Below, in pieces: positions 1 through 64,000 of a stretch of DNA of 64,000 bases (position 1 is its first letter; every line of letters starts with the position of its first letter). The translations under genes and the position numbers were made by a program. The notes below the pieces were generated by a model. It was given only the letters and a program-made list of their open reading frames with translations, was not told the DNA's origin and ran no database searches. The DNA comes from a bacterium (GTDB lineage: Bacteria > Hinthialibacterota > Hinthialibacteria > Hinthialibacterales > Hinthialibacteraceae): the NCBI GenBank assembly GCA_963662285.2, contig CAXXMV010000002.1, forward strand, positions 1 through 64,000. Direction: 5' to 3'.

Positions 1-513
1 GTTGTAAACTCTTATCACTCTCGTCTCCGATTTTCGGGTACTGGCTTCTTGTTCGGTATTCACAAGTCCGTTTACAATAGAAACCGCTTGAAAAACCAGT
101 TCATTAGTAACATCAGCTGCCATTGTAGCATCTTCAAGTTGCACGGAAAAAACATACATCGCCGATGCGTCATCATTATTAATGCGCACCCGGTTTTCTA
201 AATCCTTGGGATATTTAAGATTATAGGGAGATTCATCCAAATCGAATTTATCAATGATATCTTTATATACACCGGGGTGAAAGAAGATGTCATCATAGGT
301 TTTAATCGGAATGGCGGGCTTCTCCATAATCCGTTCACCGATTTTCGATGCATTGAGAACCAGGTACGCTTCAGATTCGTAGCGGTTGTGTATAGTTAAA
401 GATGCAAGGGCGCCCAGGAACATACAGATCATGGTGAAAATCATAATCCTTTTACCGCGTCCCCAAATAACAGTAATAATCGAAGAGAGATTTATTTCTT
501 TTTCATCAATCAT
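1..513 (-). CDS. Wzz/GumC-family polysaccharide chain-length determinant, N-terminal part (continues beyond window start)
   Basis: Manual translation from ATG at 513: MIDEKEINLSSIITVIWGRGKRIMIFTMICMFLGALASLTIHNRYESEAYLVL. This matches the Wzz N-terminal pattern (EIxL..I..IW, TM helix, Y.S.A.L). The frame is open to position 1 and is not in the supplied ORF track. Confidence 0.7.
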   Translation of the reverse strand, partial: MIDEKEINLSSIITVIWGRGKRIMIFTMICMFLGALASLTIHNRYESEAYLVLNASKIGERIMEKPAIPIKTYDDIFFHPGVYKDIIDKFDLDESPYNLKYPKDLENRVRINNDDASAMYVFSVQLEDATMAADVTNELVFQAVSIVNGLVNTEQEASTRKSETRVIRVYN

Positions 514-734
514 TATTTTATTCCAATTCTATAGATATATTGCTTATTTAAAATATTAGAGCTTTGAAAAAACCTGAAGTTTTAATCAGAAAACACGCCC
601 GACAACCGCTTATGCAAAAACATAGCAACATGATAAACAATAACGGATTCTTTGATAATTGACTACATAAACCACAATACACATGTCAAAAAAAGAATAA
701 ACCCCGATGATACCATAAGAAACAAGTTATTGTT

Positions 735-1889
735 TTATAATTGCTTGCTGTCCAGGGATGAATCGGAATGATATGTTAAATGTTCTTCATAAAGTTTCAG
801 TTGATATTTATTTTTTAACTCCTCAAGCCATTCCTCCAATTTTACCTTAATTACCATGTTAGGAAGCATATTTTGAACAGTTGGAGAATCGAAGGCAGAG
901 ACAAAAGAGGAAGATTTATTCAACAAAATGAAAAAACCATAGGCGGATTCAGTTACTTCAACAACATCAGATAATTCCGCCGGTTTATTTATTTTCACCA
1001 ATTCATCCTGAAAAGCCTTGGTATAAGCGCTCCAGGCTGGGTCGCGGTGATAGAGAATTGCATAACCATAGTTATACTTGCCGCTATAATCATCCGAATA
1101 TGTTCGGGCGCATTCCTGAAGCACTTTGCGCTTATCGACCAGCGTATCCAAAGTTTCGACTTTTTTCTTTACATCAGCATATAATTTATTTGCAAATTGT
1201 TTGGCTTCTTCAGGTGATCGCTCATACTCTGATCCGGACTTGATAATTACCCAATTAACCTTAGAACATGCGGGAGGCGAAAATTGTTCTTGCAGATGAT
1301 CCTGGTAATACTCTTTCATTATTTCAGGAGTAAGTGAATCAGCAATTTTTTGTTTTTCATCTTCAACGCATAGCCTTCCAAGTTGAATATTTGACAATGC
1401 CTCAATGAGATCATTTTCCGTTTGTCCGGCATTCTGCAAGGCACTAAAGTATTCTTCTTCAGAATCATATTTACTGCGGGCGCCCCGAATCATATTTTCT
1501 TGCTGGGCTTCCGTCAGGCTTAATTTTCTTGCTTGAGCTTCTTGTATCAAAAGATAATTATCCACCAGAGTCTTAATGATGGTTTTTCGTTTATTTAACA
1601 GCAAATCTCTGATATGTGCATCATCAGAAGCATTTACAATTAATTGATCTTTTTGCGGACCAAGGATTTTATCTATGTCGGAAAGAAGCAGTTTTCCGCC
1701 ATTCCATTCAGCGACCAAAGGATCAAACTCCTCCAGCGGCGTCGCTTGGCTTATCTGAGGCAAGGGAGTAGGCGCACTACTGACATCCAAAAGTTTTTCA
1801 GATGAACCACCACTGAAATAAAACAAACAAGCAATCAATAAACAACCCAAAATAAACAACCACAAATATTTCATTAAATAAACCCCCAC
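735..1889 (-). CDS. SurA/PrsA-like membrane-anchored chaperone with parvulin PPIase domain
   Basis: N-terminal TM; SurA_N-like segment (VAEWNGGKLLLSDI...LVDNYLLIQEAQARKL); parvulin-like segment (ARTYSDDYSGKYNYG...ELSDVVEVTESAYGFFIL). Start is probably the MKYLW ATG a few codons in. Confidence 0.75.
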   Translation of the reverse strand: MGVYLMKYLWLFILGCLLIACLFYFSGGSSEKLLDVSSAPTPLPQISQATPLEEFDPLVAEWNGGKLLLSDIDKILGPQKDQLIVNASDDAHIRDLLLNKRKTIIKTLVDNYLLIQEAQARKLSLTEAQQENMIRGARSKYDSEEEYFSALQNAGQTENDLIEALSNIQLGRLCVEDEKQKIADSLTPEIMKEYYQDHLQEQFSPPACSKVNWVIIKSGSEYERSPEEAKQFANKLYADVKKKVETLDTLVDKRKVLQECARTYSDDYSGKYNYGYAILYHRDPAWSAYTKAFQDELVKINKPAELSDVVEVTESAYGFFILLNKSSSFVSAFDSPTVQNMLPNMVIKVKLEEWLEELKNKYQLKLYEEHLTYHSDSSLDSKQL

Positions 1890-1910
1890 TAAGAATTAAC
1901 TAACATTATA

Positions 1911-2825
1911 TTATTTGGATTCTGGCTGAAGCCGATCACTCTGACCAACCTGGTTTTCTTTACTAAAAGCTTCATCAAAATTGGGCATAGGTCGATCCGG
2001 GAAGAAAGTTTGCCAATATTTTTTATAATTTTCCTTTTGTTGCTCAGTATAAGGAAAAGAACCTTTATACTGTTCTCCTTCTTTCGCGAATTTGTTGCCG
2101 TAGCGATTCATGTAATCCTGAAGACCTTGCTGTTTTTGCTCGCTAGATACCCGCTTAGGCATAGGAGTCCCGAAAGGAGGCTTATACATCTCGCTATACT
2201 TTGAAAATTTATCGCCATATCGACGCATATAATATTCATAAGCCTTATCCTGTTCATCTTTGGTAAGGGGTCTCATTTGTTGTTGCACTTCCTGGAAAAA
2301 GTTTGGTTCTTCTGCGCGGCGCAAAGTAAATTTTTCATCTCTTAATTCCAAAGTACAGGCTTCATCTGATAATTGAGAAACCTTGATGCCATACTCGAGT
2401 TCTTTGCCCTCAAAAACAATCAGCAGTTCGTTATCTCTGGTTTTTCTGATATTGCCTTTTTTCGAAGCGCCGATCTGTGAGTAATCAACATAAACCCAAT
2501 CATTTATCAACGAAAGAAGACGAGTAATATCCGGTTTCAATTGGTTCTTACCCGCTGAGGCGTCGCCTAATGCAGGATTATTATTCTTTGATTTTTTTTC
2601 ACTTACATCCGGAGAAGGAGATTGAATGAATTTTTCCGGTTCAGGGAAAAATTCAAGAATATGTTCTGCCGCAGGATCGCTCTGCAACACTGGAAGCGGG
2701 CGTGGCGCCTCATCTAACCGCGTGACGGTGATCTCCGGCTTTTGCGACTGCGGCGCCTGCATCATCGCAAAAAGCACAATGCCTACAACAAATAAACACG
2801 TAAAAAGCAATAAGAAAATGCGCAT
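1911..2825 (-). CDS. Membrane-anchored hypothetical protein with GspC/PilP HR-like domain and C-terminal Tyr/Gln/Lys-rich repeats
   Basis: N-terminal TM, Pro-rich linker, beta-rich segment (GNIRKTRDNELLIVFEGKELEYGIKVSQLSDEACTLELRDEKFTL), then 2-3 repeats containing YMxRYGxKF. Confidence 0.5.
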   Translation of the reverse strand: MRIFLLLFTCLFVVGIVLFAMMQAPQSQKPEITVTRLDEAPRPLPVLQSDPAAEHILEFFPEPEKFIQSPSPDVSEKKSKNNNPALGDASAGKNQLKPDITRLLSLINDWVYVDYSQIGASKKGNIRKTRDNELLIVFEGKELEYGIKVSQLSDEACTLELRDEKFTLRRAEEPNFFQEVQQQMRPLTKDEQDKAYEYYMRRYGDKFSKYSEMYKPPFGTPMPKRVSSEQKQQGLQDYMNRYGNKFAKEGEQYKGSFPYTEQQKENYKKYWQTFFPDRPMPNFDEAFSKENQVGQSDRLQPESK

Positions 2826-2989
2826 CGAATTATCCTAATAGATCGACTCATTAAAAGTTTTCCCGAATCAAATACACTTTGAGACTACATAGTTTACCAC
2901 ACAGTTGATATGAGGGAATAGATAGTTTATCCAGAATCGAAATTGGCATTCATCATCCCCGATTTTCCATTACTAAAACGGCGCCGGGC

Positions 2990-3027
2990 AAAAAAAGTAA
3001 CGGCGCCCTCAATTATGAGGGCGCCGT
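2990..3027 (-). terminator. Intrinsic terminator after the 2163-aa gene
   Basis: 12-bp stem acggcgccctca/tgagggcgccgt (3000-3027) followed on the minus strand by TACTTTTTTT. Confidence 0.8.
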
Positions 3028-3067
3028 GTAATTGTAATTATCTAACTTGCCATAATCCAGCTTATCA

Positions 3068-6000
3068 CTAGAAGCCTTTAGGAAGAATAAAAGAGTCTTT
3101 GTACCGGAAATCGAATGGAATTATTACATCCTCTGTATCTTCCAAGCCGCCAGGAATTTCCGGAATCTGAATAAATCCGTAGTGTATGCCATCCGCAGCG
3201 ATTACAAAGTATGCACGACCCGGGAGAAGAGATGCAACGAATCCTACTCCATCAACATTACCGGTGTCTTGATTTGGATCATAAGGATTTTGTTTTACAA
3301 TCGAACGATTCAATTCATCTTTAACCATAACACTAGGATTAATCGTAAAGATATTGGTTCCTTCCGGCAGCATCATAATTCCACCTAACGGGAAACTGCC
3401 TTGAAGCGTCTGGCTATCCGGGACAATGACATCTGCATCGCCCTGGAAGATGGCTTTAACCGGACCACGTTGTTTAAAGCTGAATCCGGTTGGTCCTGCC
3501 ACTTCATTGTCAGATAAATCCGTAAGGGGATTTTGCTGATCGGTTGGATCAACACTGATAAATTGTGAATCGTTAGTCGTTATTACTTGACGCATATCCA
3601 TACTAACAAGTTTCATCACGCCATCAGCATTGGGCTTAAATTCGAAATCAACAATATCAAAACCAATGGAACTCAAGAAACTGCCTTGGAATGTGGTAAA
3701 TTCAAACACCGGAGGAGCAGAATCTGTGGCATAGTATGGTTCCCTAAAGATAGCCAGGACATTGTATGGTTCCAGAGAATTCTTTTCATTAATATTCAGG
3801 TTGACCATCATGGGATCATCCATACCAATTCTTCTTGGTACGTATGTAGCCAAGCGATTGTTTCTGGTCAATCCAAGGAGATAAATAATATCTTCGTATT
3901 CAGCAGTATCAGAATCAAGAAGTTCATCCTGTTGCCGTCCATAGTTGCGAATTTCATAAAGCTCAACAAACCATCCACGGCCATCTCCAACTTCACGAAT
4001 ACTTATGGTTTGATCAAAAGTGATCCTAGTATCAGATGAAAAGAGGAACCGACCCTCATATGTTCCGCCTATTGCATCCTGTTCGACTTCAGGAACCCTA
4101 TAGAAGACAGTTGGATACCACAGCGAGAGATCAATAATAACTTGAGCAACTATTGTATCGCCTTGATTAACAACCGTGAAGTTATTGGGATTAGCATTCG
4201 AAATAGAATAGTTCTGTACTTCGTAAAGCCCAAAGAATGAATTCAGCGATTTCTGCAATCCTACAACATCCGCGCCCGTTTTATCACTGTAATCGGGCGA
4301 AACATGCGCCATTATCTGACTGGAGTTTTCTACACTGAATCCATCTATAATATCTCGTACGCTATCCACAACGGATTGCAAATTGATTGAGGTTGTCTCG
4401 GTATCGACGATAATGTCGTCATCAAGACCAGGTTGATCAGAGAAAATCAGTTGATCTGTTGGAGCAACGACATTCTCATCATTAGTCAGTATGTGCACCT
4501 TCCCACTGCCTTCAATCAAAATAATCGTGTTATCGGTATTAGGGAACAGTTTAACCTGACGTATAGTACCTGCCGGTATGGGGATATCAGAAGTCAACGA
4601 TTCCAACGTTGTCTTAACCGCCCCGCCGCCAAGAACGGTGATATTTCCATCGCTATCCGTGATAACAACATGAGTTACTGCTCCACCACTGGTTCGCAGG
4701 CTCATATCACGATAGACATCGCCTACCACAATATCACTCCAGCCGGAAATCGCGCTGTTGCCAGCGGAACTAAAAATACCGTTGCCGGTCAAGAAATACA
4801 ATACTTTACCGTTAGGAGCCAGCTCCATATCGCGATACATATCAATGCCCATTGGTTCAGGGCGAAGATCTGTATTGGCTTTACCGAGGAAGAGCATATC
4901 GCCATCACCATCCAGTACATAGATAGCGCCATTAACGAAATCGACTTCCACATCACGGGCGCTTTCGATAGTAATCTGATCTTCAGTCGGATTGCTAATC
5001 AAAACACCGCCGGATAGAGAATTTTTGTAGAAGAAAACTTCATTTTCCGGGAATTTGAAGGAACCATCTGGTTGCATGACTCTAGCAAAGATTGAACCAA
5101 GATCGCCTGAACCAATAACCTGACCATCAACCTGAACCGCTATCTGTCCAGAGAAGGTAGGCGTTACTTCCATATCGATCACGCGGGTAGTAGATTCAAT
5201 GCGATTAAACTTTGGGGTGTCACCCAGACTGAAAATTACGCCATCGTTTTTAAGCTTCACGTAATCGAGAGGATTTTTCAAATTCCCTGTTACGATCGTA
5301 CCGCCGCCATCATTGCCCTCACCTGGACTAACGGCGCTAGTTGCTATTGGACCATCAGCATAGACGTAAATCGGCTGATTAACGCCATCGTTGATTTCGG
5401 CGTAAATGTAGTATTGTTGGGTTGGATCAAAATCTTCAATATCTTCCAACATGTTCAGACTAAAGACCTGATCAAAACCTTCCCTCAATCTTGCGCCGGG
5501 CAGGAACTGACCGTTAAAATCAAGGCTGTCGGTATCGACGAATAGACGGATATCAGCAACGTCATCAGGATCAGCCGCGACGAAAGTAATATCAAATTCA
5601 AAATTCTCATCCGCCAGATTGATGCCTGAGTTGGGAGACATAAACGTGATGCTAGGCGCCACATTTATGCTCTGAACGATAATTTCGCCAGTCGTGATCT
5701 GGTTTTTACTTACATTGCGGTAAGCAGCATAAGTCATACCATAATCTGTTTCCAGGAAGGAAGTATAAGCGATGCCGCCTTCAGGCTTGGAAACCACGGT
5801 CTGATCGCCAGTATCAGGATCAGTAATAACCACAGCCGCATTCCGTTGACCTCCGCGAATTCGAACGCGGAATGTTTCGCCAACGCGGGCTACTGGTGAA
5901 GAACGTAAGACAACATAGAAATCATTGCCCTGCAATGGGCCGAAGTTTTCATCGGGAATCTGCAATTGGAACTGGTAATTCGTATCGTATTCTGCCGTTT

Positions 6001-9000
6001 CCAGGAATTGATTTAAACCCAGAGTTGCATAAGGACTGGTAATATCAATTTCCTGCGGTTCAGGAGGATCAGGATATTCAGGCTCTCCCGGCTGCTCATC
6101 TTCGCCAACATCCGCCGCCGCCGCTTCAGCATCTTCAACTGCAGTAGCATATTCTTCAATAGTTGTTCGAGCTTGCTCATAGGCGCTATTCAGAGTATCC
6201 CTGATGCCGCTTACATAATCGCCTATTGCATTATAATCGGTTAATGAAATATCAAAACCAAACTGATGATATGGCGCCGTTGCTAAACTCTCGCCTTGCG
6301 GATCCTCTGCCTCTGCCCCTTCGACTTCGCTTACCTGGACCACCATTGGCGTCCATCCTACCCGGACAAAACCACGCATCGGATGAGGAATGCGAAGACC
6401 GCCATTCATGGAGAGCGCAAATGTACGGCGAACATCACCATCAGGATCACGAACCATCCTGATGCTGTCTTCACTGTCAGGGGTAAACGCAATCAACCAG
6501 ATTATATCTCCTGTATCCGCTGTTTCGATAAAGAGATCATCAGGATAATAGGGAAACGCTTCGAAATCGCCTCCGCCAGAGCGGAATGCGGCAATCAAAT
6601 CCAGCAATCCTGTACGCGGTTCCAACCAGCGAGTCATGCCCTGATTGTATGTTGAACCAGAGAATCCTCTAGGGAATATATCTGATCGAAAAGCCTGGTA
6701 TTGGCCTATATTCAATACTCTCATATCCAATTCTGCAAAGTAACTGCCTTCGCTTAAATTGAGCGGTAATACGCCGCCATCAACTAATGTAAGTGGATTA
6801 TCAGCCGGCTGGATTGCGTCGATGTATTCCTGATATTTTTCCTGGCTGTTTGGCGGGAAAACGTATGCATTCGCCCCAGTGCCGCCGAATCGATCACGGT
6901 CTGTGGGAAAATAATGGTCCATCGCGTCAAATACGCCATTGATACCAGCAGGAGTCATATCACCCAAATCTTCATCAATAAGACCATCGCCGTCATCATC
7001 CTGGAGGTTATGCCATTCTTCATCAACCAGACCATCTCCATCATCATCTCTATTATTTCCGCTTGAAGTATCGTCATCATAATATAGGGCAATGGAATGA
7101 TTAGATACAACACGGGAAAATTCAACACCAATGCCTAGCTGGGCAGGAATGGCGTTGAAAAGCAGTGGATTAAATATAACGCTCTGCGTTCCAGGCAGGA
7201 AATCGATCTGGACTTCGCCAAACACAGTACTCTCTGTAAAGAAGGTATCGAAAACATTAAACTCTATTGATTCGTGGTTATTTACTAAAAGTGGATTCTG
7301 TCCGAAATCTTGCGCATCAATACCGATCACTGCCTTTGGAGGCGAGCTTTGAGAACTATCCAACAGAATATTGTTGTTTCCGGCGAATTCGCCCTCTCCT
7401 GGTTGAGTCAGGTCCTGATAACTAAAACGGGGACGGGGGCGTCCGATCAGGGTATAAGTCATGCCAGTGTTGGGACGTCCATACCCGATGCTCGAAACCG
7501 AGCGGAGAGATTCAACATTATCCAGTTCGTTATTAGTAAAGCCTTCAACGTTTGTACCAACCTTAATGTCATTGGGCTGGATAAAAGGAATAAAGGAATC
7601 GAGACTTCGCAGGTTATCGCTTGTGCGAACAGCGAGATATATTTCAGGACCGACATTATTACCGGTTCGCGTACCTGGAGTCAGCAAGTCGCTCATGGCA
7701 TTGTTTTTGCCGACAGGCAAAACATAAGTGAATCCTTGCAGAAGATTATAATTGAAGAGATCCTCTGAGTTTGTTCTTCCATTGCCTTCAGTATATTCAA
7801 AAAGGTAACGAATCTGACCTTCGGTTAATCCGAGATAAGGCCGCAGAACATTAACCAGCAGATCGAAGAAATAGCAGTCGGGATCTTCGGTGCATTCCAG
7901 TGATCCATAAGGAGGACGAGGTTCTTCCGCGGCTTCTGGTATTTCACCAATACCCATTAGCAGCGCGGCGAGGTTATCATCGCCAAACAACATGGGGATA
8001 ACTGTTTTACCACTATCACCACCAACCGCTGCAGGAAGCATACGGCGCATCAGCTGATAGAAAGGAGAATTTGGATCAGAAGCAGATTCAGGACTGATTT
8101 CAAAGTTTTCGATGCTATATCCATCAGAATCAAGACCGATTAAATGGTCAACGCCTTCATCATACTTTCCACGAACGCCGCCTAATTCACGATAGAGGAA
8201 CATTCCCCCCGCAGAATCAGTGCGAAGCGCTTTAAAAATATCCTGAGAAACAACCCGAGGAGTTAAACCATAAGCGCCCGGTTCTCTTGGGCCGTAAGGC
8301 ACATAACTGGTTACGTGGTTATTATAATCATCACCGCCAATTATGAATGTCCGCATAGGGAAACCATACATATCAAGCGGCATAGTCATTGGCATTATTG
8401 TTTCTCCATCACCTGGAGCAACAGTAGCCAAAATTTCACCGGTTTCCATGTTGATTGGGGTATTGTAGAACCAGGGGCTATAGAAATAGGTTGGTTGAGT
8501 CATAAAAAATACCTGTTCCATTAACCCCGACGGCATAGCTGCCTGATAACCCGCCGATCCTGTGAGATAAAATGATTGTGAAAGGTTAGCGATCAGCCGT
8601 GCGACAGCGCCAAGATTGATGCCAAGCCAGTTGATGCGAATTTCTTCGATAAAATAACCCTGATCCTGACGGCCAACCATATCTATACCCAGAACAGTTG
8701 TTGCTTCTGAACTGGCATCAATGCGATTGTTATTTTCAACTTCAGTAATCAGGTTGGCTATTTGAACAATATCACCTTCGAAGATGGAGGGGACTGTAAA
8801 CTCAGGAGTTAAATCAGCAAAAGCATCGCCAGGGAAACGATCCGGGTAAATTGTATCGCTCACTAAGGTTTGGCGAATATCTTTGATGCGAATGCCATTT
8901 GCGGGAATATAAGTTTCAAAGCGGTCGCCGTGCATCAAATTAAGACTGGTGCGGGCGACTACGTAGAAGTCAGCAAATTGATCCTTAAAGAATGGCAATT

Positions 9001-9532
9001 GCACATTGGGACTGCCAGGTAAAGGTCGAAAAGTTATGGTATAACGACCTGGAACAACCGGATCGGCTTCAACAATAGGTTTTTCCAGAAGATCAATGGG
9101 CAAATCTTTGCTTTGATCCTCAACAGAATAATTAAATCCACGTTGTGATTCGCTTTCCTTAAAAAGCGACAAACCGCTATTGATAGCGGAAGTGGATAGA
9201 TCGAGGAAATCTTCTTCGATATCCAAGCCGATACGGCCTTCTGTTTTATCTTCGATCACAACCGTTAACTCAGCCAATTCCTGTAAACGAAAAACTGGCA
9301 TCTTGTTGGGTTCGTTAAACGGAAAGACAGAGATAGGAATGCTTAACAACGCCGTGCGATTGGAAAGAGGAGGAATTCCTGCGGGGATCACTTCCACTTC
9401 TTCACCGACCACGTCTCCACCATCTTGCGCCCAAACCGGCATCGTATCCGGTAAGAACATAAGTACGCCGAGAGCGACAAAGGCCATATTCAGCATAAAC
9501 ATCGGAAATCTTCTATTCATGTTACTCCTCAT
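3068..9532 (-). CDS. Very large acidic secreted/surface protein (about 2150 aa) with repeated domain, Ca-binding DxDGDG motifs, propeller-like and NTF2-like regions
   Basis: Long uninterrupted ORF with a signal peptide (RRFPMFMLNMAFVALGVLMFLPDTMPVWA-Q). SD-like motifs favour ATG 9532 or 9520 over GTG 9559. Two DDDGDGL(V/I)DE motifs. Confidence 0.75.
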   Translation of the reverse strand: MRSNMNRRFPMFMLNMAFVALGVLMFLPDTMPVWAQDGGDVVGEEVEVIPAGIPPLSNRTALLSIPISVFPFNEPNKMPVFRLQELAELTVVIEDKTEGRIGLDIEEDFLDLSTSAINSGLSLFKESESQRGFNYSVEDQSKDLPIDLLEKPIVEADPVVPGRYTITFRPLPGSPNVQLPFFKDQFADFYVVARTSLNLMHGDRFETYIPANGIRIKDIRQTLVSDTIYPDRFPGDAFADLTPEFTVPSIFEGDIVQIANLITEVENNNRIDASSEATTVLGIDMVGRQDQGYFIEEIRINWLGINLGAVARLIANLSQSFYLTGSAGYQAAMPSGLMEQVFFMTQPTYFYSPWFYNTPINMETGEILATVAPGDGETIMPMTMPLDMYGFPMRTFIIGGDDYNNHVTSYVPYGPREPGAYGLTPRVVSQDIFKALRTDSAGGMFLYRELGGVRGKYDEGVDHLIGLDSDGYSIENFEISPESASDPNSPFYQLMRRMLPAAVGGDSGKTVIPMLFGDDNLAALLMGIGEIPEAAEEPRPPYGSLECTEDPDCYFFDLLVNVLRPYLGLTEGQIRYLFEYTEGNGRTNSEDLFNYNLLQGFTYVLPVGKNNAMSDLLTPGTRTGNNVGPEIYLAVRTSDNLRSLDSFIPFIQPNDIKVGTNVEGFTNNELDNVESLRSVSSIGYGRPNTGMTYTLIGRPRPRFSYQDLTQPGEGEFAGNNNILLDSSQSSPPKAVIGIDAQDFGQNPLLVNNHESIEFNVFDTFFTESTVFGEVQIDFLPGTQSVIFNPLLFNAIPAQLGIGVEFSRVVSNHSIALYYDDDTSSGNNRDDDGDGLVDEEWHNLQDDDGDGLIDEDLGDMTPAGINGVFDAMDHYFPTDRDRFGGTGANAYVFPPNSQEKYQEYIDAIQPADNPLTLVDGGVLPLNLSEGSYFAELDMRVLNIGQYQAFRSDIFPRGFSGSTYNQGMTRWLEPRTGLLDLIAAFRSGGGDFEAFPYYPDDLFIETADTGDIIWLIAFTPDSEDSIRMVRDPDGDVRRTFALSMNGGLRIPHPMRGFVRVGWTPMVVQVSEVEGAEAEDPQGESLATAPYHQFGFDISLTDYNAIGDYVSGIRDTLNSAYEQARTTIEEYATAVEDAEAAAADVGEDEQPGEPEYPDPPEPQEIDITSPYATLGLNQFLETAEYDTNYQFQLQIPDENFGPLQGNDFYVVLRSSPVARVGETFRVRIRGGQRNAAVVITDPDTGDQTVVSKPEGGIAYTSFLETDYGMTYAAYRNVSKNQITTGEIIVQSINVAPSITFMSPNSGINLADENFEFDITFVAADPDDVADIRLFVDTDSLDFNGQFLPGARLREGFDQVFSLNMLEDIEDFDPTQQYYIYAEINDGVNQPIYVYADGPIATSAVSPGEGNDGGGTIVTGNLKNPLDYVKLKNDGVIFSLGDTPKFNRIESTTRVIDMEVTPTFSGQIAVQVDGQVIGSGDLGSIFARVMQPDGSFKFPENEVFFYKNSLSGGVLISNPTEDQITIESARDVEVDFVNGAIYVLDGDGDMLFLGKANTDLRPEPMGIDMYRDMELAPNGKVLYFLTGNGIFSSAGNSAISGWSDIVVGDVYRDMSLRTSGGAVTHVVITDSDGNITVLGGGAVKTTLESLTSDIPIPAGTIRQVKLFPNTDNTIILIEGSGKVHILTNDENVVAPTDQLIFSDQPGLDDDIIVDTETTSINLQSVVDSVRDIIDGFSVENSSQIMAHVSPDYSDKTGADVVGLQKSLNSFFGLYEVQNYSISNANPNNFTVVNQGDTIVAQVIIDLSLWYPTVFYRVPEVEQDAIGGTYEGRFLFSSDTRITFDQTISIREVGDGRGWFVELYEIRNYGRQQDELLDSDTAEYEDIIYLLGLTRNNRLATYVPRRIGMDDPMMVNLNINEKNSLEPYNVLAIFREPYYATDSAPPVFEFTTFQGSFLSSIGFDIVDFEFKPNADGVMKLVSMDMRQVITTNDSQFISVDPTDQQNPLTDLSDNEVAGPTGFSFKQRGPVKAIFQGDADVIVPDSQTLQGSFPLGGIMMLPEGTNIFTINPSVMVKDELNRSIVKQNPYDPNQDTGNVDGVGFVASLLPGRAYFVIAADGIHYGFIQIPEIPGGLEDTEDVIIPFDFRYKDSFILPKGF

Positions 9533-9783
9533 TGGACAGTACTCTCCCTTTTGGGACACGAAATTCTATTGTTGACGCTTGATCATACCGCCTCCTCTGA
9601 AAAAAAAGGAGACCTCCATCATTCCGTGCATCTCTATTGGGCATAAAAACCCATAGGTCTTGAACAGACCACTTAAACCAAATCAAATGATGCTCTTAAT
9701 TAACAAGGATTCACAAAATAATAAAAAAAACATAAATTGTTATTACCTTGCCTAAGACGTTACCTGCAGTTCGACTGACCGTA

Positions 9784-9813
9784 AATATATAATGGTTAAA
9801 AGAAAAGTGTCAA
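9784..9813 (-). promoter_or_regulatory. Sigma70-like promoter for the giant protein gene
   Basis: TTGACA (9813-9808) N18 TATATT on the minus strand in an AT-rich divergent spacer. Confidence 0.45.
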
Positions 9814-10110
9814 GTTGTATATCCTTTGAAATGACCCATCATCATGATAAGAGATGTAATGATTTGAGGTTCATGACATAAGATGCGCTTATAATTCATG
9901 CACCTATTCTATCAAAAAATTGATTAACTTTTTCCAATCATTAAATTTTGAATATCTTAATTATCTACAGAACGAATGATAAGATACAAAACCCTCTAAC
10001 ATTCCTAACCAACATAATTTATATTATTATAGTGTAATTAAACACAACCAAGGTACAATAAAATCAGGAGGTTGGTTTTATATAAAAAGAACTTTTCTCC
10101 AAATTTTATC

Positions 10111-10139
10111 TTGACAGATTGAAACGACTCTCTTAACCT
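10111..10139 (+). promoter_or_regulatory. Sigma70-like promoter upstream of pyrG
   Basis: TTGACA N17 TAACCT. Confidence 0.5.
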
Positions 10140-10313
10140 AAACCTAAAGTCATGAAAAAATGGCGGCTTAGTAAACAGCCTCCATTTTACATTGAGCATC
10201 CTTAAAAACCAAGCCATAATAACAATACATCATTATATTACTGCTATGCTATATAGAATGAAACCCAGACCTAAAAAAACTTTTCAGATCTGGAGCAGGA
10301 AAGAGGGATTTTC

Positions 10314-11939
10314 TTGAGCAAAAAGACGCGATACATATTTGTTACGGGCGGCGTATGCTCCTCTTTGGGCAAGGGGATAGCTTGCGCTTCTATCGGGTGC
10401 CTTCTAGAAGCTCGCGGTTATTCAGTCATTCTTCAGAAATTAGACCCCTATATAAATGTTGATCCAGGGACCATGAGTCCATATCAGCATGGAGAAGTCT
10501 ATGTAACCGACGACGGAGCTGAAACTGACCTGGATTTGGGTTATTACGAGCGCTTCACCTCTGCCAAAATCACCAAAAAATGCAGCGTTTCAACCGGACA
10601 GATATACGATGCGGTTATCAAACGGGAACGGCGCGGCGGTTATCTAGGCAAAACAGTTCAATTAATTCCCCATATAACCGATGAAATCAAAAAACGGATT
10701 ATTGATATAGATAATGATGAAGCCGATTTCCAGATTTGTGAAATTGGCGGCACTGTCGGAGATATCGAAGGTTATCCATTTTTAGAAGCAATTCGTCAAA
10801 TCGGATGGGAATTTGGCCCGCAAGTAGTTCTTTTCATTCATTTAACGTTAGTTCCCGTAATTACCGTCGCAGGCGAAGTGAAAACCAAACCAACCCAACA
10901 TAGCGTTAACAAACTACGTGAAATCGGTATTCAACCCAACATCCTGCTATGCAGAACTGCTTCAGCGCTCACCAAAGAGATGAAAGAAAAAATCGCGCTT
11001 TTCTGCAATATCCCCGCTCAAGCCGTGGTTAGCGCCCGAGATATAAAATCAACTATTTACGAAATCCCCATTGCCTATTGCGAGGAAGGCCTTGATAACT
11101 TGGTGGTAAGCCATTTTGGAATAAAAAATAGCGACCCTGATATAAGCGAGTGGAAAAAAATCGTATCGAAAATAAAGAATCCACGTCGCGGACCAATAAA
11201 AATCGCTGTTGTCGGTAAATATATACGTTTACAAGATGCTTATCGCTCTGTATACGATGCGCTGATACATGGCGGCCTGGCTAATAACGCCAGAGTTGAA
11301 CTTTTCCCCATTCATGCTGAAGAGATCGAGAAAAAAGGCGCTGAAAATATATTGAAGGATATGGATGGAATTCTTGTACCATGGGGATTCGGTAAAAGGG
11401 GCGTCGAAGGAAAGATACAATCCATTCAATTTGCAAGATATAACAATATCCCCTTCTTCGGAATTTGTCTGGGCATGCAATGCAGCGTGGTTGAGTTCGC
11501 CAGAAACCAATTAGGCATGGAAAACGCTTCCAGCACTGAATTTGAATCAGATACTCCTTTTCCGGTAATAAGTCTGCTAAACGAACAGCGTAAAATCGTG
11601 GATAAAGGTGGAACCATGCGTTTAGGCGCATATCCATGCACCCTTAAACGAGGAACCAAAGCGCGAAAAGCTTATGGCGTCGATAACATTGATGAACGGC
11701 ATCGCCATCGTTGGGAATTCAACGATGATTATCGTGAAACCTATGAAAAAGAAGGCTTTATCGTCAGTGGAACATCGCCGGACGGCAAACTGGTTGAAAT
11801 CGTGGAACTGGAAAACCATCCCTGGTTCGTGGGCTGCCAATTCCATCCTGAGTTAAAATCCCGTCCACGAAACCCGCATCCCTTATTCCGCTCTTTTATT
11901 CGCGCCAGTCTGGAGTACCATGATAAAGGCAAGAAGTAA
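10314..11939 (+). CDS. pyrG: CTP synthase
   Basis: FVTGGVCSSLGKG, KLDPYINVDPGTMSPYQHGE, glutaminase GICLGMQ, ERHRHR, QFHPE. Confidence 0.98.
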   Translation: MSKKTRYIFVTGGVCSSLGKGIACASIGCLLEARGYSVILQKLDPYINVDPGTMSPYQHGEVYVTDDGAETDLDLGYYERFTSAKITKKCSVSTGQIYDAVIKRERRGGYLGKTVQLIPHITDEIKKRIIDIDNDEADFQICEIGGTVGDIEGYPFLEAIRQIGWEFGPQVVLFIHLTLVPVITVAGEVKTKPTQHSVNKLREIGIQPNILLCRTASALTKEMKEKIALFCNIPAQAVVSARDIKSTIYEIPIAYCEEGLDNLVVSHFGIKNSDPDISEWKKIVSKIKNPRRGPIKIAVVGKYIRLQDAYRSVYDALIHGGLANNARVELFPIHAEEIEKKGAENILKDMDGILVPWGFGKRGVEGKIQSIQFARYNNIPFFGICLGMQCSVVEFARNQLGMENASSTEFESDTPFPVISLLNEQRKIVDKGGTMRLGAYPCTLKRGTKARKAYGVDNIDERHRHRWEFNDDYRETYEKEGFIVSGTSPDGKLVEIVELENHPWFVGCQFHPELKSRPRNPHPLFRSFIRASLEYHDKGKK

Positions 11940-11981
11940 AATGTTTTCATCGGACAAGATAATCACAAACGGCTTAATAAA

Positions 11982-12626
11982 TTGTTAAAAAATATCTTTC
12001 AATCAATAACTAACTTACATTTCAAAAAGGCAATGATGCTGGCGCCTTTCCCGATATTGTTTTGGGTATGGGTGTTATGCATCACATTCTGGATTGAATC
12101 GACAACAGTTCATACTGTTTCAGAGTCATCTCAACAATCATTTTCACAAATCGATTTTTCTAACATTCATTATATGCAGGGCGACCAAAAAGAGACTCAG
12201 GTAACCATGAGCGCCCCAAAAGCCGAATATTCCAGTGAAAATTCTGAATTTATTGTAGATTACCCTTGTCTAACATGGCGCAAGGCTTCGGATAGTTCGA
12301 TAATCTCCGCTTCGGCCATTAAAGGGAATTTTTATGCAGAAGACTCTACATCGGATCTTCCCTCCGCGTTTCAATTTATAATATTGAGCGGATCAGCTGC
12401 ATTTAGCAGGGATAAAATCCGGATTGACTCTGAGACAATGATCTTTGATAATGATAAGCGGTTCTTTTTATTTCCCGGGCAGTTTACTTTTTTTAAAGAT
12501 AAATCAACGCCTATGCAATCCAGCAAAATGTATTATGATCCAGTGGAAAATGCCTGTATTCAGATTAATGATTTATATGACGATAATCTCAAAATTAAGG
12601 AAATCCTTCAAAAAGGTGGATTTTAA
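11982..12626 (+). CDS. LptC-like LPS export periplasmic protein
   Basis: Single N-terminal TM and beta-jellyroll-like pattern (VTMSAPKAEY...P.LTW...ASAIKGNF...IRIDSETMIFD); lies after pyrG, where lptC often sits. Confidence 0.55.
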   Translation: MLKNIFQSITNLHFKKAMMLAPFPILFWVWVLCITFWIESTTVHTVSESSQQSFSQIDFSNIHYMQGDQKETQVTMSAPKAEYSSENSEFIVDYPCLTWRKASDSSIISASAIKGNFYAEDSTSDLPSAFQFIILSGSAAFSRDKIRIDSETMIFDNDKRFFLFPGQFTFFKDKSTPMQSSKMYYDPVENACIQINDLYDDNLKIKEILQKGGF

Positions 12627-12631
12627 AACCC

Positions 12632-13243
12632 ATGAAAAAAATATGTCTTCTTAAGTTTAGCGTCGCGCTTATTCTCAGTACGTCTGTTCTCCTGTTTGTC
12701 AGTCTTCCATGCTCGGCGCAACAGATATCGCTTGCAGATGGAACCCTTCCAGACATTGGGGAAAACACCGAATTGCGCATCGAAAATCCCCTCTCTGATG
12801 ACATCACTATCATTCTAACCCCGAAAACCGGCCATAAAATTGCTAAAGTTACCATTAATAGCGGAACATCAACTTCTGTAATATACGGAGAAAAAATAAC
12901 TTATAAAAAAATAAACGAGTACTTTCTTTCTGAGGGGAACGCTAAAATTGAATGGAACAAAAATATCCTAACCGGGCCGGTTAAAATCGAATTTGATCCT
13001 GCAAAAAATATCATGACGTTGTTTGGAACAGAAAAGAATCCGGCAGAAATTAATTCTCCACATATAGGCGCCATAATTCAGGCCGAGAACTGGTTTCTTT
13101 ATTTCACAAAACAAATAAATGGATCGAGAAAGCTTAAAGCATTCGATTCAAAAAATTTTCTCCAGAAGATACCTCGCTCCACGAAAATACCGACCACGAA
13201 AGATACGGAATTCAAACCAAAAATTTCTGCTCCCCACAATTAA
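12632..13243 (+). CDS. LptA/OstA-like periplasmic protein
   Basis: Signal peptide; SEGNAKIEWNKNILTG..IEFDPAKNIMTLFG..PAEI resembles the LptA jellyroll; directly follows the lptC-like gene. Confidence 0.5.
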   Translation: MKKICLLKFSVALILSTSVLLFVSLPCSAQQISLADGTLPDIGENTELRIENPLSDDITIILTPKTGHKIAKVTINSGTSTSVIYGEKITYKKINEYFLSEGNAKIEWNKNILTGPVKIEFDPAKNIMTLFGTEKNPAEINSPHIGAIIQAENWFLYFTKQINGSRKLKAFDSKNFLQKIPRSTKIPTTKDTEFKPKISAPHN

Positions 13244-13333
13244 AATAAGGCGGATAATAGATTTAATTTTATGATGAGCGGCTAGGGGTTGCTTGAATTA
13301 GGGATTACTCCTAGACTTCGCCGTTATTAAATA

Positions 13334-13447
13334 TAGAGCGATTATCACAAAAAAGTGTTTTGAAAAGATAACTTAATATCCGTTAAATTCAGAACTTTGA
13401 ATACATTAGCAGATTTAATTTCTTACACACTTTTTGCAATCGCTATA
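13334..13447. repeat. MITE-like element with imperfect terminal inverted repeats
   Basis: Left end tagagcgattatcacaaaaaagtgt; right end reverse-complement tatagcgattgcaaaaagtgtgt. Confidence 0.55.
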
Positions 13448-13478
13448 AACAAATAGAAATGAATATGGAGTTATATCA

Positions 13479-14045
13479 ATGGGCGTTACTATAAAACCCA
13501 CCGAAGTCCGGGCGGGAACCAAATTAGAAATTGACGGTGAAGTGTACGAGTGCACTAAGTATGAACACGTTTCTCCAGGAAAAGGCCAGGCTTTTATTCG
13601 CATAAAGGTCAAACACATGAAAAGCGGACGCGTCCTGGAAAAGACCATAAAATCCAACATCAGCATGGAAAAAGCTGTTTTAGATCCTCAAGAAGTACAA
13701 TTTCTTTATAAAGATGATCAACTAAATTTTATGAATAATGAAACGTTCGAACAGTTCGCATTGCCAGTAGAGGCCTTGCTGGGAAAAGATCAGTGGCTCA
13801 AGGAAAATACTGATATTACGCTACTGTTCCACAACGGCGAGCCAGTCGATGTAGATATTCCCATTACCATGGAATTGAAGATTACCGAAACCGAACCGGG
13901 CGTCCGGGGCGACACGGTTTCCGGCGCAACTAAACCAGCCACCACGGAAACTGGCGGAGTTGTTCAAGTGCCATTATTCGTTGATCAAGGTGATATCATT
14001 AAAGTCGATACTCGTGATGGAAGTTATTTAGGACGGGTTACATAA
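13479..14045 (+). CDS. efp: Elongation factor P
   Basis: HVSPGKGQAF loop, TEPGVRGDT, KPATTETG, VPLFV, DTRDGSY. Confidence 0.97.
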   Translation: MGVTIKPTEVRAGTKLEIDGEVYECTKYEHVSPGKGQAFIRIKVKHMKSGRVLEKTIKSNISMEKAVLDPQEVQFLYKDDQLNFMNNETFEQFALPVEALLGKDQWLKENTDITLLFHNGEPVDVDIPITMELKITETEPGVRGDTVSGATKPATTETGGVVQVPLFVDQGDIIKVDTRDGSYLGRVT

Positions 14046-14079
14046 ACTACACGTTTGGCGCCGAATTAAACAATCTTAA

Positions 14080-14115
14080 AACGCTCCGGGTCATGATATA
14101 CTGGCTTGGAGCGTT
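14080..14115. terminator. Hairpin between convergent efp and GT-C gene
   Basis: aacgctcc...ggagcgtt stem. Confidence 0.5.
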
Positions 14116-14122
14116 GTATATT

Positions 14123-16216
14123 CTATTCAGGTTTTTTCAAATCCGGTTTCACCAACTTAAAAAGTTGAATGCTCTTTCCCCTTGCAGCCGACCGCTCCAT
14201 TAATTGAAAGAACTTAGGATTATCCAAATAATCGAGATGTCCGAGCAGCCTTGTAATAGGATGAGAATCTTCATCAGGAATATACAGGTAATAACCCACT
14301 CCGCGTTTCAGCAACTCTTCATGAAATTCAGGGTAAGGCATGCCATAAAATGGCGTTAATCCACAATCATCCAAGTGAATAATACTAATATCATCGCGAT
14401 AAACGTGATACCGGTTGTCATGAGAAAGGATAATTGCATTCTCTTCCAGCGAGCGGTTAATATAACGCCAGACCGGCGCTTCGAGAGGAAAACTGAAACG
14501 ATAGAACTCTAAAGGCGATAATCCTGGATAAGCAAAAACCGGCATAGATGGATTTGGAACTTTCGGCCCCATCATGGAAATTGAAACGCCTGGAACCAAT
14601 ACGGCGCAGATAAGTGTTACGCCATAGAGATTGATGATTTTTTCATTTTGGATGCGGGATAAAAAACGCGCGACATAAAGGGAAAGAATTGGAACTACCG
14701 CGAGAGTATGATACCAATATAAACCGGAAATGATGTATTGATAGACGAAATATAGCGCTAATAATATCCCGGCAAAGACAAAAACAGGTTCTTTCCTCTT
14801 CCAACCCAGAAGAAACGCAGGAAGCATTATGCCAGTCAAAAGCGGAGAAAAACGCCAATCTGTTTGAAAGAAAACCAAACTGTTAATAACCCGCGCCAAT
14901 AATGACGGTCCATATTGCGCCGCACCCATGCCATGAGCAGTCCATTCTTTTTGGCATGAAGCCAGTACTTCCAGATTAATATTCTTGCCCCCGAAAATTT
15001 CCGGGAAAAAAGCATAAACCGGATTACCCGTCACCAGGTAATTACGTACATACCAGGTCAATCCTAATCCAAACCAGAATAAGAAGGCGCCAAGCAACTG
15101 TAGCCATTTAATATTAGAATCAGCAACAATACCCCGGCTGCGCCATAGAATGGCCAGAAACATTGGAGGCCATACAATCCAGCCCAGGTAATTGATATGC
15201 GGAAAGATTGCGCATACCGCCATTAAAGGCATAACCGTTCTGAGAGAAGGTTTGTTGAGGAATATCTCAAGGAACAATAAAAATGCCGCCGTGTAGTACA
15301 TAACCAACGCATAATCAGAGGCATATACGAAATAGGTTGAGACAAAAGGAATGCTGCGGAATACCAGCGTAGCTAATATGGCGCTCAATCGGTTGCGGAA
15401 CAACCTCATAGATAAATGATAAAGAACCAGGATGCTTCCCAACCCAGCTAAGGGCGGTAATAACTGGCCATAGATATCTGACCAATGATTAAAAATGGTT
15501 GCGGTAACCGCCTGATGCAGCGGGTATAGATGAGGATAATTGGCGCCCAAACCCAATCCAACCTGGAGGCAGGCCAGAATAGGGAATCCTCCCTGAAGAT
15601 ACGTCATTTTGCCATAATGGATATAGAGGATAAGAGAATCCCAATACTGAACAGGAAAAAGCAGGGAATGATAAAAATTGAGGATAGTAAGCCCGGCGAG
15701 CATCGCCCAAGCGCACCAAAATAAAATTTGCTGAAAGTGGTTCTGAGATGATTCAACTTTGACCGATTCTTTAACAGGCGCCTCTTCTGAAGCCCATCCC
15801 CAAACCTTTTTTAATCCCCATAAAAGAACGATTAATCCAGCAAAACTGAGCAATACCGTCCAACGATTAAGCAGAAACGGGATTGCCCATAACTCCAGGA
15901 TGAAAGTCGAAAGCCCTACGCCCATAAAAACGGCGACAATCCACTCGATAAGTTTTGGCAGCCGGATGCATAACCTCAAGAATAAAAAGCCTACACCTGC
16001 GCAGAGAGAGAGCGAGACAATTTCATACAACATATCCACGCAAAATCCCTCCGGCAGCCGATAATTAATCGAGAACAGAGAGCGCACGAATGCGGGGAAT
16101 ACCTCCAGAAGCAATGGAGGATTAATCGGTTGGATATAAAAAATATAAATGCTGGCTCCCAACCATCCAAGAATGGCGATGGAAACCAGCATACTTTTAT
16201 TCAAGGCGATTTTCAT
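14123..16216 (-). CDS. GT-C fold (ArnT/PMT-like) integral membrane glycosyltransferase
   Basis: Many TM helices; WDSLILYIHYGK acidic first loop, NYPHLYP, WYVRNYLVTGNPVYAF, small periplasmic C-terminal domain. Confidence 0.7.
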   Translation of the reverse strand: MKIALNKSMLVSIAILGWLGASIYIFYIQPINPPLLLEVFPAFVRSLFSINYRLPEGFCVDMLYEIVSLSLCAGVGFLFLRLCIRLPKLIEWIVAVFMGVGLSTFILELWAIPFLLNRWTVLLSFAGLIVLLWGLKKVWGWASEEAPVKESVKVESSQNHFQQILFWCAWAMLAGLTILNFYHSLLFPVQYWDSLILYIHYGKMTYLQGGFPILACLQVGLGLGANYPHLYPLHQAVTATIFNHWSDIYGQLLPPLAGLGSILVLYHLSMRLFRNRLSAILATLVFRSIPFVSTYFVYASDYALVMYYTAAFLLFLEIFLNKPSLRTVMPLMAVCAIFPHINYLGWIVWPPMFLAILWRSRGIVADSNIKWLQLLGAFLFWFGLGLTWYVRNYLVTGNPVYAFFPEIFGGKNINLEVLASCQKEWTAHGMGAAQYGPSLLARVINSLVFFQTDWRFSPLLTGIMLPAFLLGWKRKEPVFVFAGILLALYFVYQYIISGLYWYHTLAVVPILSLYVARFLSRIQNEKIINLYGVTLICAVLVPGVSISMMGPKVPNPSMPVFAYPGLSPLEFYRFSFPLEAPVWRYINRSLEENAIILSHDNRYHVYRDDISIIHLDDCGLTPFYGMPYPEFHEELLKRGVGYYLYIPDEDSHPITRLLGHLDYLDNPKFFQLMERSAARGKSIQLFKLVKPDLKKPE

Positions 16217-16281
16217 AAATAATCAGCGTTTGCGTCAATAATTGCGATTCACCAAACAACTTGCGCTAAACCGCTGCAATC

Positions 16282-17172
16282 TTACGCCCACACTTTCCCG
16301 GTGAGCATGCGATAAGCATCCATATAGCGTTGCCGCGTGCTTACAACAATCTCCTCCGGCAAATCAGGCGGCGGTGGATTGCGGTCCCATTTGATGCCAA
16401 TCAGGAAATCGCGAACAAATTGTTTATCCAGCGCCTCCTGATCTTTCCCCGGCTGATAATTAGCTGCGAGCCAGAAACGGGAGGAATCTGGGGTTAAAAT
16501 TTCGTCGATCAAGATTATCTGGTCACCGATTTTGCCGAACTCGAACTTCGTATCCGCAAGAATAACGCCTTGGGTGCGGGCATATTCCGATGCACTGCTA
16601 TAAATGTCAAGGCTGCGTTGGCGCAGTTCTTCCGCATCATCCCGGCCAATGATATCAACCATGACATCAAAAGAAATGTTTTCGTCATGACCTTCTTTAT
16701 TCTTCGACGCCGGAGTAAAAAGTGGTTCTGGAAGTTTTCCAGATTGAGGTATATTCTCAGGCAGATCAACACCGCAGATTTTACCGTTGTCCTGATACTC
16801 AACCCAACCCGAACCAGCCATATAACCGCGAACCACGCATTCTATGGGCAACGGCTCAACCTTTTTCACTAACATTGAACGCCTGGCGAGCATTTCCGGG
16901 TAATTTTTAAATGGTTCAGGATAATCTTCCACATTGACGGAAATGATATGGTTCGGTTTTGCCGGAGCAAGTTTTTCAAACCAGAACAACGACATCTGGG
17001 TTAAAATCGAACCTTTATCAGGAACGCCCTGAGGAAGAATGCTATCGAAAGCGCTGATTCTATCCGTCGCAACGAGCAGGAGTTTATCTCCCAAATCAAA
17101 AATATCCCGTACTTTTCCACGGGCCGCTGGTTCAACACCCGGAATATCAATTGATGTAATAGCCTGACTCAT
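16282..17172 (-). CDS. purC: Phosphoribosylaminoimidazole-succinocarboxamide synthase
   Basis: RGKVRDIF, ATDRISAFD, ECVVRGY, ADTKFEFG, DEILTPDSSRFW, DKQFVRD. Start set at MSQAITS (17172). Confidence 0.97.
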   Translation of the reverse strand: MSQAITSIDIPGVEPAARGKVRDIFDLGDKLLLVATDRISAFDSILPQGVPDKGSILTQMSLFWFEKLAPAKPNHIISVNVEDYPEPFKNYPEMLARRSMLVKKVEPLPIECVVRGYMAGSGWVEYQDNGKICGVDLPENIPQSGKLPEPLFTPASKNKEGHDENISFDVMVDIIGRDDAEELRQRSLDIYSSASEYARTQGVILADTKFEFGKIGDQIILIDEILTPDSSRFWLAANYQPGKDQEALDKQFVRDFLIGIKWDRNPPPPDLPEEIVVSTRQRYMDAYRMLTGKVWA

Positions 17173-17247
17173 AATTCTCTCATCTTTCCTTGTGAAAAAA
17201 TGTGTGCGATTTGTAATAGCACAGAACACGCCACTATAAAAGTACAC

Positions 17248-17283
17248 TAGAGCGGTTATCAAAAAAACATTCGCTCGCTCTTA
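17248..17283. repeat. Short/degenerate copy of the TAGAGCG-ended repeat
   Basis: tagagcggttatcaaaa...cgctctta in the galT-purC spacer. Confidence 0.35.
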
Positions 17284-17336
17284 ATCTGGAGGTTCTTCAA
17301 GGTGATAGAATAATAAAAGAGTATTGTTCCTCATTT

Positions 17337-18329
17337 TTAGTAATTATTTAAGAGGTCAGCAGCAATTTCGGGCGCCATAGGGTTAATAAAGAAACCGGTT
17401 CCCCATTCAAAACCTGCAACTTTAGTGAGTTTTGGAGTAATTTCCAGGCGCCAATGATAATCAAGATTTCCCGGATCATTTTGTGGAGAAGTGTGAAACA
17501 TAAAGTTATAGGGGGGATCATTGAGAACCTGTTTGATACGCCATAACACATCTCTTAAGAGAGTGGTTAAACGATCTACCGCAGAACCATTAATAAATTC
17601 AAAATGCGATTCATGCCTCTTGGGCAAGATCCAGGTTTCAAAGGGGAAACGCGCAGCAAATGGCTCGATGGCGATAAAATCTGCATTTTCAAGGACGACG
17701 CGTTGTTGAAATAAACGCTCCTGCTGGATCATCTCGCAATACACGCAACGGTGATGCTTTAAATTATAAGAATGCGCGCCTTTCATCTCTTCAATAATCC
17801 GCTTAGGAACAATGGGAAGAGCAATAATCTGGGAATGGGGATGGGATAAAGAGGCGCCTGCTTCAATGCCATAATTCTTGAATATTAAAATATATCGAAA
17901 ACGGGAATCTTTACGCAATTCCAGAATGCGTTCGCGATAAGCGATAATCACGCTTTTCATCTGATCATCATCATAATCCGCCATGGAATAATGATGTTCC
18001 GGCGTTTCAATAACTACTTCATGAGCGCCTAAGCCATCCATTTTTTCATAAAGGCCGTCTTTTTGAATTGAAGGATCGCCATCATGAACCAAAGCGGGGA
18101 ATTTATTAAGTACTACCCGAAGGCGCCAATCTTTTTTAGAACCATCCTCTGAACCTATCCAATCGGTATATACAGGTTGAGCCGTTTTTACCTCATGCCC
18201 CGGACATAGAGGACAAAATCCTTTTGAATCATAGATAGACGCAGGTAAATGATCAATCGGCCGTTTGGCGCGCTCCTGGGCAATGATAACCCATCGATCA
18301 ATTACTGGATCTTTGCGAAGTTCCGGCAT
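17337..18329 (-). CDS. galT: Galactose-1-phosphate uridylyltransferase
   Basis: ELRKDP..RW, CPLCPGHE, NKFPAL, GAHEVVIE, GASLSHPHSQ, AGFEWGTG. Confidence 0.95.
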   Translation of the reverse strand: MPELRKDPVIDRWVIIAQERAKRPIDHLPASIYDSKGFCPLCPGHEVKTAQPVYTDWIGSEDGSKKDWRLRVVLNKFPALVHDGDPSIQKDGLYEKMDGLGAHEVVIETPEHHYSMADYDDDQMKSVIIAYRERILELRKDSRFRYILIFKNYGIEAGASLSHPHSQIIALPIVPKRIIEEMKGAHSYNLKHHRCVYCEMIQQERLFQQRVVLENADFIAIEPFAARFPFETWILPKRHESHFEFINGSAVDRLTTLLRDVLWRIKQVLNDPPYNFMFHTSPQNDPGNLDYHWRLEITPKLTKVAGFEWGTGFFINPMAPEIAADLLNNY

Positions 18330-18475
18330 TAATCACCTATCCTAAGAAAAAACCATACTATGCAATGAAGAGTAGTACAAATGAAATTATACCCAAAAAG
18401 CGCTTGAGGAGGGGAATGCCATGATTGCCGGGATAGAACTGGCGAAAGATAATCATCAAAAAAGATTTATAAGTT

Positions 18476-18832
18476 TCATTCAATATTGATGCCTAAACTT
18501 TCCCGAAACTGCTCCACACCTTCAAGAATCGATTGAACATCCTGTTTCAAGGCGCTATGGACAGTAATCAGACTAACTTGAATATGGGCGGCAGCCTCAA
18601 CTACCTGATCAATGGTGGCCGAATCCACACCCTGCTCACGCAATTTGTCTATTACATCTTCCAAATGCACCATAACCACTTTGTTGGTCTCATAAAGTTC
18701 AGAGAGTGAGATCAAGGCCTGCGAGAAAACCATAGTGGGAAATCCGGTTTCAGCTGTTCTACCTGAAATCATCCTGATATCGTTTAGCATATCATCCAAA
18801 ACATTATCCCTTAAAAAACGTTTTCTAGACAT
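18476..18832 (-). CDS. Small helical hypothetical protein
   Basis: SD AGGAGG precedes ATG 18832 (MSRKRFLRD); amphipathic helical sequence; no family recognised. Confidence 0.6.
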   Translation of the reverse strand: MSRKRFLRDNVLDDMLNDIRMISGRTAETGFPTMVFSQALISLSELYETNKVVMVHLEDVIDKLREQGVDSATIDQVVEAAAHIQVSLITVHSALKQDVQSILEGVEQFRESLGINIE

Positions 18833-19057
18833 CGCAAGACCTCCTGCTCCAGATAAATACATATATAGAATGCACAGCAAAGACCTGACAGAAAAGCAAA
18901 ATTACCACTACTAACGAACATATTATATATTATGCTCTGCTTGCTCTTTAATTCTTTATAAAGTACCAATAGATTATACAGGCGCAAAAACAAGAATTGA
19001 GCACCCTTAAACCTTATCATAATATTTAGATTTATAAAAGCAATTCTATCATAAAAC

Positions 19058-19678
19058 TTGAAGGATAATATGGATAATATTAAAACGCTTATTTTCGATA
19101 TCGGCAATGTTTTACTTACCTTCAACCCGGAAGTTTTTTTGCAAAAAATCCTGGGAGACGAAAAAAAAGGCAGCGCCTGTTTCTCTCTTATGGTGCAAAG
19201 CCCGGAATGGCAGCAACTTGATAAAGGCCTTATTTCTATAGAAAAAGCCAAACACATCTTTATCCAACGCGATCCATCTCTCAAGGATGAAATCGAGTTA
19301 TTTTTTGAGCAATGGCTCGATATGTTCCACCCCATCGAACCTACTATAAAATTACTGGATACGCTCAAGGAAAAAGGATATAAGTTATATATTTTATCCA
19401 ATTTTATCCGGGAGTCATTTGAGACGCTTAGCCCGAAAATGGCTTTTCTGCCCAAGTTTGATGGAATTGTTACATCCTACAGTATCGGTATGGCCAAACC
19501 TGACCGGAATATTTACGAGCATATTCTGGATAAATTCGATCTAAAGGCCAGCGAATGCGTATTCATCGACGATATGCAGGTAAATATTGATGGCGCTAAA
19601 GCGGCTGGCATCTCAACCATCCTTTTCGAATCAACCAACCAGCTGATAGACCAACTAGAAAAGATACAGCCGTTATAA
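19058..19678 (+). CDS. HAD-superfamily phosphatase (YihX-like)
   Basis: IFDIGNVL motif I, LSN motif II, KPD, FIDD..NI..A...G. Confidence 0.9.
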   Translation: MKDNMDNIKTLIFDIGNVLLTFNPEVFLQKILGDEKKGSACFSLMVQSPEWQQLDKGLISIEKAKHIFIQRDPSLKDEIELFFEQWLDMFHPIEPTIKLLDTLKEKGYKLYILSNFIRESFETLSPKMAFLPKFDGIVTSYSIGMAKPDRNIYEHILDKFDLKASECVFIDDMQVNIDGAKAAGISTILFESTNQLIDQLEKIQPL

Positions 19679-19702
19679 ATCGGTTGGCTGAGAAAAACCA
19701 GC

Positions 19703-22150
19703 TTATTCTGGGTCTACAATCTTTATTTCCCGCCATAAAGCATGATCGCTGGCGGCGTTTCCGGATAGTCCAGAATCAACTTCAAAAGTAAAAACCAGAA
19801 CATGCCGCGAGTTTTCTCTCATGGAAATGCGGCGGGTTTTCCATGTAGGATCATCGGGAGAATCTTTCGGACATAGGAAGTCCTCAAACAGAAGGTCGCG
19901 CCGCCCCAAGGCATGGTCGCGCAGGTATACCCTGAATGTTGCGCCATCGCTCTTATTGCGCACCTCAGGACTTAAGCCATAGGTTATTACCAATTCTTTA
20001 TTTAACCCCATCCGCACTGGTGGAAGGTCTACGCTATCCACGCCAAAACCGGGATGCTGCATAACCATCGGCTCTCTTTGTCTGCTGACTTGCACCATTA
20101 GAGTTTCCCGGTAGGCATTATCGCCTTGCAACCGCTTAATCTCAGAAGCCAGCACAGGCGTAAGATCCTCCGCCCACAGGCTTTCATTCATCAAGCGCAT
20201 ATCGCCCAACAGAAGGCTGCCGCGCTGCCAGGATAGAACCAACTGATCAGGCAACACGCCAAGGGGCAGCCAGAATTCCTGCCAGCGTGAACGCTCTTTC
20301 TGAGGAACCGCTTCAATACGGCCCAGAGAATCACCCGCCTGATTTTTTACATCGATGACAATGGGATCAAGATATGGTTTGCTGCGGGCTATGATCCAGC
20401 CATGCAGCCAGCGACGACCGGGTTTGGGGATGGAGCTCAGATCATAGATCAGTGGAGAATCAGCCGGTTTGGCCCGCATTCCGATATGCGATTCATTTAA
20501 ATCATCGACTAAAAGCAATTCCGGCTCTGAATCATTTCGGGATTTTGTCATACCCATTATTGACAAATGAGGTGACCAGAGCGATTCCCACATTTCAATA
20601 TTGGTTTGGCGGTAGACGCAGGAATATGATTTCTGCAAGCGTTTGAATAATTCCGGTGAATATTCAGGAATCAGAGTAACCGAAGAGCGCTTTTTATAAC
20701 CGGAAAGCACCACAAATTCCGGTCGGTGCAGGATCAGAAATTTATGCAGTTTAGATACTTTGACCGATAAATGAGAAAAAGCGGTTTCGCATCTGGCGTA
20801 ATAGGGCAATGGGTCGACCCGGTTTACATATAACAAAGGGCCATCCATCGCCTTACGTTCAAAGGCTGATAAACAATCAGTAGCAGAGGCAATCACTTGA
20901 CCTACTTTTACAGAATCACGCATCGGGGTTCTATTACGCAGTTCAAAAGTGACCGGCGCAGCAAACATAATTGCGCTGGCCAGTAATAAATAGCTGATCC
21001 ATGGCTTAAGACGATCCATCACCAGGGCGAATGAAAGGCAGACCAAGGGAGTGAAGTAAATCAAAGACCAAAGGTGGTTATAAGATGCTCTGGAGAAAAT
21101 AAAAAAATACGAACAACAGAAAAGTAGTAGAACCAGAGACCAGTGATGCAGCATCTGGCGAAAACGGAATTTTATTAATCCATCCAGAAACCAGATAACC
21201 ATTGTTGCGCAGAAAACCGGAGTAACGTATTTTGCCAGGCGCCACCCGATCAAGCCCCACCATTGGGAATCAGCCATAACCGGGGGGATTTTGTAACCGC
21301 TTCCCTCCGCAAGGACGCCCGCTTGCAACTGGGCATGCTGAGTCATTGGCTCCAATAAACCAGCGCAATATAACACCAGAACATATAGACTGGCAGTCGC
21401 CATAGAACAAAGCCACAGAACACATATCACCCGGAAATAATGCTCCCCTCTATCCAAACGCAGCCAGGAAATAAGCAACAAACACATAACAAAGAGCGGA
21501 TAAGGCCAGTCAATTAATGTTCCGCCAATCCCCAGAAAGACCAGCAGCAGCCGCCAACCTCTACTCTCTGAGCAGCTCAGCCGTTCTACGCATACCATAC
21601 TCCAAACAATAAAGGCCAAAACCGGCGTTTCAAAATTTACTATTCTTCCCGCATGGAAAGAGATCGGGGTGACAACTGCGGCGGCCAGGACTCCGATTCG
21701 AGCGTCTGGAGACAGTTTTTGCGTCATAATCCACAAACCAAACATCATTGCGGCGAACGATAAGAGAGGAATTAAGCGCGCCGCAGCTTCCGATTTCCCC
21801 AAAAGCCAATATAGACCGGCGATGGAGAGTTGCAATAACGGGGGATGGGTCGGATGATAGGTTGGTGCGGCCTCAAGATTATTTAATGTTGAAAGGCCAT
21901 AGGTCATGGATAATCCGGGATCTAGATGGCGGCCAGCGACAATTTCCTGAAATCCGGTTTCGAGATAAAGCCAATAAGGATCGCTTATTCTATATAACTG
22001 ACCGCCTAAAGCAAAAAGAAGAATCAATCCAAGAATCACTATGCGCCAAAAGGAGAATTTACTGGATGATAATTCTTTAGATTGATCCCGCAGCAACAAC
22101 GCGAAATATTTCCCCATGCGAAGCAATTTCTCCTTTTTTAAGTATTGCAC
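19703..22150 (-). CDS. GT-C fold (ArnT/PMT-like) glycosyltransferase with long periplasmic beta-sandwich C-terminus
   Basis: HPPL...LLGKSEAAARL motif, more than 10 TM helices, about 400-aa soluble tail (QHP...SDGATFRV...W). Confidence 0.7.
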   Translation of the reverse strand: MQYLKKEKLLRMGKYFALLLRDQSKELSSSKFSFWRIVILGLILLFALGGQLYRISDPYWLYLETGFQEIVAGRHLDPGLSMTYGLSTLNNLEAAPTYHPTHPPLLQLSIAGLYWLLGKSEAAARLIPLLSFAAMMFGLWIMTQKLSPDARIGVLAAAVVTPISFHAGRIVNFETPVLAFIVWSMVCVERLSCSESRGWRLLLVFLGIGGTLIDWPYPLFVMCLLLISWLRLDRGEHYFRVICVLWLCSMATASLYVLVLYCAGLLEPMTQHAQLQAGVLAEGSGYKIPPVMADSQWWGLIGWRLAKYVTPVFCATMVIWFLDGLIKFRFRQMLHHWSLVLLLFCCSYFFIFSRASYNHLWSLIYFTPLVCLSFALVMDRLKPWISYLLLASAIMFAAPVTFELRNRTPMRDSVKVGQVIASATDCLSAFERKAMDGPLLYVNRVDPLPYYARCETAFSHLSVKVSKLHKFLILHRPEFVVLSGYKKRSSVTLIPEYSPELFKRLQKSYSCVYRQTNIEMWESLWSPHLSIMGMTKSRNDSEPELLLVDDLNESHIGMRAKPADSPLIYDLSSIPKPGRRWLHGWIIARSKPYLDPIVIDVKNQAGDSLGRIEAVPQKERSRWQEFWLPLGVLPDQLVLSWQRGSLLLGDMRLMNESLWAEDLTPVLASEIKRLQGDNAYRETLMVQVSRQREPMVMQHPGFGVDSVDLPPVRMGLNKELVITYGLSPEVRNKSDGATFRVYLRDHALGRRDLLFEDFLCPKDSPDDPTWKTRRISMRENSRHVLVFTFEVDSGLSGNAASDHALWREIKIVDPE

Positions 22151-22239
22151 AAAATAATCTATTTTACTGGATGTTTAATCGTGCCCTATTGTACATTATC
22201 TTCAAGGGTTTAACGCCATTTTAGATTCAGCTTTTTTAA

Positions 22240-22269
22240 TTGACAGGTTTGTTATAAAGACAGTAGAAT
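22240..22269 (+). promoter_or_regulatory. Sigma70-like promoter
   Basis: TTGACA N18 TAGAAT, followed by SD AGGAGG before ATG 22337. Confidence 0.55.
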
Positions 22270-22336
22270 TACTTGTAGATTTAATCCAAAAATATTTTAT
22301 AACAATAATTTATCCTATCTCAAGGAGGATATTCCC

Positions 22337-23494
22337 ATGAGTTATCGTAAGAATACTCTAAATAGACGCTCTTTTGTCCAGCTGGGCGCCAGCGCTGGAT
22401 TAACTGCGGGCGCCATGAATGCCTTCAGCGAAGCAAAGAAAACCACCATGAAATACCGTGAATTGGGTCAAACCAAACTTAAGGTCTCTGAAGTAAGCCT
22501 GGGCACCTATGGTTTTAATAATTCAGGATTGTTGGAAGAAGCGCTCGATAAAGGGATTAATCTTATCAACACCTGCGCCGCCTATCAAAATGGAACAGCA
22601 GAGGAAGCCATCGGCAAAGTTATGAAAACCCGGCGCAAGGACGCCATTATATTCACCGGGTGGATATGCAATCCACGAACCAAGAAAGCAGACCTGCTCA
22701 AAAGCCTGGATAACAGCCTGAAACGTTTGAATACCGACTATATAGATATTATCAAAACTCATAATATCGACGATCCGACCTGGCTGGATAATGACGCACA
22801 ATATGAAGCATTCGATGAAGCCAAAAAAGCGGGCAAAGTGGGACACCTGGGACTATCCTGTCACGGTGGAAACATCGATAAGATTATTCTAAAAGGACTC
22901 TCGAAAAAAGCTTTTGAAGTGCTTCAATTCAAATATAATTTCATGGAGCAAACAGTCAGGGATGAGGTTTTCGCAGAAATAAGAAAACAAAAAGTTGGCG
23001 TTATAGTATTTAAAAGCCAAGCGGGAAAACGGGAAAATGAGATCAAAGATATCGAACAAAAAGGCTTATCCCATAATCAGGCCACTGTTCGCTGGTCGCT
23101 TTCAGATCCGAATATCGACAGCGTTTGCGTAACCATCAACACCTTTGCGGATATCCGTGAGTTTCAGGAAGCCGTAATGAAAAAGTTCGGCAGCGCTGAA
23201 GACGCTCATCTAAGAAAATACGCTCAGGCGGTCGAACATGAATATTGCCGTTACTGCTCGACCTGCGAACCTTCATGCCCACATGGAGTTTCAGTCGCTG
23301 ATATTATGAGATATTCCATGTATTTCAAATATTACAAGATGGAAAAAGAAGCTATGCAGCTCTACGCGCAGGTCCCAGCAGAAAAACGCGCCTCGGCATG
23401 CCTGGATTGCCCCGGTCATTGCCTGAACGCCTGCCCCCATCAGCGACTGGTCAAAGACGGACTCATCGAAGCGGAGAAATTATTAGTATGTTAA
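22337..23494 (+). CDS. Tat-exported aldo/keto reductase with C-terminal 4Fe-4S dicluster
   Basis: NRRSFV twin-arginine motif; MKYRELGQT.LKVS, SLKRLNTDYID, GKVGHLGLSCH; CRYCSTCEPSCP and CLDC..HCLNACP. Confidence 0.9.
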   Translation: MSYRKNTLNRRSFVQLGASAGLTAGAMNAFSEAKKTTMKYRELGQTKLKVSEVSLGTYGFNNSGLLEEALDKGINLINTCAAYQNGTAEEAIGKVMKTRRKDAIIFTGWICNPRTKKADLLKSLDNSLKRLNTDYIDIIKTHNIDDPTWLDNDAQYEAFDEAKKAGKVGHLGLSCHGGNIDKIILKGLSKKAFEVLQFKYNFMEQTVRDEVFAEIRKQKVGVIVFKSQAGKRENEIKDIEQKGLSHNQATVRWSLSDPNIDSVCVTINTFADIREFQEAVMKKFGSAEDAHLRKYAQAVEHEYCRYCSTCEPSCPHGVSVADIMRYSMYFKYYKMEKEAMQLYAQVPAEKRASACLDCPGHCLNACPHQRLVKDGLIEAEKLLVC

Positions 23495-24456
23495 AATCAA
23501 ACAGAAAAATTAAATTCATTGCTTGTCTTCTGTTGACTGGCGTACTGATAAGTACGCCGGTTTTATGGTGTGAAGAGAGTTCATCAACCAGCGCTATCCG
23601 CGCCAACCATCTTTTACCTGAGAATGATACGGTCAAAGACTGGAAAATCGTGGAAGGCCCGAAATATTTCAATCCCGAATCGCTATATATCATCGTGAAC
23701 GGCGCCGATACCTTTTACCTTAACTATGGATTCCATGAACTGTCTCATGCAAGATATCAACACAAAGATGATGATACGCTGAACGTAACTATCGATATCT
23801 TCGATCAAAGAGACGTTGATGGAGGTTTTGGCGTCTATTCATCCAGTCGTCATCCAGACGAAGAATTCCGTGAAATTGGAACCCAGGGTTACCGCAACGG
23901 TTCTTTATTAATCGCCTGGCAAGACCGCTATTACATTTCCCTTATGGGAGACGATGAGCGCCCTGAGACCATACATGCTTTGGAGAAATACGCCGAATGG
24001 ATTACAGCGAAAATTCCAGGGGAAAAAGTATATCCAAAATTAACCAATATAATTCCCAAGAAAAACCGCCTGGCTAATACCGAGTTGTACGCATCAAAAG
24101 ATTATCTCGGTTACCGGTTTCTGGATAACACCATAAGCGCAAAGTATTTAGTTGACGCGGCGACCGTTACGCTGTTCGCTTCTGATTGCGGTTCTCCAGA
24201 GAAAGCAAGAACCGTATTCCAACAAACAGCCGAAGCAATCGGACCACAAACTGAAACCACCATTTCATTGGACAAAGCCTCAAAGATACATGCTGCTGAA
24301 GATAAATATCTGGGCAAGATGATCATCCTGCAAAAGAAAAAATACGTATACGGCGTCTTTGATCCGGATAATTTGGCTCAATGGCGTTCACTGCAAATCC
24401 TGTTATCTCAAATCACCCAGAAACCACAGAACAGGTTGTTAAACAAAAAGCAATAA
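23488..24456 (+). CDS. Secreted protein, DUF6599-like
   Basis: Signal peptide from ATG 23488, overlapping the AKR stop; SLYIIVNGADTFYLNYGF..L, IDIFDQ..GFGVYS. This family often follows AKR-FeS genes. Confidence 0.6.
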   Translation: MLKSNRKIKFIACLLLTGVLISTPVLWCEESSSTSAIRANHLLPENDTVKDWKIVEGPKYFNPESLYIIVNGADTFYLNYGFHELSHARYQHKDDDTLNVTIDIFDQRDVDGGFGVYSSSRHPDEEFREIGTQGYRNGSLLIAWQDRYYISLMGDDERPETIHALEKYAEWITAKIPGEKVYPKLTNIIPKKNRLANTELYASKDYLGYRFLDNTISAKYLVDAATVTLFASDCGSPEKARTVFQQTAEAIGPQTETTISLDKASKIHAAEDKYLGKMIILQKKKYVYGVFDPDNLAQWRSLQILLSQITQKPQNRLLNKKQ

Positions 24457-24638
24457 TTCAATCTATATGCCTTGAGATTGGGATTTTATTAAATCCTCTG
24501 TTCTGCATACAAACATAATTATGAGATGACGCAACATAATTAAAGCAAGAAAAATAATATTTATCGTAGCGCAAAGATGTTTTATCACATAAACTATTGA
24601 CAGAATGACATAATAGTTACTAGCGAAAGGGAATCAAC

Positions 24639-25235
24639 ATGCTCCATGTCGTTAATGATTCGACCTATTGGCGGGCTTTTGAAGAGAATAAACTAACCCA
24701 TTCTGTTGCTCATTATTTAATGGCCATAGATCATTTACGCAATGATCTAGGCTACGCCCGTGTTACTGATGTAGCAGGATTAATGAATATATCCCGCGGC
24801 GCCGCTTCACTGGCATTATCCCAGCTGAAAGAAAAAGGATTGGTTAAAGAAGATCCCAACCGGTTTCTACTGCTTTCCCAGGAAGGCGCTGCGCTTGCGA
24901 AAACAGTTGAGCATAATTTTATACTTTTAACCTGTTTTTTTGAGAATGTTTTGGGCATCGATAAAGAAGCCGCCCGTTCAGACGCCTGTAAAATGGAACA
25001 CCTGCTCAGCGAGAAATCCGCAAAATCTTTGATCCGGTTTCTACGCATCCTGTTATCTGACAAAGAATTCATACAACATTTGTCAGATAAAATTGGAAAT
25101 GATGACGAAATTTGCGACGCCGACGCTCCCTGCCCTCTTTGCACTCCAGATGGCGAATGCTTGATGCCGCAAACTGAGAATTTCAAAAGTTGCCCTCTCA
25201 AGGACGCAACTGAAGAGAAAAAAACTGATTCTTGA
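24639..25235 (+). CDS. DtxR/MntR-family metal-dependent regulator with Cys-rich C-terminus
   Basis: HYLMAI, ARVTDVA..M.ISRGAAS..L..L.EKGLV wHTH, FFENVLG...DACKMEHLLS; tail CDADAPCPLC...C. Confidence 0.88.
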   Translation: MLHVVNDSTYWRAFEENKLTHSVAHYLMAIDHLRNDLGYARVTDVAGLMNISRGAASLALSQLKEKGLVKEDPNRFLLLSQEGAALAKTVEHNFILLTCFFENVLGIDKEAARSDACKMEHLLSEKSAKSLIRFLRILLSDKEFIQHLSDKIGNDDEICDADAPCPLCTPDGECLMPQTENFKSCPLKDATEEKKTDS

Positions 25236-25243
25236 GACGCGCC

Positions 25244-26335
25244 CTAATCATCATGTGAGGTATACAAATCCTCATAGATTTTCATGGTTTCCTTAGATAC
25301 TTGCATCCATTCACGAACATTTGAACGAGATAACGGTGGTTTATTGCCGCAATTCATTATTGCATTGACCCATTCATCCACGCTATCCACTGTGGCATAA
25401 ACCGCCGAATCTTGCAGGACTTCGCGGTGTACGGCAATATCTGAAGCGATAATACTGGCCCCGCAGGCTAAAGCCTCGACTGAAGGAAGGTCGAAACCTT
25501 CATAAAGTGAAGGCGCCAGCACCACCTGCGCCCTCCGGTATAAAGCTGGAACCAATTTATCGTTTACATGCCCCAACCATTTAACGCCTGGATTATCCAA
25601 CTGATTACGACCTTCCATCCATCCCACGCGCCCGGCAATCACCAGATCGTCACTAAATCCACGCGACCGGGCAATTTTATAAGCATGGAGCAAGACATCT
25701 AAGTTCTTGCGAGGTTCACGGGTTCCAACAAACAAAAGGTAAGGATTGCTTAAACCATACTGTTCAATAATCGAACCATCGCCTTGCTCTGACCGGGGAT
25801 GAAAGCGGGCGGCATCCACTCCCAAATGAATAGGCGCGATCCATGCAGGAGGATTGGGTAATCCAGATATTTCAGCAGCAACCGCCTGTGAATCGGTAAT
25901 AACCGCCTCCCCCTTACACCAGCCAAGAGGAATTATCCATTGGTAGAAATAACGTTTAATGATGGGGATGGTCTGCGGATAACGCAGGAAAGCCAAATCG
26001 TGAACTGTGACCACCTGGGGAACTGAAACGCGGCGCAATACCGGAGCAATGAAGGCGGGAGAATGTAAAACATCCGGTTTGATAGTCTTTAACCAGCCAG
26101 GCAGACTCCATTGCTCCCATACCAGACGATGAAGCACGGAATAAATAGGGATGCTGTAAAAACGAATCCAATCTGCTTCACGCCATGCTTCTGGAATAGA
26201 GAAATCAGATGGAATCAAAACAGATAAAAAGAAATTTGCCGGACGGGATTTGACAAAGCCGTCTATCAATCCCCAGGCATAGCGCCCGGTTCCACTGCGG
26301 TTAGTGATGCAAAGAGCGTTAAGCGCCGCATGCAT
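25244..26335 (-). CDS. Glycosyltransferase family 4 (mannosyltransferase-like)
   Basis: GTGRY, VVTVHDL, FVGTREPRKNL, PSLYEGFDLPSVEALACG. Confidence 0.92.
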   Translation of the reverse strand: MHAALNALCITNRSGTGRYAWGLIDGFVKSRPANFFLSVLIPSDFSIPEAWREADWIRFYSIPIYSVLHRLVWEQWSLPGWLKTIKPDVLHSPAFIAPVLRRVSVPQVVTVHDLAFLRYPQTIPIIKRYFYQWIIPLGWCKGEAVITDSQAVAAEISGLPNPPAWIAPIHLGVDAARFHPRSEQGDGSIIEQYGLSNPYLLFVGTREPRKNLDVLLHAYKIARSRGFSDDLVIAGRVGWMEGRNQLDNPGVKWLGHVNDKLVPALYRRAQVVLAPSLYEGFDLPSVEALACGASIIASDIAVHREVLQDSAVYATVDSVDEWVNAIMNCGNKPPLSRSNVREWMQVSKETMKIYEDLYTSHDD

Positions 26336-27452
26336 GTTCTAAAACCTCGCGCAAATGCTGATTGAGTTTTTTCGCCATGCGGTCAGCGGAATATTGCTGT
26401 TCTACTTTTACTCTCCCTGCGAGGGATAAACGCCGCTGAAAAGCAATATCCTGTTGAAGCATCAGAATTTTATCGGTTAAATCTTTGACATTCCCCTCAG
26501 AAAATAATATTCCCGCATTTCCGATGACTTCCGGGATGGCGCCGCAATCCGAACCGATAACCGGAGTGCCGCAGGCCATCGATTCCACCAGCATACGTCC
26601 GAATTGCTCCTGCCAATTGGTTTGAGTCTTAGAGGGCAAAACCACTGCATCGCATTGATGATAAAACTCAGGCAACGCTTCATGCGAGCAAGGTTTGATA
26701 AATGCCACCCTTTCATAGACTCCCAGTTCCTGAGCCAGTTTTTCCAACCGATAGCGCGCCGAACCATCACCTGTAATCCGCAGACGAACCTCATCGCCCA
26801 AGTCAATCAATGCCCAGAGGATCGTATCCAGTCCTTTCTCATCAACCAGACGCCCGGCGTAACCAAGGGTAAAGAGTCCCCCGTTATAACGGGGTTCTCG
26901 GTAGGTAAAACGTTCCAGATTCACTGGAGACGGAAGGGTATCCCATAACCGGAAATAACCTTTTTCCTCCATTACCCGGCCAACCTGCGTATTAGAAACC
27001 AGGATGCGGTCGGCGTTTTTGATCACAAAATTTTCCATCCAACCAAAAGGCGGAGGGAAACGCTTGAGGATATCCTGATAAGAAAAGAGAACTACGGGAA
27101 TATTGGGTACGCATCGCTTGCACCAATAGACGCTCAACCAACCCATCAGAGAAAAAGGCTCTTCAACCACGTAAACAATATCGGGTTTGACTTTATTGAA
27201 AACCAGGGGAAGCGCGGGCTGTACAAAAAATGCGCCATGAAACTTAAATAGCGAATGTTCCAGATGCAGCTTAATTGGTTCATCAGGGCCATGTTGAAAA
27301 GATGTCGACCGGGGAAGCGCTTTGCTCCAGCTGCGCACCGAAAGAAGATGCACCCGCCAGTTGTATTGCTTCTGCAAAATCCAGAAGGGCATGCGGTAGG
27401 AGGGAAACAGGGCGCCATGCCAGATTATTAAAACAGTTGGAGATGATGTCAT
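26319..27452 (-). CDS. Glycosyltransferase family 4
   Basis: YAGRLVDEKG, PSKTQTNWQEQFGRMLVESMACGTPVIGS. Confidence 0.92.
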   Translation of the reverse strand: MTSSPTVLIIWHGALFPSYRMPFWILQKQYNWRVHLLSVRSWSKALPRSTSFQHGPDEPIKLHLEHSLFKFHGAFFVQPALPLVFNKVKPDIVYVVEEPFSLMGWLSVYWCKRCVPNIPVVLFSYQDILKRFPPPFGWMENFVIKNADRILVSNTQVGRVMEEKGYFRLWDTLPSPVNLERFTYREPRYNGGLFTLGYAGRLVDEKGLDTILWALIDLGDEVRLRITGDGSARYRLEKLAQELGVYERVAFIKPCSHEALPEFYHQCDAVVLPSKTQTNWQEQFGRMLVESMACGTPVIGSDCGAIPEVIGNAGILFSEGNVKDLTDKILMLQQDIAFQRRLSLAGRVKVEQQYSADRMAKKLNQHLREVLEHACGA

Positions 27453-27702
27453 TAGTTCTACATAAAAATTATGGGATATAGATTCAGTAACTTTCTCTAA
27501 AAGGCGCCATTTATCTTACTGCATCATGCTAATTATAGGCGCCAAACGTCAGATCAACAGCCTTTGCCGCTCACATTATCACTCCTTACATTCGATCATT
27601 TTAGAAATTTATGAAAATCTCTCTACCGGGATAATATGAATACGCCGTCATACGCTATAATAAGTCGATTCATACTAAATTCCACAGTACACCCACAGGA
27701 TT

Positions 27703-29820
27703 ATGAGCATAGAGAAAATCGCAGCAATGACCGCCAGCGCAGAAAGGCGCGCCAAATACGGCGTCACGGATATTCCCTTCGAGTTGGTCGCAGATTTCAC
27801 GCCCAAGGGCGATCAACCCGCCGCCATAGATCAGCTAGTAAAAGGACTCGAAAATAAAGAGAAATTTCAGACGCTGGTTGGCGTAACCGGCAGCGGTAAG
27901 ACCTTCACTATGGCTAACGTCATAGCCCAAGTGAACCGCCCTACATTGATCGTGTCCCATAATAAAGTTCTGGCGGCGCAGTTGTACAGCGAATTCAAAG
28001 AGTTCTTCCCCAATAATGCAGTGGGCTATTTCGTTTCGTATTATGATTTCTATCAACCGGAAGCGTATGTTCCATCAAAAGATATTTATATCGAAAAAGA
28101 AGTCACTATCAACGAAGAAATAGAACGTCTGCGGCTTGAGGCTACCACTAATCTTATGGAGCGCCGGGATGTAATAATCGTGGCTTCGGTTTCGTGCATC
28201 TATGGCCTGGGTTCGCCGGAAGATTACCGCGAAATGGTGTGCCCCATTGAAACCGGCGCCTGTCTTCCGCGTCAAAAATTGCTTCGCCGCCTGGTAGACC
28301 TGCAATACACCCGCAATGATATGGATTTTAATCGAGGCGCCTTCCGCGTCCGTGGAGATGTCGTTGAGGTCTATCCCAGTTATGGAGATCATCCGTTGCG
28401 TATTGAATTGTGGGGCGACGAAGTAGAGCGTATCCTGGAAATTAATCAGATAACTGGTGAAGTGCTTGGCGAACACGGCAATATCACCATCTATCCGGCG
28501 CGGCATTACGTAACGGCGCCGGAACGCCTGCTCAAATCAATGACAACGATTCGCGAAGAGTTGCGCGAACATCTTCAAGCGCTGCGACAGCAAAACAAAC
28601 TGCTCGAAGCCCAACGGCTCGAACAACGCACCATGTATGACCTTGAAATGCTACAGCAAACCGGCATCTGCCAGGGCATCGAGAATTATTCACGCCATCT
28701 CGACGGACGTGCGCCGGGAATGCCGCCCGCAACTCTGATCGATTATTTCCCGGATGATTTTCTGTTAATTGTTGACGAATCACACATAATGCTGCCTCAA
28801 GTACGGGGTATGTATGGCGGCGACCAAAGCCGTAAGAAAACTCTGGTTGAATATGGCTTCCGCCTGCCTTCAGCGCTGGATAACCGCCCACTTTCCTTCG
28901 ATGAGTTTTGGGGCGCCATTAACCAGGCTATTTTCGCCTCAGCCACCCCATCCGATTTTGAACTTGAAAAAAGCAGCGCGCCGATTGAACAGATTATCCG
29001 TCCAACTGGTTTGGTTGATCCAAAAGTTACCATCCGCCCGGCCACCGGCCAGGTCGATGACCTGATAGAAAGAATTCATGATCGCATCAAACGCGGCGAA
29101 CGGACGTTAGTCACAACCCTTACCCGGCGTATGGCGGAGGATTTATCCAATTACCTGGTTGAACTGGGCATCAAGGTGCGCTGGCTCCATTTCCAGGTGG
29201 ATACCATAGAGCGCGCCGAAATTCTTGAAGGTTTACGCTCCGGGGAATTCGACGTTATAGTAGGCGTCAATTTACTGCGCGAGGGACTCGACCTGCCCGA
29301 AGTGTCGTTGGTCGCCATAATTGATGCAGACCGCGAAGGTTTTTTACGCGACGAACGATCTCTGATCCAGACCTGTGGACGCGCGGCGCGTAATGTGGCC
29401 GGCGAAGTTATTATGTACGCTGATAAGCCGACCAAATCGATGGACCGCGCTATAGCAGTGATGGAACGGCGCCGGAAAATTCAGTTGGAATATAACCAAA
29501 AACATGGCATTATTCCCACAACAATCCAAAAAGCAGTTCGATCCATACTCGAAACGCGTTCCTCCAAAAAACGCGAAACCGAAGAGATGCTTTACAAAAT
29601 CGCTGATTCGGTTGAAATGAAGGGCAAAACCAAGAAGGATGCTATCGCCGAATTGAAACGGCGCATGGTGGAAGCGGCCAAAAATCTGGAATTTGAAAAG
29701 GCGGCGGTGTATCGTGATAAAATCGTTGAATTGGAACAAACAGGACAAGATGACAATGAAAAAAAATCGCTCATGCCAAAACGGAAGCCATCCCGCCGAT
29801 CAAAACCGAAGCAGGAATAA
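27703..29820 (+). CDS. uvrB: Excinuclease ABC subunit B
   Basis: [47 protein letters not shown]-terminal UVR domain LEFEKAA..RD. Confidence 0.98.
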
Positions 29821-31594
29821 CCGTCGCTTTCTTATCTGCCTGGCAATGCTGGGCTGCATCATTTTCACCCAGGCCAACGCCTGGTGCGTAACCTCGGAAA
29901 CTCCGGTAGCCATTGCTGAAGTTAAAATCGATCTTCCCATACCCGACGCCGATCCGGTAGGAGTAAGCCACTCCATCACAATAACCGGCTCAGACCCGCT
30001 GGAATCTATCGAGGCGGCATTACAGATAAATCATGCGGCGCCGGATCAACTGGTGATTACCTTGACCAGCCCCTCCGGAGATTCGGTAATATTGCATAAT
30101 AGAAATTCGACCGACGCGGTTCCCTTCTCTCCGGTATATGAATCGAATAATCCCGCTGCAGAATCATTATCAACCTTTATCGGAAGCAACCCCCAAGGCG
30201 ACTGGACTATTAATGTTGCTGATTATGTTGCAGGCCAAACTGGTTTCCTGACCGCGTGGGGTTTGCGGGTCAGCCCGGCTTCGCTGCTTCAACCCCCCAC
30301 GCTGGCGCCTGTTCCACTACCAGACGATATGTATGCGCTTGCCGCCACTTTGATTGTTGATTCTACTATCACATACGCCGCCTCCGCAGATGCCAATGCT
30401 GATGGATTAGACGATCTGTTTATTCTCTCAGAATCGGGGAACAAGGTTTTTATCTATTTTTCAAACGGCGCCGAACTTTTAGCCCCGCCATTAACTTATG
30501 CAATAGATGCTCCTCAACTGATCGCATTGGATGACTTGAATGATGATGGCCGGTTGGATTTTGTTATAGCGGCCCGGGAAGAAAACGTTCCGGTTGTCAC
30601 CATTACCGTATTTTTAGGAAACACGGCTGGTGGCTTCAGCCAAGGCTTCACTGCGCAGGTGAATACTTATCTGGATGACCTGACCATATTAGACGTCAAT
30701 TCTGATGGAATTGCGGACATCATTGTCGGGGGAGCACCTCATCTAGTTGAGGGTGTCGGCGATGGATCATTCAAGCCAGCTATTCAGCTCGTGCATTTGG
30801 GACAATCATTTCTGGCGCATGGTGATATCAACGCTGATGGGGAAGAAGACTTTTATGTAACCATATCCCGTGGGGGAACATCATCCCATTACGATCCCTA
30901 TATATTATTTGGTTCTGAAGATATTTCTTTTCCCCAAAGAGATATTATTACCTTAGATGATGATCCATCAGACTCGTTTACTGCTAATCTGTTAGCAACC
31001 GGTTCAATTCAGTTTATCTCAATTTTAAAAGCAAATGAGCAGAGATCGAGCCATTCCATTAACGCCATTTCAGGATCAGGCCCGGGAGCGATGATGGTAT
31101 CAGAGATTCATGCTTCGACCGAAGTTCTCAGGCTTCCCGTGACGCCTATTGATATAAACGGCGATGGATTGGATGAACTGCTCTATTTATCAGCAACAGG
31201 CATCCAAGCCTACCAATATACAAATAATGAGTTCGGCGGCGTCAGCACAGAACTTTTCCAGAAACAAAATCCTCAAAAAATTATCCCTGGAAATTATTAC
31301 ACCGAAGATAGCGTTGGGCTGGCAGTCGTAACATCAATTTCTGAGATTATGCTGTTACGCTCAACCGCAGGAGCATTACCGACTCCGACGCCTTTTACTG
31401 AACCAACGCCCACCCCGACGCAGTTCTTGTTCCCGACGCCAATATCAACCACGCCTACCCCGATACCGCCGACGGCGACGCCCACGCCGGTTTCGCCAGC
31501 AGGGATTAACCCCGACATAAATGGCGACGGGCGCGTCGATAGATTGGATTTATTATTATTGATGAAGCATTGGGGTCAGGAAATAGCGCAATAA
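29750..31594 (+). CDS. Secreted proprotein-convertase P-domain + FG-GAP/VCBS repeat protein with Pro/Thr linker and dockerin-like tail
   Basis: Signal peptide ending ANA-W; P-domain ([18 protein letters not shown]...GDWTINVAD...G.L.AW); repeated DxNxDGxxD motifs; PTPTP linker; [20 protein letters not shown]. Start uncertain (29750/29756, or 29846). Confidence 0.8.
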
Positions 31595-31650
31595 TATTAA
31601 AGAAAAACATTATTGATATTATTGCGCTATAGAAAACTGAACCGATGGTT

Positions 31651-34290
31651 TTATTCAATATCCTCACCCGAAACAATATCCTCAGTGGTTACCCGTAGGA
31701 TTTCTTCAAATGAAGTTACGCCGGATAATATTTTCAGGACTCCCTCTTCACGCAAAGTTTTCATTCCTCCTGAGCATGCCGCATCCCGCATATCAAGAGT
31801 ACTGGCATTATTTTCTATCAATCCACGAACCTCTCTATTAGGAACCATCATTTCATAGATGCCCGTTCGACCGATATAGCCCGTATTAGAACACTCCTTG
31901 CAGCCTCTAACGCGGAAAATGGGTTGGCCTTCGAGCAGTTTTCCTTCGACTCCAAATGCTTTTAATTCCCGTGCCGTAGCGGTAGATTGCTTCTTGCAAT
32001 GGGGGCAAAGTTTGCGTATTAAGCGCTGGGCTACAATACACATAATTGAAGAACTGAGCATTTTGACATCCACCCCGATATCTATCAAACGCGATAGCGC
32101 CGTGGAGGTATCAATGGTATGCAAGGTAGAAAAAACCAGATGCCCGGTAAGCGCTGCGTTTACCGCTATAGCAGCTGTTTCCTGATCCCTGATTTCTCCA
32201 ATCATAATTACATCAGGGTCTTGACGGAGGATGGAACGCAAAGCAGTGGCGAAAGTTAATCCCGTCGCGGTATTGTGTTGCACCTGGTTGATGCCGTTGA
32301 GTTCATACTCAATAGGATCTTCTACAGTAATGATATTTTTCGATCCATCATTGAGGTATTGTAAAGAGGTATACTGGAGCGTGGTTTTTCCACTGCCAGT
32401 AGGGCCAGTAGCCAGAATTAATCCATGAGATGACGAAATGGCTCTTCGATAATCCTCCAGCGCATCAGGCCTTATACCCAGACGATCCAAAGGCGCCTTG
32501 GCTATCTGTTTGTCCAACAGACGCATAACCACTTTCTCGCCCAACCGGGTTGGAATGGTTGAGACGCGAACATTGGTCTCCTCTCCAATCAAGACGCGTT
32601 GAAAATGGCCATCCTGCGGCAAGCGCTTCTCCGCGATATTGAGATTACATATAACTTTTATGCAGCTAACCAGAATGTTATTCAAGCCGCCCTCAATGGA
32701 GATGGATTCAGTCAAGACTCCATCCACTCTATAACGAACCAGGATTTTACCTTCTTCCGGTTCAATATGGATATCGCTGGAACGGATCTTTTTTCCATAG
32801 ATCATGATAAGATAGAGAAAATTGACCATTTGCTCCCGCTGAGCATCATCATGAGCTGAGTTCGAAAGCTCGCGATTTCGCGCCATGACCAGCGCTTGAT
32901 TCTGGATAACATCAGGCAAGGAAAATGGCGGTTTTATTTGCACTTCGCAGAACGGGCAAATATCAAAATCGTAATTCTCAAACAACTCATAGTTATCGAT
33001 TGCGCGGTCGCATGATGGACAACGCGTGCGAGGCTCTTCTCTTCTCCAGCGATCAATGAAATAGAAGATCAAGCCAAAAATACCGGCGTAATTAACAATT
33101 TTACGCCAGTTATAATAAATCACTTTGCGTTTGGGTAGATCACGAATGAGTAGTTTCATCGGGATATACCAGTAAATCATAAAGATGCCGAAAATAATAG
33201 CGATATACTTCAATGCGTTAAGAATCTTGGGGAACGAAACGGATACCGTCCCCTTGGTTAAATCCGTACTGAACTTTTTTATCGATTTCCATGAGCCGCT
33301 GAACCACTGTCCAACTTTCTGAGTAGTACTTGGAACTGGAGTTGGAATCGGCTCGGGAACATAAACTGGTCGCGGACGCGGAGTTGGAGTTGGTTGCAGA
33401 GCGCGTGCGGCTCTGGCAATAAGATTCTTGACCCGACGCGCGTCGCGAGAAGAAAGAGTCGAAGCATCTATTTTGGATAAGTAGTCCGTGGCTTGTTCAT
33501 ACGCATTATTATTAAAAGCCATTGTGCCCAGGTAATATAAAGCCATCGAATTATCTGGATCACGCTTTATAGCTTCCAACAAGGCATTTTCTGCAATTTT
33601 ATTATTAGTACTAGAGCGCTTAAATTCATTTTCTCCCCATTGGAAATATAGTTCAGCAATTCTTTTTTCAAGATTCCGGGCTATTGGAGCGCCCGGATAA
33701 TTTTCAAATACTATGGAGTAATGATGGATAGACTGTTCGTAATTGCGCCGCAGAACCTGCTTTTGACCTTCCTCAAAATGCGCCTGAGCTGTCTTCTGAT
33801 CTAAATCAATTTTGGCGTTTTGCAAAAGCGAAAGCAGATGAGAATCAGATATTTTATGCTTGAGAGATTCAATCTCCTTAATATCTTCCAGACCTTGAGT
33901 TAGTGAATCATGCCCACCCAATGCCTGGATATACTTTCGTATTGCGTTTTCCTGCTGAGTAAGGATGGCGTTCTTTTCCGCTTGCGATGGAGAGAGCAAC
34001 AATGCATCGGAATAAAGCGCTACCGCATCATTATAACGATTTTGCAATTCCGCCGCACGCGCATTTGATAAGATATTGGAAACATCCGAGCCTTTGGCCA
34101 CCCGCTCAACATCGCTCAGTTTATAGGAAAAAACGCCTCCGGACGTTTGAATACTAATAGCATCGCCATCCTGGCTGCGAATGATGCCTTCTATTTTCTG
34201 GCCATTTTTAAGATGTATAACATCAGCCGACAAATCAGCAGCCGAGACTAATAGCACTAAAACAAAGCTAATCCAATATAAAAGTTTCAC
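31651..34290 (-). CDS. GspE/PilB-family secretion/pilus ATPase fused to signal peptide, TPR region, TM anchor and double zinc ribbon
   Basis: C-terminal about 390 aa: SSDIHIEP, RYRVDGVL, EKRLPQDG, GEKVVMRLL, Walker A GPTGSGKTT, TVEDPIE, LRQDPDVIMIGEIRD, TGHLVFSTLHT, CPHC/CKEC. The N-terminal about 480 aa is unrelated to usual PilB N-domains. Confidence 0.9.
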   Translation of the reverse strand: MKLLYWISFVLVLLVSAADLSADVIHLKNGQKIEGIIRSQDGDAISIQTSGGVFSYKLSDVERVAKGSDVSNILSNARAAELQNRYNDAVALYSDALLLSPSQAEKNAILTQQENAIRKYIQALGGHDSLTQGLEDIKEIESLKHKISDSHLLSLLQNAKIDLDQKTAQAHFEEGQKQVLRRNYEQSIHHYSIVFENYPGAPIARNLEKRIAELYFQWGENEFKRSSTNNKIAENALLEAIKRDPDNSMALYYLGTMAFNNNAYEQATDYLSKIDASTLSSRDARRVKNLIARAARALQPTPTPRPRPVYVPEPIPTPVPSTTQKVGQWFSGSWKSIKKFSTDLTKGTVSVSFPKILNALKYIAIIFGIFMIYWYIPMKLLIRDLPKRKVIYYNWRKIVNYAGIFGLIFYFIDRWRREEPRTRCPSCDRAIDNYELFENYDFDICPFCEVQIKPPFSLPDVIQNQALVMARNRELSNSAHDDAQREQMVNFLYLIMIYGKKIRSSDIHIEPEEGKILVRYRVDGVLTESISIEGGLNNILVSCIKVICNLNIAEKRLPQDGHFQRVLIGEETNVRVSTIPTRLGEKVVMRLLDKQIAKAPLDRLGIRPDALEDYRRAISSSHGLILATGPTGSGKTTLQYTSLQYLNDGSKNIITVEDPIEYELNGINQVQHNTATGLTFATALRSILRQDPDVIMIGEIRDQETAAIAVNAALTGHLVFSTLHTIDTSTALSRLIDIGVDVKMLSSSIMCIVAQRLIRKLCPHCKKQSTATARELKAFGVEGKLLEGQPIFRVRGCKECSNTGYIGRTGIYEMMVPNREVRGLIENNASTLDMRDAACSGGMKTLREEGVLKILSGVTSFEEILRVTTEDIVSGEDIE

Positions 34291-34345
34291 AAACAGTTCC
34301 TCTGTAAATAGAATTCTATTTTCTTTAAAAACAAAATATACACTT

Positions 34346-34462
34346 GTACTCTGACCAACTAATTATGTCAGGCAACCTCGCACCCTCGCCCCACGGGATA
34401 GGGCTAGGGTAAGGGGGAATTACAGAAAACCACCTGACAAAAGAAACTGGTCATACCACTAG
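34346..34462. repeat. MITE-like element with about 27-bp imperfect TIRs enclosing a CCCTC.CCC/GGG.AGGG palindrome
   Basis: Left gtactctgaccaactaattatgtcagg versus right reverse-complement gtggtatgaccagtttcttttgtcagg; interior ccctcgccccacgggatagggctagggtaagggg. Confidence 0.55.
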
Positions 34463-34768
34463 AGCGACTCTAAACTTATATTCGCTTATTATCACGCTTA
34501 GTCTTCGAAAAATGCAATCTTTTCTGAGCTTTTCGAATCGCCGCTCAAAACGTTATTATAAAAACCACTTAAAAAATGGCGCTATTCAGTCAGATATGTC
34601 TATTGCAAACGCCATATAATACCACCCTGGTCTAGTTAATCGCCCCTGCTATGTATCATTATCATAAAAAAGAAGACATACTTAACAGTATCATTCACTT
34701 ATAAAGTCGTCTACAAAATTTATATCTTTATACTATCAAACGAATTAAAGAGATATTTTATTCGATGC

Positions 34769-36175
34769 TCAATCCTTGAATTTTTTTATCATCAGATTGT
34801 ATTCACGTATTTTCCGATATATTGTGGCCTGGCTTAAATGCAGAGCAGTCGAGGCTTTGGGAACGCTGCCCTTGGTTAACCGCAGGGCATTTTCTATAGC
34901 GTCTTTTTCCAGTTTCTCGAATGGAATAATTGCCTCTTCTGCAATATTAGACTTATCCGGTTTTTCTCCACTTATAATTGATCCTGTTGCAGCGGCGCAT
35001 ACTGCCTGCGGCAGCATATCCGCTTCCAACTCTCCGCCCTGATTAAGAACCACGCACTGCTGAATACAATTCTGTAATTCACGTACATTCCCCGGCCATG
35101 AATATGAACAAAGAGCATCAAGCGCTGCATGAGAAATGGATCGGAACGGTTTATCATGCTCCACAGCAAAATTCTTCAAAAAAGCGTCCGCCAATTCCGG
35201 TATATCATCGGCATGATCACGCAATGGCGGCAAAGGAATATGAACCACGTTGAGCCGGTAATATAAATCTTCACGAAATGATTTTTCCTGTATGGATTGC
35301 ATTGGATCGCGGTTGGTAGCGGAAATAATGCGAATATCAACTGAAATTTTATCTTTCCCTCCAACCCGGTAAAACGCATACTCCTGCAAAAAACGTAGTA
35401 TTTTGGCTTGCAGAGAGAATTCCATTTCCGCAATTTCATCGAGAAACAAAGTCGATTGATGCGCCCTTTCACACCTTCCGATATAACGTTCTTTCGCGCC
35501 GGTAAAAGCATGCGGCTCATGACCAAACAACTCGCTTTCCAGCAGTTCTTTGGGAATAGCGGCGCAATTGACGTCTACTAATTCATGATTCTTTCTCGGA
35601 GATAATAGATGAATCGCACGGGCGACTAACTCTTTACCAGTGCCGCTTTCACCGGTGATCAGCACAGGCGCCTTGGTGGGCGCTACCGTCTCTATGATGC
35701 GATAGATCACCTGCATTTCGGCGCTGCCGCCGATCATCTCGCATAATCCATCCCGCTGTGACCGTTCGAAGGTTTGCACCCGCCGTTTTAATTTACGGTG
35801 TTCGACGGCATTCTTGACTGATACCAATAACCTGTTCCAATCAATAGGCTTAGCCCCGAAATCATAAGCCCCGCTTCGCATAGCGTCCACGGCGCGTTCG
35901 ATGCTGCCATGAGCGGTGATCAAAATAACCGGCAATCCTGAGTCGATTTCAGCAATCTCCGTCAACAACGATATTCCATCACCATCCGGCAACATATAAT
36001 CAAGCAGAATTGCATCGAAATCATCTTCCTCTTCAAGGGCTTTTCGCAATCCCGCGCAGCAATCCTCGCCCCGTACATGATACCCCTCCTGCACCAGCCG
36101 GGTTTCAAGCATTTGCCTTATATCATCGGAATCATCAGTAATCAGTATTTTGGGCATATCCGCCTCATATAACAT
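34769..36175 (-). CDS. Sigma-54-dependent response regulator (NtrC/AtoC family)
   Basis: REC domain (ITDD, LLDYMLPDGDG, TAHG, KP); AAA+ GESGTGKE, ESELFGHEPHAFTGA, FLDEI, WPGNVREL; Fis-type HTH. Confidence 0.95.
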   Translation of the reverse strand: MLYEADMPKILITDDSDDIRQMLETRLVQEGYHVRGEDCCAGLRKALEEEDDFDAILLDYMLPDGDGISLLTEIAEIDSGLPVILITAHGSIERAVDAMRSGAYDFGAKPIDWNRLLVSVKNAVEHRKLKRRVQTFERSQRDGLCEMIGGSAEMQVIYRIIETVAPTKAPVLITGESGTGKELVARAIHLLSPRKNHELVDVNCAAIPKELLESELFGHEPHAFTGAKERYIGRCERAHQSTLFLDEIAEMEFSLQAKILRFLQEYAFYRVGGKDKISVDIRIISATNRDPMQSIQEKSFREDLYYRLNVVHIPLPPLRDHADDIPELADAFLKNFAVEHDKPFRSISHAALDALCSYSWPGNVRELQNCIQQCVVLNQGGELEADMLPQAVCAAATGSIISGEKPDKSNIAEEAIIPFEKLEKDAIENALRLTKGSVPKASTALHLSQATIYRKIREYNLMIKKFKD

Positions 36176-36428
36176 TTTTAATTACACATCTCAACTGTGT
36201 AGCATAATCCCCATTTACAAAGCTTTCAATAATTAAACGCAAATAAGGCATAATGGTCACAAACGAGAATATAAAAAATTTGTCAGATTTGTTTTCTTTC
36301 GATGGAAACCAGCTATTTAAAACCATTTAACCGCTTTTACTTTTGTCACTGACTTTGATATAGTATCATCGCAATTATTCCAAAAACTGTTGATTCACTA
36401 TCACGACAAACAACTACAGGAGTAAATC

Positions 36429-38090
36429 ATGGTCAAGAAATATGCATTGGGGATCGATTATGGGACTGAATCGGGACGGGCGCTGCTGGTTGACGTTGCA
36501 ACCGGAGAAGAAGCGGCTACCAGCGTTCTTAATTATTCAAATGGCGTAATGGACGAAACGCTGCCGGATGGAACCAAACTGGATCATGATTGGGCTTTGC
36601 AAGACCCGAATGACTGGATTGAAGTACTGAAAACCACTATCCCTGCCGTATTAAAAGAAACTGGAGTCTCTCCAGACCAGATAATTGGCATCGGAGTGGA
36701 TTTCACCTCCTGCACCGTGCTTCCCGTAGATGAAAGCGGCGCGCCTTTATGCAATACGCCTGAACTGAAAAGCCGCCCCCATGCTTGGCCGAAATTATGG
36801 AAGCATCATGCAGCGCAACCAGAGGCGGACAAAATAACCAAAGCCATCCTGGAAAGAGGCGATCCCCTGTTGGAGCGATACGGCGGCAAAATGTCATCCG
36901 AGTGGATTGTACCCAAAATCTGGCAAGTGCTTGATGAGGATGTGGAAATATATGATAAAGCCGCCCGTTTCATCGAAGGCGGCGACTGGGTAGTAGAGCA
37001 ACTTTGCGGCCAGGAAGCGCGCAGTTCCTGCATGGCAGGCTATAAAGGCATGTGGGACAAGGAAGACGGCTTCCCTTCCGCCGAATTACTCAATGACCTT
37101 CACCCCAAACTTAAAAATCTGGTTGGAACCAAACTGTCACCCAATATATGCCCGCTAGGCGAGAAAGCGGGAGAATTAACCGAAGAAGCCGCCGCTTTAA
37201 CCGGATTAAATCCAGGCACCGCCATCGCCGTCGCCATTATTGACGCCCATGCCGCCGTACCCGGCGCCGGAGTAACCGAACCGGGCAAAATGTTAATGGT
37301 GATGGGAACCTCAACCTGCCACATGCTTTTATCTGATAAGAAAATGAAAGTCGACGGCATGTGCGGCTGCGTTATGGATGGAATATTGCCTGGTTTTTAT
37401 GGTTATGAAGCTGGTCAACCGGCCACTGGAGACATCTTCGCCTGGTACATTGAACACTGTGCGCCTAATGCAGTATTCGAAGAAGCCAAAAATAGAGGAA
37501 TTAGCATTCACGAACTATTAGAAAGCCGGGCGGAAAAATTATCTCCCGGAGAAAGCGGCCTGATTGCATTGGATTGGTGGAATGGAAACCGTTCCGTACT
37601 GGTGGATGCTGAATTATCCGGCTTAATTCTTGGCATGACGCTAACCACCAAGCCGGAAGAGATTTATCTGGCTTTGATCGAAGCAACCGCCTTCGGCGCA
37701 AGGAAAATCATTGAAGCCTTCGGCGACAATGGCATCACCATAAACCACCTCTACGCCTGCGGCGGACTGGCGGAGAAGAATAAACTGCTAATGCAGGTCT
37801 ATTCGGATATAACCGGCCTGGCTATACGCATCGCTGAATCACCCCAAACCTGCGCATTGGGCGCCGCCATACTGGGAAGCGTTGCCGCCGGACAGGCCAA
37901 TGGTGGATACGACACGCCACAGCAAGCCGCCGCTAAAATGGCGCGGCTTAAAGAGGAATCATACAAGCCTTCCGCCGAACGACATAAGAAATATACCGCC
38001 CTGTATAACGAATATCAGAAACTACACGATTATTTTGGACGTGGAACCAATGACGTCATGAAGCGCCTGAGGGAAATTCGGTTGGGATAA
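36429..38090 (+). CDS. araB: Ribulokinase
   Basis: GIDYGTESGRA, DFTSCT, KLWKHHAAQ, IIDAHA, MGTSTCH, EAGQ, LDWWNGNRS, YQKLHDYFG. Confidence 0.93.
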   Translation: MVKKYALGIDYGTESGRALLVDVATGEEAATSVLNYSNGVMDETLPDGTKLDHDWALQDPNDWIEVLKTTIPAVLKETGVSPDQIIGIGVDFTSCTVLPVDESGAPLCNTPELKSRPHAWPKLWKHHAAQPEADKITKAILERGDPLLERYGGKMSSEWIVPKIWQVLDEDVEIYDKAARFIEGGDWVVEQLCGQEARSSCMAGYKGMWDKEDGFPSAELLNDLHPKLKNLVGTKLSPNICPLGEKAGELTEEAAALTGLNPGTAIAVAIIDAHAAVPGAGVTEPGKMLMVMGTSTCHMLLSDKKMKVDGMCGCVMDGILPGFYGYEAGQPATGDIFAWYIEHCAPNAVFEEAKNRGISIHELLESRAEKLSPGESGLIALDWWNGNRSVLVDAELSGLILGMTLTTKPEEIYLALIEATAFGARKIIEAFGDNGITINHLYACGGLAEKNKLLMQVYSDITGLAIRIAESPQTCALGAAILGSVAAGQANGGYDTPQQAAAKMARLKEESYKPSAERHKKYTALYNEYQKLHDYFGRGTNDVMKRLREIRLG

Positions 38091-38139
38091 TGACAAGTTT
38101 CTAGTTGATGCATATTTCTCAATTATCAATAATACTTCA

Positions 38140-38178
38140 GGGGAGAGTTTAAAAAGGCTCTCCCCGTTGTTTTATTTT
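38140..38178 (+). terminator. Intrinsic terminator after araB
   Basis: ggggagag...ctctcccc stem followed by gttgttttatttt. Confidence 0.65.
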
Positions 38179-38180
38179 AA

Positions 38181-38370
38181 AAACAGTGGTTGCTATCAAC
38201 CCTCTCCTGACCTCTCCCAATCTTGGGAGAGGAATGTTCACCCTCAACATTTTGCATGACTAAGCCTAATCAATACAACCGCTTATACCCAAAATCCCTC
38301 TCTCCCAAGTTTGGGGGAGAATTCAAGAGGGGGTTGTTTTCTAAAACCAAGTAATTTCTAACCACCGTTT
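38181..38370. repeat. Pair of inverted REP-like CTCTCCC...GGGAGAG palindromes with outer inverted ends
   Basis: ccctctcctgacctctcccaatcttgggagagg (38200-38232) and an oppositely oriented ccctctctcccaagtttgggggagaattcaagaggggg (38296-38333); outer aaacagtggtt / aaccaccgttt. Confidence 0.6.
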
Positions 38371-39330
38371 TTAGTTTTTTTCATCCTTGGTTTTGGTTTT
38401 TTTGAGAGCATTACGCTCCCAGAAGACGCCGCCTTCGTATCCCTGGATCGTTTTATTTCGTCCTGCGTTTAGCAGTCTTTTTTCCGCTAAACAGCAAAAC
38501 TCTTCATCAATCTCAATTCCCACATAATTCCGCCCCAGTTTTTTGGCTGTAACAGAAGTGGTTCCCGATCCAAGAAAAGGGTCTAATACGATATCGCCGG
38601 GATTGGAGCTGGCTAGTATTATCTTGGCTAGCATTTTTTCGGATTTCTGGGTTGGATGATCCGTATTTTCCCGCATAGACCAGAAAGGAATAGTGATATC
38701 AGTCCACAGATTTGAAGGATGAGTCAGACGATATTTGCCATCTTTGGTCTCCTGCCAGTCTTTCGGATCGCCATTGGTTGATTTATACGGCGCCAGGACG
38801 CTACGCTGTAATTTAACTGCATCAATATTGAAAGTAAATTCATCAGAAACAGTGCAATACCAGATATCTTCCATACTATTCTTCCAGTTGCTCTTGGCGC
38901 CCCGCCCTTTTTCTCTTTCCCATGTTATGCGGTTGCGGATTTGGAAATGTTTTTGAATAACCTCATAAACCGCCTGAGAACAACGCCAGTCGCAACACAC
39001 ATAAATTGATGCGGTAGGTTTCATAAGACGAACCATCGGCGTAATCCATTGATCCATCCAATAGATATATTCTTCGCTGGTTTTTCTCTTGAAAGCCCTC
39101 TGATTAAAACGCTTGGGTAAATTGTAGGGAGGATCAAGAAACAAAAGATCAACAAATTGATCTGGAAGATGGGGGATAGTTTTATATAAATCCTGATTAA
39201 TTGTCTTATTAAGTATGGATTTGACAATAACAGGTTTTTTTAGACGCACTAACTTTTTACCGTACTTTTCAAGTTCCCCAGACGACAGTTGTAAAGTGCG
39301 GTTATATGGGATTTTTTCTGAAATGGTCAT
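38371..39330 (-). CDS. Orphan N6-adenine/N4-cytosine DNA methyltransferase (beta class)
   Basis: Catalytic DPPY precedes HPTQKS and the SAM-binding DPFLGSGTT...GIEI; no cognate endonuclease adjacent. Confidence 0.92.
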   Translation of the reverse strand: MTISEKIPYNRTLQLSSGELEKYGKKLVRLKKPVIVKSILNKTINQDLYKTIPHLPDQFVDLLFLDPPYNLPKRFNQRAFKRKTSEEYIYWMDQWITPMVRLMKPTASIYVCCDWRCSQAVYEVIQKHFQIRNRITWEREKGRGAKSNWKNSMEDIWYCTVSDEFTFNIDAVKLQRSVLAPYKSTNGDPKDWQETKDGKYRLTHPSNLWTDITIPFWSMRENTDHPTQKSEKMLAKIILASSNPGDIVLDPFLGSGTTSVTAKKLGRNYVGIEIDEEFCCLAEKRLLNAGRNKTIQGYEGGVFWERNALKKTKTKDEKN

Positions 39331-39433
39331 AAGGTTTTTATGGGATAAATCACATTATATCTAATTTATTATCACTCTAAAAATCTGCAAAAACCAGAGA
39401 TATTGCTAAAAAATGGAGAAATGAGAAGGAAAA

Positions 39434-39507
39434 TGGAGGCGGCGGCCGGATTTGAACCGGCGATAAAGGATTTGCAGTCCTCTGCCTTACCACTTGGCTA
39501 CGCCGCC
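39434..39507 (-). tRNA. tRNA-Cys (GCA)
   Basis: Reverse complement GGCGGCGTAGCCAAGTGGTAAGGCAGAGGACTGCAAATCCTTTATCGCCGGTTCAAATCCGGCCGCCGCCTCCA forms a cloverleaf with GCA anticodon, U73 and encoded CCA. Confidence 0.97.
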
Positions 39508-39540
39508 ATATTATGAATTAAATAAGTCAAACGAAGGAAC

Positions 39541-39569
39541 ATTATTGAAGCCGATGCCAAACCTGTCAA
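39541..39569 (-). promoter_or_regulatory. Promoter for tRNA-Cys
   Basis: TTGACA N17 AATAAT on the minus strand about 35 nt upstream of the tRNA. Confidence 0.5.
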
Positions 39570-39712
39570 CCTGCGCTTTTATATGACTCAAAAATAATCC
39601 TTTTTATTTTATTTATTTAATCCTATAACAGGAAGGGAGTTAGCATTCTCCTTCACGGAAAAGAGAGAGAGTTATAAAATGATTTTTCGATCCTTTATCT
39701 GGAGAAAACGTT

Positions 39713-41014
39713 ATGGTATATCGTGCAGGCGTAATCGGTTTTGGAACAGTCGGCTCTGGCGCAGTAAAGATTCTACTATCCAATCAGCAACAAATAACTA
39801 AACGCGCAGGAACTACTATTCAGTTATCTGCAATCGCTGATCTAGATTTAGAAACCGACCGGGGCGTTGATATATCAAAGTTTAAATGCACGAATGACGG
39901 CTGGGAATTGATCAATGATCCGGAAATCGACGGCATAATCGAATTAGTCGGCGGCACGGGAATCGCCAAAGATTTCGTCATAGGAGCGTTGAAAAACGGT
40001 AAGGACGTCGTTACCGCCAACAAAGCCCTGCTAGCCGCTCACGGCAAAGAACTGTTCGAGATCGCAGCGCAAAATCAGCGTAAAATCCATTTCGAAGGCG
40101 CTGTCGGCGGCGGCATACCCATAATTCAATCTTTATACGGCGGATTGGCCTCAGCCCAAATCGTTGAAATCCATGCCATCATCAACGGAACCAGCAATTA
40201 CATCCTCACTGATATGGAAGAGAACGGAAATCCCTTCAACTCCGTCCTCAAAGAAGCGCAGGAACTTGGATACGCCGAATTAGACCCGACCTATGATATC
40301 GAAGGCATTGATGCGGCCCACAAACTTACCCTCTTGGCTTCGATCTGCTTCGGAACAGCTGTAAGCCTGGATGATGTATACACCGAAGGAATCAGCGATA
40401 TCACCGTGGAAGATATCCGCTTTGGGAAAAAATTGGGCTACCGCCTCAAATTGTTAGCTATAGCCAAAGACCTGGGTGATGAAATCGAAGTGCGCGTTCA
40501 TCCAACGTTCATACCCCGCAGCCAGAATCTTGCATCAGTCAGCGGCGTATTTAACGCCATCAATGCCTATGCCGAAGGATTAGGATCAACCATTCTGTAC
40601 GGTCGGGGCGCTGGCGACCTTCCAACTGGTCATGCCGTAATCAGTGATTTGATTGAATGCGCTCAAGACTCTATCGCCAGGCGACCGATAGATTACGATA
40701 ATTTCTTGACCGCCCATAAAAAAATTCGCCCCATGAGTGATATTATCGCGGAATATTATCTGCGTTTCGAGGTTATAGATAAACCGGGAGTACTCGCCCA
40801 CATCGCTGGCGTTCTGGGAGAATTGAATATCAGCATCCTATCTGTTCTTCAACTAAAATCAGGCTCCGAAGATCGCTGTCCGGTAGTAATAATGACTCAT
40901 GAATCCCGTGAAGGCGACATCCTTACCGCTCTCAAGAAGATTGAAGGCCTTGAAATCGTTCTTGCTCCAACCAAAATGATTCGTATTGAACAAATGGATT
41001 CCCGAAAAGCATGA
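39713..41014 (+). CDS. hom: Homoserine dehydrogenase with C-terminal ACT domain
   Basis: GFGTVGSG, VVTANKA, FEGAVGGGIP, INGTSNYIL, DIEGIDAAHK, YGRGAG, DKPGVLA. Confidence 0.96.
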   Translation: MVYRAGVIGFGTVGSGAVKILLSNQQQITKRAGTTIQLSAIADLDLETDRGVDISKFKCTNDGWELINDPEIDGIIELVGGTGIAKDFVIGALKNGKDVVTANKALLAAHGKELFEIAAQNQRKIHFEGAVGGGIPIIQSLYGGLASAQIVEIHAIINGTSNYILTDMEENGNPFNSVLKEAQELGYAELDPTYDIEGIDAAHKLTLLASICFGTAVSLDDVYTEGISDITVEDIRFGKKLGYRLKLLAIAKDLGDEIEVRVHPTFIPRSQNLASVSGVFNAINAYAEGLGSTILYGRGAGDLPTGHAVISDLIECAQDSIARRPIDYDNFLTAHKKIRPMSDIIAEYYLRFEVIDKPGVLAHIAGVLGELNISILSVLQLKSGSEDRCPVVIMTHESREGDILTALKKIEGLEIVLAPTKMIRIEQMDSRKA

Positions 41015-41057
41015 ATTAGCCATACTGAACTCAATCCGACATATATTGGATGCTGAA

Positions 41058-42281
41058 ATGAAATATATCATTGCTATTCCCGATGGCGCCACAGACCGTC
41101 TTAGCGATTATCCCAATGGCGATACTCCGCTTCAGGTTGCAGCGACTCCAACTATGGATGAATTGGCCAATTGCGGCGAGGTTGGTTGGGCCAGGAATGT
41201 TCCCAACGGCTATCCACCGGGCAGCGATGTTGCATGTTTATCCATTTTTGGATTCAATCCTGCCGAAGTATATTCCGGCCGCGCTCCACTGGAGGCGGCG
41301 AATATGGGATTAGAACTAGGCGAGCGCGTCGCATTTCGATGCAACCTGGTGACCATCGAAGACGGCAGGATGAAAGAGTTCACCGCTGGTCATATCTCCA
41401 CCGAAGAGGCCGACCAACTTATTAAATCACTCCAATCCGAATTAGGCAGTGATCAAATCTCTTTTCATACCGGAGTGCAATACCGCCATATAACCATAAC
41501 TCCTCCTGAGTGGAATAAAGTACAATGCACTCCACCGCATGATATTCTCGACCAGAATATTGCTGATCATTTACCTCAAGGCGAAGCGGGACGACAGGTT
41601 CTGGATTTAATGGAACGCTCCAAAGCCATTTTCGAGAATCATCCGGTTAATCAAAAACGCGCAGCTATGGGAAAAGCCCAAGCCACCCAGATTTGGCTAT
41701 GGGGTCAGGGAACCAAGCCTCATCTGACCACCTATCAGGAACGCTTTAACATGGAAGGCGGCGTAATCTCCGCCGTTGACCTGATCCAGGGAATCGGTCG
41801 ACTCGCCGGACTCGAAGTAATTAAAGTTGACGGGGCGACAGGCTTACCGGATACAAATTACGAAGGAAAAGCGCAAGCGGCGTTACAATTGCTCAAAAGA
41901 CTCCCTTTCGTCTTAATACATGTTGAAAGCACCGACGAAATGGGACATGCTGGAGATGAAAAACGCAAAACCCAGGCGGTTGCTGATTTCGATAAGAGAA
42001 TGTTAAAAGTTTTAGTTGATGGTCTCCGGGAAAGCGGCGAAGATTTCCGCATCTTGCTTCTACCAGATCACCCGACGCCTATTGCTCTCAGAACTCACAC
42101 CAGTGATCCGGTTCCATTTTTACTGTTCGATAGCCGTGATGACAGCAAGAAAAGTGGTTCAGGCTATTCAGAAAAAGGCATCCTCGAAAGAACCAAAAAT
42201 GTGGTTGCCGGACACCGGGTCATTGAACTTTTGTGTCAAAAAACTTATATTGCTGATGAATTAATTGAAGAATTGGATTAA
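41058..42281 (+). CDS. apgM: Cofactor-independent phosphoglycerate mutase-like protein (ApgM family; proposed homoserine kinase subgroup)
   Basis: IPDGATD, TPLQVAATP.MD, PGSDVACLSIFG, GRAPLEAA, HVESTDEMGH, PDHPTP, HTSDPVPF; lies between hom and aspartate kinase. Confidence 0.85.
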   Translation: MKYIIAIPDGATDRLSDYPNGDTPLQVAATPTMDELANCGEVGWARNVPNGYPPGSDVACLSIFGFNPAEVYSGRAPLEAANMGLELGERVAFRCNLVTIEDGRMKEFTAGHISTEEADQLIKSLQSELGSDQISFHTGVQYRHITITPPEWNKVQCTPPHDILDQNIADHLPQGEAGRQVLDLMERSKAIFENHPVNQKRAAMGKAQATQIWLWGQGTKPHLTTYQERFNMEGGVISAVDLIQGIGRLAGLEVIKVDGATGLPDTNYEGKAQAALQLLKRLPFVLIHVESTDEMGHAGDEKRKTQAVADFDKRMLKVLVDGLRESGEDFRILLLPDHPTPIALRTHTSDPVPFLLFDSRDDSKKSGSGYSEKGILERTKNVVAGHRVIELLCQKTYIADELIEELD

Positions 42282-42302
42282 CCCAATTTCGAGGTATAAA
42301 AT

Positions 42303-43535
42303 ATGTCAATAATCGTTCAGAAATTCGGCGGGACATCAGTAGCCAATCCCGAAAAGATAATTGCCGCCGCCGGAAAAGCAGTACGCGAAGCCAAAGCAGG
42401 CCACCAGGTTGTTGTTACCGTGTCTGCCATGGCGGGAGAGACGGACCGGCTTTTGAACCTGGCAAATGAAATTGACCCAGCCGGATCACCGCGTGAAAAA
42501 GACATGTTAGCTTCTACCGGCGAGCAAGTAACAATTGCATTGATGTCTATGTCAATTCAAAAGTTAGGTTATCCGGCCATCTCATTCACCGGACCGCAAA
42601 TCGATATGCGAACCGATGGAAGCTTCACCAAAGCCAAAATCCTCAGCATTGACGCCGCTAAAATCACGGATGCGCTCAATAGTGGAAAGATTGTAGTTAT
42701 CGCAGGATTTCAAGGCCAAACCGATGACAAGGAAATAACAACCCTAGGTCGCGGCGGCTCCGATACCACCGCAGTCGCTATCGCCGCTGTATTAAAAGCA
42801 GATCGATGCGATATCTATACAGATGTTGACGGAGTCTATGCCGCTGATCCCCGCATTTTCCCTAAAGCGAAGAAAATTAATGCTTTATGCTATGAAGAAA
42901 TGCTGGAAATGGCCGGAAGCGGCGCAAAGGTTCTACATACCCGCTCAGTACAGTTCGCAGCAAATTATAAGGTTCCCTTACAGGTTCGATCCAGTTTTGA
43001 TGATATCCCAGGCACAATGATCACTGAGGAGGTTCAGGAAATGGAAAAAGTTGTTGTCAGTGCAATTACTCATAACGTTAAAGAAGCCAAAGTTACATTA
43101 ACCAGGATTGCTGACAAACCTGGTACTGCGGCTACTGTATTTAAATTTCTGGCGGATAAGAACATAAACGTCGACATGATCGTACAAAACGTTGGTAAAG
43201 AAGAACTTGCCGACATTTCATTCACCATAGAAATCACCGACGTCCCCTATCTTAAGAAGGTTGAAACAGAACTGCTTGGCATCATTGACGCTCAAGAAAT
43301 TCGATATGATGAAAAAATCGCCAAAATTTCAGCTATCGGCGTTGGCATGAAAGCTCATGCTGGCGTTGCGTCAAGAATGTTTCAAACCCTTGCAGACAAA
43401 GGCATTAACATTCTGATGATAAGCACATCCGAAATAAAAATATCTTGCGTTATAGATGAGGATTACACCGAATTAGCCGTTAGATCGCTATGCGAAGAGT
43501 TTGATCTTGTTAATGATGACGTCATACAAGAATAG
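42303..43535 (+). CDS. lysC: Aspartate kinase (alpha/beta type, two ACT domains)
   Basis: VQKFGGTSV, VSAMAG.TD, TTLGRGGSDTTA, YTDVDGVY.ADPR, ISTSEIKIS. Confidence 0.96.
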   Translation: MSIIVQKFGGTSVANPEKIIAAAGKAVREAKAGHQVVVTVSAMAGETDRLLNLANEIDPAGSPREKDMLASTGEQVTIALMSMSIQKLGYPAISFTGPQIDMRTDGSFTKAKILSIDAAKITDALNSGKIVVIAGFQGQTDDKEITTLGRGGSDTTAVAIAAVLKADRCDIYTDVDGVYAADPRIFPKAKKINALCYEEMLEMAGSGAKVLHTRSVQFAANYKVPLQVRSSFDDIPGTMITEEVQEMEKVVVSAITHNVKEAKVTLTRIADKPGTAATVFKFLADKNINVDMIVQNVGKEELADISFTIEITDVPYLKKVETELLGIIDAQEIRYDEKIAKISAIGVGMKAHAGVASRMFQTLADKGINILMISTSEIKISCVIDEDYTELAVRSLCEEFDLVNDDVIQE

Positions 43536-43652
43536 TTGATTGATTGCGCCTTTTATCATAACACCCTGATAATACTTGTTTTTAAGTATATATTGAGAAT
43601 GCAATATTGTTGAAAAGCCAACATCAAGATATATCTATATAAATAAAGAAAT

Positions 43653-43699
43653 AAAAAAGGGATTCACACAAAAACTCTGCGTGTGGCTCCCTTTTTTTT
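43653..43699 (+). terminator. Intrinsic terminator after lysC
   Basis: aaaaaagggattcacac...gtgtggctccctttttttt. Confidence 0.7.
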
Positions 43700-44030
43700 A
43701 CCATGAATTATGTCCAATATATTTTGAAAAAAAATCATTCAAAAAGTAAACTCGAATTATTCTATACTCCTTCTATAATATAAGAGAGTAGACAAAAAGT
43801 TGGTAAATGACGTAACTCACGCTATATTTTTACAGAATACAATCAAAGGAGAATCATTATATAGATTGAAAAAGTGCTAGAAAGGTTCTCAAAATAACTA
43901 AATTTAATACACTTATACATCGATACGCTTTTTATCAATTAAATCCTCAATCAAACATATGTGTAATCGTTGTATTGAGTTTATATTACTAGCGATAATC
44001 AATAATTCTCCTTATAGCAAAGGAATTCGC

Positions 44031-47000
44031 ATGATCAAACAAAGAGTATTGTTTGGAATAACTTTTAGTATCCTTCTTCTGATATCAAATCCCATTTTAG
44101 CAAAAAATGATAATCTAGAGGCTAAAACATACTTTGTTGTCTTAAACGAAACATCCGTTCTGCTTCATCAACAGAATATTAGCGGAGGAGCACAGTTAAA
44201 ATCCCCCCGATTCAAAGCCAAAAGCCTTGAAGCTCAGAACTATGCGCGTTCCCTGCAAAAGAAACAGCAGACAATTGAGCAGCAAATTTACGCCATTGAC
44301 GCGAACGCAAAAGTATTACACCGCTTCAACCGACTGGTTAACGCTCTTACCATGCAAGTCGATCCGGCAAAATTAAGCCGCCTAACAGAAATCCCCGGAG
44401 TATCATATATCTCTCCGATTCGCTCCGTTAAGCTTATGCTGACTAACAGTTCCGAATTGATGAACCTTCCCATGGCATGGAATCACCCGGATTTAGACTC
44501 CAATGCCGGTCAGGGAACCTTTATTGCCATTATCGATACAGGCATCGACATTACTCATCCTGCCTTTAATCCAGCTGGTTTTGATTACCCCGAAGGCTTC
44601 CCCAAAGGCGATCCGGCATTCACCACCACAAAAGTCATAGCCGCAAGATCATTTCCACCCCTGGTTGGCAATCAGGGGGATTCATCCTTGTTCGACCGCA
44701 TGGGACATGGAACCAATGTTGCATCAATTGCGGCGGCGAATTTTAACAGCCCTTCTCCTCTTGGAAAGCTTTCCGGAGTGGCGCCACGGGCATATATTGG
44801 CAATTACAAAGTATTCACTTCCGATAATGCTGACAATGAGCAGGTCATTAGGGCGATAGAAAGCGCGGTAGAAGATGGCGCCGATATCATAAACCTCAGC
44901 CTTGGATCAGCTGTATTCGCCGATCCACATCATGATCTGATGGTCGCAGCTGTTCGAAACGCAGTTGATCTTGGAGTCGTAGTAGTCATTGCTGCAGGGA
45001 ATGACGGCGGTGAACCTTATGCCATTGGCAATCCGGCGCAGGTCGACCAGGCCATCACGGTTGGCTCAATAACAAATTCTCATTATTCCAACGGTAATCC
45101 ATCCGCGTTTGATGTTCAGATCACGGTATATGCTGATGGAGATGAAATTGTATCAAAAGCGCATGCCGTAATCGGAGGCAGCGGCGGTCCGTATACCCAA
45201 CCCATCATCGGCGAGTTTCCCTTGAAAGATATCGATTTATTAGATGGCGGAGGTTACGGTGGATTAACTAACGGATTGGTATGCGAACCTTTGAATCTTG
45301 ACCAACCATTAAACTCTTATGTTCTGGCCATGCGCGGCGAATGCAACTTCGTTGATAAAACAAATAACCTAAGCAACGCAGGCGCTATCGGAGTTATTTA
45401 TATCGATAACAAAGACAACCAATCACTTGATTGGCTCGCAGCAGAAGGAACCACCATTCCCAGTATGCTTATCGATAAAACTTCGGGCTTACTAATTAAA
45501 GACGCCATTCAATCCAGCCAAAGCGTAATTGTTAAGATTGATGGCGATCCAATCTCTGATAACAACCAGCCGCCCAACCTGCTTTCTACCTATAGCGCCG
45601 AAGGTCCCAGCGTAGGTAATATATTAAAACCAGACATTGTTACCATTGGCGAAGGCAGTTTCGCCGGGACGCAAAATGATATTGCCGTTGAAAGTGAGTT
45701 TAATGCATCAGGTTACTTCTGGTTATCTGGTACAAGCATGTCAGCGCCGCGGGTAGCTGGACTTGCCGCTATTCTACGGCAATTACACCCGGATTGGCCT
45801 CCGGCCTGGATTAAATCAGCGCTGACGCTTTCTGCAAAACAACCTGTATATAAGAAAAACAACAGTTCGCAAAAGGCTTCCGTTCTTCAACGAGGCGCTG
45901 GCGCAGTGGACGCTGAAGCGGCTCTAAACGTCGAAACTATAGTTTTTCCATCATTAATTGGATTCGGCGCCTATATGGTTGATGATTTGGCGCCCTTGCC
46001 TGGATGGATAACAATTGTAAACCCCTCAAACCAGGATTGCTCATATACCTTAACGCCATCCGATGATGCTGTCAGCCAGGGAATAAGCATTTCAACTTCC
46101 AGTTTTTCCTTATCCACAAAAGAGAAAATCGAAATCGAAATCAGTTTCAACTCTCTCGCCGGTTTGCAGGATGGAGATAATCAAGGTGAATTGGTTTTGG
46201 TTAATTCAACAACCCACGAATCTTATGAAATTCCATATTGGATACAAAAACGCACCAGCCTGGAACCATATGGCGATATTCTTCTGGTTGATGACGATAA
46301 TGGACAGTTTTTTGAAAATTATTACATGGATCGATTAGACGAAATAAACATTGATTATACCTGGTGGGATGTACAAAACCATGAAGGATATCCCACCCTG
46401 GATTATTTATCTCAATTCAAAACAGTTCTTTGGTTCCTGGCGAATAATACATTAAATTCCATTCTTGACGAGAGTACGCCCAGTTATCGCAGAATGTATA
46501 ATTCACATCTTCTTTTTGAACTGGATCTAATGCAATATCTTATCGAAGGCGGCTCCATGATTCTTTCCGGACAGGATTACTCCGATGATAAGGAGACGGC
46601 TGCTTTTACACAGGAGATTCTATCTGTTAGAACATCCGATTACGAAAATGGCGCATCTACTATCCAAGGCATAGCTAACCATCCCTTCACTGATGGATTG
46701 GGTCCATATTCCATGAGTTTTCCAGAGGGATATGAGAATTGGACTGATTTTTTAAACCCGGCCGATAACAATCGCGTTGAACGGGCCTTTATAGCCAATG
46801 GAAGCCGATCAAGAACGACTGGCGTAACAATAGATACCGACTCATATCGAGCCATATTTTTAGCCTTTCCCCTGGAAGTTTTGGATGAAGTCGCAGGAGC
46901 AACTATTCTACAAAAAGGAATTCAGTGGTTATGGGAAAAAGAGACAGAAAAATCTCCCAGCGTAACAGAAATATCACCTTCACAGATTGATATCACCCAA

Positions 47001-47264
47001 GACTCCGGACCATACGAAATAACAGTTAAAGGAAAAGGCTTTATTTTCAAACATGGATACCGCGCATTACTCGACTTTGTTCCACTAACAGATATTACAC
47101 GTCAAGATAACAACACCTTGACCGGTAATATCCCTGCTGGTATAGAATCGGGTGCGTATACTTTACATTTGGTGACTGGAGACGGACATGAGCTTCGTCT
47201 TGAGAACGCATTGACGGCATCTGACGGTTCTAGTACAAATGTATGGGATTGGGCGCTTTATTGA
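44031..47264 (+). CDS. Secreted S8 (Vpr-like) subtilase with I9 prodomain, PA domain, Ig-like domains and C-terminal extension
   Basis: Catalytic IIDTGID, GHGTNVASIAA, AAGND, SGTSMSAPRVAG; PA domain RGECNFVDK; IPT/TIG-like end; C-terminus STNVWDWALY. Start set at MIKQR with SD AGGA. Confidence 0.92.
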   Translation: MIKQRVLFGITFSILLLISNPILAKNDNLEAKTYFVVLNETSVLLHQQNISGGAQLKSPRFKAKSLEAQNYARSLQKKQQTIEQQIYAIDANAKVLHRFNRLVNALTMQVDPAKLSRLTEIPGVSYISPIRSVKLMLTNSSELMNLPMAWNHPDLDSNAGQGTFIAIIDTGIDITHPAFNPAGFDYPEGFPKGDPAFTTTKVIAARSFPPLVGNQGDSSLFDRMGHGTNVASIAAANFNSPSPLGKLSGVAPRAYIGNYKVFTSDNADNEQVIRAIESAVEDGADIINLSLGSAVFADPHHDLMVAAVRNAVDLGVVVVIAAGNDGGEPYAIGNPAQVDQAITVGSITNSHYSNGNPSAFDVQITVYADGDEIVSKAHAVIGGSGGPYTQPIIGEFPLKDIDLLDGGGYGGLTNGLVCEPLNLDQPLNSYVLAMRGECNFVDKTNNLSNAGAIGVIYIDNKDNQSLDWLAAEGTTIPSMLIDKTSGLLIKDAIQSSQSVIVKIDGDPISDNNQPPNLLSTYSAEGPSVGNILKPDIVTIGEGSFAGTQNDIAVESEFNASGYFWLSGTSMSAPRVAGLAAILRQLHPDWPPAWIKSALTLSAKQPVYKKNNSSQKASVLQRGAGAVDAEAALNVETIVFPSLIGFGAYMVDDLAPLPGWITIVNPSNQDCSYTLTPSDDAVSQGISISTSSFSLSTKEKIEIEISFNSLAGLQDGDNQGELVLVNSTTHESYEIPYWIQKRTSLEPYGDILLVDDDNGQFFENYYMDRLDEINIDYTWWDVQNHEGYPTLDYLSQFKTVLWFLANNTLNSILDESTPSYRRMYNSHLLFELDLMQYLIEGGSMILSGQDYSDDKETAAFTQEILSVRTSDYENGASTIQGIANHPFTDGLGPYSMSFPEGYENWTDFLNPADNNRVERAFIANGSRSRTTGVTIDTDSYRAIFLAFPLEVLDEVAGATILQKGIQWLWEKETEKSPSVTEISPSQIDITQDSGPYEITVKGKGFIFKHGYRALLDFVPLTDITRQDNNTLTGNIPAGIESGAYTLHLVTGDGHELRLENALTASDGSSTNVWDWALY

Positions 47265-47306
47265 TTCATTAATCCGCCCTAGAATAACCCATAGGAATTA
47301 ATATTG

Positions 47307-47343
47307 AACTAGAGAATTAACATATAATTCTCTAGTTTGTTTA
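47307..47343 (+). terminator. Hairpin/terminator after the S8 gene
   Basis: Perfect 13-bp stem aactagagaatta/taattctctagtt followed by tgttt. Confidence 0.5.
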
Positions 47344-47412
47344 TATAGCGGTTCACAAAACTATATGCGGATTGAAAACGCATAAACTCACGTAATATTG
47401 AGAATCGCTCTA
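47344..47412. repeat. MITE-like element
   Basis: tatagcggttcacaaaa ... tattgagaatcgctcta; closely similar to 50553-50632. Confidence 0.65.
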
Positions 47413-47493
47413 TACTTGTTTTCTGGATGGGTTTCCAAAACTCCTGGCTTTTGAACTCCACCTCATTTATGGATAAAGAAAGGTATTAATTTT

Positions 47494-49059
47494 GTGAGCG
47501 GTAAAATAGAACTATTCGACACAACTCTTCGCGATGGAACACAAGGGGAAGGCGTAAATCTTTCCGTAGAAGATAAAATCCGCATTGCCCAGCGTATGGA
47601 TGATTTCGGCATTGCTTTCATCGAAGGCGGATGGCCCGGATCAAATCCCAAAGATATTGAATTCTTTAATCGCGCGAAAGAGGTAACTTTCAAGCAGACG
47701 ACAATTACCGCATTCGGCAGCACTCGTCATGCGAAGAACACTGCTGAGAACGATCCTAACCTGAAAGCCATGCTGGAAGCAGAGACCAAAGCTGTGACCA
47801 TTTTCGGTAAAACCTGGGATTTACATGTTCTCAACGCCCTGCGCGTCGAATTGCAGGATAACCTCGATATGATCGAAGATTCGGTGCGTTATTTGAAAGA
47901 TAACGGACGGCATGTTATCTACGACGCAGAACATTTCTTCGATGGCTATAAAAATAATAATGAGTATGCCCTGCAAACAATCGAAGCCGCTTCCAGAGCA
48001 GGCGCAGATGTTATCGTGTTATGCGATACCAACGGCGGTTGTCTGCCTCATGAAATTACCGAGATAGTCCGCGTCGCCAAACAGAAGATCAATTGTAAAC
48101 TTGGCATTCATACTCACAACGATTCCGGCTGCGCCGACGCCAACGCATTAGCGGCTGTTAAAGAAGGCGCCACGCACGTTCAAGGAACGTTCAATGGATA
48201 CGGCGAACGCTGCGGCAACTCCGACCTATCTATCATCGTTCCCAACCTGATGCTCAAAATGGGTTATGACGTGGTTTCAGAAGAGCAATTACGCGATCTG
48301 CACAGCCTTTCGCTTTATATCAGTGAATTAGCCAATGTTCCTCCTAGAAAGAATCACCCTTTTGTCGGATTAAGCGCCTTCGCCCATAAAGGCGGCATTC
48401 ACGTCAGCGCCGTCCAACGCGACGCCCGCACTTATGAACACATCAATCCCGAACTAGTCGGAAACGTACAACGCGTACTTGTATCGGAACTTTCCGGACA
48501 ATCAAATATTTTTCATCACCTAAAATGCATGGGCATTGAATTAGACAAGACTTCCACTGTAGCGCGGGGCATTTTGGAAAAGATTAAAAACCTCGAAAAT
48601 CAAGGCTATTTCTTCGAAGCAGCTGAAGCATCTCTCGAAATACTGATTCGTAAAGAAATGGGGCAATATTCTCCATTCTTCGATCTCGTAGCCTATCGCG
48701 TTCTGGTAGACCAGCATAAAGGCAGCCTAAGATGTGAATCTACCGTTCGCGTAAAAGTGGACGACGAAACTTACTTCATGGCGGGAGATGGCGACGGCCC
48801 GGTTAATGCTTTAGACAATGCTTTACGCAAAGCCCTCGAAGCCAAATACCCCAGATTGCAGGAAGTTCATTTGAACGACTTTACTGTTCGCATCATCGAC
48901 AACGGGCGCGGCACCGCCGCCATGACCCGCGTATTGATCGAATCAAGCGACGGCAAGAACGAATGGATCACTATGGGCGTTTCTGAAAACTTAATAGAGG
49001 CTTCATGGGAAGCGTTAGTCGACAGCATAGAATACAAACTATTATTAGATGAAAAATAA
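47494..49059 (+). CDS. cimA: Citramalate synthase
   Basis: DTTLRDGTQGEG, EGGWPGSNPKD, DAEHFFDGYK, HTHNDSG, GERCGN, FAHKGGIH, GDGPVNALD regulatory domain. Confidence 0.93.
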   Translation: MSGKIELFDTTLRDGTQGEGVNLSVEDKIRIAQRMDDFGIAFIEGGWPGSNPKDIEFFNRAKEVTFKQTTITAFGSTRHAKNTAENDPNLKAMLEAETKAVTIFGKTWDLHVLNALRVELQDNLDMIEDSVRYLKDNGRHVIYDAEHFFDGYKNNNEYALQTIEAASRAGADVIVLCDTNGGCLPHEITEIVRVAKQKINCKLGIHTHNDSGCADANALAAVKEGATHVQGTFNGYGERCGNSDLSIIVPNLMLKMGYDVVSEEQLRDLHSLSLYISELANVPPRKNHPFVGLSAFAHKGGIHVSAVQRDARTYEHINPELVGNVQRVLVSELSGQSNIFHHLKCMGIELDKTSTVARGILEKIKNLENQGYFFEAAEASLEILIRKEMGQYSPFFDLVAYRVLVDQHKGSLRCESTVRVKVDDETYFMAGDGDGPVNALDNALRKALEAKYPRLQEVHLNDFTVRIIDNGRGTAAMTRVLIESSDGKNEWITMGVSENLIEASWEALVDSIEYKLLLDEK

Positions 49060-50374
49060 ACTACGATACGCCATTATCGGCGGCGGCGCCGCCGGATGCA
49101 CCCTGGCATGGCATTTAACGCGAAATGGTCATTATGTGTGCGTCTATGAAAAAGAACGTGGTGTGGGCGGTCTGGCATCCGATATTCCCTTCGGTCAGAC
49201 AAAACTAGACCGCTTTTATCATCACATTTTCACCAGCGATACCCATGTCACGTCATTTATTGATAAAGTGGGTTTATCTTCAAAACTTCATTGGTGCGAT
49301 TCATCCGTCGGCTTTGAACACCACGGCAAGTTCTATCCGTTTACCACGCCGCTAGACCTCATTCGCTTTTCTCCTCTTTCACTATGGTCTCGAATTCGGG
49401 TTGGTTTATCGGTGCTCAAAATGAAACGCCGGAAAACATACCTGGATTTGGAGAACATCACCGCAGAAGAACTCATCATAAAAGAGATGGGCAAAGAAGC
49501 CTATAAAATCTTATGGGAACCTCTGCTGCGCTCCAAATTCGGCGAACGATATAAAGAAGTCTCCGCCGTTTGGTTTTGGGGCAAGATGAAGTTACGTGGA
49601 GGAACCCGGTCTAAAAGCGGCGCAGGGGAGTGTTTAGGCTATCTAAAAGATGGCTGGGGTCAACTTTATCAGCGCATGGCCGATCAGATCGTCCAACAAG
49701 GCGGAACTTTCCACTTTTCAAATTTTGTATGCCAAATACAAAAAACCGAATCGGGTATCATGGTGAGCACTAAAAAGGGACATCAAGAGGAATATGACCG
49801 CGTACTGGTCACTCCCAGCGTTCCATCTTTCATCGAAATGACGCCCTCGCTCCCCGATGACTACAAGCAGGAAATATCAAAAATACCCTATCAATCTAAT
49901 ATAACCATGGCGCTGGGTCTCGAACGTCCGATATCTCCTCATTACTGGTTGAATATTACCGATCCTGAATCGCCTTTTGTTGCGGTGATCGAGCATACCA
50001 AACTTTTTAATGATCCCGATTATGGCGAATTGACGCCATTCTATCTATCACGCTATCTAAGTTCGGACCACCCCTATTATTCGATGCCCGCCAAGGAACT
50101 CAAGGATATTTTCTTCTCTTACCTGGAACGCCTGTTCCCTGGCTTTAAGCGGGAAGAAATCAATAGTTTCACCTTATCAAAAGCCCTATACGCCCAACCA
50201 GTTGTAGGATTGCACTATTCAAAAAATAAACCCTCGTTCGATACGCCGATCAAGGGCCTGCACCTTTGCACCATGCTGCAAATCTACCCTGAAGACCGGG
50301 GTATGAACTACAGCATCAAGATCGCCGAAGAAATGTTACTCCACCTTGGCGAACTGGAAAACTTATCCGTATAG
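49049..50374 (+). CDS. NAD(P)/FAD-dependent oxidoreductase (protoporphyrinogen-oxidase-like family)
   Basis: IIGGGAAG, E...GVGGLA, LDRFYHHIF.SD, QIYPEDRGMNYSI. Confidence 0.85.
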   Translation: MKNKLRYAIIGGGAAGCTLAWHLTRNGHYVCVYEKERGVGGLASDIPFGQTKLDRFYHHIFTSDTHVTSFIDKVGLSSKLHWCDSSVGFEHHGKFYPFTTPLDLIRFSPLSLWSRIRVGLSVLKMKRRKTYLDLENITAEELIIKEMGKEAYKILWEPLLRSKFGERYKEVSAVWFWGKMKLRGGTRSKSGAGECLGYLKDGWGQLYQRMADQIVQQGGTFHFSNFVCQIQKTESGIMVSTKKGHQEEYDRVLVTPSVPSFIEMTPSLPDDYKQEISKIPYQSNITMALGLERPISPHYWLNITDPESPFVAVIEHTKLFNDPDYGELTPFYLSRYLSSDHPYYSMPAKELKDIFFSYLERLFPGFKREEINSFTLSKALYAQPVVGLHYSKNKPSFDTPIKGLHLCTMLQIYPEDRGMNYSIKIAEEMLLHLGELENLSV

Positions 50375-50409
50375 AGCGGTTTACAAACCCATGTTGGTTT
50401 AAACAAACA

Positions 50410-50454
50410 TTCGCCATCAAAAAATACTCCCTTTATGACCTTTTTGATGGCGAA
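50410..50454. terminator. Hairpin between convergent genes
   Basis: 14-bp stem ttcgccatcaaaaa/tttttgatggcgaa. Confidence 0.5.
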
Positions 50455-50552
50455 AAATTATGGAAAGATTTAACCGCCTCACTCAACCGGTCCAGATAAA
50501 ATTCTCCCCCTGCCAGTTTTATCTGGTGAAAAAAGAAAATACCTGCCATTTC

Positions 50553-50632
50553 TATAGCGGTTAACAAGAATACGTGCGCATTGATAACTTTTAACAACCG
50601 CATTAACGCACATTATTTTGAGAACCGCTCTA
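50553..50632. repeat. MITE-like element
   Basis: tatagcggttaacaagaatacgtgcg ... cgcacattattttgagaaccgctcta. Confidence 0.65.
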
Positions 50633-50639
50633 AATCAGA

Positions 50640-51011
50640 TTAAAAGTCGTCTTCATCCGGCTCGCTGTCAAAATCATCAAAATCATCATCGTAATCATCA
50701 TCATCTTTTATATCTTCAAAATCATCATCGTAATCGTCATCATCATCAAAAAGGTCTTGATCCTCAATGCTATCATCGTCATCGTCATAGTCGAATTCCG
50801 GCTTTTGCATCATACCTAACATGATCATTTCATAGAAGGAGACTATGGAACATGATTCATCCTCTATCTCCATAACAGCAAGCATTAATGGAGTAAAACC
50901 CCCAACACGATCATGCTTGAAAAGAATCAATAATCGCATACTTTCCAGTGGAACAACGAGCGCTCTACAACCGTCTCTCAGACTCTCAATCTTTGGAAGA
51001 TTAGTTAACAT
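50640..51011 (-). CDS. Small protein with extremely acidic Asp/Phe/Tyr C-terminal tail
   Basis: SD GAGGAG upstream of ATG 51011; the last about 50 aa are mostly D/E punctuated by F/Y. Confidence 0.6.
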   Translation of the reverse strand: MLTNLPKIESLRDGCRALVVPLESMRLLILFKHDRVGGFTPLMLAVMEIEDESCSIVSFYEMIMLGMMQKPEFDYDDDDDSIEDQDLFDDDDDYDDDFEDIKDDDDYDDDFDDFDSEPDEDDF

Positions 51012-51143
51012 TTGTCGAACTCCTCAAACTATTAATCCTTGAGGGAATACCCCCTCCCATGCGTTTTTAAAAACGTTTCTAGCTGGGTACATTACACTGA
51101 AGTGTGATCAAGTCAATAGCTTATTTTAAATATTTTTAAACTA

Positions 51144-52127
51144 TTACGTATTATTGTATAAAGCCCAAAAAACAACCACCAGCCAAAGCAATCCATTAAG
51201 TACCATCGGACGATCTGACAACAAGAGTTCTGTTGGATTTCCACCCTCTTCTTTACGGTATACAAGATACAAATATCTGAATACTCCATAAATGACAAAT
51301 GGGATAGAATATTTCATCCGGGTGTTATGCCGGTCAGGGTTTTGATGGTCTTGAGCGCTGGTGGATAACGCTGATTCAAACCTTGCCGCATTGGAAATTT
51401 GAGAATCCACAGTTGTATTAATGATGTTAGCGCCACTCGGCCGTGTTGCATCAATGCAATAAAGTGAATAGGTTACAAGCGTCGCAGCTGTCACAATTGA
51501 AATAATCTGGTCCAGCAGATGCGTCGAATATTCTTGCAGTATCTCTCGATGGTTCTGAGCTTCTTTTTCTCCCAGAAGGATAATCTCATGGCGTCGCTTG
51601 CTATAAGCCAGAAACAGAGAGACAAACAAGGCGCAAATATATAACCAATCAGAAAATTCTACATTAATAACCACCGCCCCGGCATAAGTCCTTAGAACAA
51701 AACCTGAAGCGACCATCATCCCATCCAGGATTACAATGGATTTGCCTCCGAATGAGTAAAATAGATGAACCAACAGATAAATCATACCCACGCAGGTAAA
51801 ACGCCAGGAAAGCATCGCCGAACCGACAATTGAAACTAAAAATATCACGGCGCACGTTATCAAGACTATTTTTACCGACAAACGCCCCGATGGAAGAGGG
51901 CGGTTGCGTTTTTGCGGATGCAGCCGGTCTCGCTCCAGGTCTGCAATATCATTGATCATGTAAACGCAAGATGAAAAAAGACAGAAAAAAATAAAGGCCA
52001 GAAACGTATATTCTAATGCAACAAGATTCGAAACCTGCTTAACAAAAATCAATGGAGCAAAGATGAAGCAATTTTTTATCCATTGCCTTGGTCTGGCAAT
52101 TTCAAACAAAGATTGAATTGTATTCAT
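51144..52127 (-). CDS. UbiA-family decaprenyl-phosphate phosphoribosyltransferase-like protein
   Basis: RPRQWIKN, YMINDIAD..RDRLHPQKRNRPLPSG, GFVLR..AG, KRRHE, YGVFRY, GGNPTE...D. Confidence 0.88.
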   Translation of the reverse strand: MNTIQSLFEIARPRQWIKNCFIFAPLIFVKQVSNLVALEYTFLAFIFFCLFSSCVYMINDIADLERDRLHPQKRNRPLPSGRLSVKIVLITCAVIFLVSIVGSAMLSWRFTCVGMIYLLVHLFYSFGGKSIVILDGMMVASGFVLRTYAGAVVINVEFSDWLYICALFVSLFLAYSKRRHEIILLGEKEAQNHREILQEYSTHLLDQIISIVTAATLVTYSLYCIDATRPSGANIINTTVDSQISNAARFESALSTSAQDHQNPDRHNTRMKYSIPFVIYGVFRYLYLVYRKEEGGNPTELLLSDRPMVLNGLLWLVVVFWALYNNT

Positions 52128-52170
52128 ATTATTACGCCAGAAGAATCGTAAAAATTTCTTTCCCGTTATT

Positions 52171-52662
52171 TTATTTTTTCAAATCTTTGGGAATTGTATG
52201 CCACATGATATGAAGAAACTCATCACACCCCACACGCTTCCAGAATTCATATCCCCGCCCATTACGCGGCGAGACATTCAATTGGATCACCGACAATCCA
52301 CGGCGATAAAACCAACGCCTCACATTCAACCACAGTTGACGCCCGACTCCGTTTCGTTGCTGCGATTCCGAAACCATCATCTCTGCGATGAATCCATATC
52401 GGTCCAAAGCAAAGACTTCTGGATTAGTAAGTATTATACCAATTGTATATCCTACAATATTACCTTCCACAACTGCGATAAAAATTGCGTAATCATAATT
52501 CTCGAATATTGACTTAAGATATTCTAGGTATGACTCTTCTGAATTATGTGATAACTCAAAACGAGCATCCAATGAAAGGTGATATTCCATCATCTCTTGC
52601 CAAAGTTTGGTTACTTGCGGCAAATCATCACTAACAGCTCTACGGATTTCAACATCGACCAT
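52171..52662 (-). CDS. GNAT-family acetyltransferase
   Basis: IRRA..DD start, FIAEMMV..QQRNGVGRQL acetyl-CoA motif, LNV..N..GYEFWKRVG. Confidence 0.85.
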   Translation of the reverse strand: MVDVEIRRAVSDDLPQVTKLWQEMMEYHLSLDARFELSHNSEESYLEYLKSIFENYDYAIFIAVVEGNIVGYTIGIILTNPEVFALDRYGFIAEMMVSESQQRNGVGRQLWLNVRRWFYRRGLSVIQLNVSPRNGRGYEFWKRVGCDEFLHIMWHTIPKDLKK

Positions 52663-53074
52663 TAGGGAAATCCTTTCCAAACGTCGGTTGCGAATAGAGT
52701 CAACCACAAAAAATAATGTTGAGGATACTATGTATATCACATTTTTTATGTCAAGGGATTTCCGGTAATTTCATTTTTATTATTTATAAACTTTTTTATT
52801 CACTTATCACAAAACTTTGTAGACTCCTTTAATTTATCCCCGGTGTATGATACTGTAAATTACCATAAGTATTGATTGGATGAGTAGTTTTTGGAGTTCT
52901 GGTGAAAGCCTAATCGGCTCTATTCGAACTCCATTCCTTCCATCAATTCTTAAGCAAGGAATCTGATTGGGTTTGCCGTTTTGTATTTTCCCGCTCCAAA
53001 CGAGAGGATTTTATTATTCGGCAGTGTCCGAGGCAACGATTCCCAATTCGAATTGTTTAAAAGGAGTCGATAGG

Positions 53075-54334
53075 ATGATCAACAATAAAGATAAAGAACT
53101 TTCTCGTCGTGATTTTGGAAAGCGAACCGCCTTGGGCGCTACCGCAATGGCTGGATTCAGCATCATTAATAATGCCCGGGCAGCTGATGATCCATTAAAA
53201 ATTGGCGTTATCGGATGCGGTGGACGTGGTTCAGGCGCTGTTATGAACGCGATTCAAGCCAACAGCAATGTTCAACTGGTGGCAGTTTGCGACGTCTTTG
53301 AAAAAACAGCCAAAGATGCCGTCAAGAAATTCCAGAACAACGAAAATCTGGTCAAGAATATCAACGTCGATGCAGAGAATATTTTCTGGGACTTGGATGG
53401 ATACAAAAAATTACTGAAACTGGACATGGATTACGTAATCCTCGCTACGCCTCCAGGTTTCCGTCCGGAACACTTCGAAGCCGTTGTTAACGCAGGTAAA
53501 AACTGCTTCTGCGAAAAACCCATCGCGGTTGATTCTTCCGGTACGCGCCGCTACATGGCAGCCGCCAAAAAATCCGAAGCAGCAAAATTGCACGTAGTTA
53601 CTGGAACTCAACGACGTCACGAGAAACCTTACATAGAAACCATCAAAAAAATCCATGATGGCGCTCTTGGCGATATTGTCGCCGGTCGCGCTTACTGGGA
53701 CGGCACTCTACCTCATCACCGCCCCCGCAAAGCCGGTATGAGCGACCTCGAATACCAATTATATAACTGGTATAACTTCTGCTGGATTTGCGGTGACAAC
53801 ATTGTTGAGCAGCATGTTCACAACCTCGATATCATGAACTGGGTTTTCCAATCTCATCCAACATCCGTTATCGCTTCCGGTGGACGCGCATGGAAACCCA
53901 AAATTGAAGAATATGGCAACATCTGGGATCATTTCTCCTGCGATTACGAATATCCCAATGACGTACATGTAATGAGTTTCAGCCGTCACTGGAACAAATC
54001 ATATAACGACGTATCCGAAATGGTCTTTGGAACCCAAAAAGGCCCTAATGGCTACATCAGCAGCTGCAACGACATGGGTTCGACTGGACGCAATGCTTAC
54101 GTCCAGGAACATATGGACCTCCAAGCCAGCATCACTGGCAATGGCCCTTACTTGAACGAAGCCATGCAAGTTGCAGAAAGCGTCTTCACAGCAATCATGG
54201 GACGTATGGCTGCATACACCGGCAAGAAACTAACCTGGGAAGAAGCATTGAACATGGAACTAGACATCGTTCCAAAGAATATGTCCTGGGATAAACCAAT
54301 GCCAGCCGATCCTATTCCAGTTCCTGGCGCATAA
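53075..54334 (+). CDS. Tat-exported Gfo/Idh/MocA oxidoreductase
   Basis: SRRDFG twin-arginine motif; IGCGGRGSG, ATPPGFRP, CEKP, GTQRRH, EQHVHNLD. SD AAGGAG favours ATG 53075. Confidence 0.92.
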   Translation: MINNKDKELSRRDFGKRTALGATAMAGFSIINNARAADDPLKIGVIGCGGRGSGAVMNAIQANSNVQLVAVCDVFEKTAKDAVKKFQNNENLVKNINVDAENIFWDLDGYKKLLKLDMDYVILATPPGFRPEHFEAVVNAGKNCFCEKPIAVDSSGTRRYMAAAKKSEAAKLHVVTGTQRRHEKPYIETIKKIHDGALGDIVAGRAYWDGTLPHHRPRKAGMSDLEYQLYNWYNFCWICGDNIVEQHVHNLDIMNWVFQSHPTSVIASGGRAWKPKIEEYGNIWDHFSCDYEYPNDVHVMSFSRHWNKSYNDVSEMVFGTQKGPNGYISSCNDMGSTGRNAYVQEHMDLQASITGNGPYLNEAMQVAESVFTAIMGRMAAYTGKKLTWEEALNMELDIVPKNMSWDKPMPADPIPVPGA

Positions 54335-54362
54335 TTAACATACCAATAATCTTTAGTATAAT

Positions 54363-54400
54363 AAGACGGGGCGTGAATAATTCACGCCCCGTCTTTTTTT
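54363..54400 (+). terminator. Intrinsic terminator
   Basis: aagacggggcgtgaat/attcacgccccgtctt stem plus T-run. Confidence 0.85.
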
Positions 54401-54459
54401 ATTTATATGAGGCGCCTAGAGTTTAAATATCCTATAAGACATGCCCGTAAAAAGAATGA

Positions 54460-55428
54460 TTATAGGCCTGGAGGCACTTCACCAGGAAGTGAAGCGCCAT
54501 TGTTCTGGGGCCATAAAGCATAACCGACGCCAATAATAATCACGGCGCCACCGAAAAATTGATAAAAGGTTAATCTTTCTCCCAACAGCAAAATAGAAAA
54601 TAGTACGCCAAATAGGGGAAGAAGGCTTAAGGTCAAAGATACCAGTGATGCAGGAAGCCGCTTAAGAGCCTGAAAATAAAGCAGATATCCCAAACCGGAA
54701 CAGAACGCGCCCAGATAAATTGTTATATACCAGGATACTTGATCCATCTCCATCCAGCCCCGCCATGTACCTTGAATTGCTACTACAGAACCAAGGCTCA
54801 AACACGCGAAAACTGTTATAAAGAAATTCGCCACCAGGGGATTTGAACGCTTAACAATACTTTTACTGCCGATAGTGAAAGCACACCAGCAAAACACAGA
54901 CGCCAGTATCAGAAAATCTCCAAAAAATGCTTTATTGACATGTATTTCTATACTGTTAAAATCATCCCACATAACGAAAACCATGCCCACCAAAGCGCCC
55001 ATTCCACCATAAACTACCGGTAGATGCAGTCGCTCTTTCAGAATGAGGAAAGCCATATAAATCGTCAAAAGCGATTCAATTGACATAATAAGAGATACGT
55101 TTGAAGCGGTAGTAAACTTAGATCCGGAGTATTCCAGGATAATAGCGCCAGCTGTGGCGAATACGCCAACCAAAAAGACCAGACGCCAATCTTTGGCTGT
55201 CCAGGTAGTTGTTTTGCGGCGTCCCCAATAAAAGGGAAAAAGACATAAAATGGCGATGCAGGTTCGATTGAAACCCAGGAGGATTGGATCAACGCCTTGC
55301 TGGATCACATATTTATTTAACGAAAAGGTTGTGCCAAACAAAAATTGCGCAAAAAGAACGCATATTAGACCGATAATCCATGATTTCTTCGATTGCTCTC
55401 TTTCTCCTTTAGTCATTCTGTTCCACAA
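54460..55428 (-). CDS. DMT/EamA-family transporter
   Basis: About 10 TM helices in two EamA halves; ILKERL, GDFLIL, LLGERL. Start may be ATG 55416. Confidence 0.9.
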   Translation of the reverse strand: MWNRMTKGEREQSKKSWIIGLICVLFAQFLFGTTFSLNKYVIQQGVDPILLGFNRTCIAILCLFPFYWGRRKTTTWTAKDWRLVFLVGVFATAGAIILEYSGSKFTTASNVSLIMSIESLLTIYMAFLILKERLHLPVVYGGMGALVGMVFVMWDDFNSIEIHVNKAFFGDFLILASVFCWCAFTIGSKSIVKRSNPLVANFFITVFACLSLGSVVAIQGTWRGWMEMDQVSWYITIYLGAFCSGLGYLLYFQALKRLPASLVSLTLSLLPLFGVLFSILLLGERLTFYQFFGGAVIIIGVGYALWPQNNGASLPGEVPPGL

Positions 55429-56134
55429 TCTCCTGAATTTCGGTCATGGTTCTAACAATATAATCAGGCGCCGGACCAACTACTTCGGCGCTGCGGTTAT
55501 CACGCCTCATCCAGGCGGTTCGCATTCCTACATCTTTGGCGCCCTGAATATCTTTTTCAGCATGGTCGCCCACCATTAATGAATTTTCAGGTTTGGCTTT
55601 GACCGATTGCATTGCTTTATGAAAAATTTCAGGCGCCGGTTTTGAGCAACCAGTTTCCTGTGCAATAAAAATTGCATCCATTATCTGATCTAAACCAAAC
55701 TTTACAATCTTTTCTCTTTGCATTTCCGAGTTTCCATTGGTTACTAGAACCAGTGAATAATTCTCTTTTAGCGAATTCAGGACTGGCATCGTATCATCAT
55801 AACAAGCATAGGTTGCACGACGCGCCGCCTGAAAAATTTGAGCCATTGAACAAGCCAATTCCCTATCAGAATGTCCAAGAGACTCTAAAGTCTCAGCGGC
55901 GATATGAGAGCGAACCTCCTGAGCGCTTCTCATCGCAGCGATAGGAGACTGGTCATAATTTTCCCAATGCCAGGTGTTCACTTCGCGGAAGGTCTGATAT
56001 ACCTTTTCCAGAGTTAAATCCGGATAACGCCCGGTTATCAAGGGCAATGTTTTTTCCAACGATTGCCTAAGACTTCCTGAATCATCAGCTAATGTGTTAT
56101 CTAAATCGAAGAAAATTGCGCTTATGCAAGACAT
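55409..56134 (-). CDS. HAD-superfamily hydrolase (YjjG/YigB-like)
   Basis: FFDLDNTL, VTNG...QREK, KPAPEIF, MVGD...DI.GA..VG. Confidence 0.9.
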   Translation of the reverse strand: MSCISAIFFDLDNTLADDSGSLRQSLEKTLPLITGRYPDLTLEKVYQTFREVNTWHWENYDQSPIAAMRSAQEVRSHIAAETLESLGHSDRELACSMAQIFQAARRATYACYDDTMPVLNSLKENYSLVLVTNGNSEMQREKIVKFGLDQIMDAIFIAQETGCSKPAPEIFHKAMQSVKAKPENSLMVGDHAEKDIQGAKDVGMRTAWMRRDNRSAEVVGPAPDYIVRTMTEIQEIVEQND

Positions 56135-56377
56135 TTTGTAATCTTTCAGTTGAATTTAAGAATTCAAAGAGTATAGCCTATTCTTTCGCATCTAATGGAG
56201 CCTTACCGGATAAGAACCACTCTATCCAGAGAAATTTAAAAATATTTTCACAAATTCAATGTACAATTACTAATATATATCCTTATAGGATGCTCTTCTA
56301 TTTAATGGATATAACTTTTTTCAAGACCACAATGATCTGACAACCATCATCAAAAGGTTTAATAAGGTCAAAGAGAA

Positions 56378-56962
56378 ATGGTTACGCAATCTAACAAAAT
56401 TGGGAAAATGGAAGTTCGCTCAAACGGAGATTGTCCCTGGTGTGGCCGTGCAAGATCAAATCTCAAAGATTACATGTGTTACGACGTCATGGGCAATTGT
56501 TGTCATTCTTTTTTCCGCTTATTCCAACCAAAAATTCATGCTGCAATCCGCGATTTCCCTAATAGAAAAGTCAATGCAGAAACTCAATTCGATCAACTAC
56601 TTAACAAATTTCATGAGCAAATAAAAAGCGACAAGCGCCTTATGAAGGACGAGGAAAAACATTATGTTAAGATTGATTCTTACTTAAAGGAATACAACTC
56701 GGATATCACTGAATTTTTAGAATTTTTAATCCGCATCTACATTGTTCGAGGAGTAATCCCCATTAAAATGATTGATGATTATGTTAAATTGAATTGCATT
56801 ATATGCGGGAGAGAGTTTTCTGACACTTGGGCGCATGAAATTTGCTCATTATGTATGGAGACTGTCGGCAAACCAAGCAACGCCGCATCTCAAGATAAAA
56901 CTGCGTCTCTAACATCCTCATCTCTGCAACAAAAAAGAACGGGCATGCATGTTAGAAGATGA
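56378..56962 (+). CDS. Zinc-finger protein, YvyF (TIGR03826)-like
   Basis: CPWCGR...C..., DEEKHYVKIDSYLKE, CIICGREF...ICSLC, terminal GMHVRR. Confidence 0.55.
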   Translation: MVTQSNKIGKMEVRSNGDCPWCGRARSNLKDYMCYDVMGNCCHSFFRLFQPKIHAAIRDFPNRKVNAETQFDQLLNKFHEQIKSDKRLMKDEEKHYVKIDSYLKEYNSDITEFLEFLIRIYIVRGVIPIKMIDDYVKLNCIICGREFSDTWAHEICSLCMETVGKPSNAASQDKTASLTSSSLQQKRTGMHVRR

Positions 56963-56999
56963 TAATTTGAACAACTCTCTAAATTATGTTGGTTTCCAT

Positions 57000-57026
57000 A
57001 AAGGCCATGTTATTTGGCTTTTTTTT
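57000..57026 (+). terminator. Probable terminator
   Basis: aaaggcca...tggctttttttt. Confidence 0.5.
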
Positions 57027-57178
57027 CATTGTTCAAATAAGTTAATTGCTTTAACCACTCCACTGCTTAAAAACAGATTACTTCGATAATCGATTTATCC
57101 ACAAGTAAACCTTCTGTAAATTATCATTACATCTTGGGATATTATTATTCAATTCATCCACAAAAGCAAAGAAAAAAC

Positions 57179-57207
57179 TTGACAACCCCAAAAATCCTTA
57201 CTATAGT
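57179..57207 (+). promoter_or_regulatory. Strong sigma70-like promoter
   Basis: TTGACA N17 TATAGT. Confidence 0.7.
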
Positions 57208-57266
57208 TAGTAATGCCACGAGTTTTAAGATTCCCGGGAGTGTATCCTGAGAGCAAGAGGTCTATC

Positions 57267-57746
57267 ATGAATGGACGGTTGGCAAAAACTCAATTCGGTA
57301 ATTGCACTAACTGTAATGAGTATTCCATGATGAACAGCGATGGTTTATGCCAAAAGTGCTCAAATTTCTATATAGATCAACTAGAGAATGCCATTGATTT
57401 GACCAAAAATAATCCAGAAATAACCTGCCAAGAAATTGCAAATACTCTCGAAATATCTATCGAGAAAGTAGAAGAATGGGTTAAAAAAGGTAAAATTCGT
57501 TGCATCTCTTTGCGCTTTGTGTGTCCCAAATGCGACAAAGAAGTCATCAATCAGTTGAAATGCCCACATTGCAATGCTATTAAAATTACCGAAACTTTTA
57601 TTAAAAAGAAAACAACTCCCAAGTCTGCTATAACTGAATTATTCCTGGAAGAGCGCTTCTCGCGCGACCGCAAACGGTTATCTCCTCGATTAAGACTTTT
57701 GGCTTCATTGCCCGGCTTAAACAAATCCAGCCTATCAGATACTTAA
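57267..57746 (+). CDS. Zinc-finger/HTH protein, YvyF (TIGR03826)-like
   Basis: NCTNC...LCQKC, NNPEITCQEIANTLEISIEKVEEWVKKGKI (HTH), CPKC...CPHC. SD GAGG before ATG 57267. Confidence 0.65.
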   Translation: MNGRLAKTQFGNCTNCNEYSMMNSDGLCQKCSNFYIDQLENAIDLTKNNPEITCQEIANTLEISIEKVEEWVKKGKIRCISLRFVCPKCDKEVINQLKCPHCNAIKITETFIKKKTTPKSAITELFLEERFSRDRKRLSPRLRLLASLPGLNKSSLSDT

Positions 57747-57992
57747 GTTCCATAACAACAGTCATGAAATATTCATTTCTATTCTAGATTTACATACCAT
57801 TCCTTGTTTTGGCAAGCACTGTTTCCATTAGATTTATCCTAAGTCATTTTGCTTAGGAAAAATGACATAACTGATTCATTCAATAAATCCAGATACATTG
57901 TTCCTTCAAATAAAACAAGTACAATAACACAACGTTTGATTGATTAAATCGAAACATTTTTAATTTAAAATGAAACATATAGGATAAACGAA

Positions 57993-58973
57993 ATGCGTTA
58001 CCTGGAATTTGAAAAACCTCTCCGGGAGATTGAATCAAAAATTGAACAGCTTGAAGTCTATGCTTCATCACGAGATATTGACCTGTCAAGCGAAATCAAG
58101 CCCTTAAAAGAAAAATTACAGAATCTGCTGGAAGAGATTTTTTCGCAATTAACTCCCTGGCAGAAAGTTCAATTGGCTCGACACCCGGATCGTCCATATT
58201 GCCTTAATTATATCGATATGATTGCGGAAGATTTTATAGAGTTTCATGGAGATCGGGCTATTAGAGACGATGAAGCAATCGTGAGCGGGATGTGCTCTAT
58301 TGGTGGAAGATCTGTTGCTGTAATTGGTCACCAAAAAGGCCGTGATACCGAAGAAAACATTCGGCGAAACTTTGGGATGCCGAATCCTGAGGGATTTCGT
58401 AAAGCTCGACGTATTATGGAAACAGCGGAACGTATGCGCATACCCATAATAACCTTCATTGATTCTCCCGGCGCTTTTCCAGGAATTGGCGCCGAAGAAC
58501 GAGGTCAGCACTCCATAATCGCTGAAAATCTCGAAGCCATGTCGCAATATTCCGTTCCCATCATTTGCGTTGTTATCGGAGAAGGCGGCAGCGGCGGAGC
58601 GCTGGCTATAGGCGTCGGCAATCGAGTATTGATGCTGGAGAACGGCTACTATGCAGTATGTACTCCAGAAGCATGCGCCGCCATTATTTTGCGCGACCGA
58701 ACTAAAGCATCCACCGTAGCCAGCACTATGCGAATCGTATCGTCTGATCTGAAGGACCTTGAATTAATTGATGAGGTTATTGCTGAACCACTGGGCGGCG
58801 CGCATCGCAATCCAGAAGCAACCGCAGCCAATGTAAAAGAAGCCATTTTGCGCCACCTTGGAGAACTGGAGCAGATGGATAGAGAAGAAATTGTAGAAGA
58901 TAGGTATAAACGTTTCCGTAAAATGGGCGTATTATACGAAACTCAGCCAGTGGGAATATCTCCTGTAAATTGA
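57993..58973 (+). CDS. accA: Acetyl-CoA carboxylase carboxyltransferase alpha subunit
   Basis: YLEFEKP, ARHPDRP, HGDR...DD.AIV, NFGMPNPEG, GAEERGQ, GEGGSGGALA, EPLGGAHR. Confidence 0.97.
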   Translation: MRYLEFEKPLREIESKIEQLEVYASSRDIDLSSEIKPLKEKLQNLLEEIFSQLTPWQKVQLARHPDRPYCLNYIDMIAEDFIEFHGDRAIRDDEAIVSGMCSIGGRSVAVIGHQKGRDTEENIRRNFGMPNPEGFRKARRIMETAERMRIPIITFIDSPGAFPGIGAEERGQHSIIAENLEAMSQYSVPIICVVIGEGGSGGALAIGVGNRVLMLENGYYAVCTPEACAAIILRDRTKASTVASTMRIVSSDLKDLELIDEVIAEPLGGAHRNPEATAANVKEAILRHLGELEQMDREEIVEDRYKRFRKMGVLYETQPVGISPVN

Positions 58974-59196
58974 TATTCCACATATATATCCAAATCTTAT
59001 AGATTTAACTGTATTTATATATTTGCATTCATATACGCTTAAGCGTTAGTGCAATCGTCAGTAATCATTCCTTATTGAAATCTCTGGATTTGTTCAAAGT
59101 CTCTTTTTCGAAGACCAAACTTGATAATAAACGAACTATTTTTGATAATTGCTTTTGAAATATCACTTTTAATTAACTCATAAGAGATAAAATAAT

Positions 59197-61620
59197 ATGG
59201 CCCGCAAACCACGAAAAACTATCCAAACAATAAAGGTTCCACAACCGACTAATGAAGAAATCTTTATGGATGATTTGTTAACAGAGGATGATACGCAGGA
59301 GATAAAAGATGCAAAGTATCCTTTATTGCCTTTGCGGGATGTAGTTATCTATCCGGGAATGATAATCCCCTTATTTGTCGGACGACCGAAATCAGTTTCC
59401 GCCTTGGAAGCTGGCATGCAAAAAGATAAGCGGCTTATATTGGTCGCCCAGAAAAAAATTGACCTCGATGAACCAAAGCCCAAAGACCTCTACACCATTG
59501 GCACATTAGTAAATTTACTTCAATTACTTAAATTGCCGGATGGTTCAATCAAAGTTCTAGTAGAAGGAACGCACCGCGTCCGCATTAAAAAAATTGTAGA
59601 CAATGATGAATATCTAGAAGCAGATGTTGAACTAATAAATGAACGTATAGAAACAGGTCCCAAAATTAAAGCTCTTCTTCGACATGTAAACGAGCAATTT
59701 GAAACCTATGTCAAACTGAACCGTAAAGTTCCTCAGGAAACTCTTTTATCCTTCGTCAATCTGGATGATCCAGGACGCGTTACCGATAATATTGCGGCGC
59801 ATCTATCGGTCAAGGTAGCTGAAAAACAACGCCTTCTTACCAGTGCAAGCCCATCCACCAGACTTAAATTTCTTTCTCAGATACTTCAAAATGAACTGGA
59901 AATTCTTGAGTTAGAACAAAATATCAAGAATGATGTCCGCAAGCAGATGGAACAATCGCAAAAAGAGTATTATCTGCACGAACAGATCAAAGCCATTCAA
60001 CGCGAACTTGGTAAAGACAGCGAGGGTAGTGAAGATTGGAGTAAATACGGCGACCGCATTAAAAAAGCCAAAATGAGTAAAGAAGCTGAAGAAAAAGCCT
60101 ACGAGGAATTAGAGCGCCTTTCCAGCATGCCTCCTCTCTCTCCGGAATCAGCCGTTGTAAGAAATTATCTTGATTGGCTGTGCGATCTTCCCTGGTCTAA
60201 ATATTCCAAAGATAGATTAAATATAGACGAAGCCGAAGTTATTCTTGACGAAGACCATTATGGATTAGAAAAACCCAAAGAACGAATCCTGGAGTTTTTA
60301 GCTGTCCGCAAACTCAAAAACGACTTGAAAGGGCCTATTCTCTGTTTCACCGGTCCTCCAGGAGTTGGCAAGACCTCTCTGGGACGCTCCATCGCCCGTT
60401 CTCTGGGAAGAAAATTTGTACGCTTATCGCTGGGCGGAGTTCGAGACGAAGCAGAAATCCGCGGTCATCGCCGAACCTATATCGGTTCTATGCCCGGTCG
60501 GATAATTCAATCACTCAAAAAAGTAAAATCACGCAATCCTGTCTTTTTGTTGGATGAGATTGACAAAATGAGCCAGGATTTTCGCGGCGATCCTTCATCC
60601 GCTCTGCTCGAGGTTCTTGATCCTGAACAGAATAATTCTTTCAGCGACCATTTTTTAGAAGTGGAATTCGATTTATCCGATGTGATGTTCATTGCAACCG
60701 CCAATGTTATTCATCCTGTTCCACCGGCTTTGCAAGATCGAATGGAGATTATCGAGATACCCAGTTATACCGAAGAAGATAAAGTCCACATCGCCCAAGA
60801 CTTTTTAGTTCCCAAACAAATTAATAATCATGGATTAACCCGGTATAAGCCGCGCATCACTAAACAAGCGGTTTTACAGGTGATCCGCGACTATACCCGT
60901 GAAGCTGGAGTTCGAAACCTGGAACGCGAATTGGCTTCCGTTTGCCGTAAAATCGCCCGGAAAGTTACCAAGAAGCAATTTAAGCAAAATTCCACCGTTA
61001 CCCCTAAAACAGTTAATGATCTTTTGGGCGTACCACGGTTTCGTGAAGCTGAAATCGGGCGGGAAAACGGAATTGGTCATGCAACCGGACTAGCGGTTAC
61101 CAGCGTTGGCGGCGAAGTGCTCTCCACTGAAGTAACTGTTATGGAAGGCACTGGCCAACTCATTCTGACAGGAAAACTCGGCGAAGTCATGCAGGAATCG
61201 GCCAAAGCGGCTCTCAGTTTCACTCGTACGCGCACCAAGCAACTCGGTTTGGCAAGAGATTTTTATAAACGATTCGACATCCACGTTCATGTACCGGAAG
61301 GCGCCATCCCCAAAGACGGTCCCTCCGCCGGTATAACTATCGCGTCAACCATGATATCCGCTCTGACGGGACGTCCCATCGTCGATAATCTGGCCATGAC
61401 TGGTGAGATCACCCTACGCGGCAGGGTGCTTCCTATTGGAGGAGTTAAAGAGAAAGTCCTGGCGGCTCACCGAGCTGATATAAATTGCGTTATCCTGCCC
61501 GAAGATAACCGTAAAGACATCCCCGACATCCCCCAACATGTATTAGAGAAAATGGAAATTATTTTTGTCAGCCAAATGGATCAGGTTTTAGAAAGAGTTT
61601 TAGTAAAAGCGGGGAAATAG
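59197..61620 (+). CDS. lon: ATP-dependent Lon protease
   Basis: LON N-domain [47 protein letters not shown]. Confidence 0.98.
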
Positions 61621-61638
61621 ATTCCCCGCTTTGCTTTC
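61606..61638 (+). terminator. Intrinsic terminator overlapping the lon stop
   Basis: aaagcggggaa/ttccccgcttt stem followed by gctttc. Confidence 0.7.
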
Positions 61639-61760
61639 ATATCAATTATAACCCCAATTGCAAAGAATGATTTTTCAACGACTAGTCCCTATAAAACTAA
61701 TAACGTATGAATTATCTTTTTAAAACGATGTAGTCAAATTACATATAGGACTTCGTTGCA

Positions 61761-63041
61761 ATGAAAAATAAATCTATAGCACGACGAAAACTTTTACTAC
61801 AAACAGCCGCCAGCACGGCTTTGATCGCCGCCCCTGGAGTATCCCTCAGCGCTGAGTCGAAATCTCAATCTGAGGGTTCGTCCGAAACAAACATTACAAC
61901 AAAGGCGGATGTATTGGTCATTGGCGGAGGAACCGCTGGAGTAATAGCAGCCATCCAATCCGCCAGAGCTGGCGCCAAAACAGTCCTGCTCGAACGTGGC
62001 AGCCAACTTGGCGGCACAATGACCGTGGGCGGAGTCGCCTTTCCCGGATTATTCCACGCTTGGGGTAAACAGATTATATCCGGCATTGGCTGGGAACTGG
62101 TTACTGAATCCGTCGCTATGGATAACGGCGAACTGCCCGATTTTTCCACGCCGCCCTCCAGGCACTGGAAACACCAGGTGCAAATCAACCAATTTATATA
62201 TGCGTTACTCGCCGAAGAGAAATGCTTAAAAGAAGGGGTGACAATTGTATATTACGAATTTCCTCTATCTATTGAGCAATCGGCGAAAGGTTGGATGCTT
62301 GAAAGTGTTGGCCCCGGTATTCGCCGTAAAATATTTAGTAAACAATTGATTGATTGCACCGGCGGCGCCGATGTGGTTGGAATGCTCAAGATGCCGCGCC
62401 TTCGCGAGCAAGAAACGCAGCCCGGATCAATGTTGTTCAAGTCGGGCGACGCATATCAACCTGGACGTGAACAACTGCAAGCCGTCTATGTTCATGGCGC
62501 CGATTCCTCAAGTTCAATCACCCGGACGGAAGCCAATCTCAATGGACGTCAGTCTATACTCAAGCAACTTCGTCAAAAACAAGCTCAGGGAAATGAACCA
62601 GCTCGCCTGATACAAATGCAGCCTGAAGCAGCCTTTCGCGAAAGTTACCGCATCCTCGGCGAAACCATCATAACCCATCAAGACTATACTTCTGGACGCA
62701 AATTCGAAGACGCTGTTTGTTATGCTTTTTATCCCATCGACCTTCACACCAGTGAAGGCGTTAAACCTAAGCCTTTGGCTCAAGGCGTGGTTCCAACAGT
62801 GCCGCTACGGGCGCTGGTTCCAAAGAACAGCCGTAACATTCTGGTAGCCGGGAGATGCGTATCAAGCGACAGGCTGGCAAACTCAGCCCTGCGCGTTCAA
62901 GCTTCCTGCATGGCTATGGGTCAAGCCGCTGGCGCCGCAGCTGCGCTGGCCGTACAACGGAAGACAACACCTCTTGAAGTTCCCTTGGATGATATACGGG
63001 ATTTGTTGTGCAAGAATAATGCGATAGTACCAGGTTCTTAA
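61761..63041 (+). CDS. Tat-exported FAD-dependent oxidoreductase (PF12831-like)
   Basis: ARRKLL signal; VIGGGTAGV.AA, IDCTGGADV, RESYRI.G, YPIDLH, AGRCVS, RVQASCMAMGQAAG. Confidence 0.88.
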   Translation: MKNKSIARRKLLLQTAASTALIAAPGVSLSAESKSQSEGSSETNITTKADVLVIGGGTAGVIAAIQSARAGAKTVLLERGSQLGGTMTVGGVAFPGLFHAWGKQIISGIGWELVTESVAMDNGELPDFSTPPSRHWKHQVQINQFIYALLAEEKCLKEGVTIVYYEFPLSIEQSAKGWMLESVGPGIRRKIFSKQLIDCTGGADVVGMLKMPRLREQETQPGSMLFKSGDAYQPGREQLQAVYVHGADSSSSITRTEANLNGRQSILKQLRQKQAQGNEPARLIQMQPEAAFRESYRILGETIITHQDYTSGRKFEDAVCYAFYPIDLHTSEGVKPKPLAQGVVPTVPLRALVPKNSRNILVAGRCVSSDRLANSALRVQASCMAMGQAAGAAAALAVQRKTTPLEVPLDDIRDLLCKNNAIVPGS

Positions 63042-63144
63042 AGACAAGGATTTGTATCAATCACCCAATCATTACCAAATCCAGATCATCCTTTCATCCA
63101 GTGAATCCTGATTCAGACAAAAACAGACATGTATTTTTGTGGAA

Positions 63145-63999
63145 TCACTGAGCGCGTTTGGTGATCCGAACCACTCTCGCCATAGCCCAATCAGCGTGAT
63201 CTGAATCAATGCCATCCGGGCCTCCGTCCACCACCAGTTTAATGCGGTTGGTTTTATTATCGGGCAGTTCAATCGATATCATGCGTGGGGGAGTGGTGGG
63301 CATGGTCAATGGACTGACGTAGCGGTGTTGATCATTCACCCAAACCGTGAAAGTTACCGTGGCGACGTCGGGTGATTCCTGATATTTTTGCATGGCCTCA
63401 TAATCAACCCCGGCATAGCATTGGAAAAGCTGATAATCCCCCGGAACTTCAAATTCTACCCGCGAAACGGCATGCGCTCCCAAGCCATAACGGTAGATGG
63501 TTTTGCCAATTTGCAATTGCCTGTCATCGGTGGAGAGATCGGCTTTTAACTGTCCATAGCCCGATTGCGGCTTATCGATTATTTCAGGTGGAATCAAAGG
63601 CCACTGCTGTTCGACTTCGGTGGGCGACAATTCACTCAAATAAAGCACATAAGGATCATCTTGACGGTAATGAGACCGCATAAACAATATAGTAATCCCC
63701 AGGCAAATAGATACCGCCAAAGTTTTAGCCATGATGGCCATCTTCTTTTCCGGCAACAACGGAACCAGATATTCGTAAGCGGTAAAACATGCGTATAGCA
63801 CTACATTAATAAACGCAACCGCCGTTCCCCAAGCTGAATCGATATCCTGCACCACGGTGGAGTTTCCAAACAACGGGCATACCGCCATCAGGTTGATCAG
63901 ATACGTTACACTGAAGGCCATAAAGAAAAATCGTCGCACCGCGCCGCCCGCCGCCAATGGCGCCGCGAAGACAAAATATGGAAATAAATACCGTTCATG
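63145..63999 (-). CDS. Membrane glycosyltransferase-like protein with C-terminal NPCBM/NEW2 domain (5' part outside window)
   Basis: Frame open to the window end with HERYLFP (HERY motif seen in GT-C mannosyltransferase-like proteins); NPCBM: YLSEL...GYG..K.D.S...LQIG..Y..GLGAHA.S..F..GVD...DHADWA.A. Confidence 0.75.
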   Translation of the reverse strand, partial: HERYLFPYFVFAAPLAAGGAVRRFFFMAFSVTYLINLMAVCPLFGNSTVVQDIDSAWGTAVAFINVVLYACFTAYEYLVPLLPEKKMAIMAKTLAVSICLGITILFMRSHYRQDDPYVLYLSELSPTEVEQQWPLIPPEIIDKPQSGYGQLKADLSTDDRQLQIGKTIYRYGLGAHAVSRVEFEVPGDYQLFQCYAGVDYEAMQKYQESPDVATVTFTVWVNDQHRYVSPLTMPTTPPRMISIELPDNKTNRIKLVVDGGPDGIDSDHADWAMARVVRITKRAQ

Positions 64000-64000
64000 A

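What the first reader, a model, noticed from the sequence alone, without database searches (positions are those of the whole stretch)
31651..34290. Receptor-like transmembrane PilB/GspE ATPase: periplasmic TPR region fused to a secretion motor
Seen in one ORF, N to C: signal peptide (..SAADLSA-DV); small beta domain (DVIHLKNGQKIEG.I); about 230 aa of TPR-like helices; a PTPTPRPRP...PTPVP linker; a TM helix (YIAIIFGIFMIYWYI); a PLDc_N-like segment (RDLPKRK..WRKIVNYAGIFGLIFYFIDR); a double zinc ribbon (CPSC/CPFC); and a complete GspE/PilB ATPase with intact Walker A, Asp box, Walker B, His box and tetra-Cys. Established: T2SS/T4P extension ATPases are soluble cytoplasmic hexamers recruited via GspL/PilM and PilC/GspF, normally without a signal peptide or periplasmic domain. 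Inference: this motor anchors itself in the inner membrane, and the periplasmic TPR region may bind cargo, a secretin or a signal and couple it to ATPase activity. That would be a possibly undescribed secretion/pilus variant or one-component ATPase switch. No pilC/gspF, pilin or secretin gene flanks it.
Basis: partly seen in the sequence, partly recalled or inferred. Interest (0 to 1): 0.85.

Follow-up and report, generated by a model that had tools for sequence, protein, structure and literature searches.

The report
Membrane-anchored pilus/secretion motor ATPase
A normally soluble motor protein of bacterial pilus and secretion machines is here fused to its own membrane anchor and a large outward-facing TPR domain, and this fusion is a conserved single-copy gene in two little-known bacterial phyla.

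Summary
Window 31651-34290, minus strand, is one 879-aa ORF: signal-peptide-like N-terminus, small beta domain, about 230 aa of TPR-like helices, Pro-rich linker, hydrophobic helix H2, basic loop, short hydrophobic helix H3, one four-Cys zinc ribbon, then a GspE/PilB-type ATPase (N2 + C-terminal domain) with all catalytic motifs but no N1 domain. It is not a chimera. The same architecture occurs once per genome in 24 of 35 species genomes of the window's phylum and 62 of 75 Sumerlaeota genomes, and in about 49 clusters at 50% identity. Two details fail: Pfam finds no PLDc_N, and there is one zinc ribbon, not two. Charge bias over 51 members (before H2 -0.3, H2-H3 loop +4.0, after H3 +3.1) fits TPR outside, H2 spanning, and H3 embedded with both ends cytoplasmic. 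Most likely it is a self-anchoring type IV filament/T2SS-type motor whose anchor and periplasmic arm replace the N1 domain and the GspL/PilM-type adaptor. No partner was identified: there is no conserved operon, and none of three orphan platform genes shares its distribution. No curated family or paper describing it was found. I rate it a new variant of a known kind.

The parts
31651..34290 (-). Whole gene, 879 codons plus stop: membrane-anchored GspE/PilB-type ATPase
   Evidence: orthologues
34298..34302 (-). Shine-Dalgarno-like GAGGA, 7 nt before the GTG start
   Evidence: read
34225..34290 (-). Residues 1-22: signal-peptide-like segment, putative cleavage LSA|DV
   Evidence: Position -1 is A/S/G in 17 of 17. 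SignalP not available.
34093..34224 (-). Residues 23-66: small beta domain with the conserved D-V-I-x-L-K-N-G-x-x-I-E-G motif
   Evidence: The same N-terminal module occurs at the start of many unrelated-length proteins.
33397..34092 (-). Residues 67-298: helical TPR-like domain (11 helices)
   Evidence: (pLDDT 74-89)
33325..33396 (-). Residues 299-322: Pro-rich linker (PTPTPRPRPVYVPEPIPTPVP)
   Evidence: AF2 pLDDT < 50
33226..33324 (-). Residues 323-355: juxtamembrane helix with invariant W329
   Evidence: low confidence
33145..33225 (-). Residues 356-382: H2, the main transmembrane helix (invariant W374, Y375, P377)
33100..33144 (-). Residues 383-397: basic loop (RDLPKRKVIYYNWRK), inferred cytoplasmic
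   Evidence: mean net charge +4.0 over 51 members
33055..33099 (-). Residues 398-412: H3, a short conserved hydrophobic helix (invariant G403, G406, Y410), inferred membrane-embedded but not spanning
32923..33054 (-). Residues 413-456: basic stretch plus one four-Cys zinc ribbon (CPSC...CPFC)
32791..32922 (-). Residues 457-500: helical connector into the N2 domain
31693..32790 (-). Residues 501-866: T2SSE ATPase (N2 + C-terminal domain) with Walker A, Asp box, Walker B, His box and tetra-Cys

Best explanation
The gene encodes a self-anchoring extension-type motor ATPase of the type IV filament/T2SS superfamily.

The N-terminal signal peptide exports the beta domain and the TPR domain to the periplasm. 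A Pro-rich spacer holds them away from the inner membrane. H2 crosses the membrane from outside to inside. The basic loop, H3 (dipping into the inner leaflet) and the zinc ribbon sit at the cytoplasmic face. The N2 and C-terminal ATPase domains hexamerise below the membrane as in PilB/GspE.

The anchor and periplasmic arm stand where canonical motors have the N1 domain bound to a separate bitopic adaptor (GspL, PilM/PilN, TcpR). One polypeptide would therefore do both jobs: hold the motor at the membrane and connect it to periplasmic or outer-membrane parts.

Shown: the architecture, its conservation, intact catalytic motifs, and loss of N1.
Inferred: the topology, hexamer formation, the adaptor-replacing role, and use of a GspF/PilC-type platform encoded elsewhere.
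For: ATPase identity:
- T2SSE 411.9 bits.
- Best PDB relatives are PilB (5zfr, E 6e-108) and GspE (4pht, 1p9r), matched from their N2 domain onward.
- All motifs intact.

N1 missing: the GspE model matches from 98/486 and the PilB model from 172/564, and no T2SSE_N hit was reported.

Exported N-part:
- The ORF begins at the hydrophobic segment in every orthologue, with stops shortly upstream in several.
- Position -1 is A/S/G in 17 of 17.
- The same 'signal peptide + beta motif' opens many other proteins.

Topology:
- Over 51 family records, mean net charge is -0.31 before H2, +4.04 in the H2-H3 loop and +3.10 after H3.
- H3 has only a 15-residue hydrophobic core and stays below mean Kyte-Doolittle 1.0 in a 19-residue window.
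- The short form P0095 has an acidic 17-aa N-tail before H2.

Conservation:
- 24 of 35 genomes of the phylum, one match each (f1 17/19, f2 2/2, f3 4/4, f4-f6 0/9), with both the N-terminal query and a profile of the H2-H3-zinc-ribbon module.
- 62 of 75 Sumerlaeota genomes.

Separate lineage: in a tree of 44 ATPase domains, 38 anchored members and the 6 soluble paralogues of this genome fall on either side of one branch (SH-aLRT 99).

The genome has parts to work with: 7 GspE/PilB-type ATPase genes and 7 two-domain platform genes besides a Tad set. Three of each are not adjacent to a partner. There are also 8 secretin matches and 129 prepilin-type N_methyl matches.
Against: - No platform, pilin or secretin gene is linked to it in the window, and 6 Sumerlaeota loci show no conserved neighbours.
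- None of the three orphan platform genes shares its distribution. One is in 35 of 35 genomes, including the 9 that lack this gene. One is sporadic. One is absent from 9 genomes that have the gene.
- In 3 of 17 close homologues, and in the more distant P0021, the His box and other catalytic motifs are degenerate while the N-part is kept. The ATPase is therefore not always what is conserved.
- The hydrophobic H3 with an invariant GxxG could span the membrane. P0142 carries three tandem H2/H3 modules, which is easier to read as hairpins.
- No topology predictor was available. The AF2 model is of low confidence in this region (pLDDT 38-68) and its coordinates could not be inspected.
- The tree has no soluble ATPases from other phyla, so a single origin is not ruled out but not proven.
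Confidence: 0.55

Rival explanations
1. One-component sensor-motor. The periplasmic TPR/beta domain binds a ligand or envelope cue, and the signal passes through H2/H3 and the zinc ribbon to switch the ATPase on or off. The protein would be mainly a regulated switch of an existing machine rather than a structural replacement of an adaptor.
For: The periplasmic part evolves faster (38-58% identity) than the H2/H3 module (48-77%) and the ATPase, as ligand-binding parts often do. The most conserved non-ATPase stretch is the juxtamembrane module. A sigma-54-type response regulator gene lies upstream on the same strand.
Against: TPR domains usually bind proteins, not small ligands. No known sensor domain was detected. 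No sigma-54 promoter-like site was found upstream at up to 2 mismatches. The regulator is not a conserved neighbour.
Confidence: 0.15
2. It is not a filament motor. A PilB-like hexamer has been recruited as a membrane-bound scaffold or unfoldase for another envelope process, for example together with the secreted TPR protein and FGE-sulfatase-domain protein encoded upstream in many relatives.
For: A TPR gene plus an FGE-sulfatase-domain gene lie directly upstream on the same strand in 7 of 15 loci compared. Catalytic motifs decay in 3 of 17 close homologues while the N-part persists. No filament genes are linked.
Against: The pair is unlinked in the window's genome, where it sits at C2:466183-468275, and absent from the 6 Sumerlaeota loci. 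14 of 17 close homologues keep every motif, including the tetra-Cys typical of extension ATPases. No non-filament role is known to me for this ATPase clade (recalled).
Confidence: 0.15
3. Inverted topology. H2 and H3 form a helical hairpin with both ends cytoplasmic, so the TPR part is cytoplasmic and the N-terminal hydrophobic segment is not a cleaved signal peptide.
For: H3 is uniformly hydrophobic with an invariant GxxG. P0142 has three tandem H2/H3 modules before the ATPase.
Against: It puts the +4 loop outside and the neutral or acidic flank inside, against the positive-inside rule, in 51 records. The N-terminus has all the features of a cleaved signal peptide. Pfam does not support PLDc_N.
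Confidence: 0.08
4. Assembly or annotation artefact that joins a TPR gene to an ATPase gene.
For: None found.
Against: Uninterrupted orthologous ORFs occur in 24 genomes of the phylum and 62 Sumerlaeota genomes. Contigs of runs X1 and X2 span 31300-34442 with no differences and no gaps. These two runs are one sample and possibly the source of the window, so that part is not independent.
Confidence: 0.01

Closest known systems
PilB (type IVa pilus) and GspE (T2SS) extension ATPases, e.g. PDB 5zfr, 5tsg, 4pht, 1p9r
   Same: N2 and C-terminal domains align end to end (E 1e-102 to 6e-108). Walker A, Asp box, Walker B, His box and the tetra-Cys zinc site are all present.
   Different: No N1/GSPII domain. 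A signal peptide, periplasmic beta + TPR domain, Pro-rich linker, two hydrophobic helices and a zinc ribbon stand in its place. Scores are below the NCBIfam equivalog cut-offs (505 vs 630; 476 vs 676). Not encoded beside a platform, pilins or a secretin.
Bitopic adaptors that hold the motor at the membrane: GspL (T2SS), PilM/PilN (T4aP), TcpR (T4bP)
   Same: Proposed role only: tether the ATPase to the inner membrane and link it to periplasmic parts. [quoted passage not shown]
   Different: They are separate proteins that bind the N1 domain. No sequence similarity to them was detected here. The likeness is functional inference.
Extension ATPases with long cytoplasmic N-terminal extensions, e.g. 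Thermus PilF (PDB 6f8l, 913 aa)
   Same: Similar total length, with the same ATPase core at the C-terminus.
   Different: From recall, their extensions are soluble GSPII-type domains. They have no signal peptide or membrane helix.
Periplasmic TPR proteins such as BamD/YfiO (PDB 3qky); T4P pilotins PilF/PilW/Tgl (recalled)
   Same: TPR helices. BamD is the best natural PDB match of the N-part profile (E 1.6e-9).
   Different: Those are outer-membrane lipoproteins. Here the TPR part is tethered to the inner membrane and fused to an ATPase. The match is to generic TPR repeats.
PLDc_N (PF13396) two-helix N-terminal module
   Same: By eye, a hydrophobic helix, a basic loop and a second hydrophobic helix with Gly and Tyr.
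   Different: No Pfam match at E <= 10, so it is not filed as a member.

Membership tests
T2SSE / GspE-PilB-type extension ATPase | Pfam PF00437 above the gathering score | tested here: met
   411.9 bits against a cut-off of 24.9, residues 501-866
T2SSE / GspE-PilB-type extension ATPase | Walker A, Asp box, Walker B, His box | tested here: met
   GPTGSGKTT, TVEDPIEYEL, DVIMIGEIRD, TGHLVFSTLHT
T2SSE / GspE-PilB-type extension ATPase | Tetra-Cys zinc site in the C-terminal domain | tested here: met
   CPHC and GCKEC, Cys invariant in 17 of 17
T2SSE / GspE-PilB-type extension ATPase | N1 (GSPII/T2SSE_N) domain that binds GspL/PilM | tested here: not met
   No such Pfam hit at E <= 1. The GspE and PilB models match only from positions 98 and 172.
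T2SSE / GspE-PilB-type extension ATPase | Reaches the NCBIfam equivalog cut-off for GspE or PilB | tested here: not met
   505.1 vs 630.25; 476.2 vs 675.65
T2SSE / GspE-PilB-type extension ATPase | Soluble cytoplasmic protein without signal peptide or membrane helix | tested here: not met
   Three hydrophobic segments, at 3-17, 362-382 and 398-412
T2SSE / GspE-PilB-type extension ATPase | Encoded with platform, pilin and/or secretin genes | tested here: not met
   None in the window. Not conserved in 15 + 6 related loci.
T2SSE / GspE-PilB-type extension ATPase | Hexamer with ATPase activity that drives a platform protein | not testable with these tools
   Needs biochemistry. No complex prediction was run.
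PLDc_N (PF13396) | Match to the Pfam model | tested here: not met
   Not among 11 families at E <= 10 for the window's segment, nor among the 25 families most often hit by 13 members
TPR repeat | Pfam TPR models above cut-off | tested here: met
   TPR_16 37.3 vs 32.7; TPR_2 28.5 vs 27. Profile hits to TPR structures.
Sec-type cleavable signal peptide | Basic n-region, hydrophobic core, small residue at -1 | tested here: inconclusive
   Features present; -1 is A/S/G in 17 of 17. No SignalP and no experiment.
Zinc ribbon | Two CxxC knuckles, conserved | tested here: inconclusive
   Four Cys invariant in 13 diverse and 17 close members. Pfam zinc-ribbon hits all lie below their cut-offs (best for the window Zn_ribbon_15, E 0.005). 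Only one ribbon, not two.

The most novel reading that the evidence does not exclude
These proteins define a separate class of type IV filament machine. In it the motor carries its own trans-envelope alignment complex. Six TPR arms on Pro-rich stalks form the periplasmic cage that PilMNOP or GspCLM build in known systems. This one motor serves the very many scattered pilin-like genes of these genomes (129 N_methyl matches here) through an unlinked platform.
Probability: 0.2. Interest if true: 0.85.

Novelty: new variant of a known kind. Interest (0 to 1): 0.62.

Why it matters
Reviews describe the extension ATPase of type IV pili and T2SS as a soluble cytoplasmic hexamer that reaches the membrane only through other proteins (PMC10191384, passages read). 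A natural, conserved fusion of that motor to a membrane anchor and a periplasmic domain shows that the motor can work, or at least persist, when covalently tethered. It is nearly universal and single-copy in Sumerlaeota and in one order of the window's phylum.

It fixes which end of the motor faces the membrane. It also offers a simpler object for asking how cytoplasmic ATP hydrolysis is coupled to events in the periplasm. The lineages in which the catalytic motifs decay while the anchor is kept add a natural experiment on the non-catalytic role.

Tried and rejected
Leads that went nowhere:
- Sigma-54 promoter upstream: none at up to 2 mismatches in 34291-34768. The window total of 29 equals chance, 28.1.
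- Sigma-70 and terminator scans at chance level.
- Rfam: only a chance miRNA-family hit far below its gathering score.
- ESM Atlas: no usable hit for residues 300-480 and only generic TPR clusters below 0.8 for 1-500.
- A word-indexed search with the module of P0023 gave 5 unnamed proteins.
- Phyletic matching of three orphan platform genes gave no partner.
- Pilin genes next to the orthologue in 3 of 15 loci. I give this little weight because the genome has 129 such matches.
- In 5 Sumerlaeota genomes the anchored ATPase is not the only extension-type ATPase; each genome has 16-22 T2SSE matches. 'Sole motor' reasoning therefore fails.
- No RNA holder was listed among sequencing runs.
- Run X3, from another study, holds only two identical 151-nt pieces of the N-part plus short conserved bits, too little to name a habitat.
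- Joints reported at 32207/32381 and 32334/32512 come from other contigs that share conserved ATPase motifs, not from this gene's contig.
- Complex prediction was not used. No specific partner claim was ripe, and a motor-platform pass would not tell the three platforms apart.

The phylum's name was not established. Source names on homologues say Candidatus Omnitrophica/Omnitrophota. PMC9324843 (passages read) says OLB16/Hinthialibacterota was formerly placed there. That is a lead only.
Full report
THE GENE. Window 31651-34290 holds a single open frame on the minus strand. It is 879 codons long and starts at the first start codon (GTG) of the open frame, with GAGGA 7 nt upstream. The plus strand of the same stretch is full of stops.

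Pfam places a T2SSE ATPase domain at residues 501-866 (411.9 bits) and TPR models at 77-101 and 229-274. The NCBIfam models for GspE and PilB match strongly but only from model positions 98 of 486 and 172 of 564. Both stay below their equivalog cut-offs (505 vs 630; 476 vs 676). The N2 and C-terminal domains are therefore present and the N1 domain is not.

The nearest solved structures are PilB of Geobacter (5zfr, 6e-108) and GspE of Vibrio (4pht, 1p9r), aligned from their N2 domain to the end. Walker A, Asp box, Walker B, His box and both CxxC pairs of the C-terminal zinc site are intact.

THE N-TERMINAL HALF. The sequence reads as follows.
- Residues 1-22: a basic residue and a 13-15 residue hydrophobic core ending in LSA.
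- 23-66: a small strand-rich domain with the motif DVIHLKNGQKIEG.
- 67-298: eleven helices.
- 299-322: a Pro-rich stretch.
- 323-355: a helix.
- 356-382: the most hydrophobic internal segment (H2).
- 383-397: a basic loop.
- 398-412: a second hydrophobic segment of only 15 residues (H3).
- 413-456: a basic stretch with CPSC...CPFC.

The AF2 model from a 17-sequence alignment has mean pLDDT 73.7. It is confident for the helical domain (74-89) and the ATPase, and poor for the beta domain, linker and membrane region. Its coordinates could not be inspected.

A profile of the N-half hits only TPR proteins in PDB. The best natural one is BamD (1.6e-9).

PLDc_N is not detected at E <= 10. The four invariant Cys make one zinc ribbon, supported only by sub-threshold Pfam hits.

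IT IS NOT A CHIMERA, AND IT IS A FAMILY. A word-indexed search with residues 1-470 found 16 other full-length proteins of 874-951 aa, 42-64% identical over the N-half. All carry PF00437. Where a source names them, the label is Candidatus Omnitrophica/Omnitrophota. Every segment aligns.

Among the 35 species genomes of the window's phylum, the N-half finds one match in each of 24 (G015's lies in two pieces across a contig end):
- the window's family: 17 of 19;
- two sister families of the same order: 2 of 2 and 4 of 4;
- three further families of the class: 0 of 9.

A profile of the H2-H3-zinc-ribbon module built from 13 diverse members gives exactly the same 24 of 35, one match each. The two genomes of the window's family without a match are 85-86% complete. 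Among the nine others, four are at least 90% complete.

An exhaustive phmmer search of 1.84 billion cluster representatives with residues 1-470 gave 156 hits at E <= 0.001. Among the 167 proteins then held, 51 records carry CxxC...CxxC followed within 260 residues by a Walker A. The window's protein is counted twice in these 51. Of the 49 listed one by one, most are 700-1000 aa. They begin with a signal-peptide-like segment and the beta motif and have a Pro-rich stretch before the module. 40 of 49 pass strict patterns for Walker A, Walker B and His box together.

Variants exist. P0095 (529 aa) starts 20 residues before H2. P0142 has three tandem H2/H3 modules.

A pattern scan of species genomes with a five-sequence module alignment returned 7 confirmed loci, all titled Candidatus Sumerlaeota, Sumerlaeia or Sumerlaeaceae. 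It also returned 10 weak zinc-ribbon-only matches in unrelated taxa, which I set aside. In the phylum of one of these genomes, 62 of 75 genomes match the N-half plus module of its protein. Nearly all have one match, mostly in open frames of about 700-1000 aa.

Contigs assembled separately from runs X1 and X2 cover 31300-34442 without a difference or gap. The two runs are one sample and may be the window's own source, so this adds little beyond the comparative evidence.

TOPOLOGY. This is the weak point of a simple reading. With a signal peptide and two spanning helices, the ATPase would end up on the TPR side of the membrane. That is not credible for an ATP-dependent enzyme with two Cys4 sites.

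Three observations favour H2 spanning and H3 not spanning.
- The N-terminus has all the features of a cleaved signal peptide. The ORF starts there in all 17 orthologues examined, several with a stop just upstream. The residue before the conserved Asp is A, S or G in 17 of 17.
- Over 51 records, mean net charge is -0.31 in the 15 residues before H2, +4.04 in the H2-H3 loop and +3.10 between H3 and the first Cys. Both ends of H3 therefore look cytoplasmic.
- H3 has a 15-residue core and does not reach mean Kyte-Doolittle 1.0 in a 19-residue window.

Against this, H3 is uniformly hydrophobic, with invariant G403, G406 and Y410, as for a helix packed inside the bilayer. The tandem modules of P0142 are most easily read as hairpins, unless the last H3 behaves differently from the first two.

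I therefore take 'TPR outside, H2 spanning, H3 embedded in the inner leaflet, zinc ribbon and ATPase inside' as the best reading. I put the inverted hairpin topology at under 10%, and the question remains open until reporter fusions are done.

CONTEXT. The window has no platform, secretin or prepilin-type gene. The flanking genes are:
- upstream on the same strand, after a 478-nt gap, a sigma-54-type response regulator;
- downstream and convergent, an FG-GAP/P-domain/dockerin protein;
- then UvrB and glycosyltransferases.

In 7 of 15 loci compared across the phylum, a secreted TPR protein gene and an FGE-sulfatase-domain gene lie directly upstream on the same strand. In the 3 loci from the sister families, a polyprenyl synthetase gene follows instead. 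Pilin-like genes are adjacent or near in 3 loci. In the window's genome the TPR/FGE pair sits at C2:466183-468275. Six Sumerlaeota loci share no neighbour.

The genome as a whole is rich in type IV filament parts:
- 7 GspE/PilB-type and 4 PilT/TadA-type ATPase matches;
- 16 T2SSF domain matches, that is 7 two-domain platform genes plus a Tad pair;
- 8 secretin matches;
- 129 N_methyl matches.

Four ATPase genes lie beside a platform gene. Three ATPases (this one and two flanking a PilT-like gene) and three platform genes stand alone. Of the lone platforms:
- one is present at 57-86% identity in 35 of 35 genomes;
- one has clear orthologues in about 7 genomes;
- one lies in a small pilin cluster, is found in about 17 genomes, and is missing from 9 genomes that have the anchored ATPase.

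No partner follows from distribution. In 5 Sumerlaeota genomes the anchored ATPase is one of several extension-type ATPases.

RELATIONSHIP TO THE SOLUBLE PARALOGUES. I built a maximum-likelihood tree (quick search, LG+G4) of the ATPase core. It has 38 anchored members and the 6 soluble paralogues of this genome. Eleven of the 49 anchored members were left out: ten near-duplicates or degenerate close homologues, and P0063. The two groups fall on either side of one branch with SH-aLRT 99. The tree is unrooted and has no soluble references from other phyla. It shows that the fusion is old and not a recent event in this genome. It does not prove a single origin.

A COMPLICATION. In 3 of 17 close homologues (P0008, P0012, P0017) and in the more distant P0021, the His box is lost, the Asp box changed, and the Walker B Glu replaced or its context altered. 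The N-half stays as conserved as in the others. Whatever the protein does, part of it does not need catalysis in those lineages. The window's copy has every motif.

WHAT IT IS MOST LIKELY TO DO. The ATPase core is that of an extension motor. The one thing removed is the N1 domain, through which canonical motors are held at the membrane by a separate bitopic protein. The review PMC10191384 lists PilM, PulL and TcpR in that role (passages read). What is added is a membrane anchor with a periplasmic protein-binding domain on a stalk. The economical reading is that the adaptor's job has been built into the motor. Rivals are a ligand-gated switch, a role outside filament assembly, and the inverted topology. 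They are scored in the rival explanations.

NOVELTY. No Pfam or NCBIfam model covers the architecture or the module. Four full-text searches found no description. Of the papers they listed I read only the passages cited. The Omnitrophota giant-gene preprint mentions gspE only as a neighbour of giant genes. On this basis it is a new variant of a known kind: a known motor in an undescribed, conserved, membrane-anchored form.

Noticed in passing
window 34380-34470 (intergenic, upstream of the gene): A dispersed short repeat. blastn-short finds 31 matches of 26-91 nt on 7 of the 8 contigs of the genome. Contigs of two sequencing runs break at this spot, and several other contigs share it.
   Followed up: partly
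window 3068-9559 (-) and 14123-16216 (-): A 2163-aa ORF and a 697-aa ORF have no Pfam family at E <= 1e-5.
   Followed up: no
whole genome G000: A very large type IV filament inventory: 129 prepilin-type N_methyl matches (mostly lone genes of about 200-250 aa), 11 T2SSE-family ATPase matches, 8 secretin matches. Three platform genes have no adjacent ATPase (C2:666337, C2:412966, C6:1545843).
   Followed up: partly
orthologues P0008, P0012, P0017 (loci L004, L006, L013) and P0021 (L019): The His box, Asp box and Walker B of the anchored ATPase are degenerate in these lineages while the periplasmic and membrane parts stay conserved. These are possible pseudo-ATPases.
   Followed up: partly
protein P0142 (691 aa): A family member without the periplasmic domain but with three tandem copies of the H2/basic loop/H3 module before the zinc ribbon. 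It is useful for settling the topology of H3.
   Followed up: partly
loci L027, L028, L029, L032, L033, L034, L038; own genome C2:466183-468275: A secreted TPR protein (with the same N-terminal beta motif) and an FGE-sulfatase-domain protein are encoded as a tight pair directly upstream of the orthologue in 7 of 15 loci. The pair is unlinked in the window's genome.
   Followed up: partly
window 29693-31594 (+): The convergent neighbour combines a proprotein-convertase P-domain, FG-GAP repeats and a dockerin-like C-terminus. Its listed TTG start overlaps the end of uvrB by 128 nt, so the true start is probably later.
   Followed up: no
own genome C2:666337-667599 and its orthologues: A lone GspF/PilC-type platform gene is unusually conserved: 75-86% identity across the two nearer families and 57-63% in the most distant families of the phylum. 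It is present in 35 of 35 genomes, with unrelated neighbours here (GH116, XPB-type helicase).
   Followed up: partly
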